Below, one piece after another: positions 1 through 64,000 of a DNA stretch of 64,000 nucleotides (position 1 is its first letter; each line of letters starts with the position of its first letter). Source of the stretch: a virus; IMG/VR virus record IMGVR_UViG_3300045988_138996, positions 165,775 through 229,774 of that record; one strand, given 5' to 3'. A model generated the notes under the pieces. The model ran no database searches. It saw only the letters and a list, made by a program, of their open reading frames with translations, and was not told where the DNA came from. Made by a program: the position numbers and the translations under genes.

Positions 1-2858
1 TATTCGATATGAGAATGCTTCGTAAATATAGCGAAGGTGTTATTTGTACGACGGCATGTGTTGCTAATATCGTAGCTAAAACTTTTAATAAGGGCGATCG
101 ACAATTGGCCGAAACTTTATTAAAAGAATATAAAGATATTTTTAAAGATCGATTTTATTTAGAAGTACAACCTAATAATTTTAACGATCAAGTTAATGTT
201 AATAATTTTTATATGGAAATGCATGACAAATATGATATTCCTTTAATAGCTACTAGCGATGTACATTATGTGCTAAAAACAGATAATAAAGATCATGACG
301 TATTAGTATCTATCGGTACTGGTACTGATATATATAATCCTAATCGAATGAAATATGATCATAACTATTGGCTTAAAAGTGAAGAAGAAATGCAAGCTGG
401 TTTTAAAGATATACTTAATAAAACCGAAACCGATCGTGAAACAGCTTTAAAAAAATATGCTTTATATCTTGAAGCTATGAACAATACACAAGTTATTGCT
501 AACATGATTGAAGACGTGACGTTAGGTAGTTCGACTCCGTTAATGCCAAAGCTTCCTAATTCTAATAATACTAAAAAAGAATTGCGTGAACTTGCTTATA
601 AAGGGTTATATGAATTAGCTAAACGTTATAAATATATTGCTGATGATATTGTTAATTATGAAAAACGATTGGCTTATGAATTAAATATTATTAACTATAA
701 AGATTTCGCTGATTATATGTTAATCGTTCGTGAGTATATTAACTGGGCCGATAATAATGGTGTAATGACTGGGCCTGGTCGTGGATCGGCCTGTGGAAGC
801 CTTGTTTTATGGTGTATTGGAATAACAAAAAATATCGACCCTATCAAGTATGATTTATTATTTGGTCGTTTTTTAACTATTGATAGAACGGGACTTCCTG
901 ACGTAGACGCAGATTTTAGCTATTTTGGTCGTGATAAAGTTATTGAACATATTAAAGATTTATACGGCTTTGAGAATGTAGCACATATTGGTACATATAC
1001 ACAACAAGGTGTTAAATCTGGTTTGAAAGATGTTGGACGTGCTTTAAAAATTCCGTTTGAAAAAATGAATTTATTAAGTAAACAAATTGATGATTTTGAA
1101 GATGTCGTACCACCACAACCTAAGTTTAAAGATTACGATTCCTTAAAAGATGGCAACGAAAGTGAAAAATCTTTATATAAAAAATGGCAAAAATTAGAAT
1201 CTGAAAATAAAGAATTATTCAGATTAGCTCGTAATTTTGAAGGTCTTAAACGTAACTTTGGTGTTCATGCTTCTGGTGTACTAGCTATGCCTTGTCGTGT
1301 CGACGATTATTTCCCGACACGTACTGATGAAAATGGTGTTATGATTACATTATTTACCGGCGTTGAATGTGAAGAATTAGGTACGGCGAAACTCGATATT
1401 CTTGGATTAAAAACATTATCGATTATCGAAAAAACACTCGACCATCTTCATAAAGATGTTGATTGGCTATATGATAATTTTGATATTGAAGATAAAAAAT
1501 TATATCAAATGTTAGCTTGTGCTAAATCAGATTGTATATTTCAATTGGAATCTGATATGTTTAAAGATTATCTTCAAGAAATGAAGCCAACATGTTTCGA
1601 TGATATAGCAGCTACAACAGCGTTGCTCCGACCGGGGCCTTTGTCTGCAGGCATGCATCATCAATATGCAAAACGTAAACAAGGTTTAGAAAAAAATGAA
1701 TTACCGTTGCGAGGTATTGAAAATATTTTAGATAAAACATATGGTGTAATTCCTTATCAAGAAAACGTAATGCAAATATCTAAACAGGTTTCTGGATTCG
1801 ATGATAACCAAGCTGATTCAATTGTGCGCAAGACGGTAGCTAAAAAGAAAGTAAGTATGTTCCCAATGATGATTCGTTGTCATATTTATGGCAAGAAAAA
1901 TTGTGAAGGCCCTGAAGGTTGGGAAAATAATAATGAATTACCGTGGTATGATCCTAAAGGTAAATATGGACCTGAAATTAAAGGTGCTATTGCTAATGGA
2001 TATACAGCTAAAGAAATGAATGACTATTTTGATGCCATTATGGGGTTTGTGGCATACGCTTTCAACAAGAGTCATGCCGTAGCTTATTCATTTACTAGCA
2101 TGTTAACAACATGGTTAAAATTATATTATCCGGTAGAATTCTATTCAGCATTCTTATCGATGCAAGCTACCGAAGATTTATTACGTTACATTCCGATGAT
2201 TAGAAAGGAAGGTATCGATGTCAAAGTTCCGGACATCAATATATCTAATCGGGATTTTACTCCTGATGGAAATAATATCCTATTTGGTCTTGGGTCCATC
2301 AAAGGTGTTGGTGAAGCTTCTATCCCAGCTATTGTAGATAATAGACCATATACTTCATTAGAAGATGTATTAGACAAAATAGGTAAAAAAGCTTTTAATA
2401 AACGTGTTGGTGAAGCATTGATTATGTCGGGTGCTTTTAATAATTATAAGACTAACCGTAATGAGCTGTTAAATGAATTTCATGAAATACGTAAAGATAA
2501 AAAAATCGAGATATTAGATGTCGACAATTTTAACGAAGACGTAATTATGGATTATGAAATGCAATCATTAAGTTGCCCGGTAACATGCACTCCAGAATGG
2601 TTTGATTATGAAGACGGTTACGATGTATTTAAAGTACCGATTAAGATTATGAAGATCGATGAACGCAAAGACCGTAAAGGCAATCTTATGGCATTCTGTG
2701 AAGGCGATGTCGGTGGCGGTGTTACGATCGAACTTATTATTTTTAGTTCGATATATACAGCCAACCTCGGAATTATTCGAGCAGGACATACTGCTTTATT
2801 TGATGGCGAGAAACAATCGAACGCTAAATTAAAAGTTAAAAAAGTAAGCTTGTCTTAA
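1..2858 (+). CDS. dnaE: DNA polymerase III alpha-subunit-like replicative polymerase (DnaE family, phage YorL-like); N-terminus cut by the window edge
   Basis: Frame is open from base 3. DnaE core motifs present: GRGSACGSLV, GLPDVDADF, FGVHASGVLA, AKLDILGLKTLS, LLRPGPL, IPYQENVMQ, FNKSHAVAYS. Confidence 0.9.
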   Translation, partial: FDMRMLRKYSEGVICTTACVANIVAKTFNKGDRQLAETLLKEYKDIFKDRFYLEVQPNNFNDQVNVNNFYMEMHDKYDIPLIATSDVHYVLKTDNKDHDVLVSIGTGTDIYNPNRMKYDHNYWLKSEEEMQAGFKDILNKTETDRETALKKYALYLEAMNNTQVIANMIEDVTLGSSTPLMPKLPNSNNTKKELRELAYKGLYELAKRYKYIADDIVNYEKRLAYELNIINYKDFADYMLIVREYINWADNNGVMTGPGRGSACGSLVLWCIGITKNIDPIKYDLLFGRFLTIDRTGLPDVDADFSYFGRDKVIEHIKDLYGFENVAHIGTYTQQGVKSGLKDVGRALKIPFEKMNLLSKQIDDFEDVVPPQPKFKDYDSLKDGNESEKSLYKKWQKLESENKELFRLARNFEGLKRNFGVHASGVLAMPCRVDDYFPTRTDENGVMITLFTGVECEELGTAKLDILGLKTLSIIEKTLDHLHKDVDWLYDNFDIEDKKLYQMLACAKSDCIFQLESDMFKDYLQEMKPTCFDDIAATTALLRPGPLSAGMHHQYAKRKQGLEKNELPLRGIENILDKTYGVIPYQENVMQISKQVSGFDDNQADSIVRKTVAKKKVSMFPMMIRCHIYGKKNCEGPEGWENNNELPWYDPKGKYGPEIKGAIANGYTAKEMNDYFDAIMGFVAYAFNKSHAVAYSFTSMLTTWLKLYYPVEFYSAFLSMQATEDLLRYIPMIRKEGIDVKVPDINISNRDFTPDGNNILFGLGSIKGVGEASIPAIVDNRPYTSLEDVLDKIGKKAFNKRVGEALIMSGAFNNYKTNRNELLNEFHEIRKDKKIEILDVDNFNEDVIMDYEMQSLSCPVTCTPEWFDYEDGYDVFKVPIKIMKIDERKDRKGNLMAFCEGDVGGGVTIELIIFSSIYTANLGIIRAGHTALFDGEKQSNAKLKVKKVSLS

Positions 2859-2877
2859 TGACAAGCTCTTTTTTTTG
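2847..2877 (+). terminator. Rho-independent terminator after the polymerase gene
   Basis: agcttgtc/gacaagct 8-bp stem, 5-nt loop, then a T8 run. Confidence 0.8.
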
Positions 2878-2940
2878 TTTGTAATATAATTTTGTAAATT
2901 AGATATTTTTTTGTAAAATTAACGAAAAGGACATTTAATT

Positions 2941-3684
2941 ATGGCTGATATAAAAGGTAAAGTTCTTGTCGAGAATGGTACTGGCGGTAAGGATTTATTT
3001 AATCCGAGTACGACAGCCGATCAAGTCGTATTTAGCGACGGTGAAACTCTCGAACAGAAATTTAAAAAATGGATCCCAAAGCATGCGATTCTTTCCGATC
3101 GTTCCGGTAATTCTGACCGAAGCGATTTGAGTGAAGATACTCGTAAGTTTATGGGTCATCCTGTCGAAGATTTTTTATTGCGTGATGAATTGTTGACGAC
3201 ATTAACGAAAGCTGCCGATACAAATTGTTGGAAGCAAAGTGTTAATAGTGTTGCCGATTTATTCACGACATATCCTGATGCAGTATTAGGTGATATTGCT
3301 GCAGTTAACGGTGGCGATACAGCCGGTTCTATTTATCGTTTTAATGGTACTGACTGGGAGATTTTAGTTAGAAATGGAAAAAGTATTTTACCTAATGCTG
3401 TTGTTGATAAAATTAATCAAAGCATTGTTCTTCAGAAAATAGAATTTGGCTCTAATAAATGGGTTAAGAATGGTACCGATGATTATCAACTTATATTAGA
3501 ACTGCCAAATGCTGAAGTTGTTAAAGTCGTAATCTACGACGGACAAATTAAAAAAGCTTCGACAATTACTTCTGAAGTTACAGATTCTCAAGTATTGTTA
3601 CGAAGCGTATATCCTGAACGTGGATATGTTTTATATTATAATACTCAAACAAGTAATGTTATTGAACATGGTGATACTGTATGA
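2941..3684 (+). CDS. Fibre-like structural protein
   Basis: aacgaaaagga leader/SD. N-terminal LFNPSTTADQVVFSDGETLEQKF resembles N-termini of Gram-positive phage fibre/receptor-binding proteins. First gene after a terminator. Confidence 0.5.
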   Translation: MADIKGKVLVENGTGGKDLFNPSTTADQVVFSDGETLEQKFKKWIPKHAILSDRSGNSDRSDLSEDTRKFMGHPVEDFLLRDELLTTLTKAADTNCWKQSVNSVADLFTTYPDAVLGDIAAVNGGDTAGSIYRFNGTDWEILVRNGKSILPNAVVDKINQSIVLQKIEFGSNKWVKNGTDDYQLILELPNAEVVKVVIYDGQIKKASTITSEVTDSQVLLRSVYPERGYVLYYNTQTSNVIEHGDTV

Positions 3685-4478
3685 TTCAAAAATTAATTCA
3701 GCAAATTGGCTTACAAAAAATAAATGCCAAGATTAATGAATTCGATGCTGAAATTAATAGACTTAAAGAAGTATTTGCTAATAAACCGACTCGAGAAAAC
3801 ATTGGTAGTTATATTGAAAATGCTATACGAGATATTCGTAATGCTATTAAGAATGCTAAAGATAATTTAGCGGCTGCCATCGAATTAATAAAAAATAAAA
3901 TTAAATTATATTATACGAAAGATGAAAGCGATGCTTTATTCGACCGGATACAAGACTTAAATAATTTTTTATTAAAAGATCAAAATATTACATTACGTAA
4001 AAATTTAAATATCGGTAAATCTATTGAATTAAATAATACCTCTGGTCCAGTTATTACATTTCCAGACGGTTCTTTAGAAATTCGTCCCGGTGTTTTAAAA
4101 GTAACGAATAATGGTAATAACGTATTTGAAATACGTGATAATGTTGTATATAATAATGGACAAGAAGTCGTTACAGGTATTTCTAGAATTAGTCCAGGTA
4201 ACTGGATTGAACTACCTAATAGTCGTAATTTAGGCGTCGGACAATCTGTATATTATGGCGATGCTGTTAATGACGATGCTAATCAATTATTAATTCTTAT
4301 GAAATATACAGATAGAATTGATAATGATCATATGTATATTGATCATGTATTAATAGAATTGTCGTTAGGTGTTCAACGATATGCTCCAGCATATTGTACT
4401 ATTAATTTAGCAAATAATTATATTAAATTAGAATCGGCCAAATGGAACGGTACAATTCATAAAGTATTTTATCGATAA
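3681..4478 (+). CDS. Fibre-like structural protein (coiled-coil paralog set)
   Basis: ATGA overlap with the upstream stop. Heptad-rich N-terminus, YYTKDESDALF fibre motif, ends KVFYR. Confidence 0.6.
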   Translation: MIQKLIQQIGLQKINAKINEFDAEINRLKEVFANKPTRENIGSYIENAIRDIRNAIKNAKDNLAAAIELIKNKIKLYYTKDESDALFDRIQDLNNFLLKDQNITLRKNLNIGKSIELNNTSGPVITFPDGSLEIRPGVLKVTNNGNNVFEIRDNVVYNNGQEVVTGISRISPGNWIELPNSRNLGVGQSVYYGDAVNDDANQLLILMKYTDRIDNDHMYIDHVLIELSLGVQRYAPAYCTINLANNYIKLESAKWNGTIHKVFYR

Positions 4479-4490
4479 GGAGATATATTC

Positions 4491-5357
4491 ATGGAACGAA
4501 TGAAAGAACGATCTACGTCGGTAAAAGCTACACAAGAAATTAATAAAATTATCGACGAATATAACGTATTAGAACAAGAAAATAATACGAATAATATTAC
4601 GCCTAATGAATTTATTGATAAGTTTAATACTATTAATAGAGAATATAATGCGGCTCGTAAAGAAATTAATACATCGTTAGCCGATGAAAAAGCAAGTTGG
4701 CTAAACAGAATAAAGAATTATTTTACGAAATCAGAAGACGATGGTCGATATTTAAATAGCTCTAATAAAGACAATTTTATATCGAAAGCTACCGATTGGA
4801 TTTTAAACCATACGTTAACAATGGATAATGCTGTTATTAATGCTCGTAAGAGCGATAATATTTTAATGACGATTAATGGCGTTAAACTTATTATGGATGG
4901 TGATTGGCTTAAAATGATCAATCCAGATGGTTCAGAATTATTTGCTAAAAATATTAATGACGGAACAGAACGCGTATTAAATCGTGATCTATTTAAATTA
5001 ATAGAGCGTAAATATATTCCGGCAACTTGGAATATTATTGAAAATAGTCATGTTGAAAATGTAGGTGGTACTGTAGCGTTACCATCTGGTTGGAATGATT
5101 TAATTGTTATCGTCGATAATACGACATCTGATTTTACGTATTATGATAAACAAAATGATCATAAAGTGGCTCCATCATACGTATATATGTGTAGTGCAGA
5201 AGTTCCGATTAAATTCTTTACGCCATATGCTACAGCCGGTTTAGAAGTTACTAAGACTTACGTTATGCTAACAGCAAAAACAGGCTGGGTAGGCGAAGAT
5301 TATGATGGTAACAAGAGTCGTGATTTCGGAAAGATTTTGAAGGTGTTATGGCGATGA
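4491..5357 (+). CDS. Fibre-like structural protein (coiled-coil paralog set)
   Basis: aaggaga SD. Heptad N-terminus, NYFTKSEDDGRY motif, ends KVLWR. Confidence 0.6.
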   Translation: MERMKERSTSVKATQEINKIIDEYNVLEQENNTNNITPNEFIDKFNTINREYNAARKEINTSLADEKASWLNRIKNYFTKSEDDGRYLNSSNKDNFISKATDWILNHTLTMDNAVINARKSDNILMTINGVKLIMDGDWLKMINPDGSELFAKNINDGTERVLNRDLFKLIERKYIPATWNIIENSHVENVGGTVALPSGWNDLIVIVDNTTSDFTYYDKQNDHKVAPSYVYMCSAEVPIKFFTPYATAGLEVTKTYVMLTAKTGWVGEDYDGNKSRDFGKILKVLWR

Positions 5358-6241
5358 TCGAACATTTAAAAAACAAAGTAACGACTTTTTTACAAGTTAA
5401 AAAAATAAACGAGATCATCGACTCTTTAACTCGATTTGATAATATTATTTCAGGTAGTGCTATTCAAGATTTAATTAATCAGTATAATTCTCGTCTCGAA
5501 AACATGAAACATTATCTTAACGATAAAGTTACTGAAAGTATCGATGATCTTAAAAATTTAGTTAATTCAACATTAGCTAATTATTATACTAAAGATGAAT
5601 GTAATAATCGATTTGTTAAGTTAAGCGAAGTTGATGATTTTATTCGCTATAATAATCCAGAAACTAATGGTAAATTAGTTATTAATTCTAATAACAGTCC
5701 TTGTATTAATTTTACACAAGGATCGATTAATACTTTATTTAATATCGATGAGTATTCTATCGAAGCATTTCCATTTGCTATTAAACGTGGTAATAAAACA
5801 TTATTAGAATTTAATGCATATGGTTTAGTGACCAATAAAACTATTATTACGACAAATAACTATCGTAATTATGTTAAACTTCCACAATGGCGTAGTAATC
5901 AAGAAATGAATAAAGATAACTATGATAAATGGAATGAAGCTTATGCTTATAAATATAATGGCGATAATTATCAACCAATATTTATTTTAGTGCGTAATGC
6001 ATTCTTACGTGGCTACAAACCATGGAACGATCCTAACGATGGTCCAGAAACAAATATGTCTGTATCATTCTTAAATTATTATGCTTGGGATAAAAACCAT
6101 ACAATTATTCAACGTTTAGAACTTAATCCATATGATTATAAATTCTATACGAATGAAATTTGGCGTCAACGTCGTAAACATCATAGTAGCTATAATCATC
6201 ATTGGGATGCATTAGGAGGTTATAATATACAATGGCGTTAG
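5348..6241 (+). CDS. Fibre-like structural protein (coiled-coil paralog set)
   Basis: ATGGCG start is embedded in the upstream Trp-Arg-stop codons. ANYYTKDECNNRF motif, ends NIQWR. Confidence 0.6.
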   Translation: MAMIEHLKNKVTTFLQVKKINEIIDSLTRFDNIISGSAIQDLINQYNSRLENMKHYLNDKVTESIDDLKNLVNSTLANYYTKDECNNRFVKLSEVDDFIRYNNPETNGKLVINSNNSPCINFTQGSINTLFNIDEYSIEAFPFAIKRGNKTLLEFNAYGLVTNKTIITTNNYRNYVKLPQWRSNQEMNKDNYDKWNEAYAYKYNGDNYQPIFILVRNAFLRGYKPWNDPNDGPETNMSVSFLNYYAWDKNHTIIQRLELNPYDYKFYTNEIWRQRRKHHSSYNHHWDALGGYNIQWR

Positions 6242-6747
6242 ATCTTAATACATTAAAAAATAACCTCAACGACTTAATTAATAGAATTAATAATTTAGAA
6301 TCTTCGGCTATTCATATCGATGGATATTTAACATCACTTGACATTAATCAAACGGCATATTCTATTAACGAGACTATTAAAGATTTAGATGTCGATACGA
6401 TTATTATCGATGGCAATATATATATCGGTGATAATAGTATTAATAATACATCTATTAAAATTGATAAACATGATTTAGTATTTAATGATAGATTAGTATA
6501 TGACAATAAAATATTAAAGTACGACAGTGATATGTTATTGCCTAAGTTTAAAGAATATACTGGCGACTTGGTTAAAGGCGAATATTATATCGTTATTCAA
6601 GGTATTGTTAATAAGCCATATCTTATTAATTATTGCGGCAAAGATTTTATTTGCGATGATTTTAAAATCGAAAACAATAAAATTATATGTGACAAATCGT
6701 ATACAATAAGAAAGCGAGGTAACGCTAATGATTCAAACATTAAATAA
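6232..6747 (+). CDS. Fibre-like structural protein (coiled-coil N-terminus)
   Basis: ATGGCG start is embedded in the upstream Trp-Arg-stop codons. N-terminal LNDLINRINNLE heptads. Confidence 0.55.
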   Translation: MALDLNTLKNNLNDLINRINNLESSAIHIDGYLTSLDINQTAYSINETIKDLDVDTIIIDGNIYIGDNSINNTSIKIDKHDLVFNDRLVYDNKILKYDSDMLLPKFKEYTGDLVKGEYYIVIQGIVNKPYLINYCGKDFICDDFKIENNKIICDKSYTIRKRGNANDSNIK

Positions 6748-7255
6748 AGATAACGTTACCTTAACTGATATTCAAAATAAAATATCTGAAATCCAAGATT
6801 ATCTTACTGAATCTAAAAATACTATTATTAATGAAGTCGTCGATTTTTCATTAATGAATTATAAGTTTCAAGATAATTATTATAAGAAGAATGTATCGTC
6901 TGATTATAACATTGATACAGTATCTGTTAAGAATATTAATGGCAATATGGTTATTGACGATAATAAACTTATGATAGGCGGCAATATTCTTTCTGGCAAT
7001 TCTTATAATAATAAAGAATTAATGATAGCTGGCGGCAATTCTTATCGTTGGAATACATTAATATATAATGATTCGGCTATTAATTTAAATGGCGCTATCG
7101 AATTATTATTAGTATTAAAACAAGGAACGGATATAATTACGTATTTTGTATTAAATGAAGATGGTCGATATTCTGTAAATGGAATCGACTTCGAAATTCT
7201 TGACGATATGCTGTTTATCAATCATTCTAATTTAGTTGCTATCTATTATCGTTAG
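6728..7255 (+). CDS. Fibre-like structural protein (coiled-coil paralog set)
   Basis: Overlaps the upstream gene end. Heptad N-terminus, ends AIYYR. Confidence 0.55.
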   Translation: MIQTLNKDNVTLTDIQNKISEIQDYLTESKNTIINEVVDFSLMNYKFQDNYYKKNVSSDYNIDTVSVKNINGNMVIDDNKLMIGGNILSGNSYNNKELMIAGGNSYRWNTLIYNDSAINLNGAIELLLVLKQGTDIITYFVLNEDGRYSVNGIDFEILDDMLFINHSNLVAIYYR

Positions 7256-7268
7256 AGGTATATAATCT

Positions 7269-7829
7269 GTGGAAAATTTATCATTAGATGCGTTAAACGA
7301 AACGATTATGAATTTGTCTCATGATGTTAATAACATTATGGCGAAATCAGAAGAAAAAGTTTCGGAATATCTAAGAACTAACGGCGTTACGAGTGGTAAT
7401 ATAACATCAGAGTACATCCTTAAAAATAATAAGATCGATACATTAAATGTTAAAAATTTATTTGTAAAAGATTTGCAAATAGGCGGTAAATCTTTTATTC
7501 AAAACAATGTTATTACTTATGGTAATAATACGTTGGAATTAAGTAACATTTTATTATCAAATAATAAGCAGGTGCTGTTTTCTGACGACACCTGCTTTAC
7601 TTCTTGTTACGATGGAATTTACTCTGTATATTTATTGGAAGGTAAGACTGAAATTATCGTATCGGCTATGTATGATAATAAAAATATAGGCGATATTATC
7701 ATACCGGTATCGTTATTAAAAGAAGGCGAAAATGCTTTTAAAGGCATTACTATTATTAAAAATAATGACGAATGCTCTATTACTCCGAACGAAAATAAGC
7801 TTACTTTTACTAATGTTATTATGAGGTAA
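7269..7829 (+). CDS. Fibre-like structural protein (coiled-coil paralog set)
   Basis: GTG start after a gagg SD. Heptad N-terminus, ends NVIMR. Confidence 0.5.
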   Translation: MENLSLDALNETIMNLSHDVNNIMAKSEEKVSEYLRTNGVTSGNITSEYILKNNKIDTLNVKNLFVKDLQIGGKSFIQNNVITYGNNTLELSNILLSNNKQVLFSDDTCFTSCYDGIYSVYLLEGKTEIIVSAMYDNKNIGDIIIPVSLLKEGENAFKGITIIKNNDECSITPNENKLTFTNVIMR

Positions 7830-7834
7830 CGCTA

Positions 7835-8254
7835 ATGAAGCAATTTATCGAACAAGCTTCATTAAACGAAACAAGTATTAAGTATCTTGTTTACAAATTA
7901 AACGAAGTAATTCGTGTCGTTAATAATAAACCCGATATTCATGATTTAGAATATTGGACCGATACGATTAAACAATTTGAACAAGACGGTACGATTAATA
8001 CTTATACCGATCTTCTTGAAGCTTTAAAAAAGAAACCAGATTTTAATCAGGTTAGAGATACGGTACGAGATGAGTTAATTAAATATGTCGATCAAGTTAA
8101 TCAACGTATTTATCAACCGACTCTCGATCAACTGTTACGAGTAATCGGCGATGGTTTGCAAGAATATATCAAACAAAACGTCGACGGTTATTTAAATAAA
8201 GCAACGAACGATTTGCGTAATCGTTTGTCTACCGAAATTATTCATTGGAATTAA
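7835..8254 (+). CDS. Helical structural/assembly protein, function unknown
   Basis: Starts 5 nt after the upstream stop. 139-aa, predicted helical composition. Confidence 0.5.
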   Translation: MKQFIEQASLNETSIKYLVYKLNEVIRVVNNKPDIHDLEYWTDTIKQFEQDGTINTYTDLLEALKKKPDFNQVRDTVRDELIKYVDQVNQRIYQPTLDQLLRVIGDGLQEYIKQNVDGYLNKATNDLRNRLSTEIIHWN

Positions 8255-8266
8255 GGAGATTTTTGA

Positions 8267-11200
8267 ATGTCTAAAAAAATTGTTACTCGTGCATACTTCG
8301 GTCTTTATAATCCAGCTCGCAAAGGTTTGACTATTGATACAGATAATAATAATACTGGTAGTCAACCAGCTGTCTATAATAAAGCTGTCGAAAACGTAAC
8401 AAAACAAGCAGCAGAAAACAAAGCAACATCTGCTGCCAACAAAGCGTTAGCCGAAGCTAACCAAGCTGCTGTAGCTAAAGTAGCTGCCGATCTTGCTGCT
8501 AAACAAGCACAAGACGTTATTACATTCTTGAGCAAAGTCGAAGCTGCTGCTCAATATCAACCTAAAGGTGAATATATCACCGATGCTAAAGTAGCTGAAA
8601 AAATTACTGAAGCTCAAGGTAAAGCCGACGAAGCTGCTGCTGCTAAATTTGCGACTAAAGCAGAACTCGAAACAGCTACAGGTGGCGTATCTGCTCAAGA
8701 TCTTAAAACATTAAAAGACGCGATCGATCTTTTAAAAGATAACCCAGATAGCATTGCTGAAATTGCTAAGAAAGCTGATAAAGATAAAGTATACGATAAA
8801 GATGCTATCGATAAGTTAATTAAAAAACTTAACGATAAAGATACTGATCTTGAAAAAGCTATTGCTAAAGCAGCTACTGCCGATGACGTAGTCAAAGCAG
8901 CTGAACTTACTGAAAAAGTTAAAGCTATTGTCGATTTAACTCCGTTTGCTAAAGCTACTGAAGTTGAAGCTACATATGCTAAAAAATCTGATTTGGCCGA
9001 TAAAGCCGATAAAGCTGTTATCGAAACTGAACTTGCTAAAAAAGCTAATGCTAGCGATTTGACTCCGCTTGCTACAAAAGAAGAAGTGGCGGCGAAAGCC
9101 GATGTTACAGCTCTTGCTACAAAAGCTGATCAAACAGCACTTGATAATCTTAAAGCTGAAGCTGATGCAAATAAAGCTGCTGTTACTGCTGAAGTTGCTG
9201 CTCGTAAATCTGCCGATACACTAAACGATGCTAAAGTACAAGGTATTGCTGACGATGTATCTAAAATTAAAATTGATGCGGCTCAAGCTAAAGTAGAAAA
9301 TGAAAAAGCATTAAGCCGCAAGGCGGATCAAGAAGCAGTTAATACAGCATTAGCAGAAAAAGCGACAAAAGCAGAAGCTGCTGAAGCTAAACAAGCTGCT
9401 GTTGATGCTGCAAAAGAAGCTGCTAAAGCTAATACTGCATTAGAAGGCAAAGCTGATGCAACAGCTCTTGAACCATTGGCAACTAAAGAAGCTTTGAAAG
9501 CTGCTAAAGATGAATTAATTCAAGCTGTCGAAGCTGCTAAGACTGTTGCTGAAGAAGCTAAAGCCGAAGCTAAAACCGGTGAAGCTGTGACTGAAGCTAA
9601 AGAAAAAGCTACTGCTGCCGATGCTAAAGCTAAAGAAGTTGAAGCTGCTCTTGTTAATTATGTAACTAAAGCAGTTGCCGATGAAACATATCAACCTAAA
9701 GGTGAATATGCAACTAAAGCTGAAGTACAAGCTATCGGTTCTTTAGATCCTACTACGTTGCAATCTCTTAAAGATTTAGCTCAACAATTAGCTGGTCAAG
9801 CTGATTTGACTACTGTACTTGATAAGTTAAATAAAGTATTCACTAAAGACGAAGTTAACGAAAAACTTGCGGCAAAAGCCGATGTAACTGCTCTTGAAGA
9901 ATACGCAGAGAAAAACGACGTTATATCTAAACTTAAAGACAAAGCTGATAAAGTACAAGTAGCCGAAGATATCGAAGCTGCTAAAGCTGTTGCCGATGCT
10001 GCTGTTCGTGAAGTAAATACAACTGCTCAACAAGCTAAAGCTAAAGCTACTGAAAATGCTACAGGTCTTGAAGAAGCAAAAACTAAAGTCGAAAAAGCAA
10101 TTGAAGATCTTGGTAAATTAACGACTAAAGTTAATGACCTTGCTCTTAACGGTGGTGCTGGCGGCAGTCTTGACGCACAAGCTGTAGCCGATAAAGTTAA
10201 AGAAGTTGTCGATGCTATCGTAGCTCAAGAAAAATATGTAGGCGAAACTAAGCTTAACGAAAAACTTGCTGACAAAGCTGACGTAAGTGCATTGACCGCA
10301 GTTCAAGTTAAAGCTGATAAAAACGCTTCTGATTTATTAGCTAAAGCCGATGTAAGTGCTCTTGCTGATAAAGCTGATAAAACTGTATTTGAAGCTAAAG
10401 CAACTGAACTCGATACAAAATTAAATACTCTCGAAACAGCTACTGTTCCTAATTTAATCGATACTAAACTTACAGCTAAACTTGCTGGTTATCAAGAAAA
10501 AGGCGAATATGTAACTAAAGAAGCTGCTGATCGTGATTATCAACCAAAAGGTGAATACGCTACAGCTGCTGCTTTAGAAGAAGTTAAAACTAAAGCTAAT
10601 GCTAATGAAGCTTTGATTAACGGCCTCGATAAAGATACTTTGGTGCATACTACCGATCTTGATACATATGCTAAAGCTGCTAAAGTAACAGAAGATATTT
10701 CTGCTGCCGTTGCCGGTCTTGGCGATGTATATGTAGCTAAAGCTGATGCTGATGTGTTTGCCAAGAAAGCTGATGTAACGACTGAAATCGGTGCAAAAGC
10801 TACCGAAATTAAAAAATATGCTGACGACACATTTGCTACTAAACAACAATTAGATAATGCAACTATTGCTGCTGGTGGTTCTGGTTTGACTCAAACTCAA
10901 GTCGAAGGTATTGTCGACAATAAATTAGGCGCTCTTAAAGATGCCGTTCAAACTATCGCTAATATCCAATCTGGTGTTAACGACAATAAATCTTCTGTCG
11001 AATCTATTCTTGCTGAATTGGCTAAGAAAGCTACTAAAGACGAATTAGCTGGTAAAGTTGCAACTACTGATTTCGAAGACGCAAAACAAACTCTTAATAC
11101 AGCAATCACAGCTCAAGAAAATGCATTAGCTGCTGCTAAGACTGCATTAGAAAAAGCTATTAACGATAAGTCTGAAGAAGCTGCTGCTGCTTATCAAACT

Positions 11201-12508
11201 AAAGTCGATTTTGCTGCTTGGACTCGTGATGTATACGGTACTGAAATTGCTCGTATTAAAGACGATATGATGACAGCTCAAGAAACTGATGCTGCTATCG
11301 ATGCTAAATTAGCGACTAATCTTGAAACTCTTAAAGGCATTTTCCAAGTTAAAGGTAATTACTTAACTCGTGAAGATTTAACTAATACTCTTAAAGATGG
11401 TTACATCACTAAGAATGAATCCGATCGTTTATATCAAGGTGTAGGCAACTATGCGACTATTGAATATGTCGACGATCAAATCGGTAAAAATAAAGTTAAA
11501 ATCGACGAAGTTAATACGGCTATTGCTAATAAACTTGATGTAAGTGCTGCGACTAGCCTATATCAAACTAAAGGCGATTACGTATTACATAGCGAACTCG
11601 ATACATTAGCAACTACTCCGACTTTTGCAAATGCTATTAATACAGCTATTGTAGGTAAAGGTTATCTCGATAAAGAAACTGCCGATGGTTACTATGCTCC
11701 TAAAGGTCAATATGTAACGACTGAAAATATCGAAGATGCAATCGCTACGAGTGCTGCCGTTACGGCTAAACAAGATGCTCTTACTTTCGGTAATGGTTTA
11801 TCTTATGATGCCGATACAAAAACTTTGACAGCTACCGGTACTGGTGCTTCTGTTGACTTAACTCCTTATGCTAAGAAAGCTGAATCCGATGCTAAGTATG
11901 GTCCAAAAGATACTTTAACTGAAGATCAAAAAGGTGTAGTAGAATCTATCCTTCGTGATAAGAACTATGCTACAAATGCAGATCTTGGTAGCTATAGTGC
12001 AAGCATGGATACTAACATTGGTCAATTAAGAGCTAGTATCAATACTTTAAAAGATACTACTGTTCCAGCTATCGATACTCGTGTAACTGCATTAGAAGGC
12101 AAAGCTGCTCCTACAGATTTCACTGAAGATCAAAAGACTAAATTAAATGAAATCCTTACTGGCAAACATTATACAACTTCTGATGATATCGACAATGCTA
12201 AAGCTGAACTTAAAAATGAATTAGCTACTCAAGATTCTGTAACTCAACTTGCTAACCAAACTCTTACAACTGCTGAAGGTAAAGTTAATGAAGCTAAAGA
12301 AGCGTTGGAAGGCAAAATCACAGAATTGAAAAATACTGTAGATGAAATCCATGTTCCAGATTTAAGTGCTTACGAAACTCAAGCTCAAGCAGAAGCTAAA
12401 TATTTAAAACTTGAAGATATCGAAACTAAGTTAAAAGAAAAAGGCTTTATTACTCAAGCTGATTTACAACCTATTCTCGATGCAATTAAAGCATTAAAAG
12501 GTGAATAG
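8267..12508 (+). CDS. Giant (1413 aa) Ala/Lys/Glu/Thr-rich fibrous protein, probable long tail fibre or whisker
   Basis: aaggaga SD. Low-complexity coiled-coil composition. Recurrent YQPKGEY / YQTKGDY / YAPKGQY / FQVKGNY motif and KADxxALxxKAD repeats. Confidence 0.7.
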   Translation: MSKKIVTRAYFGLYNPARKGLTIDTDNNNTGSQPAVYNKAVENVTKQAAENKATSAANKALAEANQAAVAKVAADLAAKQAQDVITFLSKVEAAAQYQPKGEYITDAKVAEKITEAQGKADEAAAAKFATKAELETATGGVSAQDLKTLKDAIDLLKDNPDSIAEIAKKADKDKVYDKDAIDKLIKKLNDKDTDLEKAIAKAATADDVVKAAELTEKVKAIVDLTPFAKATEVEATYAKKSDLADKADKAVIETELAKKANASDLTPLATKEEVAAKADVTALATKADQTALDNLKAEADANKAAVTAEVAARKSADTLNDAKVQGIADDVSKIKIDAAQAKVENEKALSRKADQEAVNTALAEKATKAEAAEAKQAAVDAAKEAAKANTALEGKADATALEPLATKEALKAAKDELIQAVEAAKTVAEEAKAEAKTGEAVTEAKEKATAADAKAKEVEAALVNYVTKAVADETYQPKGEYATKAEVQAIGSLDPTTLQSLKDLAQQLAGQADLTTVLDKLNKVFTKDEVNEKLAAKADVTALEEYAEKNDVISKLKDKADKVQVAEDIEAAKAVADAAVREVNTTAQQAKAKATENATGLEEAKTKVEKAIEDLGKLTTKVNDLALNGGAGGSLDAQAVADKVKEVVDAIVAQEKYVGETKLNEKLADKADVSALTAVQVKADKNASDLLAKADVSALADKADKTVFEAKATELDTKLNTLETATVPNLIDTKLTAKLAGYQEKGEYVTKEAADRDYQPKGEYATAAALEEVKTKANANEALINGLDKDTLVHTTDLDTYAKAAKVTEDISAAVAGLGDVYVAKADADVFAKKADVTTEIGAKATEIKKYADDTFATKQQLDNATIAAGGSGLTQTQVEGIVDNKLGALKDAVQTIANIQSGVNDNKSSVESILAELAKKATKDELAGKVATTDFEDAKQTLNTAITAQENALAAAKTALEKAINDKSEEAAAAYQTKVDFAAWTRDVYGTEIARIKDDMMTAQETDAAIDAKLATNLETLKGIFQVKGNYLTREDLTNTLKDGYITKNESDRLYQGVGNYATIEYVDDQIGKNKVKIDEVNTAIANKLDVSAATSLYQTKGDYVLHSELDTLATTPTFANAINTAIVGKGYLDKETADGYYAPKGQYVTTENIEDAIATSAAVTAKQDALTFGNGLSYDADTKTLTATGTGASVDLTPYAKKAESDAKYGPKDTLTEDQKGVVESILRDKNYATNADLGSYSASMDTNIGQLRASINTLKDTTVPAIDTRVTALEGKAAPTDFTEDQKTKLNEILTGKHYTTSDDIDNAKAELKNELATQDSVTQLANQTLTTAEGKVNEAKEALEGKITELKNTVDEIHVPDLSAYETQAQAEAKYLKLEDIETKLKEKGFITQADLQPILDAIKALKGE

Positions 12509-12531
12509 TTTTTATTATATAGGGGAGAACA

Positions 12532-13059
12532 ATGAGATTAATAAATGCATTAGCATTGTTATATAATATTGCTCCTCAAGCAGTCGAAACTTTCTTAACG
12601 ATGTATACGATCATATTTTTTATGCTAATAATCGATACATTGTTAAGATTGTTCGCTCTTACTTTTTCGAAAAAACCTTTATGGCATTATCGAACTATTA
12701 TCGATGTATTTTGGGGAGGCTGGGGACAGCAAAAATCAAGCCGCGTATTTTATCGCGGCTTTCTCTTCAAATTATTCGAATATAGTGTTTTAAGTATTTT
12801 CGCATTTTTATTAGATGCAATTGTAATTCCGTCGACTATCCATATGCTATATTTTCAGGATGTATTCGATATTATTGCATGGATATGTTATGGTTATATA
12901 GTATTGACCGAGTTATTTAGTTTTAAAGAAAACATGAAATTAATTCGTTATAATAACGAAATTATTAATAGTCTTCCGAAAGACGTAATCGATCGCATTA
13001 CCGATGTCGACTTAAATGTTGTAAAGTTTAAATTACATGAGAAAAAAGGTAAGAAATAA
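12532..13059 (+). CDS. Multi-pass membrane protein, holin-like (Phage_holin_4/TcdE-like pattern)
   Basis: ggggaga SD. 3-4 hydrophobic segments. IIDTLLRLFA...SSRVFYRGFLFKLFEYSVLSIFAFLLD resembles the holin_4 pattern. Confidence 0.45.
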   Translation: MRLINALALLYNIAPQAVETFLTMYTIIFFMLIIDTLLRLFALTFSKKPLWHYRTIIDVFWGGWGQQKSSRVFYRGFLFKLFEYSVLSIFAFLLDAIVIPSTIHMLYFQDVFDIIAWICYGYIVLTELFSFKENMKLIRYNNEIINSLPKDVIDRITDVDLNVVKFKLHEKKGKK

Positions 13060-13060
13060 A

Positions 13061-13318
13061 ATGAGTAAAATATTTAAAATGATGCTATTTGAAAACGAAG
13101 GACTTAGTTACACACGCGTCATTTCTTTTACGTTATTATTGTTATTGGTCGGTGTTACGTTATACTTAGTAATTACAGGACATAATTGGCAACACTACGA
13201 TACGTTAGCTAATTTAACTGGTGGCGGTTCTGCTGCGACACAAATTGCTAATAAATTTATAAATAGTAAATATAATAGTGAAATCGGAACATATAAGGAA
13301 AAGAATGATGCCGAGTAA
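13061..13318 (+). CDS. Small single-pass membrane protein
   Basis: ATG lies 1 nt after the upstream stop (the ORF track's 13037 is an alternative start). One hydrophobic helix, ISFTLLLLLVGVTLYLVI. Confidence 0.5.
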   Translation: MSKIFKMMLFENEGLSYTRVISFTLLLLLVGVTLYLVITGHNWQHYDTLANLTGGGSAATQIANKFINSKYNSEIGTYKEKNDAE

Positions 13319-13928
13319 ATATTATATTAAATGGTTAGTACTATGCGGAGCTAATATGCTCTGCATGGTACTATGCTATTTAACAAATTGGTTCGTCGTA
13401 TTATTTGCTGATAAATATGGTAATTTGCCTAAAATATTTAAGCTATGGCAAACCTATGACAATTGTCTTGATATTGCTTGGATGATATATGAAGGCAATG
13501 TACCAAAGTTTGCGCGTTATGATTTTAATAAACATTATTTATATCATTACGAGAATAAAGGCGATGGATATATAATACCTGGATATGTCGATCTTATCGA
13601 CGAGGATTTTACGTTAAAAGAAAAATTCCAACGATATATATGTCGATGTGCTTGGTTATATCGTAATTGCGGATACGGATTTGCTTATTATATTTTCGGT
13701 AAATATGTACGTTATAACAACGTAAAGATAATCGTCGATCAAAAAGATTTTTTCTTTGCGATCGATGTTAAAAATAATATATTCTGTCTTAAAGACGATC
13801 GACAATGGTGTCGATACTTTAAGAAAAGTATATATTTAGGATATAAATTTGCAGGTATAAAAAATCGTAAATATCCGTTGCGATCTATGCTTGCTAATCG
13901 AATTAATCTATTTAGACTTGTTAAGTAA
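13305..13928 (+). CDS. Membrane-anchored protein, function unknown
   Basis: aaggaaaag SD before ATG 13305. N-terminal hydrophobic segment. Confidence 0.5.
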   Translation: MMPSKYYIKWLVLCGANMLCMVLCYLTNWFVVLFADKYGNLPKIFKLWQTYDNCLDIAWMIYEGNVPKFARYDFNKHYLYHYENKGDGYIIPGYVDLIDEDFTLKEKFQRYICRCAWLYRNCGYGFAYYIFGKYVRYNNVKIIVDQKDFFFAIDVKNNIFCLKDDRQWCRYFKKSIYLGYKFAGIKNRKYPLRSMLANRINLFRLVK

Positions 13929-13951
13929 TTAACAAGGGAAGGATTAATCAA

Positions 13952-15139
13952 GTGAATAAATTAAAAGTTGAATCTTTAAAGGTTAACGTATTAAAAGCGT
14001 TACAATTAAAAAAGGCAAAAGCCGATAATAAATATAAAGATGATCAGGTATATATTCAAGAACCTGACGAAATGATTCAGAATTTTGAAGATATTCAAAA
14101 TTTAAAAGAATCGAAACAAGATAAATTAAAAGCTGGTAATTCGATTACGATTAGCAGCGATAACGAAATTAATGCCGATATCGATTTAACTCCATATTAT
14201 ACGAAGACACAAACGGCTAAATTATTTATGGGTCGTGACGAAACGTATACTAAAGAGGAGATCGATGAAAGAACAGGTATTAACGGGCTTCTTGCTGGCA
14301 ATAATATTTCTATATTTGCTGAGGGCGGTCGCACAAAAATCGCTACGACAATTGCGTACAAGCTCAGAGATAAAGCAATGTCTATCGGTAATTCTATTTT
14401 GGGCCGTGGCACTTCCGTTGGCGTTAATGCTTCGGCAACTGGTAGCAACAGTGTTGCATTAGGCGCAGATTCGGTTGCTACGCAAGCCAATCAAGTATCT
14501 GTCGGCAACGATACGACTAAACGTATTATTAGTAATGTCGCAGACGGTATTGAAGCTAATGATGTGGTAACAGTAGGACAGTTAAATAAAAAATTAAGTT
14601 CAGCGCTCGATCAACTTAATCGATTAGCTAGTCAATTATATCCTGTTGGCTCTATTTATATGAACGTTAATAATGTCGATCCGGCAGCTATTTTTGGTGG
14701 CAGTTGGGAACGTATGCCTTCTGGCCGTATGCTAGTTAATAGTGGTAACGGTTTTAATCTTAACGAAGTTGGCGGCGAAAAAGAACATCGCTTAACGGAA
14801 GATGAACTAGCTTCTCATAGTCATAATGTTAATAATATTAATGGTAATACTACAAGTACAGCAAAATTAGTTGGCAAATTTTCTTCATCTATTAGACCAA
14901 ATGGAGACATAACAGATGTTTCATATAGAGATGGTTTTGGAATAGTTTCAAAAGAAAGTGAATATGGAATTCATGCTAAGGATGGTGGAATTTCTTCACC
15001 AGGACGAAATTATGTTATTGATGCTTCTCATAATCATACTATCAATTTAAATATAAATATGTTACCATCCGGTAAAAACCAACCTCATAATAATATGCCC
15101 CCGTATATCGTTGTTAATATGTGGAAACGTATAAGTTAA
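13952..15139 (+). CDS. Tail fibre with YadA-like (Hep_Hag/neck) repeats and a C-terminal phage tail-collar-type domain
   Basis: GTG start after aagggaagga. SIGNSILGRGTSVGVNASATGSNSVALGADSVATQANQVSVGNDTTKRIISNVADGIEANDVVTVGQLN matches adhesin head/neck repeats. LYPVGSIYMNV...FGGSWERMPSGRMLV...GGEKEHRLTEDELASHSHN matches the collar-domain pattern. Confidence 0.7.
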   Translation: MNKLKVESLKVNVLKALQLKKAKADNKYKDDQVYIQEPDEMIQNFEDIQNLKESKQDKLKAGNSITISSDNEINADIDLTPYYTKTQTAKLFMGRDETYTKEEIDERTGINGLLAGNNISIFAEGGRTKIATTIAYKLRDKAMSIGNSILGRGTSVGVNASATGSNSVALGADSVATQANQVSVGNDTTKRIISNVADGIEANDVVTVGQLNKKLSSALDQLNRLASQLYPVGSIYMNVNNVDPAAIFGGSWERMPSGRMLVNSGNGFNLNEVGGEKEHRLTEDELASHSHNVNNINGNTTSTAKLVGKFSSSIRPNGDITDVSYRDGFGIVSKESEYGIHAKDGGISSPGRNYVIDASHNHTINLNINMLPSGKNQPHNNMPPYIVVNMWKRIS

Positions 15140-15149
15140 GGAGATATAC

Positions 15150-16274
15150 ATGCCTGATCAAATACAAAATATTTCGAATGAAATTTTAGAATATAAAGAT
15201 AAAATTTTCTTTAAGATGTTTAGCGATATCTTAAAAGAAAAGAAAGCGCCTTTTCCTGAAAATATTGCGCATTATCTAAATTTGTTGATTTCGACTGTAG
15301 GAATAAGACCTGAAAGAATTATATTAGAATCTGTTAAAAAAGAAAATAATCAATATATCGTATCATTAAGAGGTCCATTCGATAGCTATATCGAAATTAA
15401 CGGTATTCCGACTCATTTTGATAATGAAGGTAATATAACTGATTTTAGCGTACCGATTTTGATTAAAGCAGACGATATTCTTAATTTCTATATTTCGGTC
15501 GTTAATTTTCCTTATAAAAAAGAAAAACCTGCTAGCTACACTAACAATAAAACAGTTCAAGATATGATTAATACTATCGAAATTTCCGATTTATTAGAAA
15601 CATATAATAAAATCGAAGAACCTGCTATCGGCGTATTAAAATATCTTAACAATATTGAAGCTACTTACGATGTAATACCTCATTGGATAAGTAAATTAGA
15701 CGCTCAAAATACTACAGGTAAGGGATTTATTAATTTTACAAATGGTTCAAATGTACCAATAAAAATAGTATTTAACAATCAGGAACATATTCTTTTAGAA
15801 AATAATTCTATCGATGTTCCATTTGATTTAGATGAATTTTTAGAAGTTTATAAAAATCCTGAATATAATCAAGTTCATATAAATAACTCAGAAGGAACAA
15901 ACGTATCGAATGTTCAAATCATGGATCTTTTAACTCAAGAAGAGTTAAATAATGTTCGATTAACTGTAAATACTGCTATCAATAGAACTAACGATCAAGA
16001 GTTCCCGGCAAGAATTAAACCAATTCTTGCTAATACTAAGTTTTTCGGCGAAGCCGGATACTATGTTAATTTCATGGGCTCCGTTATAAAAGTACCGTCT
16101 CAAACTGAAGCCAACGGTGGTATTCCAGTATCCAAGGCTGAAGTTTTAGCTATGGATGAAAATAATAAAAAACTATTTATTTGTGATAAAGATGGGAATA
16201 TGATTGGTAAATCAATTACTCCGACAACCTTTGTTACTAATAATGTAAAAACAATAAAAGCATTGATTAAATAA
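15150..16274 (+). CDS. Receptor-binding/fibre paralog 1 of 3 (conserved N-terminus, unique C-terminus)
   Basis: aaggaga SD. N-terminal ~90 aa shared with the 16288 and 17903 products (MPDxIQxIxNEI, APFPExI, Y(L/I)EING). Confidence 0.55.
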   Translation: MPDQIQNISNEILEYKDKIFFKMFSDILKEKKAPFPENIAHYLNLLISTVGIRPERIILESVKKENNQYIVSLRGPFDSYIEINGIPTHFDNEGNITDFSVPILIKADDILNFYISVVNFPYKKEKPASYTNNKTVQDMINTIEISDLLETYNKIEEPAIGVLKYLNNIEATYDVIPHWISKLDAQNTTGKGFINFTNGSNVPIKIVFNNQEHILLENNSIDVPFDLDEFLEVYKNPEYNQVHINNSEGTNVSNVQIMDLLTQEELNNVRLTVNTAINRTNDQEFPARIKPILANTKFFGEAGYYVNFMGSVIKVPSQTEANGGIPVSKAEVLAMDENNKKLFICDKDGNMIGKSITPTTFVTNNVKTIKALIK

Positions 16275-16287
16275 ATAAGGAGTATAC

Positions 16288-17868
16288 ATGCCTGATAATA
16301 AAATACAAGATATAGCTAACGAGATTACGGCTTACAAGCCGTATACATTATTTTCTTTGATGGAAAAATCTTTAAAAGAAAATAACGCTCCATTTCCAGA
16401 AGAAATTGAATATTATTTAAAGAAAATGATTAAATCAATTGGTATTGGCATCAACAGTCTTTTTATTAGCAATGTCGTTAAAAATGATAATAAATATACG
16501 TTTACTATTAGTACTCAACCATTTAGTTATTTAGAAATAAACGACGTTTCTCAAAATATTAAAGAAAATACTAGTATTACTGTTGAAGCCAACATCGACG
16601 AAGAAAATCCATTTCCGTATGTTAAATTTTTATGGGCTCCTAAGAATAAAAAATTACCTGAAGGATATCAAAAACCTGAAGATAGTGAATACTTAAAAAA
16701 TTGTACTAATAATTTTTCTTTAAATAAAGACGATGTTCATATTAACGACGTTGAAGTTGGTTATTTGTTATCTAGAAGTATATTCTCTACTTTTTTCCCG
16801 ACAAATAAACCATATGTATCTATTCCTAATGAAGATATAAGTAAAATAAAAATTAATAATCTTGCTCCGAATAAAAAATATAACATAAAAGGATTTAAAT
16901 TTACAGCCGATGAAAATGGCGAAGCAGTAATTAATGAAGCAACAAGCGTTGCCGAGAAGTTTAATGAACTTGTGACAAACGTTCCTGTTTCTTTTGACTA
17001 TGACGGTAAATTTAAAGATTATATCGATATTGCAACATATGCCGATATACCTATTACAATGGACCATTCAAAAGATAGTCTTCCATCGGTCTTTTATCGA
17101 GATTTCTTTCTTTATAATGGACTATTTGGCGATAGTGACAATTATTTACATCATATTGTAAATAATTATCATGAGCCATTAGAAATAGAATATCTAGGGG
17201 AAACAAAAATTATTCCTGTCGGACAAAATTCTGAAGAATTTAGTTCTAAAATTACTGCCGATCTTTTGTCAAAAATAAAACCAGATACAACTGAAATAAA
17301 GTTAAAAATTAAAAATAATTTTAATTATCCTTGGACAAAAGAAATTGAGCATCCTAATCAATATAATATTTTAGGCCAAAATTGTATTCGTAACCTTACT
17401 AGTCAATCTTATTTTTATTATGATTATTCTTTTGAAGAACTTAAAGCATTCAATTTTAATGGTAAATCTTGTAGTTTAGCAAAAAACGAATATGGATATC
17501 GCACAGATCTTGAAAGACAATTCTATACTGTCGATAATGTGTATAAAACTATTTCTGATACAGAAGCATCTGGAGCTGTCGATCTTCTTCCACCAGGGAA
17601 CTTACCAAGTCACACAGATAATTTAACTTTTGTTTTATGTGGAGATAAAACTTCTAGAACATCTAGAACATTTAATTTCTCCCAAGGGATAAAAACTATT
17701 AACTCGATTAAAGCTTATAAAAAAGATGGGAATTGTCATATTCTTTTAAATTATAATACGAATACACAAAATAATATAGAAGAAGATTTAGGTTTAGAGC
17801 GATTTTTGTTTACAGAATCTGAAGCGCTTCAAGCATCTGGTATTTTAATTGCGACAGAAGAATTTTGA
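16288..17868 (+). CDS. Receptor-binding/fibre paralog 2 of 3
   Basis: aaggag SD. Shared N-terminal module, unrelated 430-aa C-terminal part. Confidence 0.55.
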   Translation: MPDNKIQDIANEITAYKPYTLFSLMEKSLKENNAPFPEEIEYYLKKMIKSIGIGINSLFISNVVKNDNKYTFTISTQPFSYLEINDVSQNIKENTSITVEANIDEENPFPYVKFLWAPKNKKLPEGYQKPEDSEYLKNCTNNFSLNKDDVHINDVEVGYLLSRSIFSTFFPTNKPYVSIPNEDISKIKINNLAPNKKYNIKGFKFTADENGEAVINEATSVAEKFNELVTNVPVSFDYDGKFKDYIDIATYADIPITMDHSKDSLPSVFYRDFFLYNGLFGDSDNYLHHIVNNYHEPLEIEYLGETKIIPVGQNSEEFSSKITADLLSKIKPDTTEIKLKIKNNFNYPWTKEIEHPNQYNILGQNCIRNLTSQSYFYYDYSFEELKAFNFNGKSCSLAKNEYGYRTDLERQFYTVDNVYKTISDTEASGAVDLLPPGNLPSHTDNLTFVLCGDKTSRTSRTFNFSQGIKTINSIKAYKKDGNCHILLNYNTNTQNNIEEDLGLERFLFTESEALQASGILIATEEF

Positions 17869-17902
17869 CCATTTATAATATAAAATAAAAGGATAATTTA
17901 AT

Positions 17903-18994
17903 ATGTCTGAAAACAATCAAATTCAAGAAATTTCTAAATTAATAGCTTCATTATTTTCTCAAGGTTTTAAGCCAGAATTCGAGAAATTTTTAGCCGACAA
18001 AAACATTCCGTTTGCAAACCAAACAGATTTATATATACAACGATTATTTAATAGCGTATTAAATATCCCGAACGTTGAAATTATTTCTTACGACTTTAAT
18101 GGCTCTGATATTACAGTAAAATTATCTGGGCCTTTTAAATCTTATGCTAATATCAATGGTAAAGATGTTAATTTTGATAATAATGGAATTGCGACTACTG
18201 TTGTTAAAAATGCAAAAGTTTCCTCTCAAAATGAAATCTTTTTAAATTTATTAATTCAGTCTGCACCATTTAGAACAGAAAAAGATTCTTCTTTTGTTAT
18301 TGATTCTTTTTCTGCAGAAGAAGATATTGAGAGCAAAACTTTTGATCTTGCTTATGAAGAAGAAGATAGATTATATAAATTTTTAATTTCTAAAAAAATA
18401 TATAACGATAGTTTATCAAATATTCTTAGAGCCGAATTTTTAAATAATAAAATTATTGTTAAAAATACAGCGCCATTCGATATTTATGTTAACAATCAAA
18501 AGATTAAGAAAAATTCTAAAATAGAAATTCCACTTACTATTAAAAATTTATTAGATAGTAATAATACTTATTCTGGAACTATTTATGATTGGAACAATAA
18601 ACAGCTAATGGGCGATTACGGATCAATTATCTCGACACAAGCTTTTAGCGCAGATATAGAGCAAAAATTTAATGAATTATTTGACCGAACAAAAGATTAT
18701 AATCAAGATGGATTATATTTTGACAAAGATTCTGCTCTTAGAGATTATAATAGTTCTAAAATTAATTTTAAAAAGACTATTGAATTCAAAAATAATAATC
18801 CTATAAAATATCATATAATCGATCATTATGGAATAAAATCTGGTCAAGTAACTCCAGCAGATCTTAAAGATATTGTTGCTTATCAATGTCCATCTTCATT
18901 AGAAACATATTTTTATGATTCTACCGGTAAACAGAAATATATTGGAAATTTTGGCATCAATGATGGCTTTATTATTTTTGATGTAGGTGAATAA
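17903..18994 (+). CDS. Receptor-binding/fibre paralog 3 of 3
   Basis: aaagga SD. More diverged copy of the shared N-terminal module (NQIQEISKLI, IPFANQ, SYANINGK). Confidence 0.5.
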   Translation: MSENNQIQEISKLIASLFSQGFKPEFEKFLADKNIPFANQTDLYIQRLFNSVLNIPNVEIISYDFNGSDITVKLSGPFKSYANINGKDVNFDNNGIATTVVKNAKVSSQNEIFLNLLIQSAPFRTEKDSSFVIDSFSAEEDIESKTFDLAYEEEDRLYKFLISKKIYNDSLSNILRAEFLNNKIIVKNTAPFDIYVNNQKIKKNSKIEIPLTIKNLLDSNNTYSGTIYDWNNKQLMGDYGSIISTQAFSADIEQKFNELFDRTKDYNQDGLYFDKDSALRDYNSSKINFKKTIEFKNNNPIKYHIIDHYGIKSGQVTPADLKDIVAYQCPSSLETYFYDSTGKQKYIGNFGINDGFIIFDVGE

Positions 18995-18999
18995 TTTAT

Positions 19000-19593
19000 A
19001 TGACATACGAAGAACAATTAAAACAAGTTCGTGATAACGTTATTAAAAACGTATATCCGACTATTCAACAACAAGGTTCTTCGAACACCATGATTACTTT
19101 GCATTGGACAGCTGGTCATTACGACCAGTTGTTCGATGATTATCATATGTGTATCGATGGATCTGGTAATGTACATATAATGCAAGATTTAGATAATCGT
19201 GCTAGTCACTGTTATCGTGAAAACACAAATAACTTTGGTATTTCGGCGTGCTCTAATTATGGTTCCGAATTAAATGGCGACGGCTTTACAGGTTATTCCA
19301 CATACATACCAGGTTCTGAGCCTGTTAATGCATTACAACTCGAAGCAATGGCGACTGTTATATATTTATGTTGCGTATCTTGGTGTTTACCGTTAAGCCA
19401 AGTATTCACTCACGGTGAACGCTGTTTGGCACGTCAAGACTTATACGATTATCCGGCAGAACGTTGGGATCTTGATATACTCGTTCCAGAATGTCATACT
19501 CGTACTGAAGACGGTTTACATACTGCAGGCGGTAATTGGATTCGTAACCGTGCTCGTGAAATCGCTAAGATGAACGGAATTAATTATTTATAA
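19000..19593 (+). CDS. Probable N-acetylmuramoyl-L-alanine amidase (Amidase_2/PGRP-like)
   Basis: MITLHWTAGHYDQ, NNFGISAC and a VFTHGE-type His consistent with the Amidase_2 zinc ligand pattern. Lies next to fibre genes. Confidence 0.5.
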   Translation: MTYEEQLKQVRDNVIKNVYPTIQQQGSSNTMITLHWTAGHYDQLFDDYHMCIDGSGNVHIMQDLDNRASHCYRENTNNFGISACSNYGSELNGDGFTGYSTYIPGSEPVNALQLEAMATVIYLCCVSWCLPLSQVFTHGERCLARQDLYDYPAERWDLDILVPECHTRTEDGLHTAGGNWIRNRAREIAKMNGINYL

Positions 19594-19605
19594 TAAGGAG
19601 ACACT

Positions 19606-22600
19606 ATGTCTATTATTTCTGAAATTGCACAAGGTTTAAGTTCGATTCTAAGAAAGAATCAAAAGCCTGTAATGCAGTATGCTGAAAATATCGCTTTAGT
19701 TGCCGAAGTTCCTTTCGACAAAGAAAAGGTAAATCAATGCCAAGGCTTTACATATAATCCTCAAACAGAAAAATTTATCGTAGCTTGTATTAATGCTGAT
19801 AGCTCTACACAAATCTTATATGAGTTAAATAAAGATTTTACTGTCGCGCGAAGTGTAGAAAATACTGGCGCCGATAAACTTGGTCACTGTAATACTTTAT
19901 TTTTCGACGATAAGCTACGAGCTACTAATGGTGCTGCTAACGGTAATCGTATTTACGCGATCGATGATAATTTAAATGCAGGTGAATATAAAGACTATAC
20001 CGATCGTTTCTATAACGTAGGTTATAATCCTGTTACGGGCCAATATGCTAGCGTATTGCCTGGCGAAGATAATAGCACTCGTAAAATTAAAATCTACGCT
20101 AATAGCGATTTGACCGACGGTAAAGAATATATCGTTACCGTGAATGAGAAAAATAACGATTCTAACGGTGCTTTGTTCGTCGGTAATAAAGTTATATTCA
20201 GTTTAATGAGACGCATCGTCGAAGTCGAAATTAGCGATAATACGGCTACTATCATTCGTGAACTTGAGTTCGAACCAAAGGCCGAAATCGAAGACTTCGC
20301 ATTAGTCGATGGTGCTATTTATATGGCAGCTAATAGCCACGACTATATTCGTATCTACAAATATGATTTTGCTAGAAGCTATTTTAATAATATCAATAAC
20401 GACTTTTTAAATAATGGTATCGTAGTCGGTAATCAAGTCGGCTATCACGGTCAATCTGTCGACAAAGCTACTAATTATGTTATGGCTAAAATTAATGCTA
20501 ATAACAATTTAGAAGTCGGTGACAAACGTAATTTAACGACAATCTTGGGTAAAGAATTAAAACATTATAACGGTACTAATTCTTATACGGTACTTACGAC
20601 ATATCATTACGATAAAGCGATTTACAATAAAACTAAGACTGATGAGCTCTTTGTTAAAAAAGCCGATGTTCAAAGTTTAGTCGGTGGTAAAAAATCTCTT
20701 AATGTCGTTGCAGAAGGTGTCGATAATACTGGCGCTATCGACGTAACTGAAAAGTTAAACGAAATCTTTGTTAAAGCTAATGCCGAAAAATACGAAGAAG
20801 TAATTTTCCCTGACGGTATTTATAAGATCGAAAATGTCGTAAAGATTTTCTGCCCAGAAAAGATGAGTCGTTCTTTAATCGTTAGATCCGAGAATACTTA
20901 TGGCGCCACTATTCTATGCGATCATACCGATGCATCTCAAGGTGATATCGGATTTGTATTGACTCGTAATGCCTTAGAAGATCAAGATGAGACAGTAGCA
21001 AAAGCTTATAATACCACGATTGACGGTTTTATTTTTAAAGTTAAAGATCAAGATGCCGAAGGCAGTAGCTTTAAATTTATTGGTACTGCTAGTGACTTTA
21101 ATGATTTATTATTTATTAATCTAAAATTATTAAATCTTCGGATGACTAATACTAAAGATTGTGCTGGTAATAATATCGATTTAGCTGCTAGATGTAATAA
21201 TTCAACGATCGATAACATCAAAACTAATTATGGTATGTATGCTATATATTTAGAGCATGATGGCAGTGTAAATAATAGCATAAGTAATATTGTTTCTAAT
21301 AACTGTACTTTCTGTATATCTTCGTATACATACGCTGATTATGAAACTGTTACTTTCCATTTTGACGATACTGTCGATTTAAATAATGGTAATATGGCTA
21401 ATTTCTACGCTAATAAAATATCAAACTTTAAATTGACTGGTAGATGGGCTCTTAATCAAAATCCATTGTATATTAACGTTGGACCAAGAGCGGAGATTAG
21501 TAATGTTACGTTAGATATTACTCTTGATGAAAATGCCGACCATGTACTTGTAGAAGAAAAACCTTCGGCATTTATTTATTTAACATCACCAGAAAGTGCC
21601 AAACTTGAAGTTAAAGTAAATGATCTTAAATTCGATAAATTCCAAGAAAACTTCGACTACTGGATACAAAAAGGTACTAAATTCTCTTGGATCAATTCTC
21701 CAGAATTATCTATCTCTCCGAATGGCGTTACTGAGTATCCTGCATTAACTTTATTTAACAATTTAGGTTCTGTCGATGAATATAGTTCTAGAGGTTTCCT
21801 TAATAGAAAATATGAAATCAAAGCGGAAGATTCAGCTAAAACAAGAATCTATTTAGGTTATGATAGAACTATTCATGAAGCAAAAATTGATAGTAAAGAT
21901 GAATTAGCTGACGGTGAAGGTTCTGCTATCTTCTTCGGTGCTAATGGCGTTCCTTATAAAGACGCTAAAGATCATGATTATAGTAATTATGCTGCCGGTG
22001 TTGCTGGCGATGTGTATTTAGAATCTAAGCCAAATAACTCCGGTCATTTTGGTTATGTATCGACTTATCGTTATACGACACGAACTGAATATTTACCGAC
22101 AGCTGATAAGCCTACTTCTGTTACTAACCATGGTGATAGAACAATGACTTTTGGCTTCGATAAATTCCCAGTATGGACTAACGGCACATTAAAAGACACT
22201 CCGATTACTGTCGGTAGTGGAATGAATGTATTGGGTAAAGGTCTCTTTAAGGTTATCGAAACTGATGTCGAAGCTAAAACTATGAAGTGTGAGATACCTG
22301 AGACTTATAAATCCGATGTTATTACTTCATTAGCTGACTTAACTATGGAAATCTATTTCACACCGGCTAAACCTGTTAATACTATGGGTATGATGACATA
22401 TGAAACAATTCCGATTATTCATTCTGGTCCTACAGAAAAAAGACCGACTGAGCACTTAGTTGTCGGCCAACAGTATTTCGATACAACACTCGATATGCCG
22501 GTATTCTGGAACGGTACTAAATGGATCGTTAATGCTGCCGATGTTAGCGACAGATTAAAAGATTATGTTCGCATCGACAAACTTATGGCAACCGATATGA

Positions 22601-22722
22601 CACAAGCACCAGCGTTTGCTGGACAAATGATAATAGATAATAATACACTTTATATCGCAGAGTCTACTGAAGGCCCTGGATCTTGGCGTATAGTTTATTT
22701 ACAACCTAACGATCATTTATAA
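19606..22722 (+). CDS. Tailspike/depolymerase with a pectate-lyase-like beta-helix
   Basis: aaggaga SD. LNVVAEGVDNTGAIDVTEKLNEIF...VIFPDGIYKI matches the tailspike beta-helix N-cap pattern. Long Asn-rich repeats follow. Confidence 0.65.
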   Translation: MSIISEIAQGLSSILRKNQKPVMQYAENIALVAEVPFDKEKVNQCQGFTYNPQTEKFIVACINADSSTQILYELNKDFTVARSVENTGADKLGHCNTLFFDDKLRATNGAANGNRIYAIDDNLNAGEYKDYTDRFYNVGYNPVTGQYASVLPGEDNSTRKIKIYANSDLTDGKEYIVTVNEKNNDSNGALFVGNKVIFSLMRRIVEVEISDNTATIIRELEFEPKAEIEDFALVDGAIYMAANSHDYIRIYKYDFARSYFNNINNDFLNNGIVVGNQVGYHGQSVDKATNYVMAKINANNNLEVGDKRNLTTILGKELKHYNGTNSYTVLTTYHYDKAIYNKTKTDELFVKKADVQSLVGGKKSLNVVAEGVDNTGAIDVTEKLNEIFVKANAEKYEEVIFPDGIYKIENVVKIFCPEKMSRSLIVRSENTYGATILCDHTDASQGDIGFVLTRNALEDQDETVAKAYNTTIDGFIFKVKDQDAEGSSFKFIGTASDFNDLLFINLKLLNLRMTNTKDCAGNNIDLAARCNNSTIDNIKTNYGMYAIYLEHDGSVNNSISNIVSNNCTFCISSYTYADYETVTFHFDDTVDLNNGNMANFYANKISNFKLTGRWALNQNPLYINVGPRAEISNVTLDITLDENADHVLVEEKPSAFIYLTSPESAKLEVKVNDLKFDKFQENFDYWIQKGTKFSWINSPELSISPNGVTEYPALTLFNNLGSVDEYSSRGFLNRKYEIKAEDSAKTRIYLGYDRTIHEAKIDSKDELADGEGSAIFFGANGVPYKDAKDHDYSNYAAGVAGDVYLESKPNNSGHFGYVSTYRYTTRTEYLPTADKPTSVTNHGDRTMTFGFDKFPVWTNGTLKDTPITVGSGMNVLGKGLFKVIETDVEAKTMKCEIPETYKSDVITSLADLTMEIYFTPAKPVNTMGMMTYETIPIIHSGPTEKRPTEHLVVGQQYFDTTLDMPVFWNGTKWIVNAADVSDRLKDYVRIDKLMATDMTQAPAFAGQMIIDNNTLYIAESTEGPGSWRIVYLQPNDHL

Positions 22723-22731
22723 TAAAGATAT

Positions 22732-22760
22732 ATCCCCGTACTTAGTGCGGGGATTTTTTC
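22732..22760 (+). terminator. Rho-independent terminator
   Basis: atccccgt/gcggggat stem with one G-U pair, then a T6 run. Confidence 0.8.
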
Positions 22761-22807
22761 TGTAATATAGTAGTATATATTTTAAATCTACGAAAGGACA
22801 TATTCAT

Positions 22808-23998
22808 ATGCCAGAAACTAATATATACGATTATGAGTTCACCGTTAATGAAAGTGAACCTAAGAGGGCCGAGATGCTCAATCGGTTGAAAGACCGTGTG
22901 CAGCACGTTGATAAAAAAGAAGTTATCTCGTCTGACGAATACATCGACGGCGAATCTAACTTTAACGAAGATAAAGCATTAAGTGCTTTTTTGTTAAATA
23001 AATTGTTTCCGTCTAAAGCTAAACTATTAAAAGATCATTATACAAAAGATCAAGTCGACGGTTTGTTGGGCAATCTTATCGCTAAATATTATTTAAAAGA
23101 TCAGATCGATTCGCTACTCGCCAACTTAAAGAATGAATTAAAATCCTCTTTAGATGCGAACGGTAGCGAAGCTGTTAAAAAGCTTAACGATCTCAAAACA
23201 GAATTATCTAAACATCGTACGCTTGAGGAGTTAAATCATCCTGATGCTAGTGTTACGACAAGAAAGTTACGTGATCATTCTGTCACAAAAGAAAAGCTTT
23301 CAGACGGTTTAACTACAGAATTAAATAATAAGTTAAATAAAAATGGCGACACTATCACTGGTCCTCTTAAATTTGCTTATAGTAATCCGATTCTTATGGA
23401 AACAGGCCCTGGTACTGGCAAATATCATCGTATCGGTTCTGGCTCTACGTTGGAAGAAATCGCGCAAGGCAAAGCTCATCTAGACTTAGGTGATTACGAC
23501 GGTAACACTTACGAAACTAATCTATGCTGTGTTAGCCGTCCAGGTTGGTATAATTCTACGACAAAAGAAGTTAAACAATTTGCCCTTCAGGAAGAAATCG
23601 AAGCATTAAATAATAAAGTAAACAATATTCCTAAAGGTGGTGGCGGTAGCTCTACCTTCGCTAAGATTTCAGCTAATAAAATTTGGAGCGGTCGTGTTAC
23701 TGTTAGGAATAATAGAGGATCCAGATCTAAGCCAAAATTTAAAGTTTGCGATCTTCCGTCAGATTGGCAACAAATTATCATTTATTCCTCTATTGAGCAA
23801 CGAGCATCTGATAATGATAGCGGTTGGTATAACTATATGACAGGTTGTTTCGCGATTCTAGTAAAAGGCATAGCAACTGACGTTATTGCTGGTTATCAAG
23901 GTGAACAAGAAGTAAAATCTTTCTTTGTCGAAGGTAATACTTTATATATGCGTGGTCTTACTCCGAACGGTGACGACGTAAGCGTATTTAACCTTTAA
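22808..23998 (+). CDS. Tail fibre protein
   Basis: acgaaagga leader/SD. Fibre motifs HYTKDQVDGLL, HPDASVTTRKLRDHSVTKEKLSDG, KNGDTITGPLKF. Confidence 0.7.
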   Translation: MPETNIYDYEFTVNESEPKRAEMLNRLKDRVQHVDKKEVISSDEYIDGESNFNEDKALSAFLLNKLFPSKAKLLKDHYTKDQVDGLLGNLIAKYYLKDQIDSLLANLKNELKSSLDANGSEAVKKLNDLKTELSKHRTLEELNHPDASVTTRKLRDHSVTKEKLSDGLTTELNNKLNKNGDTITGPLKFAYSNPILMETGPGTGKYHRIGSGSTLEEIAQGKAHLDLGDYDGNTYETNLCCVSRPGWYNSTTKEVKQFALQEEIEALNNKVNNIPKGGGGSSTFAKISANKIWSGRVTVRNNRGSRSKPKFKVCDLPSDWQQIIIYSSIEQRASDNDSGWYNYMTGCFAILVKGIATDVIAGYQGEQEVKSFFVEGNTLYMRGLTPNGDDVSVFNL

Positions 23999-24002
23999 TT
24001 TT

Positions 24003-24052
24003 AATCCTTCATATAATATAATAATATTATATTATATGAAGGATTTTTTTAT
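24003..24052 (+). terminator. Perfect 43-nt palindrome plus T7 (strong terminator)
   Basis: Positions 24003-24045 are perfectly self-complementary about 24024; T-run at 24044-24050. Confidence 0.8.
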
Positions 24053-24067
24053 TATGGAGGAAATAGT

Positions 24068-24445
24068 ATGAAATATCCACGAGCCGCTATGGTTCATAAA
24101 TTTTTATTTATGATGCTAGTTGAACTAGCTCCTTATACTCGAGGCTCTCTCGATTTTTTACATGTATCGAACGAAGCTTTTCGTCTATTAATGAATATCG
24201 TAAGAGACGAACATAATATATCGTTGTATAACGAAATGCGATCGTACTCTTTAGATTATCAAGGTCTTATCGATAGAGAACATAATAATTATAATATCTT
24301 AGGCGAGCGAATTAAAGTTCTTATTATGATGATTGTTAATTCGTTCTATATGTTTAATAAATGTGATGAACGATATTTTAATCTTTATAAAGATAAAATA
24401 AGAGGAGTACGAAATGTTAAATTCTTTAGATATACGCAATATTGA
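24068..24445 (+). CDS. Hypothetical protein, tandem paralog family A (1 of 7)
   Basis: ggagg SD. Helical, Tyr/Asn-rich. Similar size and motifs to the next six ORFs. Confidence 0.6.
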   Translation: MKYPRAAMVHKFLFMMLVELAPYTRGSLDFLHVSNEAFRLLMNIVRDEHNISLYNEMRSYSLDYQGLIDREHNNYNILGERIKVLIMMIVNSFYMFNKCDERYFNLYKDKIRGVRNVKFFRYTQY

Positions 24446-24788
24446 GAATTTTAAGCTCGATATCATTCATTATATTGCCACTATTGTGGATAAAACCTGG
24501 TGGACCTCTAAACATTTTAATCAAAGATATTATGAAGTGGCCGATATCTATAATATATCGGTTCTTGCGCTTGCTGATTTTAAGGGTGGCGATTATTTAA
24601 AACTTGGATTCATTAGTTATACTTCTATTTATTATTATATTATAGATTGTAGTAATAAAAAGATGCTCACCGAGTGCGAGAAGAAATATATCGAACTTAG
24701 TATTTTATATTATAATAAATATCGACAAGATAAAGATTTAACAGGTATAATAATTAAACAAATGAGGTTAGATAATGGACTATTATGA
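24414..24788 (+). CDS. Hypothetical protein, family A (2 of 7)
   Basis: aggag SD. IIHYIATIVDKTWWTSKHFNQRYYEVADIYNI and a LYYNKY-type helix. Confidence 0.6.
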   Translation: MLNSLDIRNIENFKLDIIHYIATIVDKTWWTSKHFNQRYYEVADIYNISVLALADFKGGDYLKLGFISYTSIYYYIIDCSNKKMLTECEKKYIELSILYYNKYRQDKDLTGIIIKQMRLDNGLL

Positions 24789-25146
24789 AACTAGAGTATC
24801 TCTAATATTTTATTTATACGAAATGGTCGATAAGGATTCTTGGCGGCTTAATAATAGTTTAAATAAATTTAGAGTTGTATCTGATTTATATAGAATATTA
24901 TTGGATGTGTTATCCGAGTTCGTTAATGTGCGTTATGGTAATCTTAGCGATGCAAATGAAGAAGACGTAAGAGAAGTTATTACCGACAGCGCCTACTGCT
25001 CCTTGTCAAAATTCAAAGACGAAAAAGCACTTCGTTATATAAAAATTACGTATCTATTATATAATAATATTCGCGATCTGCCATGGAACTTATCCGATAA
25101 AATTTGTAAAACTATACGAGAAGGAAAATATGAATGCCAAAAATAG
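24775..25146 (+). CDS. Hypothetical protein, family A (3 of 7)
   Basis: LIFYLYEMVDKDSWRLNNSLNKFRVVSDLYRI and LLYNNIRD, parallel to members 2 and 6. Confidence 0.6.
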   Translation: MDYYETRVSLIFYLYEMVDKDSWRLNNSLNKFRVVSDLYRILLDVLSEFVNVRYGNLSDANEEDVREVITDSAYCSLSKFKDEKALRYIKITYLLYNNIRDLPWNLSDKICKTIREGKYECQK

Positions 25147-25471
25147 AACGATAGCCGTACTTAAATATATTAATTCTATAGAATCAGCTAAATCTCGGTA
25201 TATAAATAATGCTTCTGAAAATATAGTCTGTACTATTTATTATATTTATAAAGATATAATAAGAGAATTATCGCCGGGTCATCACGTATTAAAAAACGTT
25301 AGTTCTATTAGAGCTCATGTTTTAATACAACAAGATACAAGCTACGCTTTACCGGAAAAATATCGTAAGTTAATTACGTTAATTTCTTTTTATTATCGTC
25401 CAGGGTCATTTTTTCCTCTTGTCGAAATGATAATAGAACGAAGTAAAAATTTGTTTGGAGGAAAGTTATAG
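25130..25471 (+). CDS. Hypothetical protein, family A (4 of 7)
   Basis: gaaggaaaa SD. Same length class and motif order. Confidence 0.55.
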   Translation: MNAKNRTIAVLKYINSIESAKSRYINNASENIVCTIYYIYKDIIRELSPGHHVLKNVSSIRAHVLIQQDTSYALPEKYRKLITLISFYYRPGSFFPLVEMIIERSKNLFGGKL

Positions 25472-25822
25472 ATGGATAGACAAAAGGAACTTGTCGAATA
25501 TATATATAAACTTATTAATTCTAATTTTCGATATAGAAAATATAAGATACACGATAAGACTTTCGTCGTTCATTTTGTTTATAATTTATTCTATGCTATA
25601 TTTAAAGCATCTTATCCGAGAGATAGAATACAACCAATTGCGTCGAAATTTCATTTTAATCTCGTTATGTCTCATAAAGCAAAAAATGCATATTATCCGT
25701 CTAAAAAAGAAAAGAAGATAATAAACGTTGCATTATTTAATTATAACGCAACTGAATATAATAATTCTAAGTTAAAAGATCTTGTCGATCTGGCTCAGCA
25801 TTATATGGAGAAATTTAAATAA
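25472..25822 (+). CDS. Hypothetical protein, family A (5 of 7)
   Basis: ggagg SD. YIYKLINSNFRYRKYKIHDKTFVVHFVYNLFY parallels member 7. Confidence 0.6.
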   Translation: MDRQKELVEYIYKLINSNFRYRKYKIHDKTFVVHFVYNLFYAIFKASYPRDRIQPIASKFHFNLVMSHKAKNAYYPSKKEKKIINVALFNYNATEYNNSKLKDLVDLAQHYMEKFK

Positions 25823-26244
25823 TGAGTATTACTAAATATTTTAACGAAGAAGAATATGTTACACATTGTGCTAAGCTAAAAGAAGATATGATACTTTATA
25901 TAAATCAGTTTCTTCACTCAAATCATTGGAGGATGAATTATCCATCAGATCATTACGTTATGATATCTGATATATATAATATAGCACATCCTTTATTATA
26001 CGATTTTAAAGATAATTGGCACGATCATTTATCTGATACTAACTTTGTCGAAGTTAGTGAATATGCTAAATATTTTAAAAGTCGGATACCGTTAGCCGAC
26101 GATGTTAAAGTTTTCATTCAGATCGTTATATTATATTATTTTAAACATTTCGAAAATTCTAATTTTATGATTATATATAATAAGATACTCGATGACATGT
26201 GTGAATTTTATGATACGTCAGTAGTATTGAGTAAAAGGATTTAA
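25822..26244 (+). CDS. Hypothetical protein, family A (6 of 7)
   Basis: TAATG overlap. ILYINQFLHSNHWRMNYPSDHYVMISDIYNI parallels members 2 and 3. Confidence 0.6.
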   Translation: MSITKYFNEEEYVTHCAKLKEDMILYINQFLHSNHWRMNYPSDHYVMISDIYNIAHPLLYDFKDNWHDHLSDTNFVEVSEYAKYFKSRIPLADDVKVFIQIVILYYFKHFENSNFMIIYNKILDDMCEFYDTSVVLSKRI

Positions 26245-26247
26245 ATA

Positions 26248-26607
26248 ATGACTGTAATGAACGGCGCTCGAGAAATCAAGATAGTACTCTTTATACGCAA
26301 ATTAATTAAGGAGCACAAAAAATACATTAATTATCGCATCAGCGACGAAGGATTTATTGTTTTCATGGTGTTTAATTATTATTATGAGGTCATGAAACGG
26401 ATTCATCCTAAAGCACAAGTATGGCAGCTAAAAAATACATTCGATGTATGTACCGTTATGCGACATAAGAAAATAAAATATAAACTAAGTAAAGAAGATA
26501 AACGATGTATTCTTATAGCATTTCATCTGTTTAATCGCATAGAATATAATAAAACATTAGTCGATAATGTTATTGCTAATTTATTTAAGCTAAGAGAATA
26601 TCATTAA
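26248..26607 (+). CDS. Hypothetical protein, family A (7 of 7)
   Basis: LFIRKLIKEHKKYINYRISDEGFIVFMVFNYYY parallels member 5. Confidence 0.6.
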   Translation: MTVMNGAREIKIVLFIRKLIKEHKKYINYRISDEGFIVFMVFNYYYEVMKRIHPKAQVWQLKNTFDVCTVMRHKKIKYKLSKEDKRCILIAFHLFNRIEYNKTLVDNVIANLFKLREYH

Positions 26608-26636
26608 CCCGTAGCAACCTGTAGCTGCGGGTTTTC
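26608..26636 (+). terminator. Rho-independent terminator closing the family A array
   Basis: cccgtagc/gctgcggg stem with one G-U pair, followed by tttt. Confidence 0.7.
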
Positions 26637-27033
26637 TTATATCTTATTATATCGTACATATATTCGCTATATAAGGGAAATTTTTGTGGTGTATATTTTT
26701 ATAATGACGCGTTTTGTGTGATGTGTTTTTTATTTTTGTCTTTCTCTTTTTTTTGTTTTGTGTGAGGAAGGTTAGATTGTTAGGCAGTGGTTGTATTATC
26801 AATTATGCTTTGTAAATGAGAATGCTTATATAGGGCCAAATTTTGGTTTTGGATCAAAGGGGTAAGTGTTTTATATATAGGTGGCCTCGGAGCTAAAGTT
26901 CGCCCCCCCTGCTTTGATTCAGGGTGTTATTTGATGGAGAGCTTGGCCTCGAGACCGTACAGACATACATAATGATGTCTGCCATTTAATTATTAGTCTT
27001 GGGAAGACGTTAAAAGCAACCAGGAGGATTATT

Positions 27034-27312
27034 ATGAAAAAGACAGTAGCAACAGTAATGGTAGCAACAGTAGTAGGAATGACAATGTGGTTTGCAACAC
27101 CAGTTGCACCAGATCACTACGAAATGCATGTTGTTAAAGGAGGTGAAACTATTACAAGCATCATAGAAGATGCTAATCGTAACACGGATGTCAACTATGA
27201 CATTCGCGAAGCTGTTGCAACATCTGTTGCTAAATCAGCTAAGATGGAAGGAGGAGTGACAAGCAGATCAATCCATCCAGGAGAAAAGATTGCTGTTCCT
27301 ATCTACAAGTAA
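27034..27312 (+). CDS. Small membrane-anchored LysM-like protein (YneA-like architecture)
   Basis: aggagg SD. N-terminal TM helix, then VVKGGETITSII...IHPGEKIAVPIYK resembling a LysM fold with an insertion. Confidence 0.45.
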   Translation: MKKTVATVMVATVVGMTMWFATPVAPDHYEMHVVKGGETITSIIEDANRNTDVNYDIREAVATSVAKSAKMEGGVTSRSIHPGEKIAVPIYK

Positions 27313-27398
27313 TTAGATAGGCTCAGTAACATAGTCCAGCTGTATGACTATAAACTATAGTAATGTATATCATTGTATGTCATAAGGAGGAAAAGATC

Positions 27399-27833
27399 AT
27401 GACAACAACAACTTATTTAAATTTAGAAACATTGGCAATCGAAACAAAGAATAGTGCAAGAGATTATATGGATCTCTTAGACTCTGCTCAAAAGTATTAT
27501 GCCAAGAAAGGCATAAGAACTATGAAAGGAAGAATAGGAGATGTATGTTTCTTGCAAGAAAGGGAATGTAGGAATGTTCTTATGCTTGCAACAATGGATG
27601 GTCATACAAAATGTGACCTTAAAACAGTAACAGACAAGATTATGTCACTGCCTTACTATGCTGTAGCACGAGGCTATATGCCGGGTGTATTCCGCACATG
27701 GTCTCAGTGCAAAGATTCTACAGACGGTTTTACCGGCAGAAAGTACAAAAAATTTGCCGGTAGAGAAGCTGCCATCCAGTTTATGATAGATAACAATGCT
27801 CCATTAGTGAGCTATGATTATCTAACAAAATAA
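27399..27833 (+). CDS. Protein with a C-terminal RNase H1 N-terminal-type hybrid-binding (HBD/viroplasmin-like) domain
   Basis: aaggagg SD before ATG 27399. YYAVARGYMPGVFRTWSQCKDSTDGFTGRKYKKFAGREAAIQFM fits the fYaV.rGr.pGiy..W.ec...v.g..ga.yKkF pattern. Confidence 0.6.
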   Translation: MTTTTYLNLETLAIETKNSARDYMDLLDSAQKYYAKKGIRTMKGRIGDVCFLQERECRNVLMLATMDGHTKCDLKTVTDKIMSLPYYAVARGYMPGVFRTWSQCKDSTDGFTGRKYKKFAGREAAIQFMIDNNAPLVSYDYLTK

Positions 27834-27857
27834 TTGTTTTTAGAGGAGGAATTCAAA

Positions 27858-28898
27858 ATGAAAAGTATGTTAGAATTAAAGAAAGCATTTGCAGCAACAA
27901 AAAAAGTTAATAATAGTGGTGATTGGTTGCAACATAAAGCAACTCTTCAAGAATTAAAAACAGCTAATATTAGATGTCTAATTATTAGCGAAGAATCTTG
28001 CATTCTCGATGTAGTTGGCGCAAATGTAACTGGTGCCATTACAATGGAAGATGTTAAAGAATCCGCTGTTGTAGTTAAGGGCAAAGGCGTTAATTTCGAT
28101 GGAGACTATCGATTGACAGAAAAGTCGATGGCCAACGTCGAAAACATTATTGATGATCTTTTGCTTATTGTAGGGAACTTCAAAGAGAAAGAAGATGCAT
28201 GTAATTCTTTTACATTTGAAGGAGATGTATATGTACCAATCTCTTTATCGGCAAGTGCGTTAAGACAAGGAAAACGCTTTGCTGTTAAAGAAGAATTGTT
28301 AGATAAATGGTTAACCAAATTGAAAAAAGTTAACCATGGTATTGGTAGCTTTGAAGGAGAAAAGACTCTTAAGGTCGGAAAGGCGACTAAACTTTCTACA
28401 TATGGCAACTTATGGTCTGCCAACGGTAAAGAATTCGTTGTCGACCTTAACGAATATTGCTTCATGATATTTGATAACATGGCAATATTCGGTACAGAAG
28501 ATAACATGGATGGTCAATCATATCATTCGCATTATGATTTTTGCGAGTTATATGGCTGTCCAAAAGATAAACCATTATATCTACAGGCTCGTGTTTCCGG
28601 ATGTACTAAAACTGGTAGTTTGCCAGTTAAAAATATGTCCGGATTTTGGGCATTGGCAGCAGAGTGCAAACAATACTCTGTAATGTCTCTGTCTGAAGTA
28701 GACAGAGACTATTCTGGTGAAGAACCAGCTGTATGGATTGTCGGTAATCCATGCGGCAAATTATTATATGTAACCGATTTTAACGGCTTTAAAGCCGTCC
28801 CAGGTTACATAGATCCGAAGGAGAACACATTTAAAGTTCTTCAGATTATTGAATCGACGCAAGCAAAAGTGTCGAGTCAATTGATTCAACACATTTAA
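27858..28898 (+). CDS. Putative first-barrel subunit of a split YonO/RdRP-like RNA polymerase
   Basis: agaggagg SD. NMDGQSYHS followed by LQARVSGCTKTG resembles the SDGxGxIS and QIRxGGxKG signatures of cellular-type RdRPs. Confidence 0.5.
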   Translation: MKSMLELKKAFAATKKVNNSGDWLQHKATLQELKTANIRCLIISEESCILDVVGANVTGAITMEDVKESAVVVKGKGVNFDGDYRLTEKSMANVENIIDDLLLIVGNFKEKEDACNSFTFEGDVYVPISLSASALRQGKRFAVKEELLDKWLTKLKKVNHGIGSFEGEKTLKVGKATKLSTYGNLWSANGKEFVVDLNEYCFMIFDNMAIFGTEDNMDGQSYHSHYDFCELYGCPKDKPLYLQARVSGCTKTGSLPVKNMSGFWALAAECKQYSVMSLSEVDRDYSGEEPAVWIVGNPCGKLLYVTDFNGFKAVPGYIDPKENTFKVLQIIESTQAKVSSQLIQHI

Positions 28899-28923
28899 TT
28901 TAAATAATAAGAGGAGAATAATC

Positions 28924-30093
28924 ATGAAAAAACAATATCTAGTAGAAAAATTAACAAAAGAAACTGTTAAACAATTTGAGTCCTACACTGAGGGCTCATT
29001 TGGAGGCACTGGTATAGATGCCGCCATTCTTGCTGATGGTAGAGTTGCATATGATAAATATGTATTCTCTGCTAAAGCAAATAGCTTAGCAAAGAACATG
29101 AGCAAAGTAATTAAGTCTTTAAAGATGTCTGGAGATTCTGACTCCAGATATCTTAGAGGTGCAGGTGATACTGTATGGATGTTTTCTCAAGGCATTCTTG
29201 CAGATGATGAAGTATTGGTAACAAATAAACGTTTGTTGCAACATGGCGAAGCATATGTTGTACGTTTCCCTCATAGCGCAAGAAGTGAATTTGCACACGT
29301 TCGTATGCTCGGCAAAGCTGAGTATATCGAACGTATTGAAGAAAGCGACTTAAAGCCCGCATTTAAGATGTTGGCAATTGAAGTTGCTAAAAGCTTACCA
29401 GAAACAACTTTCTTATGTTCTGGTAGTTCTGTATTTAAAGGTTTAACTGGTGGATCTGATTTCGATACAGATGGCTTTATGTTCCTAGTTGGCGAGGATG
29501 CTCAAATCTTCGCTGACTGGAAACAAAGATCTGTCGATATTCCAGACGATATCGGTGAAGCTTCTTCTGTTACTTTTAATAATTTCTCTGAGCTAATGGA
29601 AGGCGTATTTAACGCTAACATTAGTACAGGTAACACAGACGTTGGTGAGTTTTGTGTCGCGACAAGCACAGCAATCACAGTATTGCAAAACTTGGACAAT
29701 GCAGAACTTATTAAAAAATTGCAAGAAAACATTGCTAAAGAATTTGGTAATGAATTCGATGGCAACGTAGAATATTCTCGTTATTATGTTGGTGATGAAG
29801 ATATTGCAATGGAGGACGTGCGTAATGCTAAAATTGAAAGCATTACAATGTCTTTCGTTGCGTCTGATCGCAGTGCAGAATCTATTAAAGCATATTTAGA
29901 AGATGTGCTAGAAGCTGCACCTGCAGTAATTGGCATGATTATAGATAGTGCTAAAACAGGCTTAAAGGTGTGGGATCCATTAAGCTTCTTGTTCGACGGC
30001 ATCAAACAAGCACGTCGATCTGCTCCTCCTAAAATTAAGTGGAACGAAGAAGAATCTAAATTCTTCGTAGAGGAGGATAGCAGAGTTAAATAA
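28924..30093 (+). CDS. Putative catalytic (second-barrel, DxDxD) subunit of a split YonO/RdRP-like RNA polymerase
   Basis: agaggaga SD. GEAYVVRFPHSARSEF, TGGSDFDTDGFMFLVGED and IIDSAKTGLKV occur in the same order as the RNPxxHPGD, sGsDLDGDxyxvxWD and AVDFPKTG motifs. Confidence 0.7.
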   Translation: MKKQYLVEKLTKETVKQFESYTEGSFGGTGIDAAILADGRVAYDKYVFSAKANSLAKNMSKVIKSLKMSGDSDSRYLRGAGDTVWMFSQGILADDEVLVTNKRLLQHGEAYVVRFPHSARSEFAHVRMLGKAEYIERIEESDLKPAFKMLAIEVAKSLPETTFLCSGSSVFKGLTGGSDFDTDGFMFLVGEDAQIFADWKQRSVDIPDDIGEASSVTFNNFSELMEGVFNANISTGNTDVGEFCVATSTAITVLQNLDNAELIKKLQENIAKEFGNEFDGNVEYSRYYVGDEDIAMEDVRNAKIESITMSFVASDRSAESIKAYLEDVLEAAPAVIGMIIDSAKTGLKVWDPLSFLFDGIKQARRSAPPKIKWNEEESKFFVEEDSRVK

Positions 30094-30139
30094 TTAATTC
30101 ATTGTGCGACCGACACGTTAATCCGGCAAGGAGTTCAAA

Positions 30140-31099
30140 ATGAAAAAACAACAAGAGGTTATTTATTTAAAAGATACAATGTACGAATTACAGTTAGAGG
30201 CTGCAGTTCGTGCAGTAGAGGAAATTAATGTTGTACTAGAAGCTAATGGTATCGCAGGTAATATTGAAAAGTTGCCAGCTAAAGGCTTCTTTGATACATA
30301 CAACAAAATCTGCGCAGATTTGAGCAAGTCCGAATCTATCGATATCAAAGGCTTAGATATCGAAGGTAACTTTAGCAAAGCTAAAGAATACATTGCGAAC
30401 ACTATTCGCATGTATTTAGGCGATGCGGAAGACAAATATGAAGCCGCTAAAAACAGTGGCTTCAATTTTGCCAGCTCTGTATTAGAGTACGAGCTTGTAA
30501 TGAACAGTATCACAAGTGGTGCTATCTGGCGCAGAAAAAATGGGGAACAAGATTTAGCAAGTTCTCCATTAATGAAAGACATCGATGTGTTCTGCATCGA
30601 TCCTTCCAACAACAACATTCTTGACGGCGATCAAGTGGTGTTTGAAAACGGTCGTTCTTTAGATGGCCGTTTCTTCACATCTACTTCTGTTACTGGTGTG
30701 CAACCAGTGTTTAGAAGAGAAGATGGTGGTCTGTTCATCGTTGTTCATATTCTCGAAACATTAGAGGCGCCTACAGAAGAACCTATCTTCGCTGTTCGTA
30801 GTAGCGATAGTGAAAATGTATCCAAAAATATTTTCTTGGCGCAAGAAAAGGGTTATAAATTCTTCTTGCTTCCTAATAGTAAAGGGAAGCAAGGAGACGG
30901 TTTGTATGTAGAATCTATGAAAGAAGGCTCTGCAGGTAAACTTATTAAGATCATCTCCTGTGAAATTGTAGGAGATAAAACTTTTATTTCTCACTTCTGT
31001 GGCGAAGTAAAAGTTGACGATGTGTTATTCAACGTAATTAAGAAAGATGGTTACGGTGAAGATATTAAGTCTGCCACATTGTTGTTACGTAAAGCATAG
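30140..31099 (+). CDS. Hypothetical protein (319 aa), possible polymerase accessory factor
   Basis: aaggag SD. Same operon and composition as the polymerase ORFs. No motif recognised. Confidence 0.6.
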   Translation: MKKQQEVIYLKDTMYELQLEAAVRAVEEINVVLEANGIAGNIEKLPAKGFFDTYNKICADLSKSESIDIKGLDIEGNFSKAKEYIANTIRMYLGDAEDKYEAAKNSGFNFASSVLEYELVMNSITSGAIWRRKNGEQDLASSPLMKDIDVFCIDPSNNNILDGDQVVFENGRSLDGRFFTSTSVTGVQPVFRREDGGLFIVVHILETLEAPTEEPIFAVRSSDSENVSKNIFLAQEKGYKFFLLPNSKGKQGDGLYVESMKEGSAGKLIKIISCEIVGDKTFISHFCGEVKVDDVLFNVIKKDGYGEDIKSATLLLRKA

Positions 31100-31230
31100 T
31101 AGCAGATCCCCCTTCGGGGCCCGCTAGGGATTAAGGCAAAGAATAATAAACATCTCTCTTCAATCCTTAACGGTTGTCCCGTCTTTTTTATTTTTTTATA
31201 GGGCGTGAACTCTGCTATCTAAGGATAGTA

Positions 31231-31248
31231 GGGCTCCGCTCCGAAATC
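31231..31248 (+). promoter_or_regulatory. Class A hairpin-GAAATC motif, copy a (candidate promoter/5' leader)
   Basis: gggc-TCC-gctc (one G-T pair) then c-GAAATC. Followed by a GAGGG..CCCTC hairpin. 80 nt before ATG 31328. Confidence 0.7.
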
Positions 31249-31327
31249 TTTTACGAGGGTATTTGGCCCTCAGTATTTTATATTCATGGCGACCGTTCCA
31301 TGTAAAAATACCGGCAGAGGAGATATC

Positions 31328-31648
31328 ATGAAATTAGTATCTAATGTTAATTACAAAAAAAATGACGTATTCAACTTATTCGTTCTTTTAAATAAAATGG
31401 ACGGATTTTTCGTCGGCGAGCCAATTGAAGGCATTCAAGCCGACGTAACTCAAATTTCCTTTGAAGATAACGATAATTTGTTTATCGTTATCGAAACATA
31501 TTTCAACGGTAAAAAGTTGAGAACATTTTATTTCGATTTCAGTGGCAAAGAAATTTCCACCGAAGTACGTACAGAGGACGTGACTATAGCGTCCAAAGTA
31601 TTATCTCAATTAGAAGAAGACTTCGCAGATTACTGCGAAGAATTATAG
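31328..31648 (+). CDS. Hypothetical protein
   Basis: agaggaga SD before ATG 31328 (the track's 31286 start runs through the leader motif). Confidence 0.6.
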   Translation: MKLVSNVNYKKNDVFNLFVLLNKMDGFFVGEPIEGIQADVTQISFEDNDNLFIVIETYFNGKKLRTFYFDFSGKEISTEVRTEDVTIASKVLSQLEEDFADYCEEL

Positions 31649-31660
31649 GAGGAATTTACC

Positions 31661-32032
31661 ATGAAATATAAATACGATGGTAAAAAATACTGTGTTTCTA
31701 ATTTTCTGGATAATGATAATTTATTGTCTCGTCAAGTTTGGCACTCTTTGAGTGCTAAGCCTGGCGAAGGCAAAAATTTAACAGTTCAAAAAGTAAAGGA
31801 GCATACAGTTGTGTGCTCTTATTTCACTTATGACAGAGGTGCTCAAGACTTTGTTGAAGTCATGGAAGAATACCCAATGGAAGATGTTGCTCTCACTGGA
31901 GATGCGGCAGTATCGTTAGAGTTTAATAAGATATTAAGCTCTTTAAATACTGAAACAGCAGAATTATTAGAAGACTTAGTGTCTTATAAAGAACATTCTG
32001 CTGCTATAGCAGGATATAATGGCTGTATTTAA
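31661..32032 (+). CDS. Hypothetical protein
   Basis: aggagg SD. Confidence 0.65.
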   Translation: MKYKYDGKKYCVSNFLDNDNLLSRQVWHSLSAKPGEGKNLTVQKVKEHTVVCSYFTYDRGAQDFVEVMEEYPMEDVALTGDAAVSLEFNKILSSLNTETAELLEDLVSYKEHSAAIAGYNGCI

Positions 32033-32038
32033 TATATT

Positions 32039-32090
32039 AAGCTTTAGTTATGGATTATATTATATCTGTAGCTAAAGCTTTATTTTTTTA
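32039..32090 (+). terminator. Rho-independent terminator
   Basis: aagctttag/ctaaagctt 9-10 bp stem, then tattttttt. Confidence 0.7.
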
Positions 32091-32102
32091 TAAATATTGT
32101 TC

Positions 32103-32266
32103 GGTGACAGGTGTCCGCCCTATTATATATTTATTAGTATAGTGTTGGATAATACTATAATACTAATAAGAGAGGGCGGCACCGTATTCGACTTCCGACG
32201 CTTGCAACGTTTCGCTATCGCTTAGGCGTTGCTGCGTCTCTGGTCGTCGAATACTCACCTGTCACC
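32103..32266. other. Y-shaped (three-way junction) structured element, about 164 nt
   Basis: Perfect 11-bp closing stem ggtgacaggtg/cacctgtcacc. Arm 1 ccgccct..agggcgg (32115-32179). Arm 2 gtattcgac..gtcgaatac (32184-32254), containing a nested gacgc..gcgtc helix. Confidence 0.6.
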
Positions 32267-32373
32267 TTTGTCTTAATTTCGGCAGTGTCCCTTCGGGTCT
32301 TTACTGCGGAATATATTCTTTCTTGTGTTATTTAGCCGATCCGGCGGTAGTAGTTTACTAGTGTGTTCTGTAT

Positions 32374-32392
32374 GACGCTCCGCGTCGAAATT
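32374..32392 (+). promoter_or_regulatory. Class A hairpin-GAAATT motif, copy b
   Basis: gacgc-TCC-gcgtc then GAAATT. Followed by a TGAGGG..CCCTCA hairpin. 58 nt before ATG 32450. Confidence 0.7.
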
Positions 32393-32449
32393 ATTTATGA
32401 GGGTATTTTCCCTCATTTTTCTTTTATTATTCATAGGAGGAGAAAAACT

Positions 32450-32854
32450 ATGAAAACCGTTAAAGTTATTAAAGTTGATATGCCTTGTCAAAAAAGAAGA
32501 AATCCTATTCTTGATGTTATTAAGGTTGAAGTTAAAAAGGTTGAAGAGCCTGTTAAGGACAAGTTCTTGAGCCATCCGTTATTTAAAGATTATTTTGTTC
32601 GTGAAGCTGGAGTATTTGCTCCAGAAACCGAATGCTGGAGATTTTCTGTTCCTGGTCATGATGATATGGAAGTTTCTGTAATCAGAAGTTCTATGACTTA
32701 TGGAGGCAGTAAGGGACTGTTTGAACTAGCCATGTTGCGTAACGACAAGTGTTGTTATGACACACCTATTACTAATGATGTACGTGGCTGGTTAGAAGTT
32801 GAAGATGTGTTGGACATTCTAGAAGATGTTCAACGCATTTACGAGGAGGCGTAG
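32450..32854 (+). CDS. Hypothetical protein
   Basis: aggagg SD before ATG 32450 (the track's 32363 start runs through the leader motif). Confidence 0.65.
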   Translation: MKTVKVIKVDMPCQKRRNPILDVIKVEVKKVEEPVKDKFLSHPLFKDYFVREAGVFAPETECWRFSVPGHDDMEVSVIRSSMTYGGSKGLFELAMLRNDKCCYDTPITNDVRGWLEVEDVLDILEDVQRIYEEA

Positions 32855-32855
32855 C

Positions 32856-33143
32856 ATGAAATTCATACTTTTCGGTGAGGCTATGCCGAAAACCGAATTT
32901 AATGCTGTGGACTGCTACCACGCGTTAGAATACGCTTTGGGCACCTTCTTCAAGGATTGTGTCGTTGCAGAAAATGTGACATCACTTGAAGAAGGCGTCG
33001 TAGCGGTCTGTATTCGTTCATGGGCAAATATCGGTTCTGAAGAAGAGCCGGTGTCATATGAACGGCATCCGGTGTATTTGCTAGAAGAGGCAAGATATAA
33101 CAAATTATCGCCTCATACTCTAGCAATCATAACTGGAGAATAG
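32856..33143 (+). CDS. Hypothetical protein
   Basis: gaggagg SD. ATG lies 1 nt after the upstream TAG. Confidence 0.6.
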   Translation: MKFILFGEAMPKTEFNAVDCYHALEYALGTFFKDCVVAENVTSLEEGVVAVCIRSWANIGSEEEPVSYERHPVYLLEEARYNKLSPHTLAIITGE

Positions 33144-33221
33144 CCCCCCGCCGGGGCTAAACCTTCTACGGGGTACTATGTCGACATTTACGGCATGGTA
33201 CTCCTGTTGAAGTTTTTGTTT

Positions 33222-33240
33222 GCGACTCCGTCGCGAAATT
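33222..33240 (+). promoter_or_regulatory. Class A hairpin-GAAATT motif, copy c
   Basis: gcgac-TCC-gtcgc then GAAATT. Followed by a GAGGC..GCCTC hairpin. 56 nt before ATG 33296. Confidence 0.7.
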
Positions 33241-33295
33241 TTTCACGAGGCAATTTCGCCTCACATTCGTTATTCTACATGGAAGGAGAAAAGTT

Positions 33296-33457
33296 ATGCC
33301 AGTAGAAACAGTTTATAATTATCATTTAATAGATGTTGATAGAGAAATGTTCTCCGTTACAACATCTGATACTACTTCCGAAGTACTCAGAGAGTACCAA
33401 GGTTATGTATTAGTCGAAAGAGAAGTAATAGGCTATAGAGCAATCTTAGCCGACTAA
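33296..33457 (+). CDS. Small protein (53 aa), below the ORF-track cutoff
   Basis: ggaaggaga SD. ATG 33296 to TAA 33455-33457, read by hand: MPVETVYNYHLIDVDREMFSVTTSDTTSEVLREYQGYVLVEREVIGYRAILAD. Confidence 0.55.
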   Translation: MPVETVYNYHLIDVDREMFSVTTSDTTSEVLREYQGYVLVEREVIGYRAILAD

Positions 33458-33462
33458 TAATG

Positions 33463-33500
33463 AGGTGCTGGTAAGAAATTGCCGGCACCTTGCTTTAATT
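33463..33500 (+). terminator. Hairpin, weak terminator
   Basis: aggtgctgg/ccggcacct stem with one G-U pair; the T-tract is poor. Confidence 0.4.
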
Positions 33501-33542
33501 TAGTATTTAATATTTCATTATAAACATGAGGAGGATATTATC

Positions 33543-33689
33543 ATGTTAAAGAAACAATTCGTACAATGGCTTAATTCTTTTTACGCGGAATACCCTGTAA
33601 CATTCCGCGTGTTCTGGTTCCTAGTGGGCTGGACTGTAGGCAGTGCAGTAAAGATGGCAGTGTTGCAACATCGCCTTAACAAACGCTAG
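33543..33689 (+). CDS. Small hydrophobic protein (48 aa), below the ORF-track cutoff
   Basis: gaggagga SD. MLKKQFVQWLNSFYAEYPVTFRVFWFLVGWTVGSAVKMAVLQHRLNKR, one TM-like segment. Confidence 0.55.
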   Translation: MLKKQFVQWLNSFYAEYPVTFRVFWFLVGWTVGSAVKMAVLQHRLNKR

Positions 33690-33729
33690 GCGATAGAAGG
33701 TTTCGCTGGAGGGTTAACTTCTGAAGTTT

Positions 33730-33747
33730 CCCCTCCGGGGCGAAATC
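33730..33747 (+). promoter_or_regulatory. Class A hairpin-GAAATC motif, copy d
   Basis: cccc-TCC-gggg then c-GAAATC. Followed by a tgaccct..agggtca hairpin and a T-rich run. Its left arm can alternatively pair with upstream ggaggg. Confidence 0.6.
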
Positions 33748-33920
33748 TCCTGTGACCCTCTATTAATAGCTAGGGTCATATTTATTTTTATTATAAAGCT
33801 TTATATAAGCTACCGTAGGTGCTATGTACTCATAATACCTCCCTTTAATAAGATACACAACAACCTAATGTGCATCTACGGTAGTTGATATAAGGTTTTA
33901 TATACCTTACGAGATTGAGA

Positions 33921-33938
33921 GGGCTCCGCCCCGAAATC
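33921..33938 (+). promoter_or_regulatory. Class A hairpin-GAAATC motif, copy e
   Basis: gggc-TCC-gccc then c-GAAATC. Followed by about 200 nt of stacked hairpins before ATG 34143. Confidence 0.7.
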
Positions 33939-34142
33939 TTTCATGGGGCCTTCTGTGTGGAGGTCCCTTTCATACTTTTCTCCTCTTCTCCAGTAGTTAG
34001 GTCTGCTGGAGATATGAGGGCTAGATGAGCATTGACTTATCTAGCCTTGATATCTCTTGCAAGTGTGTGTTGATGCAAGAGGAGATTTTATTTTCACTAT
34101 GGCACGTGAAGCCATAGTACTTTTAAGAAGGAGGACATTACA

Positions 34143-34859
34143 ATGTCTAAGAAAACAGCTTTCGCAACAATTACTGCATTTTTATTCGGTTCCAATGCTA
34201 ACGGCTGGAGCCAAATGCTATCAGCAGTAGTAGCTGGTAAAAATGGTGTGCGTGACACCAAACCAACTCACGTAACAGTAGCAGGTCAAAGCTACGTAGG
34301 TCAAGGTATTGACGCATTAGCACAGTTGTTGGAACTGTTCGCCAACAAATCTGTGAATTATGCACGTTTTACAGCAGAGGTTATTACATCCGATGCTGTA
34401 GCAATTCGTGCATACAGCATTATGAAAGGCTTGAAAGATGGTTTAACACCTGCAAAGGTTGCTGACCATGTAATGAAACAAGCCGACTCTGCGGAAGACC
34501 GCGAGTGCTTTAAACGTTTCGCAATGGCGTTGAAAGATTGCCAACAACAAAACGTGATGCTTCGTATCTCCCGCTTGTCTCAAGAGCACAGCTATGCTCT
34601 TGAAATCCCCGAAGGCGTAGAAGTAAACGCCGGGGATATTATCAAGTTCGACCGTGGCGTGTCTGAAGATGGCGTGAAGTTGGCATATGGAGTGCAATCC
34701 AGCTACGCTTATGAATTAGCTAAGGTCAATGATGAGCTTAAAGCTCTCAGACCTAAAAACACTCCAAACAGCAAGCATCGTATGGCTTGCATTAATGGTA
34801 CTCTTAATCTCATTCGTGAGATTAAGGCTGAAGAAGTGTCTGCAGAAGACCTTATCTAA
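34143..34859 (+). CDS. Hypothetical protein (238 aa), probably highly expressed
   Basis: aaggagg SD at optimal spacing. Own leader and own terminator. Confidence 0.7.
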   Translation: MSKKTAFATITAFLFGSNANGWSQMLSAVVAGKNGVRDTKPTHVTVAGQSYVGQGIDALAQLLELFANKSVNYARFTAEVITSDAVAIRAYSIMKGLKDGLTPAKVADHVMKQADSAEDRECFKRFAMALKDCQQQNVMLRISRLSQEHSYALEIPEGVEVNAGDIIKFDRGVSEDGVKLAYGVQSSYAYELAKVNDELKALRPKNTPNSKHRMACINGTLNLIREIKAEEVSAEDLI

Positions 34860-34863
34860 CATT

Positions 34864-34888
34864 GGGGGCATTAGCCCCCTTTATTTTT
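34864..34888 (+). terminator. Rho-independent terminator
   Basis: gggggc-atta-gccccc followed by tttattttt. Confidence 0.8.
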
Positions 34889-34910
34889 ATTAATAAAGAG
34901 GAGGCCCACA

Positions 34911-35408
34911 ATGGCAACTTTTAATCTTAAACACGCAAATCCTGAAGTTATTAGTTATATGGCTGAAAAAATTCAGGTAGAATATCAAGGTACCGTTGAA
35001 GAAATCGACGGCGGTATTAAAGTAGAATGTTCTGACGAACATTTAAAAGACATTACGGACGCTTTTTCTAGAGTGAAACGTAATACTACAGTTTCAGGCT
35101 GGACTAAAACAGCCACTAAGTTTATTGGTCGTCAGACCAATACTATTAAAGACGCTGGCATCGGTGCCGTAGGCCTAGGTGCTAAAGGTTTGTTCGGAGG
35201 CTTGAAAAAGGTATCCGAATTGGCTATGGGTGCGACTAGTGTTATTATCAATGAAGGTAAAGAAGCTTGGAAAGAAGCTAGCGTTAGCGATGAGCTTCGT
35301 AACTTGAAGAAGAGCTTCGGCAGTACTGGTAGCGATGAAGAAGGCATTGAAATCATTAAAGATAATGCTGAAACTACTGTAAATAAAACTGCCGGTGCAG
35401 AAGGCTAA
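34911..35408 (+). CDS. Hypothetical protein with a Gly-rich central segment
   Basis: agaggagg SD. GIGAVGLGAKGLFGGLKK segment. Confidence 0.65.
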   Translation: MATFNLKHANPEVISYMAEKIQVEYQGTVEEIDGGIKVECSDEHLKDITDAFSRVKRNTTVSGWTKTATKFIGRQTNTIKDAGIGAVGLGAKGLFGGLKKVSELAMGATSVIINEGKEAWKEASVSDELRNLKKSFGSTGSDEEGIEIIKDNAETTVNKTAGAEG

Positions 35409-35606
35409 TAATTTCTGCGGACGATTGCTATTAACCGTCGGTAAATATTAATAGCATATAGCCCTAGTTGTCGAGAGCGAGTGGGACGACAACCTTATTC
35501 CGACCCTTAAAAGATGTTCTTGGTCGGGCTAATAAGATATGAACATCTAAGGTTTATAAGCGGGTGATGTCTGACGCTTATAATCTAAAATGCAGACATC
35601 ATAATA

Positions 35607-35660
35607 GGGTTTAGTCTAGAGGGGCAGGATTTGCTCTCCTAGGCTAAACCTTTATTTTTT
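35607..35660 (+). terminator. Long imperfect hairpin plus T-run closing the G+C-rich island
   Basis: ggtttag..ctaaacc outer stem with inner G-U pairs that work only on the + strand, then tttatttttt. Confidence 0.7.
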
Positions 35661-35887
35661 CTTATGTTGAATATACATTTAGGTGATACTGTCGTTACAG
35701 CGTTAGCTAAATGTATATTTTTTTATAATTCGCGAAAAGCATATCGCCTCAGTACGTATGGCGTAATTCGGGTGTTAGCTTTAGCGAAAGTCCATTTTTT
35801 TGGACACTTTTGGCAGTGGGCTAATTTTTTTAGTGACTGCTTTTTTTATCGGAACGATTACGTTTCCGATCGCCAAGAATTATTAAG

Positions 35888-36444
35888 GAGCGAGCGTCAG
35901 CGAGCGACTGTATATTATTTTATATATAGTAAGCCCGAGCGAAGCGAGGGCGTATATATCAAGTTCTCTGTGTACTCTCTTCTAAAGAGAGTAGTTTTGT
36001 ATTTATTTAGTATAGTCTAAGGCGAGCGAAGCGAGCCGTATATTCTTTGTTTACTTTCTTTTTAAGAAAGTAATTATGTTTATTATTTATTATTAGTAGT
36101 TCTCTGCTGTCTCTCTTGTAAAGAGAGTAGTTATATTATTAGTATTTTATATGTATAGATTCTCTGTTATCTCTCTTATCAAGAGAGTAATTAGTTATTT
36201 TATATATATGTATCATAATAGTATTAACGCAGCGAGCGAAGCGAGCGGAGTATGTATTATGTAGTATGTAGTTATTCCCGAAGAACGAGGAACGCTAGTG
36301 ACGAGTGAATTGTAGTGTCCTAGCGTAAGCGACGATCATAAGAGTATATATTGTATATTATATATAGGGCGAGCGAGGGGAGCGTCAGCGACCGGAGCGA
36401 GCATAGTATTATTATATAATATATTATAGGGAGCATAGCGACCG
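35888..36444 (+). repeat. Cluster of GCGA-rich boxes each followed by (G)GTATAT
   Basis: GAGCGAAGCGAG is exact at 35936-35947, 36023-36034 and 36233-36244. Related agcgagcgtcagcgagcgac (35888-35907), gcgagcgaggggagcgtcagcgaccggagcgagc (36367-36400) and gagcatagcgaccgg (36430-36444). All are followed by GTATAT, AGTATG or AGTATT. Confidence 0.7.
35961..36190 (+). repeat. Three copies of a ~45-nt hairpin repeat plus one unrelated 10-bp hairpin
   Basis: TTCTCTG-N-CTCTCTT-loop-AAGAGAGTA at about 35961-35995, 36098-36130 and 36158-36190. ttactttctt/aagaaagtaa hairpin at 36050-36072. Confidence 0.7.
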
Positions 36445-37709
36445 GAGTATATATATAGTCTTATAGGAGCTAGATAGGCCAATAAGGATTGGTGAATATT
36501 TAGTATATCGTGATATAGTATATCGTATTATACTATAGTAGTATATAGTAAATATGTGAGATCCTTATTTACAGTAAAAAGAAAAATTCGGCCTTGAAAA
36601 TTTACAGGTCGTAGACCGGAAAATTTTAAGTATTTTCCGCCCGGGGATATCTATATCATATATATAGTATAAGAAGGAACGTAGTGACTGGTAGATATAT
36701 ATTATGTTAATAATATAGTATATTTTCTGCCGTCGGTATTTTGTTAAAAGAGAGACTACTATATATAATAATTTCCGCCTAGGATATTATGGTTTATATA
36801 TAATATGTTTTTAGTTAATGTTTTTCCTGTATGCATACGCATACAGATATTAAAAACTTTTAGGGTGGGATATCTTATAATAATATTGAACGTCAGTGAA
36901 ATGTTATTATAGATTTAAATCTATATTAGATATAATTTTAATGAGAGCTATTAATGTGAAGAATAGGGAGCGCCGCGAATCTATTCAGCTATTAAAATTC
37001 TTAGTCGACACGATAGTATAGTATGGTAGAGATCGTGTCGATAGGTTACGAGTGCTAACGAGTTATATGTAGAATTCGTTGAGATGAAGGATGTTATCGA
37101 TGAGCCCGCGAAGAGAAACATCGTTCTTTAGAATTCGTAACAATATATCTAATGCGTTTGTGTATTATCAATATATATCAAGAAAATATATACTGATGTG
37201 TTTGAGTGAAGCTTGCGAAAAGAAAAACGCAATCAATTTTTATATATCGTAACGAAGCCCGTAAGGGTTCGTATTAGTATTATATATAGCTTATGAATAT
37301 AAGCGTATGTATATAACTATTAATACGAATTATACCAAAGTATTAGAAGTTAGTAAGCGTCTAATAAGTAGGTGGTTTTTGTTTGGGATCCGCCGTTATC
37401 TTAGTATTTCATTTACTAGCTAAGGTATTTAAAAGTCCCTTGCGTTTATTTTAGTCGAGTTATTTTATATATAATATTATATATAATAATAACGAAGAGC
37501 CATTACTGTTAAGAATGGATAGTAGACGAAATTGGGAACGGGCCCCAATAATAGTTATTATATTCTCTTAGAGAATATATAACGTCAATGGTTCGTCGTG
37601 TACGATCCTTTTCGAGTTTCGCAGAAAATTACGTAAGTAAGAGTTTGTAGCATTTGTAAAATGGGACAACATTTTGTTAGTATTCTCGCTATGTTACACA
37701 TAGCGACAC

Positions 37710-37739
37710 AAAAAAAGACCCCGAATTAATTTCGAGGTC
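37710..37739 (-). terminator. Minus-strand rho-independent terminator
   Basis: On the - strand: gacctcgaa-atta-ttcggggtc with a T-G wobble (a C-A mismatch on +), then T7. Confidence 0.6.
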
Positions 37740-37762
37740 GTTATATATTGTTTACTAAAAGC

Positions 37763-37791
37763 GATGAACTACGTTCATCGGTATATTACTC
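37763..37791. promoter_or_regulatory. Class B element 1: 7-bp hairpin plus GGTATATTACTC
   Basis: gatgaac-tac-gttcatc followed by GGTATATTACTC (37780-37791). Confidence 0.65.
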
Positions 37792-37839
37792 ATGTTTAAG
37801 TATAAGTTATTAATAATTTAAAAAAATAATTCAGAAAAT

Positions 37840-37859
37840 AAAAAAGACCCCGAAGGGCC
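37840..37859 (-). terminator. Minus-strand terminator with a UUCG loop
   Basis: On the - strand: ggccc-ttcg-gggtc with a G-T wobble (an A-C mismatch on +), then T6. Confidence 0.6.
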
Positions 37860-37935
37860 ATTTTTATATAAGTATTTTTTTAATATTCAAAGCGGTGCGA
37901 AGCGAAGCGTAGCAAACCGTGGAGCGTAGCGGAAC

Positions 37936-37964
37936 GGTGAACTGCGTTCACCGGTATATTACTC
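37936..37964. promoter_or_regulatory. Class B element 2: 7-bp hairpin plus GGTATATTACTC
   Basis: ggtgaac-tgc-gttcacc followed by GGTATATTACTC (37953-37964). Confidence 0.65.
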
Positions 37965-38097
37965 TGTTTAGATACGTCGTTAATCAAAAATAAAAAAATA
38001 TTTTTTATTTAATTCTATTATATATATAACAAGCAATAAAAAAAACAGCCTCAGATTTTTATGACCTGGACTGTTTTGTGTGTGTAAAAACGGAAGC

Positions 38098-38128
38098 GGT
38101 GTAACGTAGTTACACCGGTATATTACTC
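38098..38128. promoter_or_regulatory. Class B element 3: 8-bp hairpin plus GGTATATTACTC
   Basis: ggtgtaac-gta-gttacacc followed by GGTATATTACTC (38117-38128). Confidence 0.65.
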
Positions 38129-38234
38129 AAGTTAGGTATATCATTAATCAATTTTGTAAAAATAATTAAATATTCATTATTAATGCATAAAGTAAGACAG
38201 GGGTATTTTTAAGTTAAAAAAATAGAAAAAATTA

Positions 38235-38259
38235 AAGTCAGATAATATCTGGCTTTTTT
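38235..38259 (+). terminator. Plus-strand rho-independent terminator in the ORF-free region
   Basis: gtcagat-aat-atctggc with a T-G wobble that works only on +, then T7. Confidence 0.55.
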
Positions 38260-38695
38260 TAATTTTAATGTCTGGTTTAGTATATATAGGAAACAATAAA
38301 ACATAATATACAGAATATGTATATTTATGAATACGAGCTTTTTTCAAAAGCGTTCGCCTACCATAGCTTACTCCGAAAAGTTTAAATGAAACGTCGTAAG
38401 CGTACTAGTGACGCGGGTTTTTAATAATTTTATATTTTAAAATTATGTAGGGTTAGGAACGAGGTATATAAAAATTGCTCCCTTAATAGTTCTTATTTAT
38501 CTCTTATATATACTATATATATAATATAAAAGGATTATTTTTTTATATAGTCCGCCGTCTCCTCACGAGCGCCAACCTGAGTTATATTTAGCTATATATA
38601 TAGGTATTGCTATAGCTTTATTTAGCTCTGTATATACGGCTAGACCTATTTAAAACATCTTACCTGTATAGGTAGCTCCCTTGGGGGGTGGGGGG

Positions 38696-38984
38696 AGTCC
38701 GCAACACTCTCAAGTTTGTTATTTTTAAGTAAAAACTAGTAAAAATTGTTTATGGCTATTAAAACGATTAAGAGTTGGTAACACTCTGTATTTGCTGTTA
38801 ATTAACTAAAAATGGCTGTTTTTATATATACAGCTATTAAAATCATTTTAAGTCCGCAACACTCATAATGTCTCCCTTTTTACACAAAAACAGCTTATTT
38901 TGCAATAACTAAGTTTCGTATTTTTGCAGTATTTTATAATATTTTAGTTTATGACTATTAATATCTATTAAGTCCACAACATTC
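38696..38984 (+). repeat. Four iteron-like 14-mers (AGTCCGCAACACTC family)
   Basis: 38696-38709 agtccgcaacactc; 38773-38786 agttggtaacactc; 38851-38864 agtccgcaacactc; 38971-38984 agtccacaacattc. The last three are preceded by a CTATTAA-N-ATT-AAG context. Confidence 0.65.
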
Positions 38985-39029
38985 ATAAAAACGTCTTAAA
39001 TAGTTAAAAACAATATATTTTCATATTAA

Positions 39030-39057
39030 ATGTATTTGGTCATATGTATTTGGTCAT
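39030..39057 (+). repeat. Perfect tandem duplication of a 14-mer
   Basis: atgtatttggtcat x2 (39030-39043 and 39044-39057), bordering an extremely AT-rich tract (39058 to about 39340). Confidence 0.8.
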
Positions 39058-39490
39058 ATAATATATTTAATTAATATAGTGTATTGCTATATATATCATT
39101 AATCTGTTATAGCAACTTTATTAGTATTTAATAGCTATATATAGTCATATATATAGTTTATTGTTATATTATATATATGGTTTAATATATATTGTCATAT
39201 ATATGTATATAGTTAACGTATTATATTATAGTTTATCATTAGTATAGTATTAACAGTTATATTAGTATTTAGTATTATGTTATTAGTAGTATTAGTGTTA
39301 TTATATATATAGTAAGAGTAATAATAAAGAGAAACTATTAAATGAAAAGATGCGGGCGATTTTGTATATTGTTTTTTATATCAATCTAATGAATTGCCGC
39401 ATTTGATTTTTATATGTATGATATATTTATCAGCATATGATTAATAACTGTATATGGTTTTATATATATAAGGCTAATGTCATTAAGTAC

Positions 39491-39508
39491 GTGCTCCGCA
39501 CCGAAATC
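39491..39508 (+). promoter_or_regulatory. Class A hairpin-GAAATC motif, copy f
   Basis: gtgc-TCC-gcac then c-GAAATC. 46 nt before ATG 39554, at the head of the small-gene array. Confidence 0.7.
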
Positions 39509-39553
39509 TCCCGTAGTCCTTTTTTATTATATAGGAATTAATGAGCGTAGAGA

Positions 39554-39754
39554 ATGAATCAATATTTAGTCGATGCTATTGTCGATCATGATGATTGGAT
39601 ACGGTATATTAGACCAAGGAAGATGTGTTATTCTGACGATATAAGCGAGAAATATAACCTAGATAATATAATCGTAGCATATAGCAGGAATTATTATAAA
39701 TATAGTGCCGAATTATATTTACAGTATTTAATGTATTTAATGGTAATAGAATGA
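39554..39754 (+). CDS. Small protein, Tyr-rich C-terminal helix family B
   Basis: First ORF after class A motif f. Ends YSAELYLQYLMYLMVIE. Confidence 0.6.
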   Translation: MNQYLVDAIVDHDDWIRYIRPRKMCYSDDISEKYNLDNIIVAYSRNYYKYSAELYLQYLMYLMVIE

Positions 39755-39755
39755 T

Positions 39756-39968
39756 ATGAATAAATTAAAGCTTTTTGAAAAAATAATGTATAGCTTTTTT
39801 AATATAATTAATAAAGACAATAAATATGAAAAATATTATAGCATTAATAATAATAATGGTTATGATATTCTTAAAAAACATTTTATTTATGTCTATGAAA
39901 ATGAAAAATATAATGCCAACGTATACTATTATTACTATATATGGTTAATTATATTGGTAAAAATATGA
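39756..39968 (+). CDS. Small protein, family B
   Basis: Ends YNANVYYYYYIWLIILVKI. Confidence 0.65.
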   Translation: MNKLKLFEKIMYSFFNIINKDNKYEKYYSINNNNGYDILKKHFIYVYENEKYNANVYYYYYIWLIILVKI

Positions 39969-40165
39969 ATAAGAATGAATTAATCGATAATATTATCGAC
40001 GCAGCCTGGATAATAAAAACAAAATATCCAAAATATATGCCGTCTAGAAATTTTCATATAGTCGACGTTGTTACAAGAATTACTGTATATAGTAATGGTA
40101 GTCAAGAAATTAACGGCATGATATATTATAGTTATTGGTTAGTGTTAGGGTGTTTATATGAATAG
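39965..40165 (+). CDS. Small protein, family B
   Basis: ATGA overlap with the upstream stop. Ends INGMIYYSYWLVLGCLYE. Confidence 0.65.
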   Translation: MNKNELIDNIIDAAWIIKTKYPKYMPSRNFHIVDVVTRITVYSNGSQEINGMIYYSYWLVLGCLYE

Positions 40166-40367
40166 TGATGTACCATTTATTATTACTGTTAAAGCATCTA
40201 ATATATATGATGATAATGATAGATATAGTCTTATTAATAATCTTAAAGATAAAGAGCTAATAAATTATATAACAAAGCCAATAGTATTTATAAATAGTCT
40301 TGGCGGCGCATATACTGCTAGGTTATATTATAATTACTATATATATCTATGTGTATTTAGGATATAA
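40158..40367 (+). CDS. Small protein, family B
   Basis: Ends YTARLYYNYYIYLCVFRI. Confidence 0.65.
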   Translation: MNSDVPFIITVKASNIYDDNDRYSLINNLKDKELINYITKPIVFINSLGGAYTARLYYNYYIYLCVFRI

Positions 40368-40369
40368 AT

Positions 40370-40537
40370 ATGAATCAAGAATTGTATCACGCAATAGAAA
40401 GATATATACATAATATAGAATGGTATAGTGTTTTCGATATATATTTAATACATTTAAATCTTAATATCGATATATATCGTTATGGAACGAATGTACTTTT
40501 ATATAAATATTATTTGTATATAATGATCGAGATCTAA
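40370..40537 (+). CDS. Small protein (55 aa), family B, below the ORF-track cutoff
   Basis: Read by hand: MNQELYHAIERYIHNIEWYSVFDIYLIHLNLNIDIYRYGTNVLLYKYYLYIMIEI; stop at 40535-40537. Confidence 0.55.
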   Translation: MNQELYHAIERYIHNIEWYSVFDIYLIHLNLNIDIYRYGTNVLLYKYYLYIMIEI

Positions 40538-40549
40538 TAAGGATAATAT

Positions 40550-40744
40550 ATGGGTATAAAATTGATCTTAGAAGATATTCAAGATAATATGTCGTGCGGT
40601 TATTGTTATCCTAGAAAAATTATAAGTCATTATTATATTCATAATAATCTTATGATTACCGTAGGCGATAATATATTTTATTATGCCGGCGATTATAAAT
40701 ATTATTATTTTTATATATGGTTAATGACATATGGGGTCTTATAA
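40550..40744 (+). CDS. Small protein, family B
   Basis: aagga SD. Ends GDYKYYYFYIWLMTYGVL. Confidence 0.65.
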   Translation: MGIKLILEDIQDNMSCGYCYPRKIISHYYIHNNLMITVGDNIFYYAGDYKYYYFYIWLMTYGVL

Positions 40745-40956
40745 TGAAACATAAAATAACATTTTCTAAATTTAAAGGATTTAATCGCATCGTCGAACTA
40801 GAAAACTTACAAGATGCTATCAATGACTTTATTAGACAAAATAAAGGTCTTAAAGTATGTAATGTTTGTTATAAAGACGATGCATTAATCGGACATATTA
40901 AAGATTTAGACGATTTTGACTACGGTATGATCATTATTAAAGAAGTAGTATCATGA
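40744..40956 (+). CDS. Small hypothetical protein
   Basis: TAATG overlap. MKHKITFSKF...; lacks the Tyr-rich tail. Confidence 0.55.
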   Translation: MKHKITFSKFKGFNRIVELENLQDAINDFIRQNKGLKVCNVCYKDDALIGHIKDLDDFDYGMIIIKEVVS

Positions 40957-41138
40957 TTAAAATAACAAATGAAAAATTATCTGACGCTATTTTTAAATAT
41001 GATTATTATGATCCTGATGATCTTATTCAATATTTAACGTGTGAAAATTTCGAAGAAAAATATCATACATATATGTATACTAAAGGCGAATGTTATTACT
41101 ATTATTATCTATCATTAGGATTAATTTGTAATCTATAA
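40953..41138 (+). CDS. Small protein, family B
   Basis: ATGA overlap. Ends KGECYYYYYLSLGLICNL. Confidence 0.65.
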   Translation: MIKITNEKLSDAIFKYDYYDPDDLIQYLTCENFEEKYHTYMYTKGECYYYYYLSLGLICNL

Positions 41139-41197
41139 AAGCGAACATATATCCGCTTTTAAGAATTTATGCATTTTAATAATAATAATGGAATTTT

Positions 41198-41226
41198 TTG
41201 TAAAAAAAAGTATTTTATGGTATAAT
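41198..41226 (+). promoter_or_regulatory. Sigma-A/sigma-70-type promoter with an extended -10
   Basis: TTGTAA (41198-41203), 17-nt spacer ending in TGG, TATAAT (41221-41226). 14 nt upstream of ATG 41240. Confidence 0.6.
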
Positions 41227-41239
41227 AAAAGGTTATAAT

Positions 41240-41557
41240 ATGTTATATATACAATTGAATAAAGACGGAGCTGTCTTAGATATACTTAGGCAATTAAAAA
41301 GAAATTATGGAAAAATTTGTTTAAGCGGTGCTATTATCGATCACGTCGGTAATATCCCAGATCATTATAATAATTTTAATGTCGTTAAAATAATGCTTAC
41401 TTGTAGTTTATTAAAAGTATTAGGTAAAAAATATAGTGAATATCAAATGGTATTATATGAATATACTTTTAATATTAAAGATAATCGTATCAGTTATGAT
41501 AACGATACAGCCGGGAGTATTATTAAAGCATTAGTCGATATGATGATCGACGACTAA
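41240..41557 (+). CDS. Hypothetical protein
   Basis: aaaagg SD. First ORF after the sigma-A-like promoter. Confidence 0.6.
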   Translation: MLYIQLNKDGAVLDILRQLKRNYGKICLSGAIIDHVGNIPDHYNNFNVVKIMLTCSLLKVLGKKYSEYQMVLYEYTFNIKDNRISYDNDTAGSIIKALVDMMIDD

Positions 41558-41570
41558 TAAGGAGAATAAT

Positions 41571-41801
41571 ATGACTGAAAAAGAAGCAATTATTATCGAA
41601 GAAATTTACTTAATAGAAAATTCATTAAAAGAAAAAACATTAAATTATTTTCTAGACAAATATTATAATGGTAAAGCCTTAGAAAAATTACAACCATTCC
41701 AACGAGAAAAAATTTTAAAATGGATGCAATCGCGTGTTGAGGACGAAGAAATGAATGATGATCGTATTAGCAGCTGGGCTTTAGAACATGGATACTTCTA
41801 A
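41571..41801 (+). CDS. Hypothetical protein
   Basis: aaggaga SD. Confidence 0.65.
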   Translation: MTEKEAIIIEEIYLIENSLKEKTLNYFLDKYYNGKALEKLQPFQREKILKWMQSRVEDEEMNDDRISSWALEHGYF

Positions 41802-42036
41802 TCGCAACAAAAAGCTATTAGCAACTATATTAAATAAAACTTTAGATTTATATAGTATTCGTAAAAACCACAAATATTTTACTCAATCAAATTTTATTAT
41901 TGAAGATGTTCTTAGTAAGCATATAATATTTTTTGACGGCACAAATAAGTACAGTGGTCTTATATATTATCATTATTATATTTGTTTAAGTATAATGCCA
42001 GATTTAACAGAAGTTCCTGACTTGTTAGAAGAATAA
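41788..42036 (+). CDS. Small protein, family B with an acidic extension
   Basis: YSGLIYYHYYICLSIMPDLTEVPDLLEE. Confidence 0.6.
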   Translation: MDTSNRNKKLLATILNKTLDLYSIRKNHKYFTQSNFIIEDVLSKHIIFFDGTNKYSGLIYYHYYICLSIMPDLTEVPDLLEE

Positions 42037-42037
42037 T

Positions 42038-42256
42038 ATGGTAACTAATAAATTATTAGATAAAGTATTTCTCCCGTTACAAATAAGGATTAGCATCGAC
42101 ATATTTAATGAAGATCTTGAGCGTTTTTTGATGGAAGAAAATGCTAAAAAATTATTTCGTGTATATACTTTGACTAATAAGAATCAAAAATATGATGATT
42201 ATTATGGATATTATCTATATTTAATACTTTGTTCTGAAATAGAAAGAATATATTAA
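42038..42256 (+). CDS. Small protein, family B
   Basis: Ends DDYYGYYLYLILCSEIERIY. Confidence 0.6.
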   Translation: MVTNKLLDKVFLPLQIRISIDIFNEDLERFLMEENAKKLFRVYTLTNKNQKYDDYYGYYLYLILCSEIERIY

Positions 42257-42465
42257 TGAATAATAATTATTTAGATAGACTTATCGAATATATGACAATT
42301 CAAGCTCAAAGACGTTTTAATGTTAGAAATGTTAACTATGGATCATTATATAATTTAACGAATCCAAAAGTTGTGTTTGCATATAAAGTCTATCAAAATA
42401 AAGAAGGAGTGTCATATAGTGCCAACATATATTATTGGTATTATCTATGTTTAACAGTATTATGA
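42256..42465 (+). CDS. Small protein, family B
   Basis: TAATG overlap. Ends YSANIYYWYYLCLTVL. Confidence 0.65.
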   Translation: MNNNYLDRLIEYMTIQAQRRFNVRNVNYGSLYNLTNPKVVFAYKVYQNKEGVSYSANIYYWYYLCLTVL

Positions 42466-42746
42466 GTAAGAATTATGCTATCATATATTATATATACGAA
42501 GAAGAATTTAGATATGGTGTTATTCTTATCGATGATAATTATAACAATGCACTATATCGAGCATATTATGAACTATTAAATTCTTTTAAATCATACTATA
42601 TATCAGTAATAGAATCCAACGATCTAAATTATTTAGAAAATATGGAAATTGCATATGACGATCCTAGTTATTATGCTGGTGAGACTCAAAAAGCTATTGA
42701 AGAATGTAATATTACACAAATAATTAAGGATCTGAAATATGAGTAA
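42462..42746 (+). CDS. Hypothetical protein with an internal Tyr-rich helix (family B-related, long form)
   Basis: ATGA overlap. NALYRAYYELLNSF is followed by an acidic C-terminal domain. Confidence 0.55.
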   Translation: MSKNYAIIYYIYEEEFRYGVILIDDNYNNALYRAYYELLNSFKSYYISVIESNDLNYLENMEIAYDDPSYYAGETQKAIEECNITQIIKDLKYE

Positions 42747-42939
42747 CAGTTTATTACAATATAAGCTTATAGTATTTAATAAAATTAAAATAAGAGGTAA
42801 TTCTACATATATATATTTAGATCCTACTATTAATATTTCAAGAATATATAGTTTTTATATGAAAAATAGTCAGTATTATAAATTACATTATATATATTTA
42901 TATTGGATTAATTTAAATTTGGTTGATAAATATGACTGA
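42739..42939 (+). CDS. Small protein, family B
   Basis: Ends YYKLHYIYLYWINLNLVDKYD. Confidence 0.6.
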   Translation: MSNSLLQYKLIVFNKIKIRGNSTYIYLDPTINISRIYSFYMKNSQYYKLHYIYLYWINLNLVDKYD

Positions 42940-43117
42940 TAAAATAACAAAAGAATTAAATAAATTTGTTGATTCCGTATGCCAGAATAGATATAAAATT
43001 GAATATTTATATTTTAAATTGTCATCTATTCCATCATTTATGTTGCATAACCGAGGCAAGTATAAATATATATATTGGTATTACGTATATAAGTTAATGT
43101 TAATAACTAAGATATAA
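42932..43117 (+). CDS. Small protein, family B
   Basis: Start overlaps the upstream stop. Ends KYKYIYWYYVYKLMLITKI. Confidence 0.6.
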   Translation: MTDKITKELNKFVDSVCQNRYKIEYLYFKLSSIPSFMLHNRGKYKYIYWYYVYKLMLITKI

Positions 43118-43119
43118 TT

Positions 43120-43332
43120 ATGATAAATAAAAAAGTAGAAAAAATTTTACATATTTTTACAGAAGATATGTGTCATCGCGACGAAATAGAACCACACAGC
43201 GAACCATATTTAATGTTATATAATACAGACGTTATATTTGATTCACCTGATTGTCCACATTCACATTATTATTACTATAGTTATTATATTTATGTGTTAA
43301 TGGTTAAAGAAAGAGTGTTATATGAAATATAA
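43120..43332 (+). CDS. Small protein, family B
   Basis: Ends HSHYYYYSYYIYVLMVKERVLYEI. Confidence 0.65.
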   Translation: MINKKVEKILHIFTEDMCHRDEIEPHSEPYLMLYNTDVIFDSPDCPHSHYYYYSYYIYVLMVKERVLYEI

Positions 43333-43365
43333 AATACTATCATTAAAAATTTGTGGAAAAATAAA

Positions 43366-43701
43366 ATGATCGATCAACGAATAGTAAAAGAATATTTTAA
43401 TAGTAACGACTATGTCGTCGTAGAATATCATTTCGAAGGAGATAGGATACGTTGTAATATTGAAAAACGTTCTGGCGACACATATCTCAACAAACTATAT
43501 TGGGCTTATTATAATTTATTATCGTTAAGCCATATCAATCGTTATCGTTATTCTATTAATAGTATAGCTAATCTTAGATATTTACAAGTACGATTAAAAT
43601 ATGATGATGATACAACCGACGCTAAAGAAGAACTTAAAGAAGAAATTGTAGGCGAAGATATTATTAACGTACTACGTGAAGTACGTCGTGGTGAATTATG
43701 A
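43366..43701 (+). CDS. Hypothetical protein, family B-related long form
   Basis: ATG 43366 (the track start 43351 is TTG). NKLYWAYYNLLSLSH followed by an acidic tail. Confidence 0.55.
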   Translation: MIDQRIVKEYFNSNDYVVVEYHFEGDRIRCNIEKRSGDTYLNKLYWAYYNLLSLSHINRYRYSINSIANLRYLQVRLKYDDDTTDAKEELKEEIVGEDIINVLREVRRGEL

Positions 43702-43919
43702 TTAGTAAACAAAAAAGAGCTGTGTCGATAACAGATCGAGGCTCTCGTATATATGATCGCTTTGCAAAATATGATATTATATATAATCTTAAAATAATTA
43801 CTAGATTATCAGCAAAGTGCGCATATAAAGACGATGAATATAAGTTTAGTGCTTGTATATATTATAGTTATTATGTAATTTTGCACTTGCTTGATGAAAG
43901 ATATAAGAGGAGAGGATAA
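43698..43919 (+). CDS. Small protein, family B
   Basis: ATGA overlap. Ends FSACIYYSYYVILHLLDERYKRRG. Confidence 0.65.
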   Translation: MISKQKRAVSITDRGSRIYDRFAKYDIIYNLKIITRLSAKCAYKDDEYKFSACIYYSYYVILHLLDERYKRRG

Positions 43920-44179
43920 TGGCTTTTAATATTATTAAATATAATAAAACCAGAGATGACGTATATGTATATATACAAAAGATGCCGGGCATCTATAATA
44001 AAAAATTAAGTTTGTATTTTGCATATATGTATAGTATCTTCGACTTTAGATTTCGATATAGTATTTTTAGAAGTATCGATGTTCAGGATTATACTAATTT
44101 TAGAGCATTAGACAAAGATGCTAATCCTAAAGATACTGATATTTTAAATATATTAAAAAGTAAAAATTATGAAATATAA
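43919..44179 (+). CDS. Hypothetical protein, family B-related long form
   Basis: TAATG overlap. KKLSLYFAYMYSIFDF internal helix. Confidence 0.55.
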   Translation: MAFNIIKYNKTRDDVYVYIQKMPGIYNKKLSLYFAYMYSIFDFRFRYSIFRSIDVQDYTNFRALDKDANPKDTDILNILKSKNYEI

Positions 44180-44441
44180 AATCTTATTAAGAGAAACGCC
44201 AGTCGAAGAATATGCTCATGAATTATTCTACGATACTTTTAATAGTAATTTTAATAGCTCTTTATATGTAACATATTGGCTATTTATTTTATATCCAAAA
44301 AGTAGTGTATACTTAATTAGCATTCCTAAAATAAAATGGTTAACAGAACAAACGTTACCACATTATATATTCATGGAAGAGCTAGAAAAACATAATGTAT
44401 TAAGTATTATAGAAAGGAATAAAGATGAATCTGTTAAGTGA
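44169..44441 (+). CDS. Hypothetical protein, family B-related long form
   Basis: SSLYVTYWLFILYP internal helix. Confidence 0.55.
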   Translation: MKYKILLRETPVEEYAHELFYDTFNSNFNSSLYVTYWLFILYPKSSVYLISIPKIKWLTEQTLPHYIFMEELEKHNVLSIIERNKDESVK

Positions 44442-44796
44442 AACAGAACAAAAGCTTAAAGAACTTAATCTGACATTAGATGATATTCAGTTTGTTATGT
44501 GTACCGAATCTGAATACGGCAGCGATTATATATTTATGAACAAAGATACATTTGTTAAAAATGCTCGATCTGTTATCTATGACAATGGATACGGCTCTCA
44601 AGAAATCAAAAATAATCTTACAGTTTATACAAGAGATTATATTATTTACCGATTTGAATATGACGGCGCAGAATGCTGGAAATATGTTCCGACAATTACT
44701 GGTTTAGATCCATTTTTACAAGACGAAAAACGTTGGAAAGAATTTAAATTTGAATCGAAGGATTATTATAATAATGAAGAACAAATTCCGTTTTAA
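44425..44796 (+). CDS. Hypothetical protein
   Basis: aaagga SD. Confidence 0.6.
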   Translation: MNLLSETEQKLKELNLTLDDIQFVMCTESEYGSDYIFMNKDTFVKNARSVIYDNGYGSQEIKNNLTVYTRDYIIYRFEYDGAECWKYVPTITGLDPFLQDEKRWKEFKFESKDYYNNEEQIPF

Positions 44797-44941
44797 AATT
44801 AATAAATGGGTCAAACTTTCGATTCCGCCAGTATTAATTCCATATTATAAATGGGCAGTATTTGAAAAGCAGAACAAAATTGGTAAAAAGAATTTTAGAT
44901 TATACCACATTTATTTCTTTTCCTTAGAAAAATATTTATAA
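44774..44941 (+). CDS. Small basic protein, uncertain
   Basis: Fills an otherwise ~190-nt gap. No clear SD; the track's alternative start is 44750. Confidence 0.35.
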   Translation: MKNKFRFKINKWVKLSIPPVLIPYYKWAVFEKQNKIGKKNFRLYHIYFFSLEKYL

Positions 44942-44988
44942 TTATAATTAAGAGAAGAAATAATTGTGGATTTTTTTGTAGGAAAAAT

Positions 44989-45291
44989 ATGAGTGGTACG
45001 TATTTTATTACATCGTATGTAGTAAATAATCGAGGTAAGCTATCTCAATTTAAGACATATGAAATAAACAAAATGTTTTCTCATGCATTTTATTTAGCCT
45101 ATTATGGTTATATTAATTACATTTGTGAAAGATATAATATTTGTATGTATCCAGAAAAAGTAATAGGTCAACGTTATGATCTAACGTTTGAACAGATAGC
45201 TTCGATGTACGATGTTGTTCATTGTATTAAAAATAAAGAATATAGTAAAAAAATGAATTCTAAAAAACATAAGTGGTTGAAAATATTTTAG
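44989..45291 (+). CDS. Hypothetical protein, family B-related long form
   Basis: aggaaaaa SD. FSHAFYLAYYGYINYI internal helix. Confidence 0.55.
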   Translation: MSGTYFITSYVVNNRGKLSQFKTYEINKMFSHAFYLAYYGYINYICERYNICMYPEKVIGQRYDLTFEQIASMYDVVHCIKNKEYSKKMNSKKHKWLKIF

Positions 45292-45301
45292 GAGGTATAT
45301 T

Positions 45302-45604
45302 ATGGGTCATACATTAAAACACAACATCGAAGAAACTGGCCGCATCATTAACAGTATCGATATTAATCAATTTAATATTGATCGTCGTAACTATTATATC
45401 GAACAAGTAGAATTTACTGATCAAGGTATATTTCCGATGATTCATTTTGTTATTAGAAATGGTAAAACTAACGCAGTTGATCATCGGTGTGGTACTTTAC
45501 GAAAGATACCAAATGCCAATAAATATGAATATCATGACGGTACTGTTAAAATGTATGATGGATTAATCTGGGAATTTTTAGAAAAAGCAGGAATTATCAT
45601 ATGA
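45302..45604 (+). CDS. Hypothetical protein
   Basis: aggagg SD. Confidence 0.65.
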   Translation: MGHTLKHNIEETGRIINSIDINQFNIDRRNYYIEQVEFTDQGIFPMIHFVIRNGKTNAVDHRCGTLRKIPNANKYEYHDGTVKMYDGLIWEFLEKAGIII

Positions 45605-45819
45605 ATTATGAAGAATACTATAATATTTGTAATTTTGCTCAAAAATTTTATGAAAACGATCCTGAGTTTTTACCGACAAATAATATTCTTGACATATGGA
45701 GAGCTCAGATAAAAAGACATAATGTTATCAGCGATGATTTTAATGCTTTATTCTATTATGAGTATATAATGTATTTAACAGGAATTCGTTCAGAATGTTT
45801 CAAACACAAAAAGAATTAA
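45601..45819 (+). CDS. Small protein, family B
   Basis: ATGA overlap. Ends FNALFYYEYIMYLTGIRSECFKHKKN. Confidence 0.6.
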   Translation: MNYEEYYNICNFAQKFYENDPEFLPTNNILDIWRAQIKRHNVISDDFNALFYYEYIMYLTGIRSECFKHKKN

Positions 45820-46244
45820 TTGCTAATTTATACTATAAAGGTTATAACCCCAATGTAGTGCTTTGTAATTTAAAACAAGATCGTATTATCCGATGTTGTT
45901 CTCGAAACGATCAAATTGCAAGTCCTAAAAATGGTATATATGTAATTAATTTTACGCTAGAAGATCGTCGTATACTTACTAAAAGAAAATATAGCATATT
46001 TAATTCTAAACAAATGGTTGTCAAATTCATTATTGATTGTAAAAATAAGAAAATTAATGAAATAGAATTCCGATATCGAACAGTAAATAATTCTGGTTAT
46101 ATGAAGAATTTTTCAAGTATCGATAATATAAATTATTTATTAGATCAGAATATATTAGTATATCGTAATTATATTATTGGTTTTTTGTTTACGAACTATA
46201 TCAAACAATCAATCGAAGACTTTAGTAAAAGATTTGAGGTGTAA
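45795..46244 (+). CDS. Hypothetical protein
   Basis: Long ORF overlapping the upstream end. Confidence 0.55.
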   Translation: MFQTQKELIANLYYKGYNPNVVLCNLKQDRIIRCCSRNDQIASPKNGIYVINFTLEDRRILTKRKYSIFNSKQMVVKFIIDCKNKKINEIEFRYRTVNNSGYMKNFSSIDNINYLLDQNILVYRNYIIGFLFTNYIKQSIEDFSKRFEV

Positions 46245-46310
46245 TTATGTTTAAAAAATTTGTCGATGAATTGCGTTGGTATATCGAACAATTATTAAAG
46301 GAAATTTAAT

Positions 46311-46529
46311 ATGAAGTATAAATTAATATTCAATAAGTTGAAGTTAGAATATATATGCGACTGTAATGATTTAACAAAAACTATCGATAGTATAATTATG
46401 AATCATCATGGAACTGTTAAGAATTGTCATATGCTTAATTATCAAATATATGGCAATGGCCATGGTAGTAATATCGAAGTATATTTTAATGGGACGTTAC
46501 TCGAAATTATCGAGGTATCGAAAGTATGA
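46311..46529 (+). CDS. Hypothetical protein
   Basis: aaaggaaa SD. Confidence 0.6.
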   Translation: MKYKLIFNKLKLEYICDCNDLTKTIDSIIMNHHGTVKNCHMLNYQIYGNGHGSNIEVYFNGTLLEIIEVSKV

Positions 46530-46921
46530 TCAATTGGTTTAATTGGTTGTATTCGATTCAACATTATAGTCCAATGGTTCGTCAAAAATCAGTCGTTAAA
46601 GATTATTCGACAATCTATTCTTTATTAAAAATAGAAGATACACCATTATTGATTACATTCTTTAGAGACTCTAATAGCGTTGATTTACAAATTATATTTT
46701 TTACATATGATCTTAATAGAAGAATTCGTGATTATTCTATTACATTATCAGCTTTTCCAAAAAGCAATAAATTATATTTAGTATATGCTATCGATAATCA
46801 TTTATTACATAATATATTTAATAAAATTATGTGTGAGCATTTAATCTATTATATGTACTTAGAGACAGATAAAGCGCGACAGTTAATTAACGAAGTACTA
46901 GAGGACTATAGAGATGAGTAA
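46526..46921 (+). CDS. Hypothetical protein
   Basis: ATGA overlap. Confidence 0.6.
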   Translation: MINWFNWLYSIQHYSPMVRQKSVVKDYSTIYSLLKIEDTPLLITFFRDSNSVDLQIIFFTYDLNRRIRDYSITLSAFPKSNKLYLVYAIDNHLLHNIFNKIMCEHLIYYMYLETDKARQLINEVLEDYRDE

Positions 46922-47150
46922 TTACGATAAAAGACCTTCGGCATTTTTTATGTATGCTAAAGATCATGATTTTCGTGAAATATTATCGAAATATATTTTA
47001 TATGATAATGATATCGAAAATAAAAATCCGACTGATCTTGTTATGGATTTGTATAACATGAGAGAGGAGCTAGATGTTTTAGAAGATGAACGAATAATTC
47101 GTGAATATCTAAAATTAGCAAAACTATTAAGGAAACTAGGACAATTATGA
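46914..47150 (+). CDS. Hypothetical protein
   Basis: Start overlaps the upstream end. Confidence 0.6.
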   Translation: MSNYDKRPSAFFMYAKDHDFREILSKYILYDNDIENKNPTDLVMDLYNMREELDVLEDERIIREYLKLAKLLRKLGQL

Positions 47151-47533
47151 ATTGGAGTACATTTGTCGAAGATTATAATGAATTAACTGCTTTGTCATTT
47201 GATCATTTATATCATTTTGGTAAAGAAGATGAAGATTTAGAAATATTTTTATTTCAGCATCCATATAGAATAAATTGGATTAAATATTATTATACATACG
47301 ATATAGATCATAATTACATTAATTTTCAGATCGATATAAAAACATCTGGGAAATATATTCGTTCTATTAATGTATATTTGTCAGAAGATGATAAATTAGA
47401 GTATTTATTAAGAGAAGATGATTTTTTTAATCGTAAAACATTATCTAATATAAATATTCATAAGACTATATTTTTATGGATATATTTTTTAATGCTTATA
47501 AATGGTTTTAATCATAAATTTGTGAGGTTATAA
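47147..47533 (+). CDS. Hypothetical protein
   Basis: ATGA overlap. Confidence 0.6.
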   Translation: MNWSTFVEDYNELTALSFDHLYHFGKEDEDLEIFLFQHPYRINWIKYYYTYDIDHNYINFQIDIKTSGKYIRSINVYLSEDDKLEYLLREDDFFNRKTLSNINIHKTIFLWIYFLMLINGFNHKFVRL

Positions 47534-47904
47534 TGAATTTATTTGATAAATCAAATAGTATTGCTTCTATTTTAGAACGCCATAAAGCTATTAATATTTT
47601 AGATGATATTACTGATATGGAAGTATATAATCATGATTTTAAAATTTATTTTTTAGTTGCTAAAACTATGTTATTGTTAAATAATACATTACCTGAAGTA
47701 TTATGTTTTAGCATTGAAGATGGTGACGATGTTATATATTTTGATCTATTCGTCGAAAAAGATGACGACGAAGATTATGATCCGGTATTTATTACGACTG
47801 AAACCGAAGATAATATTATGAATTATAATGATTCTTTAGAAATATTGTTCCCAGCTTTAATAGAATTAGCTTATTATAAACTAAAGGAACGAATGTTTAA
47901 CTAA
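47533..47904 (+). CDS. Hypothetical acidic protein
   Basis: TAATG overlap, gaggt SD. Confidence 0.6.
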   Translation: MNLFDKSNSIASILERHKAINILDDITDMEVYNHDFKIYFLVAKTMLLLNNTLPEVLCFSIEDGDDVIYFDLFVEKDDDEDYDPVFITTETEDNIMNYNDSLEILFPALIELAYYKLKERMFN

Positions 47905-47953
47905 TAAGTTAAATTAGGGTTGTCATTAATTTACCACCATTTACTTCACGGTC

Positions 47954-47971
47954 GGGCTCCGCCCCGAAATC
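47954..47971 (+). promoter_or_regulatory. Class A hairpin-GAAATC motif, copy g
   Basis: gggc-TCC-gccc then c-GAAATC. Followed by a ccaca..tgtgg hairpin and an AACGAAAGGA leader. 50 nt before ATG 48021. Confidence 0.7.
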
Positions 47972-48020
47972 TTCTCCACACTTTTCTAATGTGGTTTAGT
48001 CAAACGAAAGGAATATAATC

Positions 48021-48377
48021 ATGCAACAAGTAACATTCGAATCTAAAGAACAAGCTAAAGAATTTTTTAGTACATTAGGTGAAAATCTTAAAGCTAGCCA
48101 AAATAAGATTTTTGAATTTAGCGGTCAACAATGGAATTTTAATAGCACTCCAGAAGTGACACCTAAATTAATTAATGCTGTATTAGTATCTGAAAATAAT
48201 GTATTATATGTAACAGCTAATCTAAGTAACGATACAGTATATGCTGATATTGATTTAGAAGATAATATTTCTGGTTTTGGTTATAGCGAATTAGAAAAAT
48301 CTGTATTATTATCTAATTTAGTATATCGTATATTAGAAGATTATACTAAATTTATGTTCTGTAAAAATGAACGATAA
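48021..48377 (+). CDS. Hypothetical protein
   Basis: AACGAAAGGA leader/SD. Confidence 0.65.
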   Translation: MQQVTFESKEQAKEFFSTLGENLKASQNKIFEFSGQQWNFNSTPEVTPKLINAVLVSENNVLYVTANLSNDTVYADIDLEDNISGFGYSELEKSVLLSNLVYRILEDYTKFMFCKNER

Positions 48378-48750
48378 AACTAGCTTTGGTTTACTTAGTA
48401 CGATGTTTTTTAATATAAACTTTTTTCAGGCAAATATACCAAAACTATTAATTGGTGGACGATCTTTTGTATTCGATTTTGGTTATGATAATGAATCAAA
48501 TCTTATTATTAAAACTTGCGACGACTATATAAATAAACAAGTCATATATTTTAATATTAACGTGATGCGCGTCGATTCAATGACTCAGTATTCAGAAAAA
48601 GAATCGGATATATGTCTTTCAAATTTTATGTATCGTACAGTAATTCCGAGAAAAGTCCGTTCTGATTTTGATACATGCAAAATGTTTAATCAATTTAATT
48701 TATATGTACATTATATTATGTTTTCATTTAATTATATGTATTGGAGGTGA
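48367..48750 (+). CDS. Hypothetical protein
   Basis: Overlaps the upstream end. Confidence 0.55.
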   Translation: MNDKTSFGLLSTMFFNINFFQANIPKLLIGGRSFVFDFGYDNESNLIIKTCDDYINKQVIYFNINVMRVDSMTQYSEKESDICLSNFMYRTVIPRKVRSDFDTCKMFNQFNLYVHYIMFSFNYMYWR

Positions 48751-48754
48751 ATGT

Positions 48755-49039
48755 ATGATTAAACTAGGATTTGGATCTGATAAAGAGACACAAAACGTAT
48801 ATAATAGTTTAAAAAAATTTGCTGAAAAGGATATGTTTTCAGAATATTCTATTACAGACTTTGAAGAGAATAAGGCTCGTAATTCTTTTAGATTTACGAT
48901 TGTGTATGATGAAGATTATGTATATTCATATATGGTTTGGTACGAAGCTGGTATTTTAAATATCGAACCAGAAAAAGAAGATTACGTAGCAGAGGATATA
49001 GCATTTGTTCTATATCCGATTGCCGAAATGTTATTATAG
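48755..49039 (+). CDS. Hypothetical protein
   Basis: ggaggtga SD before ATG 48755 (the track's 48668 start overlaps the upstream gene). Confidence 0.6.
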   Translation: MIKLGFGSDKETQNVYNSLKKFAEKDMFSEYSITDFEENKARNSFRFTIVYDEDYVYSYMVWYEAGILNIEPEKEDYVAEDIAFVLYPIAEMLL

Positions 49040-49053
49040 AAAGGATAGTACAT

Positions 49054-49146
49054 ATGTTAGCTATATTATTTGTAATTTTTATGATGATTTATTTAGCTCT
49101 AGCCATTGGTGGTACATTAGCTGGCTGGGACAAGAAAGATAAATAA
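49054..49146 (+). CDS. 30-aa hydrophobic peptide
   Basis: aaagga SD. MLAILFVIFMMIYLALAIGGTLAGWDKKDK. Confidence 0.45.
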   Translation: MLAILFVIFMMIYLALAIGGTLAGWDKKDK

Positions 49147-49147
49147 T

Positions 49148-49381
49148 ATGGATCAGTTTTACTTAGATAGCATAGCTTTAATCGGATTCATGATAATATG
49201 GTTTATATTTGCAATAATTGTATATCTTTTACATACTGTATATAGAATATATAAAACAAAAAAAATATCAGATTCATTCGAATATGTATTTAAAATGCAT
49301 GCACGAATGTTTTGTAAATTTTATATCACAACAATGTTATTTTTTATATTTTGTGCTTTTCTTAAAAGTATAGTCGAATAG
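49148..49381 (+). CDS. Small two-pass membrane protein
   Basis: Two hydrophobic segments. Confidence 0.55.
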   Translation: MDQFYLDSIALIGFMIIWFIFAIIVYLLHTVYRIYKTKKISDSFEYVFKMHARMFCKFYITTMLFFIFCAFLKSIVE

Positions 49382-49382
49382 T

Positions 49383-49715
49383 ATGACATTACAAGATCTA
49401 TTAAAAAATATAAGGAATTATACGCTGCTAGAAAAAGAAGCTTATTGCTTATTTAAATGTCAAGATTTCTATATACATATGTTTCGTTTTGTTACTGATA
49501 ACAACTTAAGATTTTTAATAACTAAAAAAGACGATTTAGCTATAAATACACTAGAAATAATAGCAAAAAATAACGGTAATTTTTTTCATTGGCAAGGCGA
49601 AACAAGTTGGCTATACTATTATTATGAGCAATTACCTAACGTATGTACGTATCTAGCATATTTGTATTTATTTAGTTGTATAATAAAAATAAATGAAAGT
49701 AAAAATAGAAGATAA
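49383..49715 (+). CDS. Hypothetical protein with a Tyr-rich C-terminal region
   Basis: WLYYYYEQL...YLAYLYLFSCII. Confidence 0.55.
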   Translation: MTLQDLLKNIRNYTLLEKEAYCLFKCQDFYIHMFRFVTDNNLRFLITKKDDLAINTLEIIAKNNGNFFHWQGETSWLYYYYEQLPNVCTYLAYLYLFSCIIKINESKNRR

Positions 49716-50337
49716 AACATTTCTTAAACGATTCGAGGTTTTTCGAGAAGCTAATAATAATCGATTTACTATGAAGCGAAAAAAGTATCGAATCCGTCAA
49801 TATTACACTGACGAAGGATCTAGATACGAAGTATTTAGTCGAGGTAAACAGTATTTCGGATCTTTTAGAATTACTGAAAGTAGTCAGTATATGCATTCTA
49901 ACGATATTAGCGAAGAAAATATGCTGCTAATTATTAAAGGAATAAGCGATACAATATGCTCGTATCGCGTTCCTTTAAAATACGATGGTTATTCTTGTGC
50001 ATCGTATGTCGAAAAAGCGATGGACCGATTGCGTTTTAGCGATACTAATATTCATATCGGATATCATGATGTGCAATTTGAAGTTACTAGACTTAATAAT
50101 GTTGTCGGATATATTAAAACCGAAGCTAGAACAAATGCTATCGATGTATATAATATGCAGATGACATTACAGTATCAGTATTATGATGATGGTATGTATA
50201 TTTTCTATCATCAGTTATTAGAAAAAGGCAAAGATCATGCCATAAAAATATATTATAAATTTTTAATAGCAATATGTAATTTAATTGAATATCAATATAT
50301 TATTTGTTTAACAAGCGTAGAAAGAATACCGTTTTAA
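49693..50337 (+). CDS. Hypothetical protein
   Basis: 214-aa ORF. C-terminal IYYKFLIAICNLIEYQYIICL. Confidence 0.6.
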   Translation: MKVKIEDKTFLKRFEVFREANNNRFTMKRKKYRIRQYYTDEGSRYEVFSRGKQYFGSFRITESSQYMHSNDISEENMLLIIKGISDTICSYRVPLKYDGYSCASYVEKAMDRLRFSDTNIHIGYHDVQFEVTRLNNVVGYIKTEARTNAIDVYNMQMTLQYQYYDDGMYIFYHQLLEKGKDHAIKIYYKFLIAICNLIEYQYIICLTSVERIPF

Positions 50338-50346
50338 GAGGTGACT

Positions 50347-50646
50347 ATGGAAGAATATATTAGAATTACAGATTGGATGTTATGCCAACATTTTGAGATG
50401 TTGATTAATACGCATCGAATAACTGGTAAATTTAATATTTTAGATTTAGATAATGTAACGTGTGAAATTACATATGATAATGCATATCGTAGACTAAACC
50501 TATTAATTGACGAAGATAATTATTTTGTCAATGCTATTTACGATACCAATGTAAAAACATTGTACTGGTGTATCGGAAATAATATTTCGTTTAACGACTT
50601 TGAAAAAGTATTACAAGAGGCTAAATATGTTCGACCTGTCGTTTGA
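50347..50646 (+). CDS. Hypothetical protein
   Basis: aagagg SD. ATG 50347 (track GTG 50341 is an alternative). Confidence 0.6.
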   Translation: MEEYIRITDWMLCQHFEMLINTHRITGKFNILDLDNVTCEITYDNAYRRLNLLIDEDNYFVNAIYDTNVKTLYWCIGNNISFNDFEKVLQEAKYVRPVV

Positions 50647-50848
50647 GACTCTTGAGTTTTTAAAAATTATTCTTGATATTATTTTAGGATGCATATTAGG
50701 ATTTTTAATACATACCGTATTAACTAAATTTGTCGATAAAGTATTTGATGTATATAATAAAGACGGCGAAATTCATTTATTGTTTATGATATTGCCGTCT
50801 TGTTTTATTGTATTATTACTGTGGGGTATCGTTACATGGATGAGATGA
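50627..50848 (+). CDS. Small two-pass membrane protein
   Basis: agagg SD before ATG 50627. Confidence 0.5.
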   Translation: MFDLSFETLEFLKIILDIILGCILGFLIHTVLTKFVDKVFDVYNKDGEIHLLFMILPSCFIVLLLWGIVTWMR

Positions 50849-51102
50849 AACTTCAATTAGAAGTACTATATAAAATCTTAATGCTAGATTTTCATAAATT
50901 CTATCGTCGAGAAAAAGGATCGTATAACCTAACTATTAAAAAAGTAGGCGATGCCGTTATGGTTACTGTCGATTGGAACGAAAATAAAAACTTCGTAAAA
51001 TTTCAAATATATTGGGATTCTGAAGAGAAACATACAAGCTTTAGCTTTAATTTTGATACCGATAAAATTGACGCATTGTATATCGTAAAGGATTTATTAT
51101 AA
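50836..51102 (+). CDS. Hypothetical protein
   Basis: Start at 50836, or at 50845 with an ATGA overlap. Confidence 0.5.
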   Translation: MDEMKLQLEVLYKILMLDFHKFYRREKGSYNLTIKKVGDAVMVTVDWNENKNFVKFQIYWDSEEKHTSFSFNFDTDKIDALYIVKDLL

Positions 51103-51118
51103 GAAGGGAGATTTTTAT

Positions 51119-51403
51119 ATGGGAATGGTAAATGAAATCACAAATAAGTTAATTGGCATTAAAGGCCGTATCGCTTTTGAACATAAAGACTGTATTATCT
51201 ATATCGACAATTCTCGTAAAAAAGAAGTCGATAGCGGCGATATTCAGATCTTCAAGGATCGTAAACAAGTATATGACTTTTCTATTGCATATCCTTCTAA
51301 GGAATGCAAATCTAAGGGTATTTACAATAATACAAAAGATAAATTTATTAATAATATCGATTTAGAAAAATTACATGAGATTATTATGACGACAGACCTA
51401 TGA
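51119..51403 (+). CDS. Hypothetical protein
   Basis: aagggaga SD. Confidence 0.65.
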   Translation: MGMVNEITNKLIGIKGRIAFEHKDCIIYIDNSRKKEVDSGDIQIFKDRKQVYDFSIAYPSKECKSKGIYNNTKDKFINNIDLEKLHEIIMTTDL

Positions 51404-52047
51404 TTTTCTTAAAAGATAAATATCGAATTGTCTTAGATAAAAGAAACGTTACAACAATTCTTATTACAATATTAACAATAGCATTCTTTTTATTTTGTGA
51501 TATGAATTATGCTACTGATAATGGAAAACTGGCATTATATCAAACGCCAATATTAATTATCGTCGTAAGTATAATCACGATCGACATATTACCTAATAAG
51601 GTTAATCCGTTTCATATCGATTGTCTAATGACAGCTAAAGTTGACGAAAAACAAACTGAAGTAGTATTTAATATCTTTAAAAATATAATAAATCTTGTTC
51701 TTTGTGAAATTTTACATTATCCTAATATTCTTGAATTACGAATTAAAGATATTAATATCGGTCAATTAAAAAACGTAACATTAATGATCAGAGCTATTGG
51801 TTCTGTTGAATTCGGTAAAAGATCTGTCGACTTATTAATTTCAGTATATAATAATGATGTGGCTATTCCATTAGTATCATTTTCAATAATAATAACATCT
51901 GATATTCAGGATATATTAGATAGTATAACAGTAACGAAAAATTTAAATCAATGGAAAGATATTATCGTATTAGCTAAGACAGTAGAATATTATTTGATAA
52001 ATCATCAATATAAAGGGGCTATTAAAAATGAAGAAAGAGGATTTTAA
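51400..52047 (+). CDS. Membrane-anchored hypothetical protein
   Basis: ATGA overlap. Two N-terminal hydrophobic segments. Confidence 0.6.
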   Translation: MIFLKDKYRIVLDKRNVTTILITILTIAFFLFCDMNYATDNGKLALYQTPILIIVVSIITIDILPNKVNPFHIDCLMTAKVDEKQTEVVFNIFKNIINLVLCEILHYPNILELRIKDINIGQLKNVTLMIRAIGSVEFGKRSVDLLISVYNNDVAIPLVSFSIIITSDIQDILDSITVTKNLNQWKDIIVLAKTVEYYLINHQYKGAIKNEERGF

Positions 52048-52432
52048 ACAGCTATGCTGGTTATTTCGATTATTTTTAATAGCTATTAATACTGAATGTT
52101 ATCAGTCAAATGATTTTAAAATTGGCGAATTTAAATATGCTGTTAGATTAATAGCTGTTGAACATATCCTTCATGTCGAATTGTTAAAGAAAAATAATCC
52201 GGTCGTTGCTTCAATATCTGGTGTCGAATATTTACCACAGGAATCATTAAGTTATAACTTTAGAACAAACGATATATTAAACGATTATTTTGAATTATTC
52301 TTTAACGGCAGTAAGATTATTGAAGAAAATCTTAATATACTGTATAATATATCATATAATATATGTAATCCTGTAGAAATCATGAAAGGACTAGTTAATA
52401 ACAATGGTCGGAAGAATAAAATTTACTGGTAA
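52028..52432 (+). CDS. Hypothetical protein
   Basis: aaagggg SD region. Confidence 0.55.
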   Translation: MKKEDFKQLCWLFRLFLIAINTECYQSNDFKIGEFKYAVRLIAVEHILHVELLKKNNPVVASISGVEYLPQESLSYNFRTNDILNDYFELFFNGSKIIEENLNILYNISYNICNPVEIMKGLVNNNGRKNKIYW

Positions 52433-52727
52433 GCTAAGTACTATTAATAGAATTAATAATGAATTATTTTATACTGATATGTTCGCGGGCAATTGTATCG
52501 TCAAAGAAAAAATTCGTTGTGACAATATTTTAATGTTAACAATCGAAACTAATTACGATATTAATTCAGCATATTTAGTTTCCTTAAGCGACAAATACCA
52601 TGTTAATATCGAATATAGTATTAGCGATCATAAAAATCATATTAAACATAATGGTATTGTCGTATTTGAAAATAATAAAGCCGAAATAATCGAAGAGAAA
52701 AAATTTAACTATGAATCAAAAGCTTAG
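52404..52727 (+). CDS. Hypothetical protein
   Basis: Overlaps the upstream end. Confidence 0.5.
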   Translation: MVGRIKFTGKLSTINRINNELFYTDMFAGNCIVKEKIRCDNILMLTIETNYDINSAYLVSLSDKYHVNIEYSISDHKNHIKHNGIVVFENNKAEIIEEKKFNYESKA

Positions 52728-53175
52728 TCGACGTGTCTTTGCAGCAGTAAAAGATAATGTCTTAATAACATCTGAATGCCGATATTATGAATTTAATAGA
52801 CTCGATATTTCGGCAGCTAAAACAAATGTTAGGCTTACGTCTAAAGATACCGAAGAATCTAAAATGTTTAATAGTATAAAAACATTAATAGCACTTGTTA
52901 ATAAATACGATGAATTTAAACAAGCCGGTATGATTATATGGTTATTAGGATACTATAGTTTTATCTTAAATAAAGATTTAGACATAAAAAAACATTTTAA
53001 ATTATTTAAAGAAATTCAGACTATATATGCTCAACAACTTAATTTTGGTCCTAATGAAGTTCAGACTCAACGACTTAGAGAATCGTTAGAACAGGTAGCT
53101 AGTCGACTTAATGAACAAATTAATTTCTGGACCGATATTTATAGAAATCTTAACGAGAGGAATGGTGATCGATGA
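52711..53175 (+). CDS. Hypothetical protein
   Basis: Overlaps the upstream end. Confidence 0.55.
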   Translation: MNQKLSRRVFAAVKDNVLITSECRYYEFNRLDISAAKTNVRLTSKDTEESKMFNSIKTLIALVNKYDEFKQAGMIIWLLGYYSFILNKDLDIKKHFKLFKEIQTIYAQQLNFGPNEVQTQRLRESLEQVASRLNEQINFWTDIYRNLNERNGDR

Positions 53176-53849
53176 ACGGAAGTTTACGTAACTTATTTAA
53201 ACGTCATCGCCATAGTTTTAATCCAGAAAGCTTACTGCGTGACTTAAAAAAGAATAAAGAAAAAAAGAATTTATTTGACAAAGTTAAAGAAATGGAGGAG
53301 GCTAGAAAAGCAGAAGTGTTGGAACCAGAGCGTAACAACTATCCACAGTGTAAAGTTGATTTAGTCGCACAAATACAGCAAGAAATCGAAGAAGAAAATA
53401 CTCCGAATGAACCGGCGGACGATATTCAAGAAGTTTCTGTACACGCTGATTGTCCTACAATCGAAATTGATGATTGGACGACAGAAGATTTAGTACGTAC
53501 TATTCAGAAAAGTAAAGAAGCTATTAAACATATAATGCAAAATTACGAGTTCTGGAATAGCATGGTGAAGGAATGCGATCAAGCACTTGGCGATCTTCGA
53601 CATTTCGCTGAATTTTACGACGACGCTACACAAGAAGAAATTAATAAAGTTTATGAATTAATGACTGAATATAGTCGTAAGCGTCGTGTGTATAAAGATC
53701 GCGTCGAAATTTTTAAAGATTTGTTCGCCGGCAAGGCTAAGATGGAAAACACTTACGCTCCAATTAATCAAATGTTTAATAAATTTAACAAGATGAATAT
53801 CGAGCGTCAATATTCTCCACGCGTCCTTAAGGACTTGTTCGAGCGTTAG
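53172..53849 (+). CDS. Hypothetical acidic protein (225 aa)
   Basis: ATGA overlap, gagagga SD. Confidence 0.65.
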   Translation: MNGSLRNLFKRHRHSFNPESLLRDLKKNKEKKNLFDKVKEMEEARKAEVLEPERNNYPQCKVDLVAQIQQEIEEENTPNEPADDIQEVSVHADCPTIEIDDWTTEDLVRTIQKSKEAIKHIMQNYEFWNSMVKECDQALGDLRHFAEFYDDATQEEINKVYELMTEYSRKRRVYKDRVEIFKDLFAGKAKMENTYAPINQMFNKFNKMNIERQYSPRVLKDLFER

Positions 53850-53870
53850 TCACATTCTACATTATCTTTC

Positions 53871-53890
53871 GGGGACTTCGTCCCCGTTCT
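53871..53890 (+). terminator. Short GC hairpin, probable operon terminator
   Basis: ggggac-ttc-gtcccc; poor T-tract. Confidence 0.45.
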
Positions 53891-53895
53891 CATTC

Positions 53896-53913
53896 GGGCT
53901 CCGCCCCGAAATC
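53896..53913 (+). promoter_or_regulatory. Class A hairpin-GAAATC motif, copy h
   Basis: gggc-TCC-gccc then c-GAAATC. Followed by an agaagctat..atagcttct hairpin plus T9. 53 nt before ATG 53966. Confidence 0.7.
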
Positions 53914-53965
53914 ACTTCTGTGTCCTTTATAAGAAGCTATTATTAGATAGCTTCTTTTTTTTATT

Positions 53966-54292
53966 ATGAAAAATAATTATACAAATATTATAAGAAGAAT
54001 CTGTAGGGATGGTTTGCCTGAAAATTTTTATCATAATGCTCATGATAAAACTAGAATAAGATTATTTATGCGTGAATGGAGAATACATAAAGTATTTGCA
54101 AATACATTCGTAATATCTAACTTTAGTGTATATAATAACATGAACGATTATATAGAATTCGATTTTAAAAAATTTCAAATTTATAGACATTCAAAACTTT
54201 TTGATACGAGAAAAAATATCACTGATGATAATTCTTATCAGGCAGAATTATTACTTTTATGGTTAGTATATTTTTATTACGGGAGGTATTAA
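53966..54292 (+). CDS. Hypothetical protein with a Tyr-rich C-terminus
   Basis: Ends AELLLLWLVYFYYGRY. Confidence 0.55.
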   Translation: MKNNYTNIIRRICRDGLPENFYHNAHDKTRIRLFMREWRIHKVFANTFVISNFSVYNNMNDYIEFDFKKFQIYRHSKLFDTRKNITDDNSYQAELLLLWLVYFYYGRY

Positions 54293-54294
54293 AA

Positions 54295-54663
54295 ATGAAA
54301 TATTATCTTGAAATCGAGAGTGATATACATCACCCGACAGCAAAAGAAATTGCCGAGATTATCGGTATATATAATATAAGTAATCAGCCTCACGCTATGT
54401 TTGTACGAGCATACTTAGGACGTAGTACATTACAGTACTTAGGACGTAACGGTATGGTTCAAGTATTTAATAATTATTCAGCCATGCTGGCTCTAGCTAA
54501 CGATATGTATGAATATTGTAAGCGTGAAGGTATTAACGAAGTATATTATAGTTTAGATGACGGACGTGGATATAATTTAAAATTATTCAAAGGCCGTATT
54601 CGTACAGCTATTAATCGATTAGAAAATATGTGCAAAGGAATGATAGAAAATGAAACAAAATAA
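54295..54663 (+). CDS. Hypothetical protein
   Basis: gggagg SD before ATG 54295. Confidence 0.65.
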   Translation: MKYYLEIESDIHHPTAKEIAEIIGIYNISNQPHAMFVRAYLGRSTLQYLGRNGMVQVFNNYSAMLALANDMYEYCKREGINEVYYSLDDGRGYNLKLFKGRIRTAINRLENMCKGMIENETK

Positions 54664-54928
54664 TCAAGCAGAAATTTGTCGTAAAATTGGGATTATTATT
54701 GGTAGTTTATTAAATATCTGTGTAACATTAGTATTAGCATTGGTTAAAGCTGTATCTTCTGAAGCTAAAAACGTATCGAAGGGTTTCGACGAAGCAGAAG
54801 ACGTTAAATCTGTCGAAGAAATTAAGCCTGTCGAAGAAATTAAAGAAAACGACGAAGTCGATATCGATGCTGAAATCGAACGTCTTATGGCTTTAAAACA
54901 AGCTAAAAAAACTAATAAAGAAGACTAA
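54650..54928 (+). CDS. Membrane-anchored acidic repeat protein
   Basis: One TM helix, then the VKSVEEIKPVEEIKENDEV repeat. Confidence 0.55.
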   Translation: MKQNNQAEICRKIGIIIGSLLNICVTLVLALVKAVSSEAKNVSKGFDEAEDVKSVEEIKPVEEIKENDEVDIDAEIERLMALKQAKKTNKED

Positions 54929-54930
54929 TT

Positions 54931-55644
54931 ATGGGCTCGATATTACTTGCCGAAGAAGAAACAATTGTCCTTTCGACAATATATGATTATGTTGCACAAA
55001 ACCCAACATTAAAATATAACAATATTTATTATCCTGATTCTAAGTATTCCAATATTCAAGTTAATAGAATTTATACATTAGATAATTCTATTATTGTTAA
55101 TATAGAATATACAATTATAAATAATAAAAAAATAAGAGCATTCAGATTAGATCAGGATACTAATACTATTAATTTTGATGATAATATCGATCCTAAATTT
55201 ATTAAAGATATTATGTTTTTACCAGGTGTCGTAAATTTTAAATTTATCGAAACATATAAAAGTAAAATTATATCAGAATTCGCTTTTCTAGTGCGAGATT
55301 GTTATCTTTTTAGAATAAATAGTGGCTATGATTTTTACTATAAATTTTTGTATATATATGCTGATAAATTTAGCGATATAAATAACGGTCCGATGTTTGG
55401 CAGTGATGTTATGTATTCGTCAGAAGAATTAGCTATTCGATTTTTAAAAAACGGATCGATATGTATTGTAGAAAATAGTAATAATTGTAAATATAATGAA
55501 AATGTAGGATTAGTACCATTATATATAATGGAGTATTTAATGCAAGGGTATTATTTAGATGTATTACAAATTCAAAGCGATGTCAAAGAATTTAGACGAC
55601 AATCAGAAGAAAACGCTAATAATTGGATCGCTGTTAATAGATAA
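54931..55644 (+). CDS. Hypothetical protein
   Basis: 237-aa ORF. Confidence 0.6.
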   Translation: MGSILLAEEETIVLSTIYDYVAQNPTLKYNNIYYPDSKYSNIQVNRIYTLDNSIIVNIEYTIINNKKIRAFRLDQDTNTINFDDNIDPKFIKDIMFLPGVVNFKFIETYKSKIISEFAFLVRDCYLFRINSGYDFYYKFLYIYADKFSDINNGPMFGSDVMYSSEELAIRFLKNGSICIVENSNNCKYNENVGLVPLYIMEYLMQGYYLDVLQIQSDVKEFRRQSEENANNWIAVNR

Positions 55645-55945
55645 TAATGAATATTTCATTAATAGTATTCCTGTCGATAAAAAGACTATAGGTCAATCAA
55701 CTGGATTAAAAGATAAACATGGTCAAGAAATATTTATTAACGATATTATTCATTTTAAAGCAAATTATGGTGATTTTATATTAGAATTAGCTACAGCTAC
55801 TGTCGGATTCGATGAATTAAATGGACGCCTTGCTGTTAAGATGAATGACAACATATTGGCATTATGCGACATGAATTATAGTAATGTCGAATACGAAGTA
55901 TTGGGAAATATATGGGAAGGAAAGATACATGAACAGAAACTTTAA
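55559..55945 (+). CDS. yopX: YopX-family protein
   Basis: YKFKAM N-terminus, TIGQSTGLKDKHGQEIFINDII and YEVLGNIWEG fit the YopX pattern (GQyTGlkDknGkeIyeGDi ... eViGNi). Confidence 0.65.
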   Translation: MYYKFKAMSKNLDDNQKKTLIIGSLLIDNNEYFINSIPVDKKTIGQSTGLKDKHGQEIFINDIIHFKANYGDFILELATATVGFDELNGRLAVKMNDNILALCDMNYSNVEYEVLGNIWEGKIHEQKL

Positions 55946-56312
55946 AGCCCGTTGTTTAAAAGATAGATCTTGGAAAACTGGTTTTTATTTGATTAAAAAG
56001 AAAGAACCATGTATTAAAGATATTAAAAATGTATGGCCGGTACATGAACAAACGATTTGTCAAAGTACTGGTTATATCGATTGTAATAAAAAAGAAATTT
56101 TTTTAGACGATTTAATTAATTTTGAAGCAACAATTAATGGCATTGAATTTAAATTAGAAAATTTGCAAGTATTATTCGATATTCCCAAAGGTAAATTAGT
56201 CTTATTCTCTGGAGACAAAACAATTGATTTTGTAAGTCCAGATTATGAAAATCCACATTACGAAGTTGTCGGAAATATCTGGGATAACATTGCGTTACCA
56301 AAAAAGAAGTAA
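55929..56312 (+). CDS. yopX: YopX-family protein (second paralog)
   Basis: ggaaggaaag SD. NFKARCL, TICQSTGYIDCNKKEIFLDDLI, YEVVGNIWDN. Confidence 0.65.
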   Translation: MNRNFKARCLKDRSWKTGFYLIKKKEPCIKDIKNVWPVHEQTICQSTGYIDCNKKEIFLDDLINFEATINGIEFKLENLQVLFDIPKGKLVLFSGDKTIDFVSPDYENPHYEVVGNIWDNIALPKKK

Positions 56313-56359
56313 TATAATAGGTATATAAGCTTATAATTTTTTAATAAGAAGGTATACCT

Positions 56360-56710
56360 ATGAATTACAAAAAACTTTTAGAAGACTGTGATTTTATTAA
56401 AGTAAAGCAAACAGTCGAAATTCGTCCTCACGACGGAAACGAAGGCTTTTTTGAATATGTAAACCATATTTTTAAAAGCGTAAATAACGGTCATCGTTAT
56501 GGCCCAGCAGTTAAAACTAACGTGTTAACTATGTATAATCGCGGCAACTATATTGCTTGCGAAATGGGCGATCAACGTATCGACATCCGTCGAAACAAAA
56601 TCGTTATTTATGTTCCTGGTTTAAAAGCTAGTAACGAAGAAACATATAGAAAATATGCTGTATGTAATATCGGTGTATTAAACTATATATATAATTGTAA
56701 AAAGTACTAG
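56360..56710 (+). CDS. Hypothetical protein
   Basis: aagaagg SD. Confidence 0.6.
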   Translation: MNYKKLLEDCDFIKVKQTVEIRPHDGNEGFFEYVNHIFKSVNNGHRYGPAVKTNVLTMYNRGNYIACEMGDQRIDIRRNKIVIYVPGLKASNEETYRKYAVCNIGVLNYIYNCKKY

Positions 56711-56831
56711 CTTTTAAATAAAGAATCCTAATATAATATATTAGGCCTAAGACGTAGGATGCAAGGTGTGAGATAACCTAGACATAGCGTTGATCTTAGG
56801 AGAGCCGTCAGCGAAATGTTGCCGGACATTA

Positions 56832-56870
56832 AGAGCGGTCATCAGTAGCTAAGATGGTCGCTCTTTTTTA
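56832..56870 (+). terminator. Rho-independent terminator
   Basis: agagcggtcat/atggtcgctct stem with two G-U pairs that work only on +, then T6. Confidence 0.7.
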
Positions 56871-56890
56871 TTTTAACGAAAGGAAATTTC

Positions 56891-57169
56891 ATGCGTAATA
56901 AAATTATAGTATTTACATTTTTACAATTACTAGCTTTATTTACAATTTCACATGCTTGCGCATGGGATAATCCTAATAAACCAGAAATTAATACAGGTGT
57001 ATATGCATTAAAAACAGCTATGATTGGTGCATATATGAATGGGTTTAATGATGGTAAGAATGGTTTAAGTAAAGATGAAGAATATACTAACGGTGATTAT
57101 AAAGACTTTTTAAATTTTTATGATGAAGGCTATTACAAAGGCCGAGTATTCGAATATCAACACAGATAA
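56891..57169 (+). CDS. Small secreted protein (paralog of 57741-57968)
   Basis: AACGAAAGGA leader. Signal-peptide-like N-terminus. GFNDGKNG and YDEGYYKG motifs. Confidence 0.6.
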   Translation: MRNKIIVFTFLQLLALFTISHACAWDNPNKPEINTGVYALKTAMIGAYMNGFNDGKNGLSKDEEYTNGDYKDFLNFYDEGYYKGRVFEYQHR

Positions 57170-57171
57170 TT

Positions 57172-57744
57172 ATGTCTAATACTATTAAATGGTTAATGAT
57201 TGTTAGCCAGGCTATTTCTAATCTTATATTTGGGTTTACGACACCAGTCGTCCATGTTTATTTTATGAGTTTGGTCGGTCCGAATATATATAGCTTAGCT
57301 AATTTTATCGAAGCAGGATTGGCTGCTATCGTAAATAGTTTGTTAAGCAATCAAAAGTATCGTCATTACTTTAAACAATTTGCTTTATATTTTTTAGCTT
57401 TAGATAGCATATTATATATAATTATAATATTTTTAGGTATAGAGTATATTAATGTTCGATTTATCGGACTAGCAATTATTAATAGCTTGTTAAATAATAT
57501 TTGGTTTATTATGTTAAGCGATGTATTAAATAAGAATATTAGTGGCGATGAATTAACAAATTTTAAAGTTCTTCAACGAAGCTGGATGCTTTGGGGTAGT
57601 TTAATAGGATCTGGAATCGGTGTTTGGATTAATAATTCTATATCGATAGAATTTGCTTTGGTTTTGCAAGCTTTATCGACAGTAATGATTGCTATTTGTG
57701 ATGGCTATTCATTTAAAAAGTTAGAAAGGTCGGTTGATAAATGA
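57172..57744 (+). CDS. Multi-pass membrane protein
   Basis: 5-6 hydrophobic segments. Confidence 0.6.
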   Translation: MSNTIKWLMIVSQAISNLIFGFTTPVVHVYFMSLVGPNIYSLANFIEAGLAAIVNSLLSNQKYRHYFKQFALYFLALDSILYIIIIFLGIEYINVRFIGLAIINSLLNNIWFIMLSDVLNKNISGDELTNFKVLQRSWMLWGSLIGSGIGVWINNSISIEFALVLQALSTVMIAICDGYSFKKLERSVDK

Positions 57745-57968
57745 GGCTATTAATTTTAATTACTTGTTTTGTTTCGTTATTTAGTATGTGCGAAGCACGA
57801 AGTATTACTAGCTATAATTGTACATATGAAGAACAACAAGAAGCATTGGCCGAATATCATAGTTTTGTAAGTGGCTTTGACGATGGCTTATATAATTATA
57901 CTAATATTTATTATTCTGACGATAACTATAAAATGGGTTATCGGTTAGGAAGTGCTCATCGGAGGTGA
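57741..57968 (+). CDS. Small secreted protein (paralog of 56891-57169)
   Basis: ATGA overlap. Signal-like N-terminus. GFDDGLYNY and YKMGYRLG motifs. Confidence 0.6.
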   Translation: MRLLILITCFVSLFSMCEARSITSYNCTYEEQQEALAEYHSFVSGFDDGLYNYTNIYYSDDNYKMGYRLGSAHRR

Positions 57969-57972
57969 TTAA

Positions 57973-58176
57973 ATGAGTTATGAAGTTTTAGTTACTATCG
58001 GTGTTATTGCTGTTGCATTTTTTGCGACAATATGTTTTGTCGTGCATCAAGTATTCGAAACACGACGTATGCGTATCCAATATGAAGGTGGATATACAGA
58101 AGCTGAAATTAAAGAAATTTTACATGCAGAAATTGATCCGTTGTTAGAAACTGCAAATAAGAAAGGTTCTAAATGA
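57973..58176 (+). CDS. Small single-pass membrane protein
   Basis: ggaggtga SD. One TM helix. Confidence 0.6.
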   Translation: MSYEVLVTIGVIAVAFFATICFVVHQVFETRRMRIQYEGGYTEAEIKEILHAEIDPLLETANKKGSK

Positions 58177-58535
58177 AATATTGTATCGAAGACGATTATA
58201 ATGATTTATTAAATTTATTATTTCAAATGCAAAAACAACAAGCTTCTGGTACAGTATATGTTTTAGTTGTTAATGAATTACATATTGTCGATACTGAATT
58301 AATTGCTTGTAATAATAATATTCAGGTTAAATTTAAGGTATCTGAAGAACCGAAAAAGAAAGCTGAAAAATTCAAAGAATATCAATGTTTTTTGTTTAAA
58401 TCAGATTTTGATGAAGGTGTATTTAAAATCTTTGTTGAAGATAAACTTAATACAAGTGTCGAATTAGAAATTATCGAATTGCTAACAGAAAAATTATATA
58501 GTTATAATACGATTAGAGATATGAAAGGAAATTAA
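58173..58535 (+). CDS. Hypothetical protein
   Basis: ATGA overlap. Confidence 0.6.
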   Translation: MKYCIEDDYNDLLNLLFQMQKQQASGTVYVLVVNELHIVDTELIACNNNIQVKFKVSEEPKKKAEKFKEYQCFLFKSDFDEGVFKIFVEDKLNTSVELEIIELLTEKLYSYNTIRDMKGN

Positions 58536-58536
58536 C

Positions 58537-58929
58537 ATGGAAGTTAAACTTAACGATAACTTTAAATGGTTTTTAGAAAGTTTATTAAACGAAGGTTTCG
58601 ATCAATTCTTTATTGATGATATGTACGGTGCTGTATTTACTAAAAATGGTAAAGTTAGACCTATTGATTGTGCTAATTTTATTACGAGCAACTTATATAG
58701 TGCTTGCCCTGATTTAAAAGAAAATACTGAATATAATATTAAAGATTTTATTGAAGGTAAACTTATTAATAATAATTTTGAATTCGGCGATAAAATTATT
58801 GTAAAATTTAATGGTCAAGAATATGAAGGTATCTTCGTTAGAAAAAGAGGCGAAGCCAATATTGTTGTTATTAAAGAATTTAATAATCAATTGGCTGTTA
58901 CCAATAAAGCTATTAAAAAAGCTGAATAA
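58537..58929 (+). CDS. Hypothetical protein
   Basis: aaaggaaa SD. Confidence 0.6.
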   Translation: MEVKLNDNFKWFLESLLNEGFDQFFIDDMYGAVFTKNGKVRPIDCANFITSNLYSACPDLKENTEYNIKDFIEGKLINNNFEFGDKIIVKFNGQEYEGIFVRKRGEANIVVIKEFNNQLAVTNKAIKKAE

Positions 58930-58951
58930 TTAATTAATAAAGGTGAAAAAA

Positions 58952-59164
58952 ATGAAGGAATTTATTTTAGATAAACTTAAAGAAGCTATCGATCCTAAAG
59001 ATCCTAAGAAAGCTTTAAAATATTTAGGCGAAACGATTACTCGTGAGCAAATGTATACGTATATCGTTAATAAAATTATTGATCAAAAAGATAACGAATG
59101 TGTATATATGCCAATGCCAACTATTTACAATCTATTTATGAGTTTTATTAAGATGCTAAAATAA
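58952..59164 (+). CDS. Small ORF ending 3 nt before the IStron left-end hairpin; possible exon 1 of an interrupted gene
   Basis: aaggtga SD. The TAA stop at 59162-59164 lies at the element boundary. Confidence 0.5.
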   Translation: MKEFILDKLKEAIDPKDPKKALKYLGETITREQMYTYIVNKIIDQKDNECVYMPMPTIYNLFMSFIKMLK

Positions 59165-59166
59165 TA

Positions 59167-59186
59167 TTCATGATTTTTATCATGAA
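59167..59186 (+). repeat. Left-end subterminal hairpin
   Basis: ttcatga-ttttta-tcatgaa. Confidence 0.6.
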
Positions 59187-59189
59187 ATA

Positions 59190-59625
59190 TATTTTAACAA
59201 AATAGTAAGCCTATTGGGAAACTAGTAGGTAGTGACGTTCTTACGCGTCCAACAAAGACACTGAATTGCTGGAAACCCCTAAAGCTCAGAGTACTTATAT
59301 ATATGTTTAATATATAATGAGTTACGAAAGTAGAAATAAATCTTTGAGATAAAATATGGTTAAATCCTAAGTTTTGTTAAGCAATGGGCAATCAGCAGCG
59401 AAGCCGGTGGCGACTTGTCGCCGGAACGTTCAACGACTAGACCTCGTGAGGGTCGTACACTACAAGTCTATAATGGTAGTGGAAGTGGTGTCGCCTAAGT
59501 CGTATCTATTACGATATGGATAAGATATAGTCTGTGCTCATGTGAAAGCATGAGATGCGCGTAATGGCGCTGGCTAGGAAGTGACGATCCTAGCTGAACG
59601 AGACCTCGAATTGATTTTAGAAATA
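59190..59625 (+). ncRNA. Group I intron catalytic core
   Basis: P element AATTGCTGGAAA (59264-59275), Q AATCAGCAGC (59390-59399), R GTTCAACGACTAGA (59428-59441), S AAGATATAGTCT (59522-59533). GACTA/TAGTC can form P7. GC-rich P6/P8/P9-like hairpins. Confidence 0.85.
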
Positions 59626-59729
59626 TGATTCTAAAATGTCCTGGAAAAGTTTTACTGAAAATTTGTTTTTCTGGCAAAAATATGTTATAATTATCTCGTA
59701 ATATAATATTAGAAAGCGAGGTGATTATA

Positions 59730-60983
59730 ATGTATCTAACAATAAAACAACAAGTAAAACATTTAACTAAAGAAGAATATAATATTTTAAGAGAATTGTC
59801 TAGAATAGCTAAGAATTTAACTAATCAAGCAATATATAATGTTCGACAACATTATTTTCAAGAAAAACAATATTTAAGATATGAAGCAAATTATCATGAA
59901 ATGAAATATCTTGAAAATTATAAATTATTAAATGCTAATATAGCTCAACAAACACTTAAAGATGTTGATATAATGTTTAAATCATTTTTTGCTTTAATAA
60001 AATTAGCAAAACAAGGTAAATATGACTTTAAACATATTAAATTACCTAGCTATTTACCTAAAAATAGTTATTCAAATATAGCTATTAGTCAAATTAGAAT
60101 TAAAAATAGTATTTTAACAATTCCATATTCTAATACTTTTAAAAGAAAAAAAGAAGTTAATAAAATTCAAATTAAGATTCCTAAAGTATTAGAAGATAAA
60201 AAAATAAAACAAATTCAAATTATTCCTAAATTTAATGCTAGGTTCTTCGAAATTCAATATACATATGAAATCGAAGAAGAAAATTTAAAATTAAATACTA
60301 ACAATGCACTAGCTATTGATTTAGGTGTAAATAATTTATGTACTTGTGTTACAAATACAGGCAAATCTTTTATTATTGATGGAAGAAAGTTAAAATCTAT
60401 TAATCAATTCTTTAATAAACAAAATGCAAACTTACAATCTATCAAAGACAAACAAAATATTAAACGACAAACAAAACAACAATATTTAATTTCTCGCAAG
60501 AGAAAAAATAGAATTGATGATTATATTAATAAAACCTGTCGATATGTTATTAATTATTGTTTATCTTACGATGTTGGTACTTTAGTTATTGGATATAATC
60601 AATCATTTCAAAATAAAACTAACTTAGGCAAAAGAAATAATCAAATTTTTACACAGTTACCATTTGGTAAGATTCGTGAAAAATTAGAATATTTATGTAA
60701 ACGATATAATATTAATTATATCTTACAAGAAGAATCTTATACTTCTAAAGCTAGTTTCTTTGATAATGATGAGTTGCCTATATATAATGCTGATAATCCA
60801 CAAACCTATGAATTTAGTGGCAAGCGTATTAAAAGAGGTTTATATCAAACTAAAGATAAATATCGTTTTAATGCAGATTGTAACGGAGCATTAAATATTC
60901 TTCGCAAAAGTAAAGCTGTAGACTTAACTGTCTTATGCAATAGAGGCGAACTGGACACGCCTAAAAGAATAAGGATCTCTTAG
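59730..60983 (+). CDS. tnpB: TnpB (IS605 OrfB-type RNA-guided nuclease family), variant lacking the zinc finger
   Basis: gaggtga SD. RuvC motifs ALAIDLGVNN (D), LQEESYTSKAS (E), FNADCNGALNILRK (D). No CxxC pairs between E and D. Confidence 0.85.
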   Translation: MYLTIKQQVKHLTKEEYNILRELSRIAKNLTNQAIYNVRQHYFQEKQYLRYEANYHEMKYLENYKLLNANIAQQTLKDVDIMFKSFFALIKLAKQGKYDFKHIKLPSYLPKNSYSNIAISQIRIKNSILTIPYSNTFKRKKEVNKIQIKIPKVLEDKKIKQIQIIPKFNARFFEIQYTYEIEEENLKLNTNNALAIDLGVNNLCTCVTNTGKSFIIDGRKLKSINQFFNKQNANLQSIKDKQNIKRQTKQQYLISRKRKNRIDDYINKTCRYVINYCLSYDVGTLVIGYNQSFQNKTNLGKRNNQIFTQLPFGKIREKLEYLCKRYNINYILQEESYTSKASFFDNDELPIYNADNPQTYEFSGKRIKRGLYQTKDKYRFNADCNGALNILRKSKAVDLTVLCNRGELDTPKRIRIS

Positions 60984-61012
60984 AAGATCAAACTTCTTAA
61001 TAAAATAACTTT

Positions 61013-61438
61013 ATGTTATTTTTAGAATCATATGACTTTAATCATATGAGGTTCAGTCAAGATATGTGTGATGAACCATATAAACTATTAAGCGATATTA
61101 TTCAAGAAAAACCAAATCTTGAAATTAAAAAGCTTAAAGAACTTGAAACTAAGGAAGTTGAAACTGTCGGCCCGGTTGCAAAATATTTGCTCAACAAATT
61201 TAATCTTGAAGATTATGATGACTTCAGAAAAAAATATATTGATACAGATTTTGAATATCGTTGGTATCCATTGTTCGTAAAATATATTTTAGAAAAGAAT
61301 AATGGTACAGCTAAAAAGTTCGAATTATTAAGCCCGTTCTACGCTCCTAAAAATAGTACGAGCGATTACGACCTTTTTGCTCCTGAAGATTTCGAAGTTA
61401 TCGACGATTATCAATTCGCCGACGAAAGGGACAAATAA
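61013..61438 (+). CDS. ORF continuing out of the IStron right end; possible exon 2 of the interrupted gene
   Basis: The first ~12 codons are encoded by the right-end hairpin. Same frame (mod 3) as 58952-59164. Confidence 0.5.
   Translation: MLFLESYDFNHMRFSQDMCDEPYKLLSDIIQEKPNLEIKKLKELETKEVETVGPVAKYLLNKFNLEDYDDFRKKYIDTDFEYRWYPLFVKYILEKNNGTAKKFELLSPFYAPKNSTSDYDLFAPEDFEVIDDYQFADERDK
61028..61049 (+). repeat. Right-end subterminal hairpin
   Basis: tcatatga-ctttaa-tcatatga. Confidence 0.6.
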
Positions 61439-61446
61439 AATTTATA

Positions 61447-61620
61447 ATGCGTTTAGTTTATAATAATAGAGTCTATCACATGGTCTATCTAACAGATGCC
61501 GTATTAAAAGACGGTATTTATGTTAGTGAAGGCTTATGTGAAGACGGTAAATCTTATATTATTAATTGGGAGGATAAAGATTTTGACATAGAATATCCTA
61601 GTTCAATTTCTTTAGCATAA
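61447..61620 (+). CDS. Small protein (57 aa), below the ORF-track cutoff, uncertain
   Basis: Read by hand: MRLVYNNRVYHMVYLTDAVLKDGIYVSEGLCEDGKSYIINWEDKDFDIEYPSSISLA. Weak SD. Confidence 0.35.
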   Translation: MRLVYNNRVYHMVYLTDAVLKDGIYVSEGLCEDGKSYIINWEDKDFDIEYPSSISLA

Positions 61621-61699
61621 ACTGAGTAATATATGATTGCCAGTACTGTTAAAATATACATAAGTGTGCTGGTTTTTTAGTATAACGAAAGGAAACAGC

Positions 61700-61969
61700 A
61701 TGAGCGCATCCTTTGTAATATCGATTATCCAGTTACTCATGCTTATGGGGACTTTCATACTTTGTATAGCCTCTATTTTGATAGTGGCTGGAATATTCGA
61801 TCTTCTTTGTTCTAAAGAAGAAATACGTAAAAAAGAAATTGGGACACAGTTAACATGGAGTATTGTCGCATTTATTGCAACATTATTTTTCATCTACATA
61901 TTATTCGATATACAAAATTTAATCGAAATTAATATGGTGCCTCAACCTCCATATGGACCGTATCGGTAA
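61700..61969 (+). CDS. Small two-pass membrane protein
   Basis: AACGAAAGGA leader before ATG 61700. Confidence 0.6.
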   Translation: MSASFVISIIQLLMLMGTFILCIASILIVAGIFDLLCSKEEIRKKEIGTQLTWSIVAFIATLFFIYILFDIQNLIEINMVPQPPYGPYR

Positions 61970-62108
61970 AACTATCGATTGTATTTTTGAATTAGTGTTT
62001 TTTAGCCTTGGAGATGGTTGAAATCGCTGATTTTCATGTCGCCCTACGATTTGTTGTTAATTTTAACAGCAATAGGAAGACGAAACAGAAAGTTAGAGGA
62101 TCAAACAT

Positions 62109-62426
62109 ATGAAGATTTTAAAAACTGTATTTTTTGCTTTTACGTTAATGCTAGGTATGCTTTGCATGCCTAACGCTAATGCTACTGAATTAACTGCGTA
62201 TACGCATACAGGTAGCGTTATGGCTAACGGTGAATGGCCATATGAGGGCGCAGTTGCTAGTAACGATTATGCTCTCGGTACAATTTTAAATATTAATGGC
62301 TACAATTACGTAGTTGCTGACCGAATGGCGCCAGGCATTCATGGAGTTATTGATATCTTCATGAATGACTATGATCGTGCAATTCAATTCGGTCGTCAAT
62401 ACGGCGAAGTATACGTCGTAAGTTAA
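62109..62426 (+). CDS. Secreted 3D-domain (MltA/RlpA-like barrel) cell-wall-binding protein
   Basis: agagga SD. Signal peptide. TAYTHTGSVMANGEWPYEGAVASNDYALGTILNINGYNYVVADRMAPGIHGVIDIFM fits the 3D-domain pattern. Confidence 0.6.
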   Translation: MKILKTVFFAFTLMLGMLCMPNANATELTAYTHTGSVMANGEWPYEGAVASNDYALGTILNINGYNYVVADRMAPGIHGVIDIFMNDYDRAIQFGRQYGEVYVVS

Positions 62427-62570
62427 TATAATCGATCCATTTTACGTATTATTACTCTCCCGTTAGTACTGGATACTAATCCAGCACATGTATATTTTTA
62501 ATTTTAAATATTTTTAATTGCTGGTTCTCGTCACAGCAACTGTCAATAAATAAGGATAGGCGTATTTCTT

Positions 62571-63086
62571 ATGAATAATTTACTAAAAGATTTGTCGGCA
62601 TTTGGATATGCCAAAGCTCTCGGCCTTCGGACGAGATTTTTAAGTCGTGAATTTTGGACATCGTTTGCATTTACTGTTATTTTTTTAGCTAATATGATTG
62701 CTTTTGATCAATGCAACAATATGATAATGTTTCATTTAACAGTATTGTCTTTACCATATTTAATTGTGTTATTTGTATTAAATGCAATTTATCATAATAC
62801 GGTTATGTATCTACTTAGCAAAGTAAAACGTGTCGACGAAGAAAATGAACTATATTTAGCTAGTATTGCTGGCTATGCTATTTTAAATAATATCATGAAT
62901 GCTGTTGGCATTCTATTTAGTATGACCGGATTATTTTATTATTCCGGTTTCGACCAAGGGATTTTAATGAATCCTATTTTATTTGTGTTCATTGTATTCC
63001 TTGTTATTTTTAATACCTATATTTGTTTAGCTAATATGGTAAACGGATTTAAAGTATATTTAATTATAAGAAATCAAGAGGAGTAA
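62571..63086 (+). CDS. Multi-pass membrane protein
   Basis: aaggatagg SD. 4-5 hydrophobic segments. Confidence 0.6.
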   Translation: MNNLLKDLSAFGYAKALGLRTRFLSREFWTSFAFTVIFLANMIAFDQCNNMIMFHLTVLSLPYLIVLFVLNAIYHNTVMYLLSKVKRVDEENELYLASIAGYAILNNIMNAVGILFSMTGLFYYSGFDQGILMNPILFVFIVFLVIFNTYICLANMVNGFKVYLIIRNQEE

Positions 63087-63088
63087 TT

Positions 63089-63499
63089 ATGCCTATTCTA
63101 TGGAAAACTACGAGATCTAATAAGACGGCATCGTATAAAGGATATGTACCGATACCGTCGACTATCGACGAACCATCATTTGCTGAAAAATGGAAACGAT
63201 GGCGTACTGGAGATCCTGCTAAATTTTTAACATATAAAGATTTACAAGAATTAGTTTTATATTCTTACAATAAGAATCTTAGCGTAACGACGACAGAATT
63301 AGAATTAGTTTTCCATGATAAACATATTTACGATAAAGAAACGGCTATTAAATATATTAATGAACATATGAATGAGTTCGGCTATATCGATGAATATAGT
63401 GGACGAGTTATTAATCCTAGTCAAGGAGGTAGCAATACAGGAGCTAATAATAATAGCAACGGTAGTTGCAGTTGCTGTTGTTGCTGTAAAAAACCATAA
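63089..63499 (+). CDS. Hypothetical protein with a poly-Cys C-terminal tail
   Basis: gaggag SD. Ends NGSCSCCCCCKKP. Confidence 0.6.
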   Translation: MPILWKTTRSNKTASYKGYVPIPSTIDEPSFAEKWKRWRTGDPAKFLTYKDLQELVLYSYNKNLSVTTTELELVFHDKHIYDKETAIKYINEHMNEFGYIDEYSGRVINPSQGGSNTGANNNSNGSCSCCCCCKKP

Positions 63500-63870
63500 T
63501 GGACATACATAAAATATATACCGATATTTTAACTAGTTATAATATTTTGACTGTATTTAAAGGCGATGTTAATAAAGAAGACTTAAAAATCATTATTAGT
63601 TTATTTTTATTAAGCTATACAAATTTAAGTATTATTAATCGAGATCGTAGTCTTAAAAAAGACGAAAAAGTCGAGAATTTCTTTAACGCTATCGATAAGA
63701 TTATCGATAAACGATTTGTTAAAGATGTCTTAGACAAAGAAACATTAGAATCTATTGTATTAGATTTTAATAAACGTATTAAATATATGAAAGAACATGG
63801 ACTCGATATCGAAGTCTATGAAGAAATGAAGACGCCTGGCGTCGATTCGATTAAATATATTATCGAATAA
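63499..63870 (+). CDS. Hypothetical protein
   Basis: TAATG overlap. Confidence 0.6.
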   Translation: MDIHKIYTDILTSYNILTVFKGDVNKEDLKIIISLFLLSYTNLSIINRDRSLKKDEKVENFFNAIDKIIDKRFVKDVLDKETLESIVLDFNKRIKYMKEHGLDIEVYEEMKTPGVDSIKYIIE

Positions 63871-63872
63871 TT

Positions 63873-63912
63873 TGAGCTCCCCACGATAAATTTATCGTCG
63901 CGGGGGCTTTTT
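63873..63912 (+). terminator. Rho-independent terminator
   Basis: gctcccc..cgat / atcg..cgggggc interrupted stem, then T6. Confidence 0.6.
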
Positions 63913-63928
63913 TAGTTAGGGGGTCTAA

Positions 63929-64000
63929 ATGCGAAATATAGATTTGATTCGCAATTATAATAAAATTCAAGATATTGTTGCTATTTTTAATAGCATTAAA
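63929..64000 (+). CDS. 5' end of an ORF running off the window
   Basis: aggggg SD. ATG 63929, open to the window end. Confidence 0.45.
   Translation, partial: MRNIDLIRNYNKIQDIVAIFNSIK

What the first reader, a model, noticed from the sequence alone, without database searches (positions are those of the whole stretch)
59158..61056. IStron (group I intron fused to a TnpB transposon module) inside a phage genome
The classical group I core elements are readable by eye and nearly consensus: P AATTGCTGGAAA, Q AATCAGCAGC, R GTTCAACGACTAGA, S AAGATATAGTCT. P/Q and R/S complementarity is present (GACTA/TAGTC for P7), with GC-rich peripheral hairpins in an otherwise AT-rich context. Directly downstream lies a 417-aa TnpB ORF, then a terminal hairpin. 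A matching subterminal hairpin (TCATGA-type stems at both ends) lies at the left end, and no tnpA is present. This intron-5'/IS-3' arrangement defines IStrons, known from Clostridioides difficile, Clostridium botulinum and Bacillus. A copy carried by a large virulent-looking phage is unusual. It also suggests a clostridial or bacillus-type host and offers a natural case of intron versus omega-RNA processing conflict.
Basis: partly seen in the sequence, partly recalled or inferred. Interest (0 to 1): 0.8.

Follow-up and report, generated by a model that had tools for sequence, protein, structure and literature searches.

The report
Self-splicing transposon (IStron) splitting a phage gene
A 1.9-kb mobile element that combines a self-splicing intron with an RNA-guided nuclease gene (an IStron, a known kind of element) interrupts a gene of a ~230-kb uncultivated phage. 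It belongs to a large, previously undescribed IStron lineage that has spread to many different genes of related phages.

Summary
The only correction is the left end: the element is window 59149-61056 (1908 nt), not 59158-61056.

- **Intron.** The Rfam group I intron model scores 64.3 bits (threshold 50) when only the core is searched. Whole-window scans missed it because of speed filters. Twenty-two sibling copies support the full fold (P1-P9.2, with P7.1/P7.2) by covariation.
- **Nuclease.** A 417-aa TnpB follows, with an intact catalytic triad and under purifying selection. After it comes a conserved five-hairpin 3' RNA that is probably the guide-RNA scaffold.
- **Group A IStron hallmarks.** All are present: insertion after TTTAT, terminus TCAG, a GAACGA motif after P9.2, a long-range inverted-repeat stem, and hairpins near both ends. 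There is no tnpA.
- **Empty sites.** Close relatives of the phage carry the uninterrupted gene. Removing the element restores a 192-aa protein.
- **Spread.** Sibling copies (78-93% TnpB identity) sit in at least 15 other phage genes, including ClpP, ThyA, a UvrD-like helicase, DNA polymerase and terminase. There are up to four per ~227-kb genome.
- **Transposase source.** Some related phages also carry a complete second IStron that encodes a Y1 transposase.

IStrons, including phage-borne ones, are already known, so this is a new member of a known kind. Its value is as a natural setting for RNA-guided intron homing.

The parts
58952..59148 (+). 5' exon of the interrupted phage gene (a 192-aa protein of unknown function). 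It starts at the ATG used by the homologues.
   Evidence: Homologues P0001 (97% identity, 192 aa) and P0002 run uninterrupted across the junction ...MSFI|QDMCD.... The intact protein has no significant Pfam or PHROG match.
59144..59148 (+). TTTAT: the insertion-site pentanucleotide, the last bases of the 5' exon, and the presumed motif next to the TnpB target (TAM).
   Evidence: All full-length sibling copies follow NTTAT, except one that follows CTAT. This matches the group A rule of TTGAT/ATTAT/TTTAT (PMC4227781).
59149..61056 (+). The complete IStron, 1908 nt, from TAAGATG... to ...GAGGTTCAG.
   Evidence: About 25 copies at other sites align to exactly positions 1-1908 and then diverge. Empty sites occur in L001, L002 and L026.
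59145..59208 (+). P1 domain. [quoted passage not shown] An extension stem joins 59155-59162 to 59191-59198.
   Evidence: RNAalifold and pair counts give the U-G pair in 22 of 22 copies. The extension stem covaries. The one copy with a CTAT target (L069) carries the compensating A-to-G change in the guide.
59167..59186 (+). Left-end hairpin TTCATGAT/ATCATGAA, an IS200/IS605-type element that lies in the P1 loop.
   Evidence: Helix 3 has 5 of 8 pairs with changes on both sides. It is nearly identical to the left-end hairpin of the TnpA-bearing IStron of related phages.
59205..59596 (+). Group I ribozyme core of IA2 type: P2, P2.1, P3, P4, P5 with extensions, P6, P7, P7.1, P7.2, P8, P9, P9.1 and P9.2.
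   Evidence: Rfam RF00028 scores 64.3 bits at 59205-59554. Of 119 pairs, 98.3% of cells are paired against 36-41% in slid controls, and 56 pairs change on both sides against 10-16 in controls.
59596..59607 (+). The GAACGA motif that marks where the IS part joins the intron, followed by the 5' arm (ACCUC, 59603-59607) of the long-range inverted-repeat stem.
   Evidence: The motif is as described for all IStrons (PMC4227781). The arm pairs with GAGGU at 61048-61052. Two copies (L026, L066) carry compensatory double changes and all other variants remain wobble-compatible.
59683..59729 (+). tnpB leader. It holds a conserved extended -10-like TGTTATAAT (59683-59691) and a stem (59690-59699 with 59716-59725) that covers the ribosome-binding site GAGGTG (59718-59723).
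   Evidence: Both are conserved in alignment A3, and RNAalifold predicts the stem (columns 582-591 with 611-620) with only wobble-compatible changes. Their function is inferred. The generic promoter scan was uninformative.
59730..60983 (+). tnpB, encoding a 417-aa RNA-guided endonuclease family protein. The catalytic residues are D197, E335 and D383. There are no zinc-finger cysteines.
   Evidence: Pfam and NCBIfam matches. The D/E/D triad is invariant in 41 of 41 copies, 40 of 41 ORFs are intact, and the median dN/dS is 0.156.
60915..61056 (+). Candidate guide-RNA (omega RNA) scaffold made of five stem-loops: 60915-60938, 60944-60962, 60965-60998, 61002-61022 and the right-end hairpin 61029-61048. 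It overlaps the end of tnpB.
   Evidence: 99.2% of cells are paired against 38-47% in slid controls, and 11 of 35 pairs change on both sides against 0-3 in controls. The assignment as omega RNA is by analogy. No Rfam family matches.
61048..61056 (+). GAGGUUCAG: the 3' arm of the inverted-repeat stem, the TCAG terminus, and the terminal G (61056) at the 3' splice site and transposon right end.
   Evidence: The terminus is identical in all intron-bearing copies. TCAG is the published group A terminus.
61057..61072 (+). First 16 nt of the 3' exon (TCAAGATATGTGTGAT), the predicted guide/target sequence of the TnpB-omega RNA complex.
   Evidence: This is inferred from the IS605 and IStron mechanism (PMC10690162). 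The same 16 nt directly follow TTTAT in the empty alleles of L001 and L026.
61057..61438 (+). 3' exon of the interrupted gene, including the stop codon.
   Evidence: It is in frame with the 5' exon after excision and collinear with the homologues.

Best explanation
Window 59149-61056 is a non-autonomous IStron of group A (IS200/IS605 type) with 'ORF B only' architecture. It sits in the sense orientation inside a 192-aa gene of a ~230-kb uncultivated tailed phage.

**Shown here**
- The anatomy and exact boundaries.
- A conserved, covarying group I (IA2-like) fold whose P1 uses the TTAT target as its 5' exon strand.
- A terminal G that coincides with the transposon's right end.
- An intact, selectively constrained TnpB.
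- A conserved structured 3' RNA.
- Presence/absence polymorphism at this site and at many others.
- A Y1 TnpA encoded by a second IStron family in related phages.

**Inferred mechanism**
1. The element is transcribed as part of the host gene's mRNA. The ribozyme splices it out after U59148 and G61056, joining ...UUUAU to UCAAGAU... and restoring the reading frame, so the insertion costs the phage little.
2. Some transcripts are instead processed into an omega RNA made of the 3' scaffold plus about 16 nt of the 3' exon. Splicing and guide formation exclude each other, because splicing cuts the scaffold away from the guide.
3. TnpB loaded with this RNA cuts intron-less alleles (TTTAT followed by TCAAGATATGTGTGAT). 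Such alleles arise after excision, or are carried by a co-infecting relative. Repair from the occupied copy then reinstates or spreads the element, which is homing.
4. Moves to new TTAT sites need a Y1 transposase supplied in trans. The most plausible source is the TnpA-bearing sibling IStron found in some genomes of the same phage clade.
For: **Intron**
- Rfam Intron_gpI scores 64.3 bits against a threshold of 50. Sibling L035 scores 51.9 bits.
- The core is 68-70% identical at the DNA level to IStron or intron cores in Clostridioides and Listeria phage records; the Listeria record scores 66.4 bits with Rfam.
- Covariation over 119 pairs is strong.
- The inverted-repeat stem shows compensatory changes.

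**Boundaries and gene restoration**
- Empty-site homologues exist.
- About 25 copies share exact ends.
- Excision in silico restores a long sense-strand ORF in most of the 26 copies, and never a comparable antisense one. Many copies have lengths that are not multiples of 3.
- Single Pfam domain matches run across the restored junctions in ClpP, thymidylate synthase, a UvrD helicase, family A DNA polymerase and terminase.

**TnpB and guide RNA**: for the protein; for the RNA.

**Group A hallmarks**: definitions from PMC4227781 and PMC13565253.

**Mobility**
- At least 15 insertion sites are seen.
- There are 73 matches to an intron-specific signature in IMG/VR, up to 4 per 227-kb contig.
- The window is empty at five sites that relatives have occupied.

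**Transposase in trans**
- A Y1_Tnp domain scores 133 bits in L155.
- The same TnpA (at least 91% identity) lies on contigs that also carry this family, for example the 227,762-bp and 236,501-bp contigs.
- Its element has near-identical hairpins at both ends and also ends in TCAG.
Against: - No RNA data exist. Splicing, guide-RNA processing and nuclease activity are all inferred.
- This TnpB lacks the CxxC...CxxC zinc-finger cysteines usual in the TNB domain. It has no sequence-detectable relative with a solved structure, so nuclease activity is not guaranteed.
- No TnpA was found in the window or within 2.5 kb of any sibling copy. Whether this phage genome encodes one elsewhere is unknown.
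- The TnpA-bearing sibling family inserts after ...GAT, not TTAT, so mobilisation in trans is plausible but untested.
- Empty alleles show no excess of substitutions in the TAM or target region, as repeated TnpB attack or co-conversion might produce (small sample).
Confidence: 0.88

Rival explanations
1. The element is an ordinary mobile group I intron whose homing-endonuclease slot is filled by TnpB. It spreads only by homing, plus occasional reverse splicing into UUAU sites of RNA followed by reverse transcription and recombination. No DNA transposase is ever involved.
For: - The element has no tnpA, and none lies near any family copy.
- Every insertion follows TTAT, which is exactly the sequence complementary to the intron's internal guide. 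Reverse splicing would therefore give the same site preference as a transposase.
- All copies lie in the sense orientation within genes.
- The 2026 review proposes homing for TnpA-less IStrons (PMC13565253).
Against: - The ends keep IS200/IS605-type hairpins, the TCAG terminus and insertion without target duplication.
- Those hairpins nearly match the ends of a co-resident IStron that does encode a Y1 TnpA.
- No reverse transcriptase was seen, though none was searched for systematically.
- The sense orientation is equally explained by selection against insertions that cannot splice.
Confidence: 0.1
2. The element is a decaying relic. The intron still splices, which the phage needs, but TnpB and its RNA no longer act as a nuclease or serve another role such as regulation. 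The element is now simply inherited vertically.
For: - The TnpB has no zinc-finger cysteines.
- There is no tnpA.
- Several relatives have lost the intron core or sit between genes.
- Domesticated, nuclease-dead TnpB relatives are known (title and abstract of PMC10705468).
Against: - The catalytic D/E/D residues are invariant in 41 of 41 copies, the median dN/dS is 0.156, and 40 of 41 ORFs are intact.
- The 3' RNA structure is conserved with covariation up to the exact transposon end.
- Closely related phages (87-98% identity in the flanks) differ in which sites are occupied. This indicates recent mobility.
Confidence: 0.1
3. The juxtaposition is accidental. A free-standing group I intron and an unrelated TnpB-only insertion sequence happen to lie side by side and are not one unit.
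For: Group I introns without ORFs, and TnpB genes without introns, both occur separately in related phages (L039 5804-6028; L045, L041 and L042).
Against: - The whole 1908-nt unit moves as one block with identical ends at 15 or more sites.
- The 3' splice site (the terminal G) lies after tnpB, at the transposon's right end.
- A covarying long-range stem joins 59603-59607 to 61048-61052 across tnpB.
- The empty site lacks the whole block.
Confidence: 0.02

Closest known systems
CdISt1 and the other group A IStrons (Clostridioides difficile, Enterococcus, Megasphaera, Megamonas, Fusobacterium; Braun 2000, Hasselmayer 2004, Tourasse 2014 = PMC4227781)
   Same: - An IA2-type intron lies at the 5' side.
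- The IS200/IS605 module joins after P9.2 at a GAACGA motif.
- An inverted-repeat stem bridges the ORF region.
- Hairpins lie near both ends.
- Insertion follows a T-rich pentanucleotide (here TTTAT), the terminus is TCAG, and there is no target duplication.
- 'ORF B only' variants are known.
- The intron core is about 70% identical in DNA to a CdISt1-like copy in Clostridioides phage ES-S-0173-01.
   Different: - The TnpB belongs to a different clade. It is not detectable by tblastn (E < 1e-3) against the TnpBs of the Clostridioides, Listeria or C. botulinum phage IStrons.
- It lacks zinc-finger cysteines.
- Its nearest bacterial relatives are Selenomonadaceae loci (58-62% identity) that also carry the intron.
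- Members at or above 78% TnpB identity were found on viral contigs, apart from two copies on a 208-kb contig binned as Gemella that is probably also phage. The lineage has multiplied there.
CbISt3 / CbISt4 in Clostridium botulinum phages c-st and D-1873 (group B IStrons; PMC4227781), and the CboIStron studied in PMC10690162
   Same: They are IStrons carried by phage genomes, with the order group I intron, then TnpB, then 3' guide RNA. Splicing and guide-RNA formation compete on the same transcript.
   Different: Group B elements are of IS607 type. They use a serine-recombinase TnpA, insert after GG (TGGG), end in CGG, and have a G instead of a U at the 5' splice site. They also carry a RAGATH-18-type 3' RNA, which scores 61.7 bits in L004 and is absent here. 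The present element meets the group A criteria, not those of group B.
Group I introns of phages that carry a homing endonuclease (T4 td/I-TevI type; the PhiPA3 intron endonuclease, PMC11620839)
   Same: A self-splicing intron sits in a phage protein-coding gene and carries a nuclease gene in a peripheral position. Presence or absence varies between related phages. Spread is expected during co-infection.
   Different: - The nuclease here is RNA-guided, and its specificity is copied from whatever flanks the element. One element type can therefore occupy many unrelated genes (at least 15 sites here) rather than one cognate site.
- The ends are transposon ends.
IS200/IS605 elements with TnpB (ISDra2, IS608)
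   Same: Hairpins lie near both ends. Insertion is 3' of a short AT-rich motif without duplication. The TnpB gene has an omega RNA that overlaps its 3' end and runs to the right end (PMC10055086 and PMC8612924, listed).
   Different: The element has no TnpA, and about 450 nt of ribozyme lie between the left end and tnpB, so the insertion can be spliced out.

Membership tests
Group I intron (Rfam RF00028; subgroup IA2) | Covariance-model score at or above the family's gathering score | tested here: met
   The score is 64.3 bits against 50, E = 3.4e-16, with the full model matched at 59205-59554. The whole-window and 2.4-kb scans missed it.
Group I intron (Rfam RF00028; subgroup IA2) | P1 formed between the 5' exon and an internal guide sequence, with a U-G wobble at the splice site | tested here: met
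   59145-59150 pairs with 59203-59208. The U-G pair is present in 22 of 22 copies, and one copy has a compensatory change that matches its altered target.
Group I intron (Rfam RF00028; subgroup IA2) | Conserved core P3-P8, including the P3/P7 pseudoknot, supported by covariation | tested here: met
   98.3% of cells are paired against 36-41% in slid controls, and 56 of 119 pairs change on both sides. P3, P5, P8 and P9 covary. P4 and P7 never vary, so they are uninformative.
Group I intron (Rfam RF00028; subgroup IA2) | IA2 peripheral elements: P7.1, P7.2, P9.0, P9.1 and P9.2 | tested here: met
   P7.1, P7.2, P9.1 and P9.2 are present and covary. P9.0 (UG at 59535-59536 with the CA before the terminal G) is only a by-eye proposal on invariant bases.
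Group I intron (Rfam RF00028; subgroup IA2) | Terminal G at the 3' splice site | tested here: met
   G61056 is the last base of the insertion as defined by the empty sites. All copies end in TCAG.
Group I intron (Rfam RF00028; subgroup IA2) | Self-splicing activity | not testable with these tools
   The evidence is indirect only: sense-strand ORFs and intact Pfam domains are restored by exact excision in many essential genes.
IStron, group A (PMC4227781) | Intron at the 5' side, with the IS module joined downstream of P9.2 after a GAACGA-type motif | tested here: met
   GAACGA lies at 59596-59601, directly after P9.2 (59571-59596).
IStron, group A (PMC4227781) | Insertion after TTGAT, ATTAT or TTTAT, a 3' terminus of TCAG, and no target duplication | tested here: met
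   The junctions are TTTAT|TAAG... and ...TCAG|TCAAG. The siblings follow TTTAT, ATTAT, GTTAT, CTTAT or (once) ACTAT. Their 3' flanks are unrelated.
IStron, group A (PMC4227781) | IS200/IS605-type palindromes near both ends | tested here: met
   They lie at 59167-59186 and 61029-61048, and both covary.
IStron, group A (PMC4227781) | Short inverted-repeat stem enclosing the ORF region | tested here: met
   ACCUC (59603-59607) pairs with GAGGU (61048-61052). L026 and L066 carry compensatory changes.
IStron, group A (PMC4227781) | An IS200/IS605 ORF B (TnpB), with ORF A (Y1 TnpA) present in autonomous copies | tested here: met
   TnpB is present. ORF A is absent, which corresponds to the published 'ORF B only' variant. 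The element is therefore non-autonomous.
IStron, group A (PMC4227781) | Multiple copies in unrelated genes, with empty sites in relatives | tested here: met
   There are at least 15 sites and 22 non-redundant comparisons of occupied against empty sites.
IStron, group B (IS607 type) | Insertion after GG, terminus CGG, serine-recombinase TnpA, RAGATH-18-type 3' RNA | tested here: not met
   The target is TTTAT and the terminus is TCAG. RAGATH-18 gives no hit at E <= 10 in 58900-61300, whereas L004 scores 61.7 bits.
TnpB (OMEGA RNA-guided nuclease) | Family profile match and the RuvC D-E-D triad | tested here: met
   NF040570 scores 186 bits against 100. The residues are D197 (AIDLG), E335 (QEESYTS) and D383 (NADCNG), invariant in 41 of 41 copies. 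They were assigned from the motifs, not from a structural superposition.
TnpB (OMEGA RNA-guided nuclease) | Zinc finger (CxxC...CxxC) in the TNB domain | tested here: not met
   There are no cysteine pairs between residues 339 and 383. The whole clade has DNPQTYEFSGKRIKRGLY there instead. The Pfam TNB match is weak (2e-07), against 1.9e-24 for the zinc-finger TnpB of L155.
TnpB (OMEGA RNA-guided nuclease) | An omega RNA encoded at the 3' end of tnpB and the right end, with the guide continuing into the flank | tested here: inconclusive
   A conserved, covarying five-hairpin RNA ends exactly at the right end. No expression data or known omega RNA model confirm its identity.
Autonomous IS200/IS605 element | Encodes a Y1 (HUH) TnpA | tested here: not met
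   tblastn finds no hit in the window. The same queries find the TnpA in L005, L155 and L156.

The most novel reading that the evidence does not exclude
This lineage may be a phage-adapted IStron system in which a TnpA-less intron/TnpB unit acts as a reprogrammable, RNA-guided homing element between co-infecting ~230-kb phages. Each copy would take its target from its own 3' exon. It would cut the intron-less allele of a rival or sibling genome and be copied in, much as classical phage intron endonucleases are. An occasional co-resident 'master' IStron encoding a Y1 TnpA would seed new TTAT sites, including sites in essential genes (ClpP, ThyA, polymerase, terminase). That would be the first natural case of RNA-guided intron homing, and possibly of competition between phages, driven by TnpB.
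Probability: 0.4. Interest if true: 0.75.

Novelty: new member of a known kind. Interest (0 to 1): 0.55.

Why it matters
IStrons are the one known case in which a ribozyme, a transposon and an RNA-guided nuclease share a single transcript. How those three roles are balanced is under active study (PMC10690162, PMC13521648).

- **Scale and setting.** The lineage is large and recently mobile, and it lives in phage genomes. IMG/VR holds 73 intron-bearing copies, with up to four per genome. More than 120 TnpB clusters at 87% identity or above lie mostly on 220-237-kb contigs.
- **An open idea becomes testable.** Co-infection is the classical setting for intron homing. A 2026 review says that homing by TnpA-less IStrons still awaits experimental validation (PMC13565253). 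Here the target sequences, the empty alleles and a candidate helper transposase are all in hand.
- **Annotation.** Gene callers split the host gene into 70-aa and 124-aa fragments, and one source labels the TnpB only as 'endonuclease'.
- **Tool leads.** The lineage offers a compact TnpB without a zinc finger, and many natural pairs of guide and target.

Tried and rejected
1. **Rfam scans that missed the intron.** Scans of the whole window (gathering threshold) and of 58900-61300 (E <= 10) gave no group I hit. This looked like a refutation, but it was a filter artefact: the 421-nt core alone scores 64.3 bits.
Position 59158 gives an in-frame fusion with three extra residues (KML) that are absent from every homologue. 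I rejected it in favour of 59149.
3. **Megablast against the phage collection.** Neither the element nor 24 kb of the window gave a match. The phage is not in that collection.
4. **Solved structures.** Searches with the TnpB alone and with a nine-sequence profile found nothing. No structure prediction was run.
5. **Signs of an arms race or co-conversion.** I looked for excess substitutions in the TAM or the 16-nt target of empty alleles. Rates were 5-14% per position bin, with no peak. The synonymous changes seen at two empty sites in the window are therefore not significant.
6. **Generic promoter and terminator scan.** It was uninformative in this A+T-rich DNA (22 found against 18.4 expected).
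7. **Search for tnpA near family copies.** None was found within 2.5 kb of any copy. TnpA turned up only in a second IStron family.
8. **P10 pairing with the 3' exon.** None is evident, and the 3' flanks are unrelated between copies.
9. **Host assignment.** It remains unresolved.

Full report
**1. What was checked first**

The surrounding 220 nt has 50% G+C, against 31% for the window. The stretch 59150-59720 folds more stably than shuffled versions (z = -4.7).

The ORF at 59730-60983 is a TnpB. It matches Pfam OrfB_IS605 (4.8e-31) and the Cas12f1-like TNB domain, and NCBIfam NF040570 'RNA-guided endonuclease TnpB family' at 186 bits against a cut-off of 100.

The window is phage DNA:
- It encodes a DNA polymerase (phrog_405, 1.4e-232) and tail proteins.
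- Almost all ORFs lie on one strand.
- The identical TnpB protein occurs on metagenomic contigs of 229,838 and 230,820 bp, and one source names it 'MAG TPA: endonuclease [Caudoviricetes sp.]'.
- The phage has no close relative in the INPHARED phage collection. Its polymerase is at most 35% identical to any there.

**2. The covariance-model test**

Rfam gave no group I hit on the whole window at gathering threshold. It also gave none on 58900-61300 at E <= 10.

This was a false negative of the speed filters. When only 59195-59615 is searched, RF00028 Intron_gpI matches 59205-59554 over its full length at 64.3 bits (gathering score 50, E = 3.4e-16).

Independent support:
- Sibling copy L035 passes at 51.9 bits in a bulk scan.
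- A Listeria phage record whose intron is 68% identical over 351 nt passes at 66.4 bits.
- blastn links the core to an annotated 'Group I catalytic intron' in Clostridium phage D-1873.

**3. Exact boundaries**

Its homologues, P0001 (192 aa, 97% identity) and P0002 (75%), lack three residues at the junction and read ...NLFMSFI|QDMCDEPYKLL....

The empty-site DNA in L001 reads GAGCTTTAT|TCAAGATATGTG. The insertion is therefore 59149-61056 (1908 nt): TTTAT | TAAGATGC ... GAGGTTCAG | TCAAGAT.

About 25 further full-length copies from viral contigs align with the element from exactly its first base to exactly its last, and then diverge. They follow TTTAT, ATTAT, GTTAT, CTTAT or, once, ACTAT. All end in GAGGTTCAG, and their 3' flanks are unrelated. 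This resolves the one-base ambiguity at the junction. It places a U at the end of the 5' exon and a G at the end of the intron.

**4. RNA structure**

An alignment of 22 copies (A3) supports a complete group I fold. It comprises:
- P1 (exon UUAU plus UA paired with UAGUAA);
- a P1 extension that encloses the left-end hairpin;
- P2, P2.1, P3, P4 and P5 with a long variable extension;
- P7, P7.1, P7.2, P8, P9, P9.1 and P9.2.

On 119 pairs, 98.3% of cells form standard pairs, against 36-41% when partners are slid by 1-3 columns. Fifty-six pairs show changes on both sides, against 10-16 in the controls. The covariation score is 0.372, against 0.076 or less. None of 500 column shuffles reached the observed values.

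P4 and P7 never vary, so they neither support nor contradict the fold. P3 has two compensatory pairs.

The U-G wobble at the 5' splice site is present in all 22 copies. The single copy inserted after CTAT (L069) has the matching A-to-G change in its internal guide.

P7.1/P7.2 and P9.1/P9.2 are the IA2 features reported for all IStrons.

**5. The junction with the IS part, and the 3' end**

Directly after P9.2 comes GAACGA (59596-59601). This is the motif Tourasse et al. describe as the point where the IS component joins the intron in all IStrons.

The next bases, ACCUC (59603-59607), pair with GAGGU (61048-61052) just before the terminal UCAG. This gives a stem that spans 1.45 kb and brings the 3' splice site back to the core. 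Across 30 or more copies the variants are wobble-compatible, and two copies (L026 and L066) carry full compensatory double changes.

The intron-less derivatives L040, L043 and L045 have mutated this GAGG. That fits a constraint which exists only while the ribozyme is present.

**6. TnpB and its RNA**

- The D197/E335/D383 motifs (AIDLG, QEESYTS, NADCNG) are invariant in 41 of 41 copies.
- 40 of 41 ORFs are intact.
- The median pairwise dN/dS is 0.156 at a median dS of 0.55.

The protein lacks the usual zinc-finger cysteines. It has no sequence-detectable relative in the PDB.

It is not detectably similar (tblastn E < 1e-3) to the TnpBs of the Clostridioides, Listeria or C. botulinum phage IStrons, even though the introns are related. 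So similar ribozymes are paired with different nuclease clades. This is consistent with the 'multiple symbioses' view of PMC4227781.

The last ~140 nt of the element (60915-61056) form five conserved stem-loops, including the right-end hairpin. There, 99.2% of cells are paired against 38-47% in slid controls, and 11 of 35 pairs change on both sides against 0-3. By position this is the expected omega RNA scaffold: it overlaps the 3' end of tnpB and stops exactly at the transposon end. That identity is inferred, not shown.

The guide would be the first ~16 nt of the 3' exon. The same 16 nt follow TTTAT in the empty alleles of L001 and L026. Those alleles are therefore predicted targets.

**7. 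Evidence that splicing matters**

After excision in silico, most of the 26 copies yield a long sense-strand ORF across the junction, for example 229+147, 164+156 and 500+162 codons. None yields a comparable antisense ORF. Many elements have lengths that are not multiples of three.

Restored proteins give single, uninterrupted Pfam matches across the junction:

| Locus | Restored protein | Pfam evidence |
|---|---|---|
| L075 | ClpP | 213.9 bits |
| L036 | thymidylate synthase | 291.7 bits |
| L037 | UvrD-type helicase | domain match |
| L034 | family A DNA polymerase | domain match |
| L039 | large terminase | domain match |
| L044 | M23 peptidase | domain match |
| L038 | VgrG3-like C-terminal domain | domain match |

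Insertions in such genes can persist only if they are removed from the mRNA.

**8. Mobility and population picture**

Related phages, with flanks 87-98% identical, differ in which sites are occupied.
- L001, L002 and L026 are empty at the window's site.
- The window is empty at sites occupied in L025 (57266|57267), L026 (61728|61729), L027 (48344|48345), L065 (about 45043) and a second copy in L001 (about 63268).

A 20-nt intron signature has 73 matches in IMG/VR. Up to four lie on one 227-kb contig and three on a 212-kb contig. The protein search lists more than 120 clusters at 87% identity or above, mostly on 220-237-kb contigs.

Among bacterial genomes, only Selenomonadaceae metagenome-assembled genomes (58-62%, with the intron), cyanobacteria (about 49%), and one 208-kb contig binned as 'uncultured Gemella sp.' were found. 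The last is probably a phage genome.

Some copies have lost the ribozyme core or sit between genes.

**9. Where a transposase could come from**

Neither the window nor the 2.5-kb flanks of sibling copies encode a Y1 TnpA. One of the two tblastn queries was an IS200 TnpA sequence written from memory. It was validated only by the hits it produced, which Pfam then confirmed.

Related phage contigs carry a second, complete IStron: an intron, a TnpA (Pfam Y1_Tnp, 133 bits), and a 364-aa zinc-finger TnpB. That TnpA, at 91% identity or above, lies on contigs that also hold the TnpA-less family. Examples are IMGVR_UViG_3300008556_000003 (227,762 bp) and IMGVR_UViG_3300007996_000009 (236,501 bp).

Its element ends in GTCAG, and its hairpins are nearly the same as those of the present family. 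It inserts after ...GAT rather than TTAT. In IS200/IS605 elements the target is read by bases of the element's own left end, not by the protein alone. This is established for IS608 and is my own knowledge, not a tool result. Mobilisation in trans is therefore plausible but untested.

**10. Comparison with known systems, and verdict**

Every defining feature of group A IStrons was tested and met. The group B features were not met.

IStrons in phages were already reported: CbISt3 and CbISt4 in phages c-st and D-1873. Full-text searches found no description of this lineage or of IStron expansion in large phages. The library searched is incomplete, however.

I therefore class this as a new member of a known kind. 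It is ordinary in architecture and noteworthy for three things:
- its setting in a phage;
- its copy number;
- its TnpB, which lacks a zinc finger.

It applies here by inference.

Noticed in passing
window 37519-37684 (+): This is a full-length match to the Rfam family OTKONC RNA (RF03053): 160.2 bits against a gathering score of 141.4, E = 2.9e-26. It is a structured RNA of unknown function and lies far from the IStron.
   Followed up: no
window 57266|57267, 61728|61729, 48344|48345, about 45043 and about 63268: The window is empty at five sites where closely related phages (L025, L026, L027, L065, and a second copy in L001) carry an IStron of the same family. The L027 site is identical to the occupied allele over at least 20 nt on each side. 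At the L025 and L026 sites the window differs by several synonymous changes in the predicted 16-nt target, but a pooled test showed no significant excess.
   Followed up: yes
L155 10212-12406; also L156, L166-L177: Related phages carry a second, complete IStron family: a group I intron, a Y1 TnpA (Pfam Y1_Tnp, 133 bits), and a 364-aa TnpB with a zinc finger. It inserts after ...GAT and ends in GTCAG. It occurs on some of the same ~230-kb contigs as the TnpA-less family.
   Followed up: partly
L155 7440-9236: This is a chimeric element. Its left end and intron are of the window's family (TAAGATGTC...), but they are joined to a different 366-aa TnpB with a zinc finger and a different right end (...GGATATCAG). 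This suggests that IStron families exchange modules. The variable hairpins P5, P6, P7.2 and P8 in alignment A3 also look shuffled between copies.
   Followed up: no
L054, L043/L033, L045, L041, L042, L040, L049, L052, L072 (about 330 nt upstream of tnpB): These derivatives of the family lack the ribozyme. Some keep the left end and P1-P3 but have lost P4-P9.2. Others are TnpB genes without an intron, apparently between genes. In L040, L043 and L045 the 3' arm (GAGG) of the long-range stem is mutated.
   Followed up: partly
L039 5804-6028: A separate group I intron without an ORF (Rfam 112.6 bits) lies in a related phage. Inteins (Pfam Intein_splicing) are also present in the DNA polymerase (L034) and terminase (L039) genes that carry IStrons. 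These phage genes therefore accumulate several kinds of self-splicing element.
   Followed up: no
window 60744-60880 (TnpB residues 339-383): This TnpB clade has no CxxC...CxxC zinc-finger cysteines in the TNB region. The conserved segment DNPQTYEFSGKRIKRGLY takes their place, in the Selenomonadaceae and cyanobacterial relatives as well.
   Followed up: partly
window 59690-59699 with 59716-59725: A conserved stem pairs AUUAUCUCGU with GCGAGGUGAU and so covers the tnpB ribosome-binding site (GAGGTG, 59718-59723). It lies just downstream of a conserved TGTTATAAT (59683-59691). It may control TnpB translation. Only wobble-type variation is seen.
   Followed up: no
L173/L176 and L075: In different phages, two different IStron families interrupt the same ClpP gene only about ten codons apart (…LAIYD|TMKLV… and …HTIGY|GMCAS…).
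   Followed up: no
window 59137-59148 and 61045-61056: The last 12 nt of the 5' exon (TATGAGTTTTAT) resemble the last 12 nt of the element (TATGAGGTTCAG). This made BLAST alignments of empty sites overlap by about 10 nt. Other copies do not show the resemblance, so it is probably chance.
   Followed up: partly
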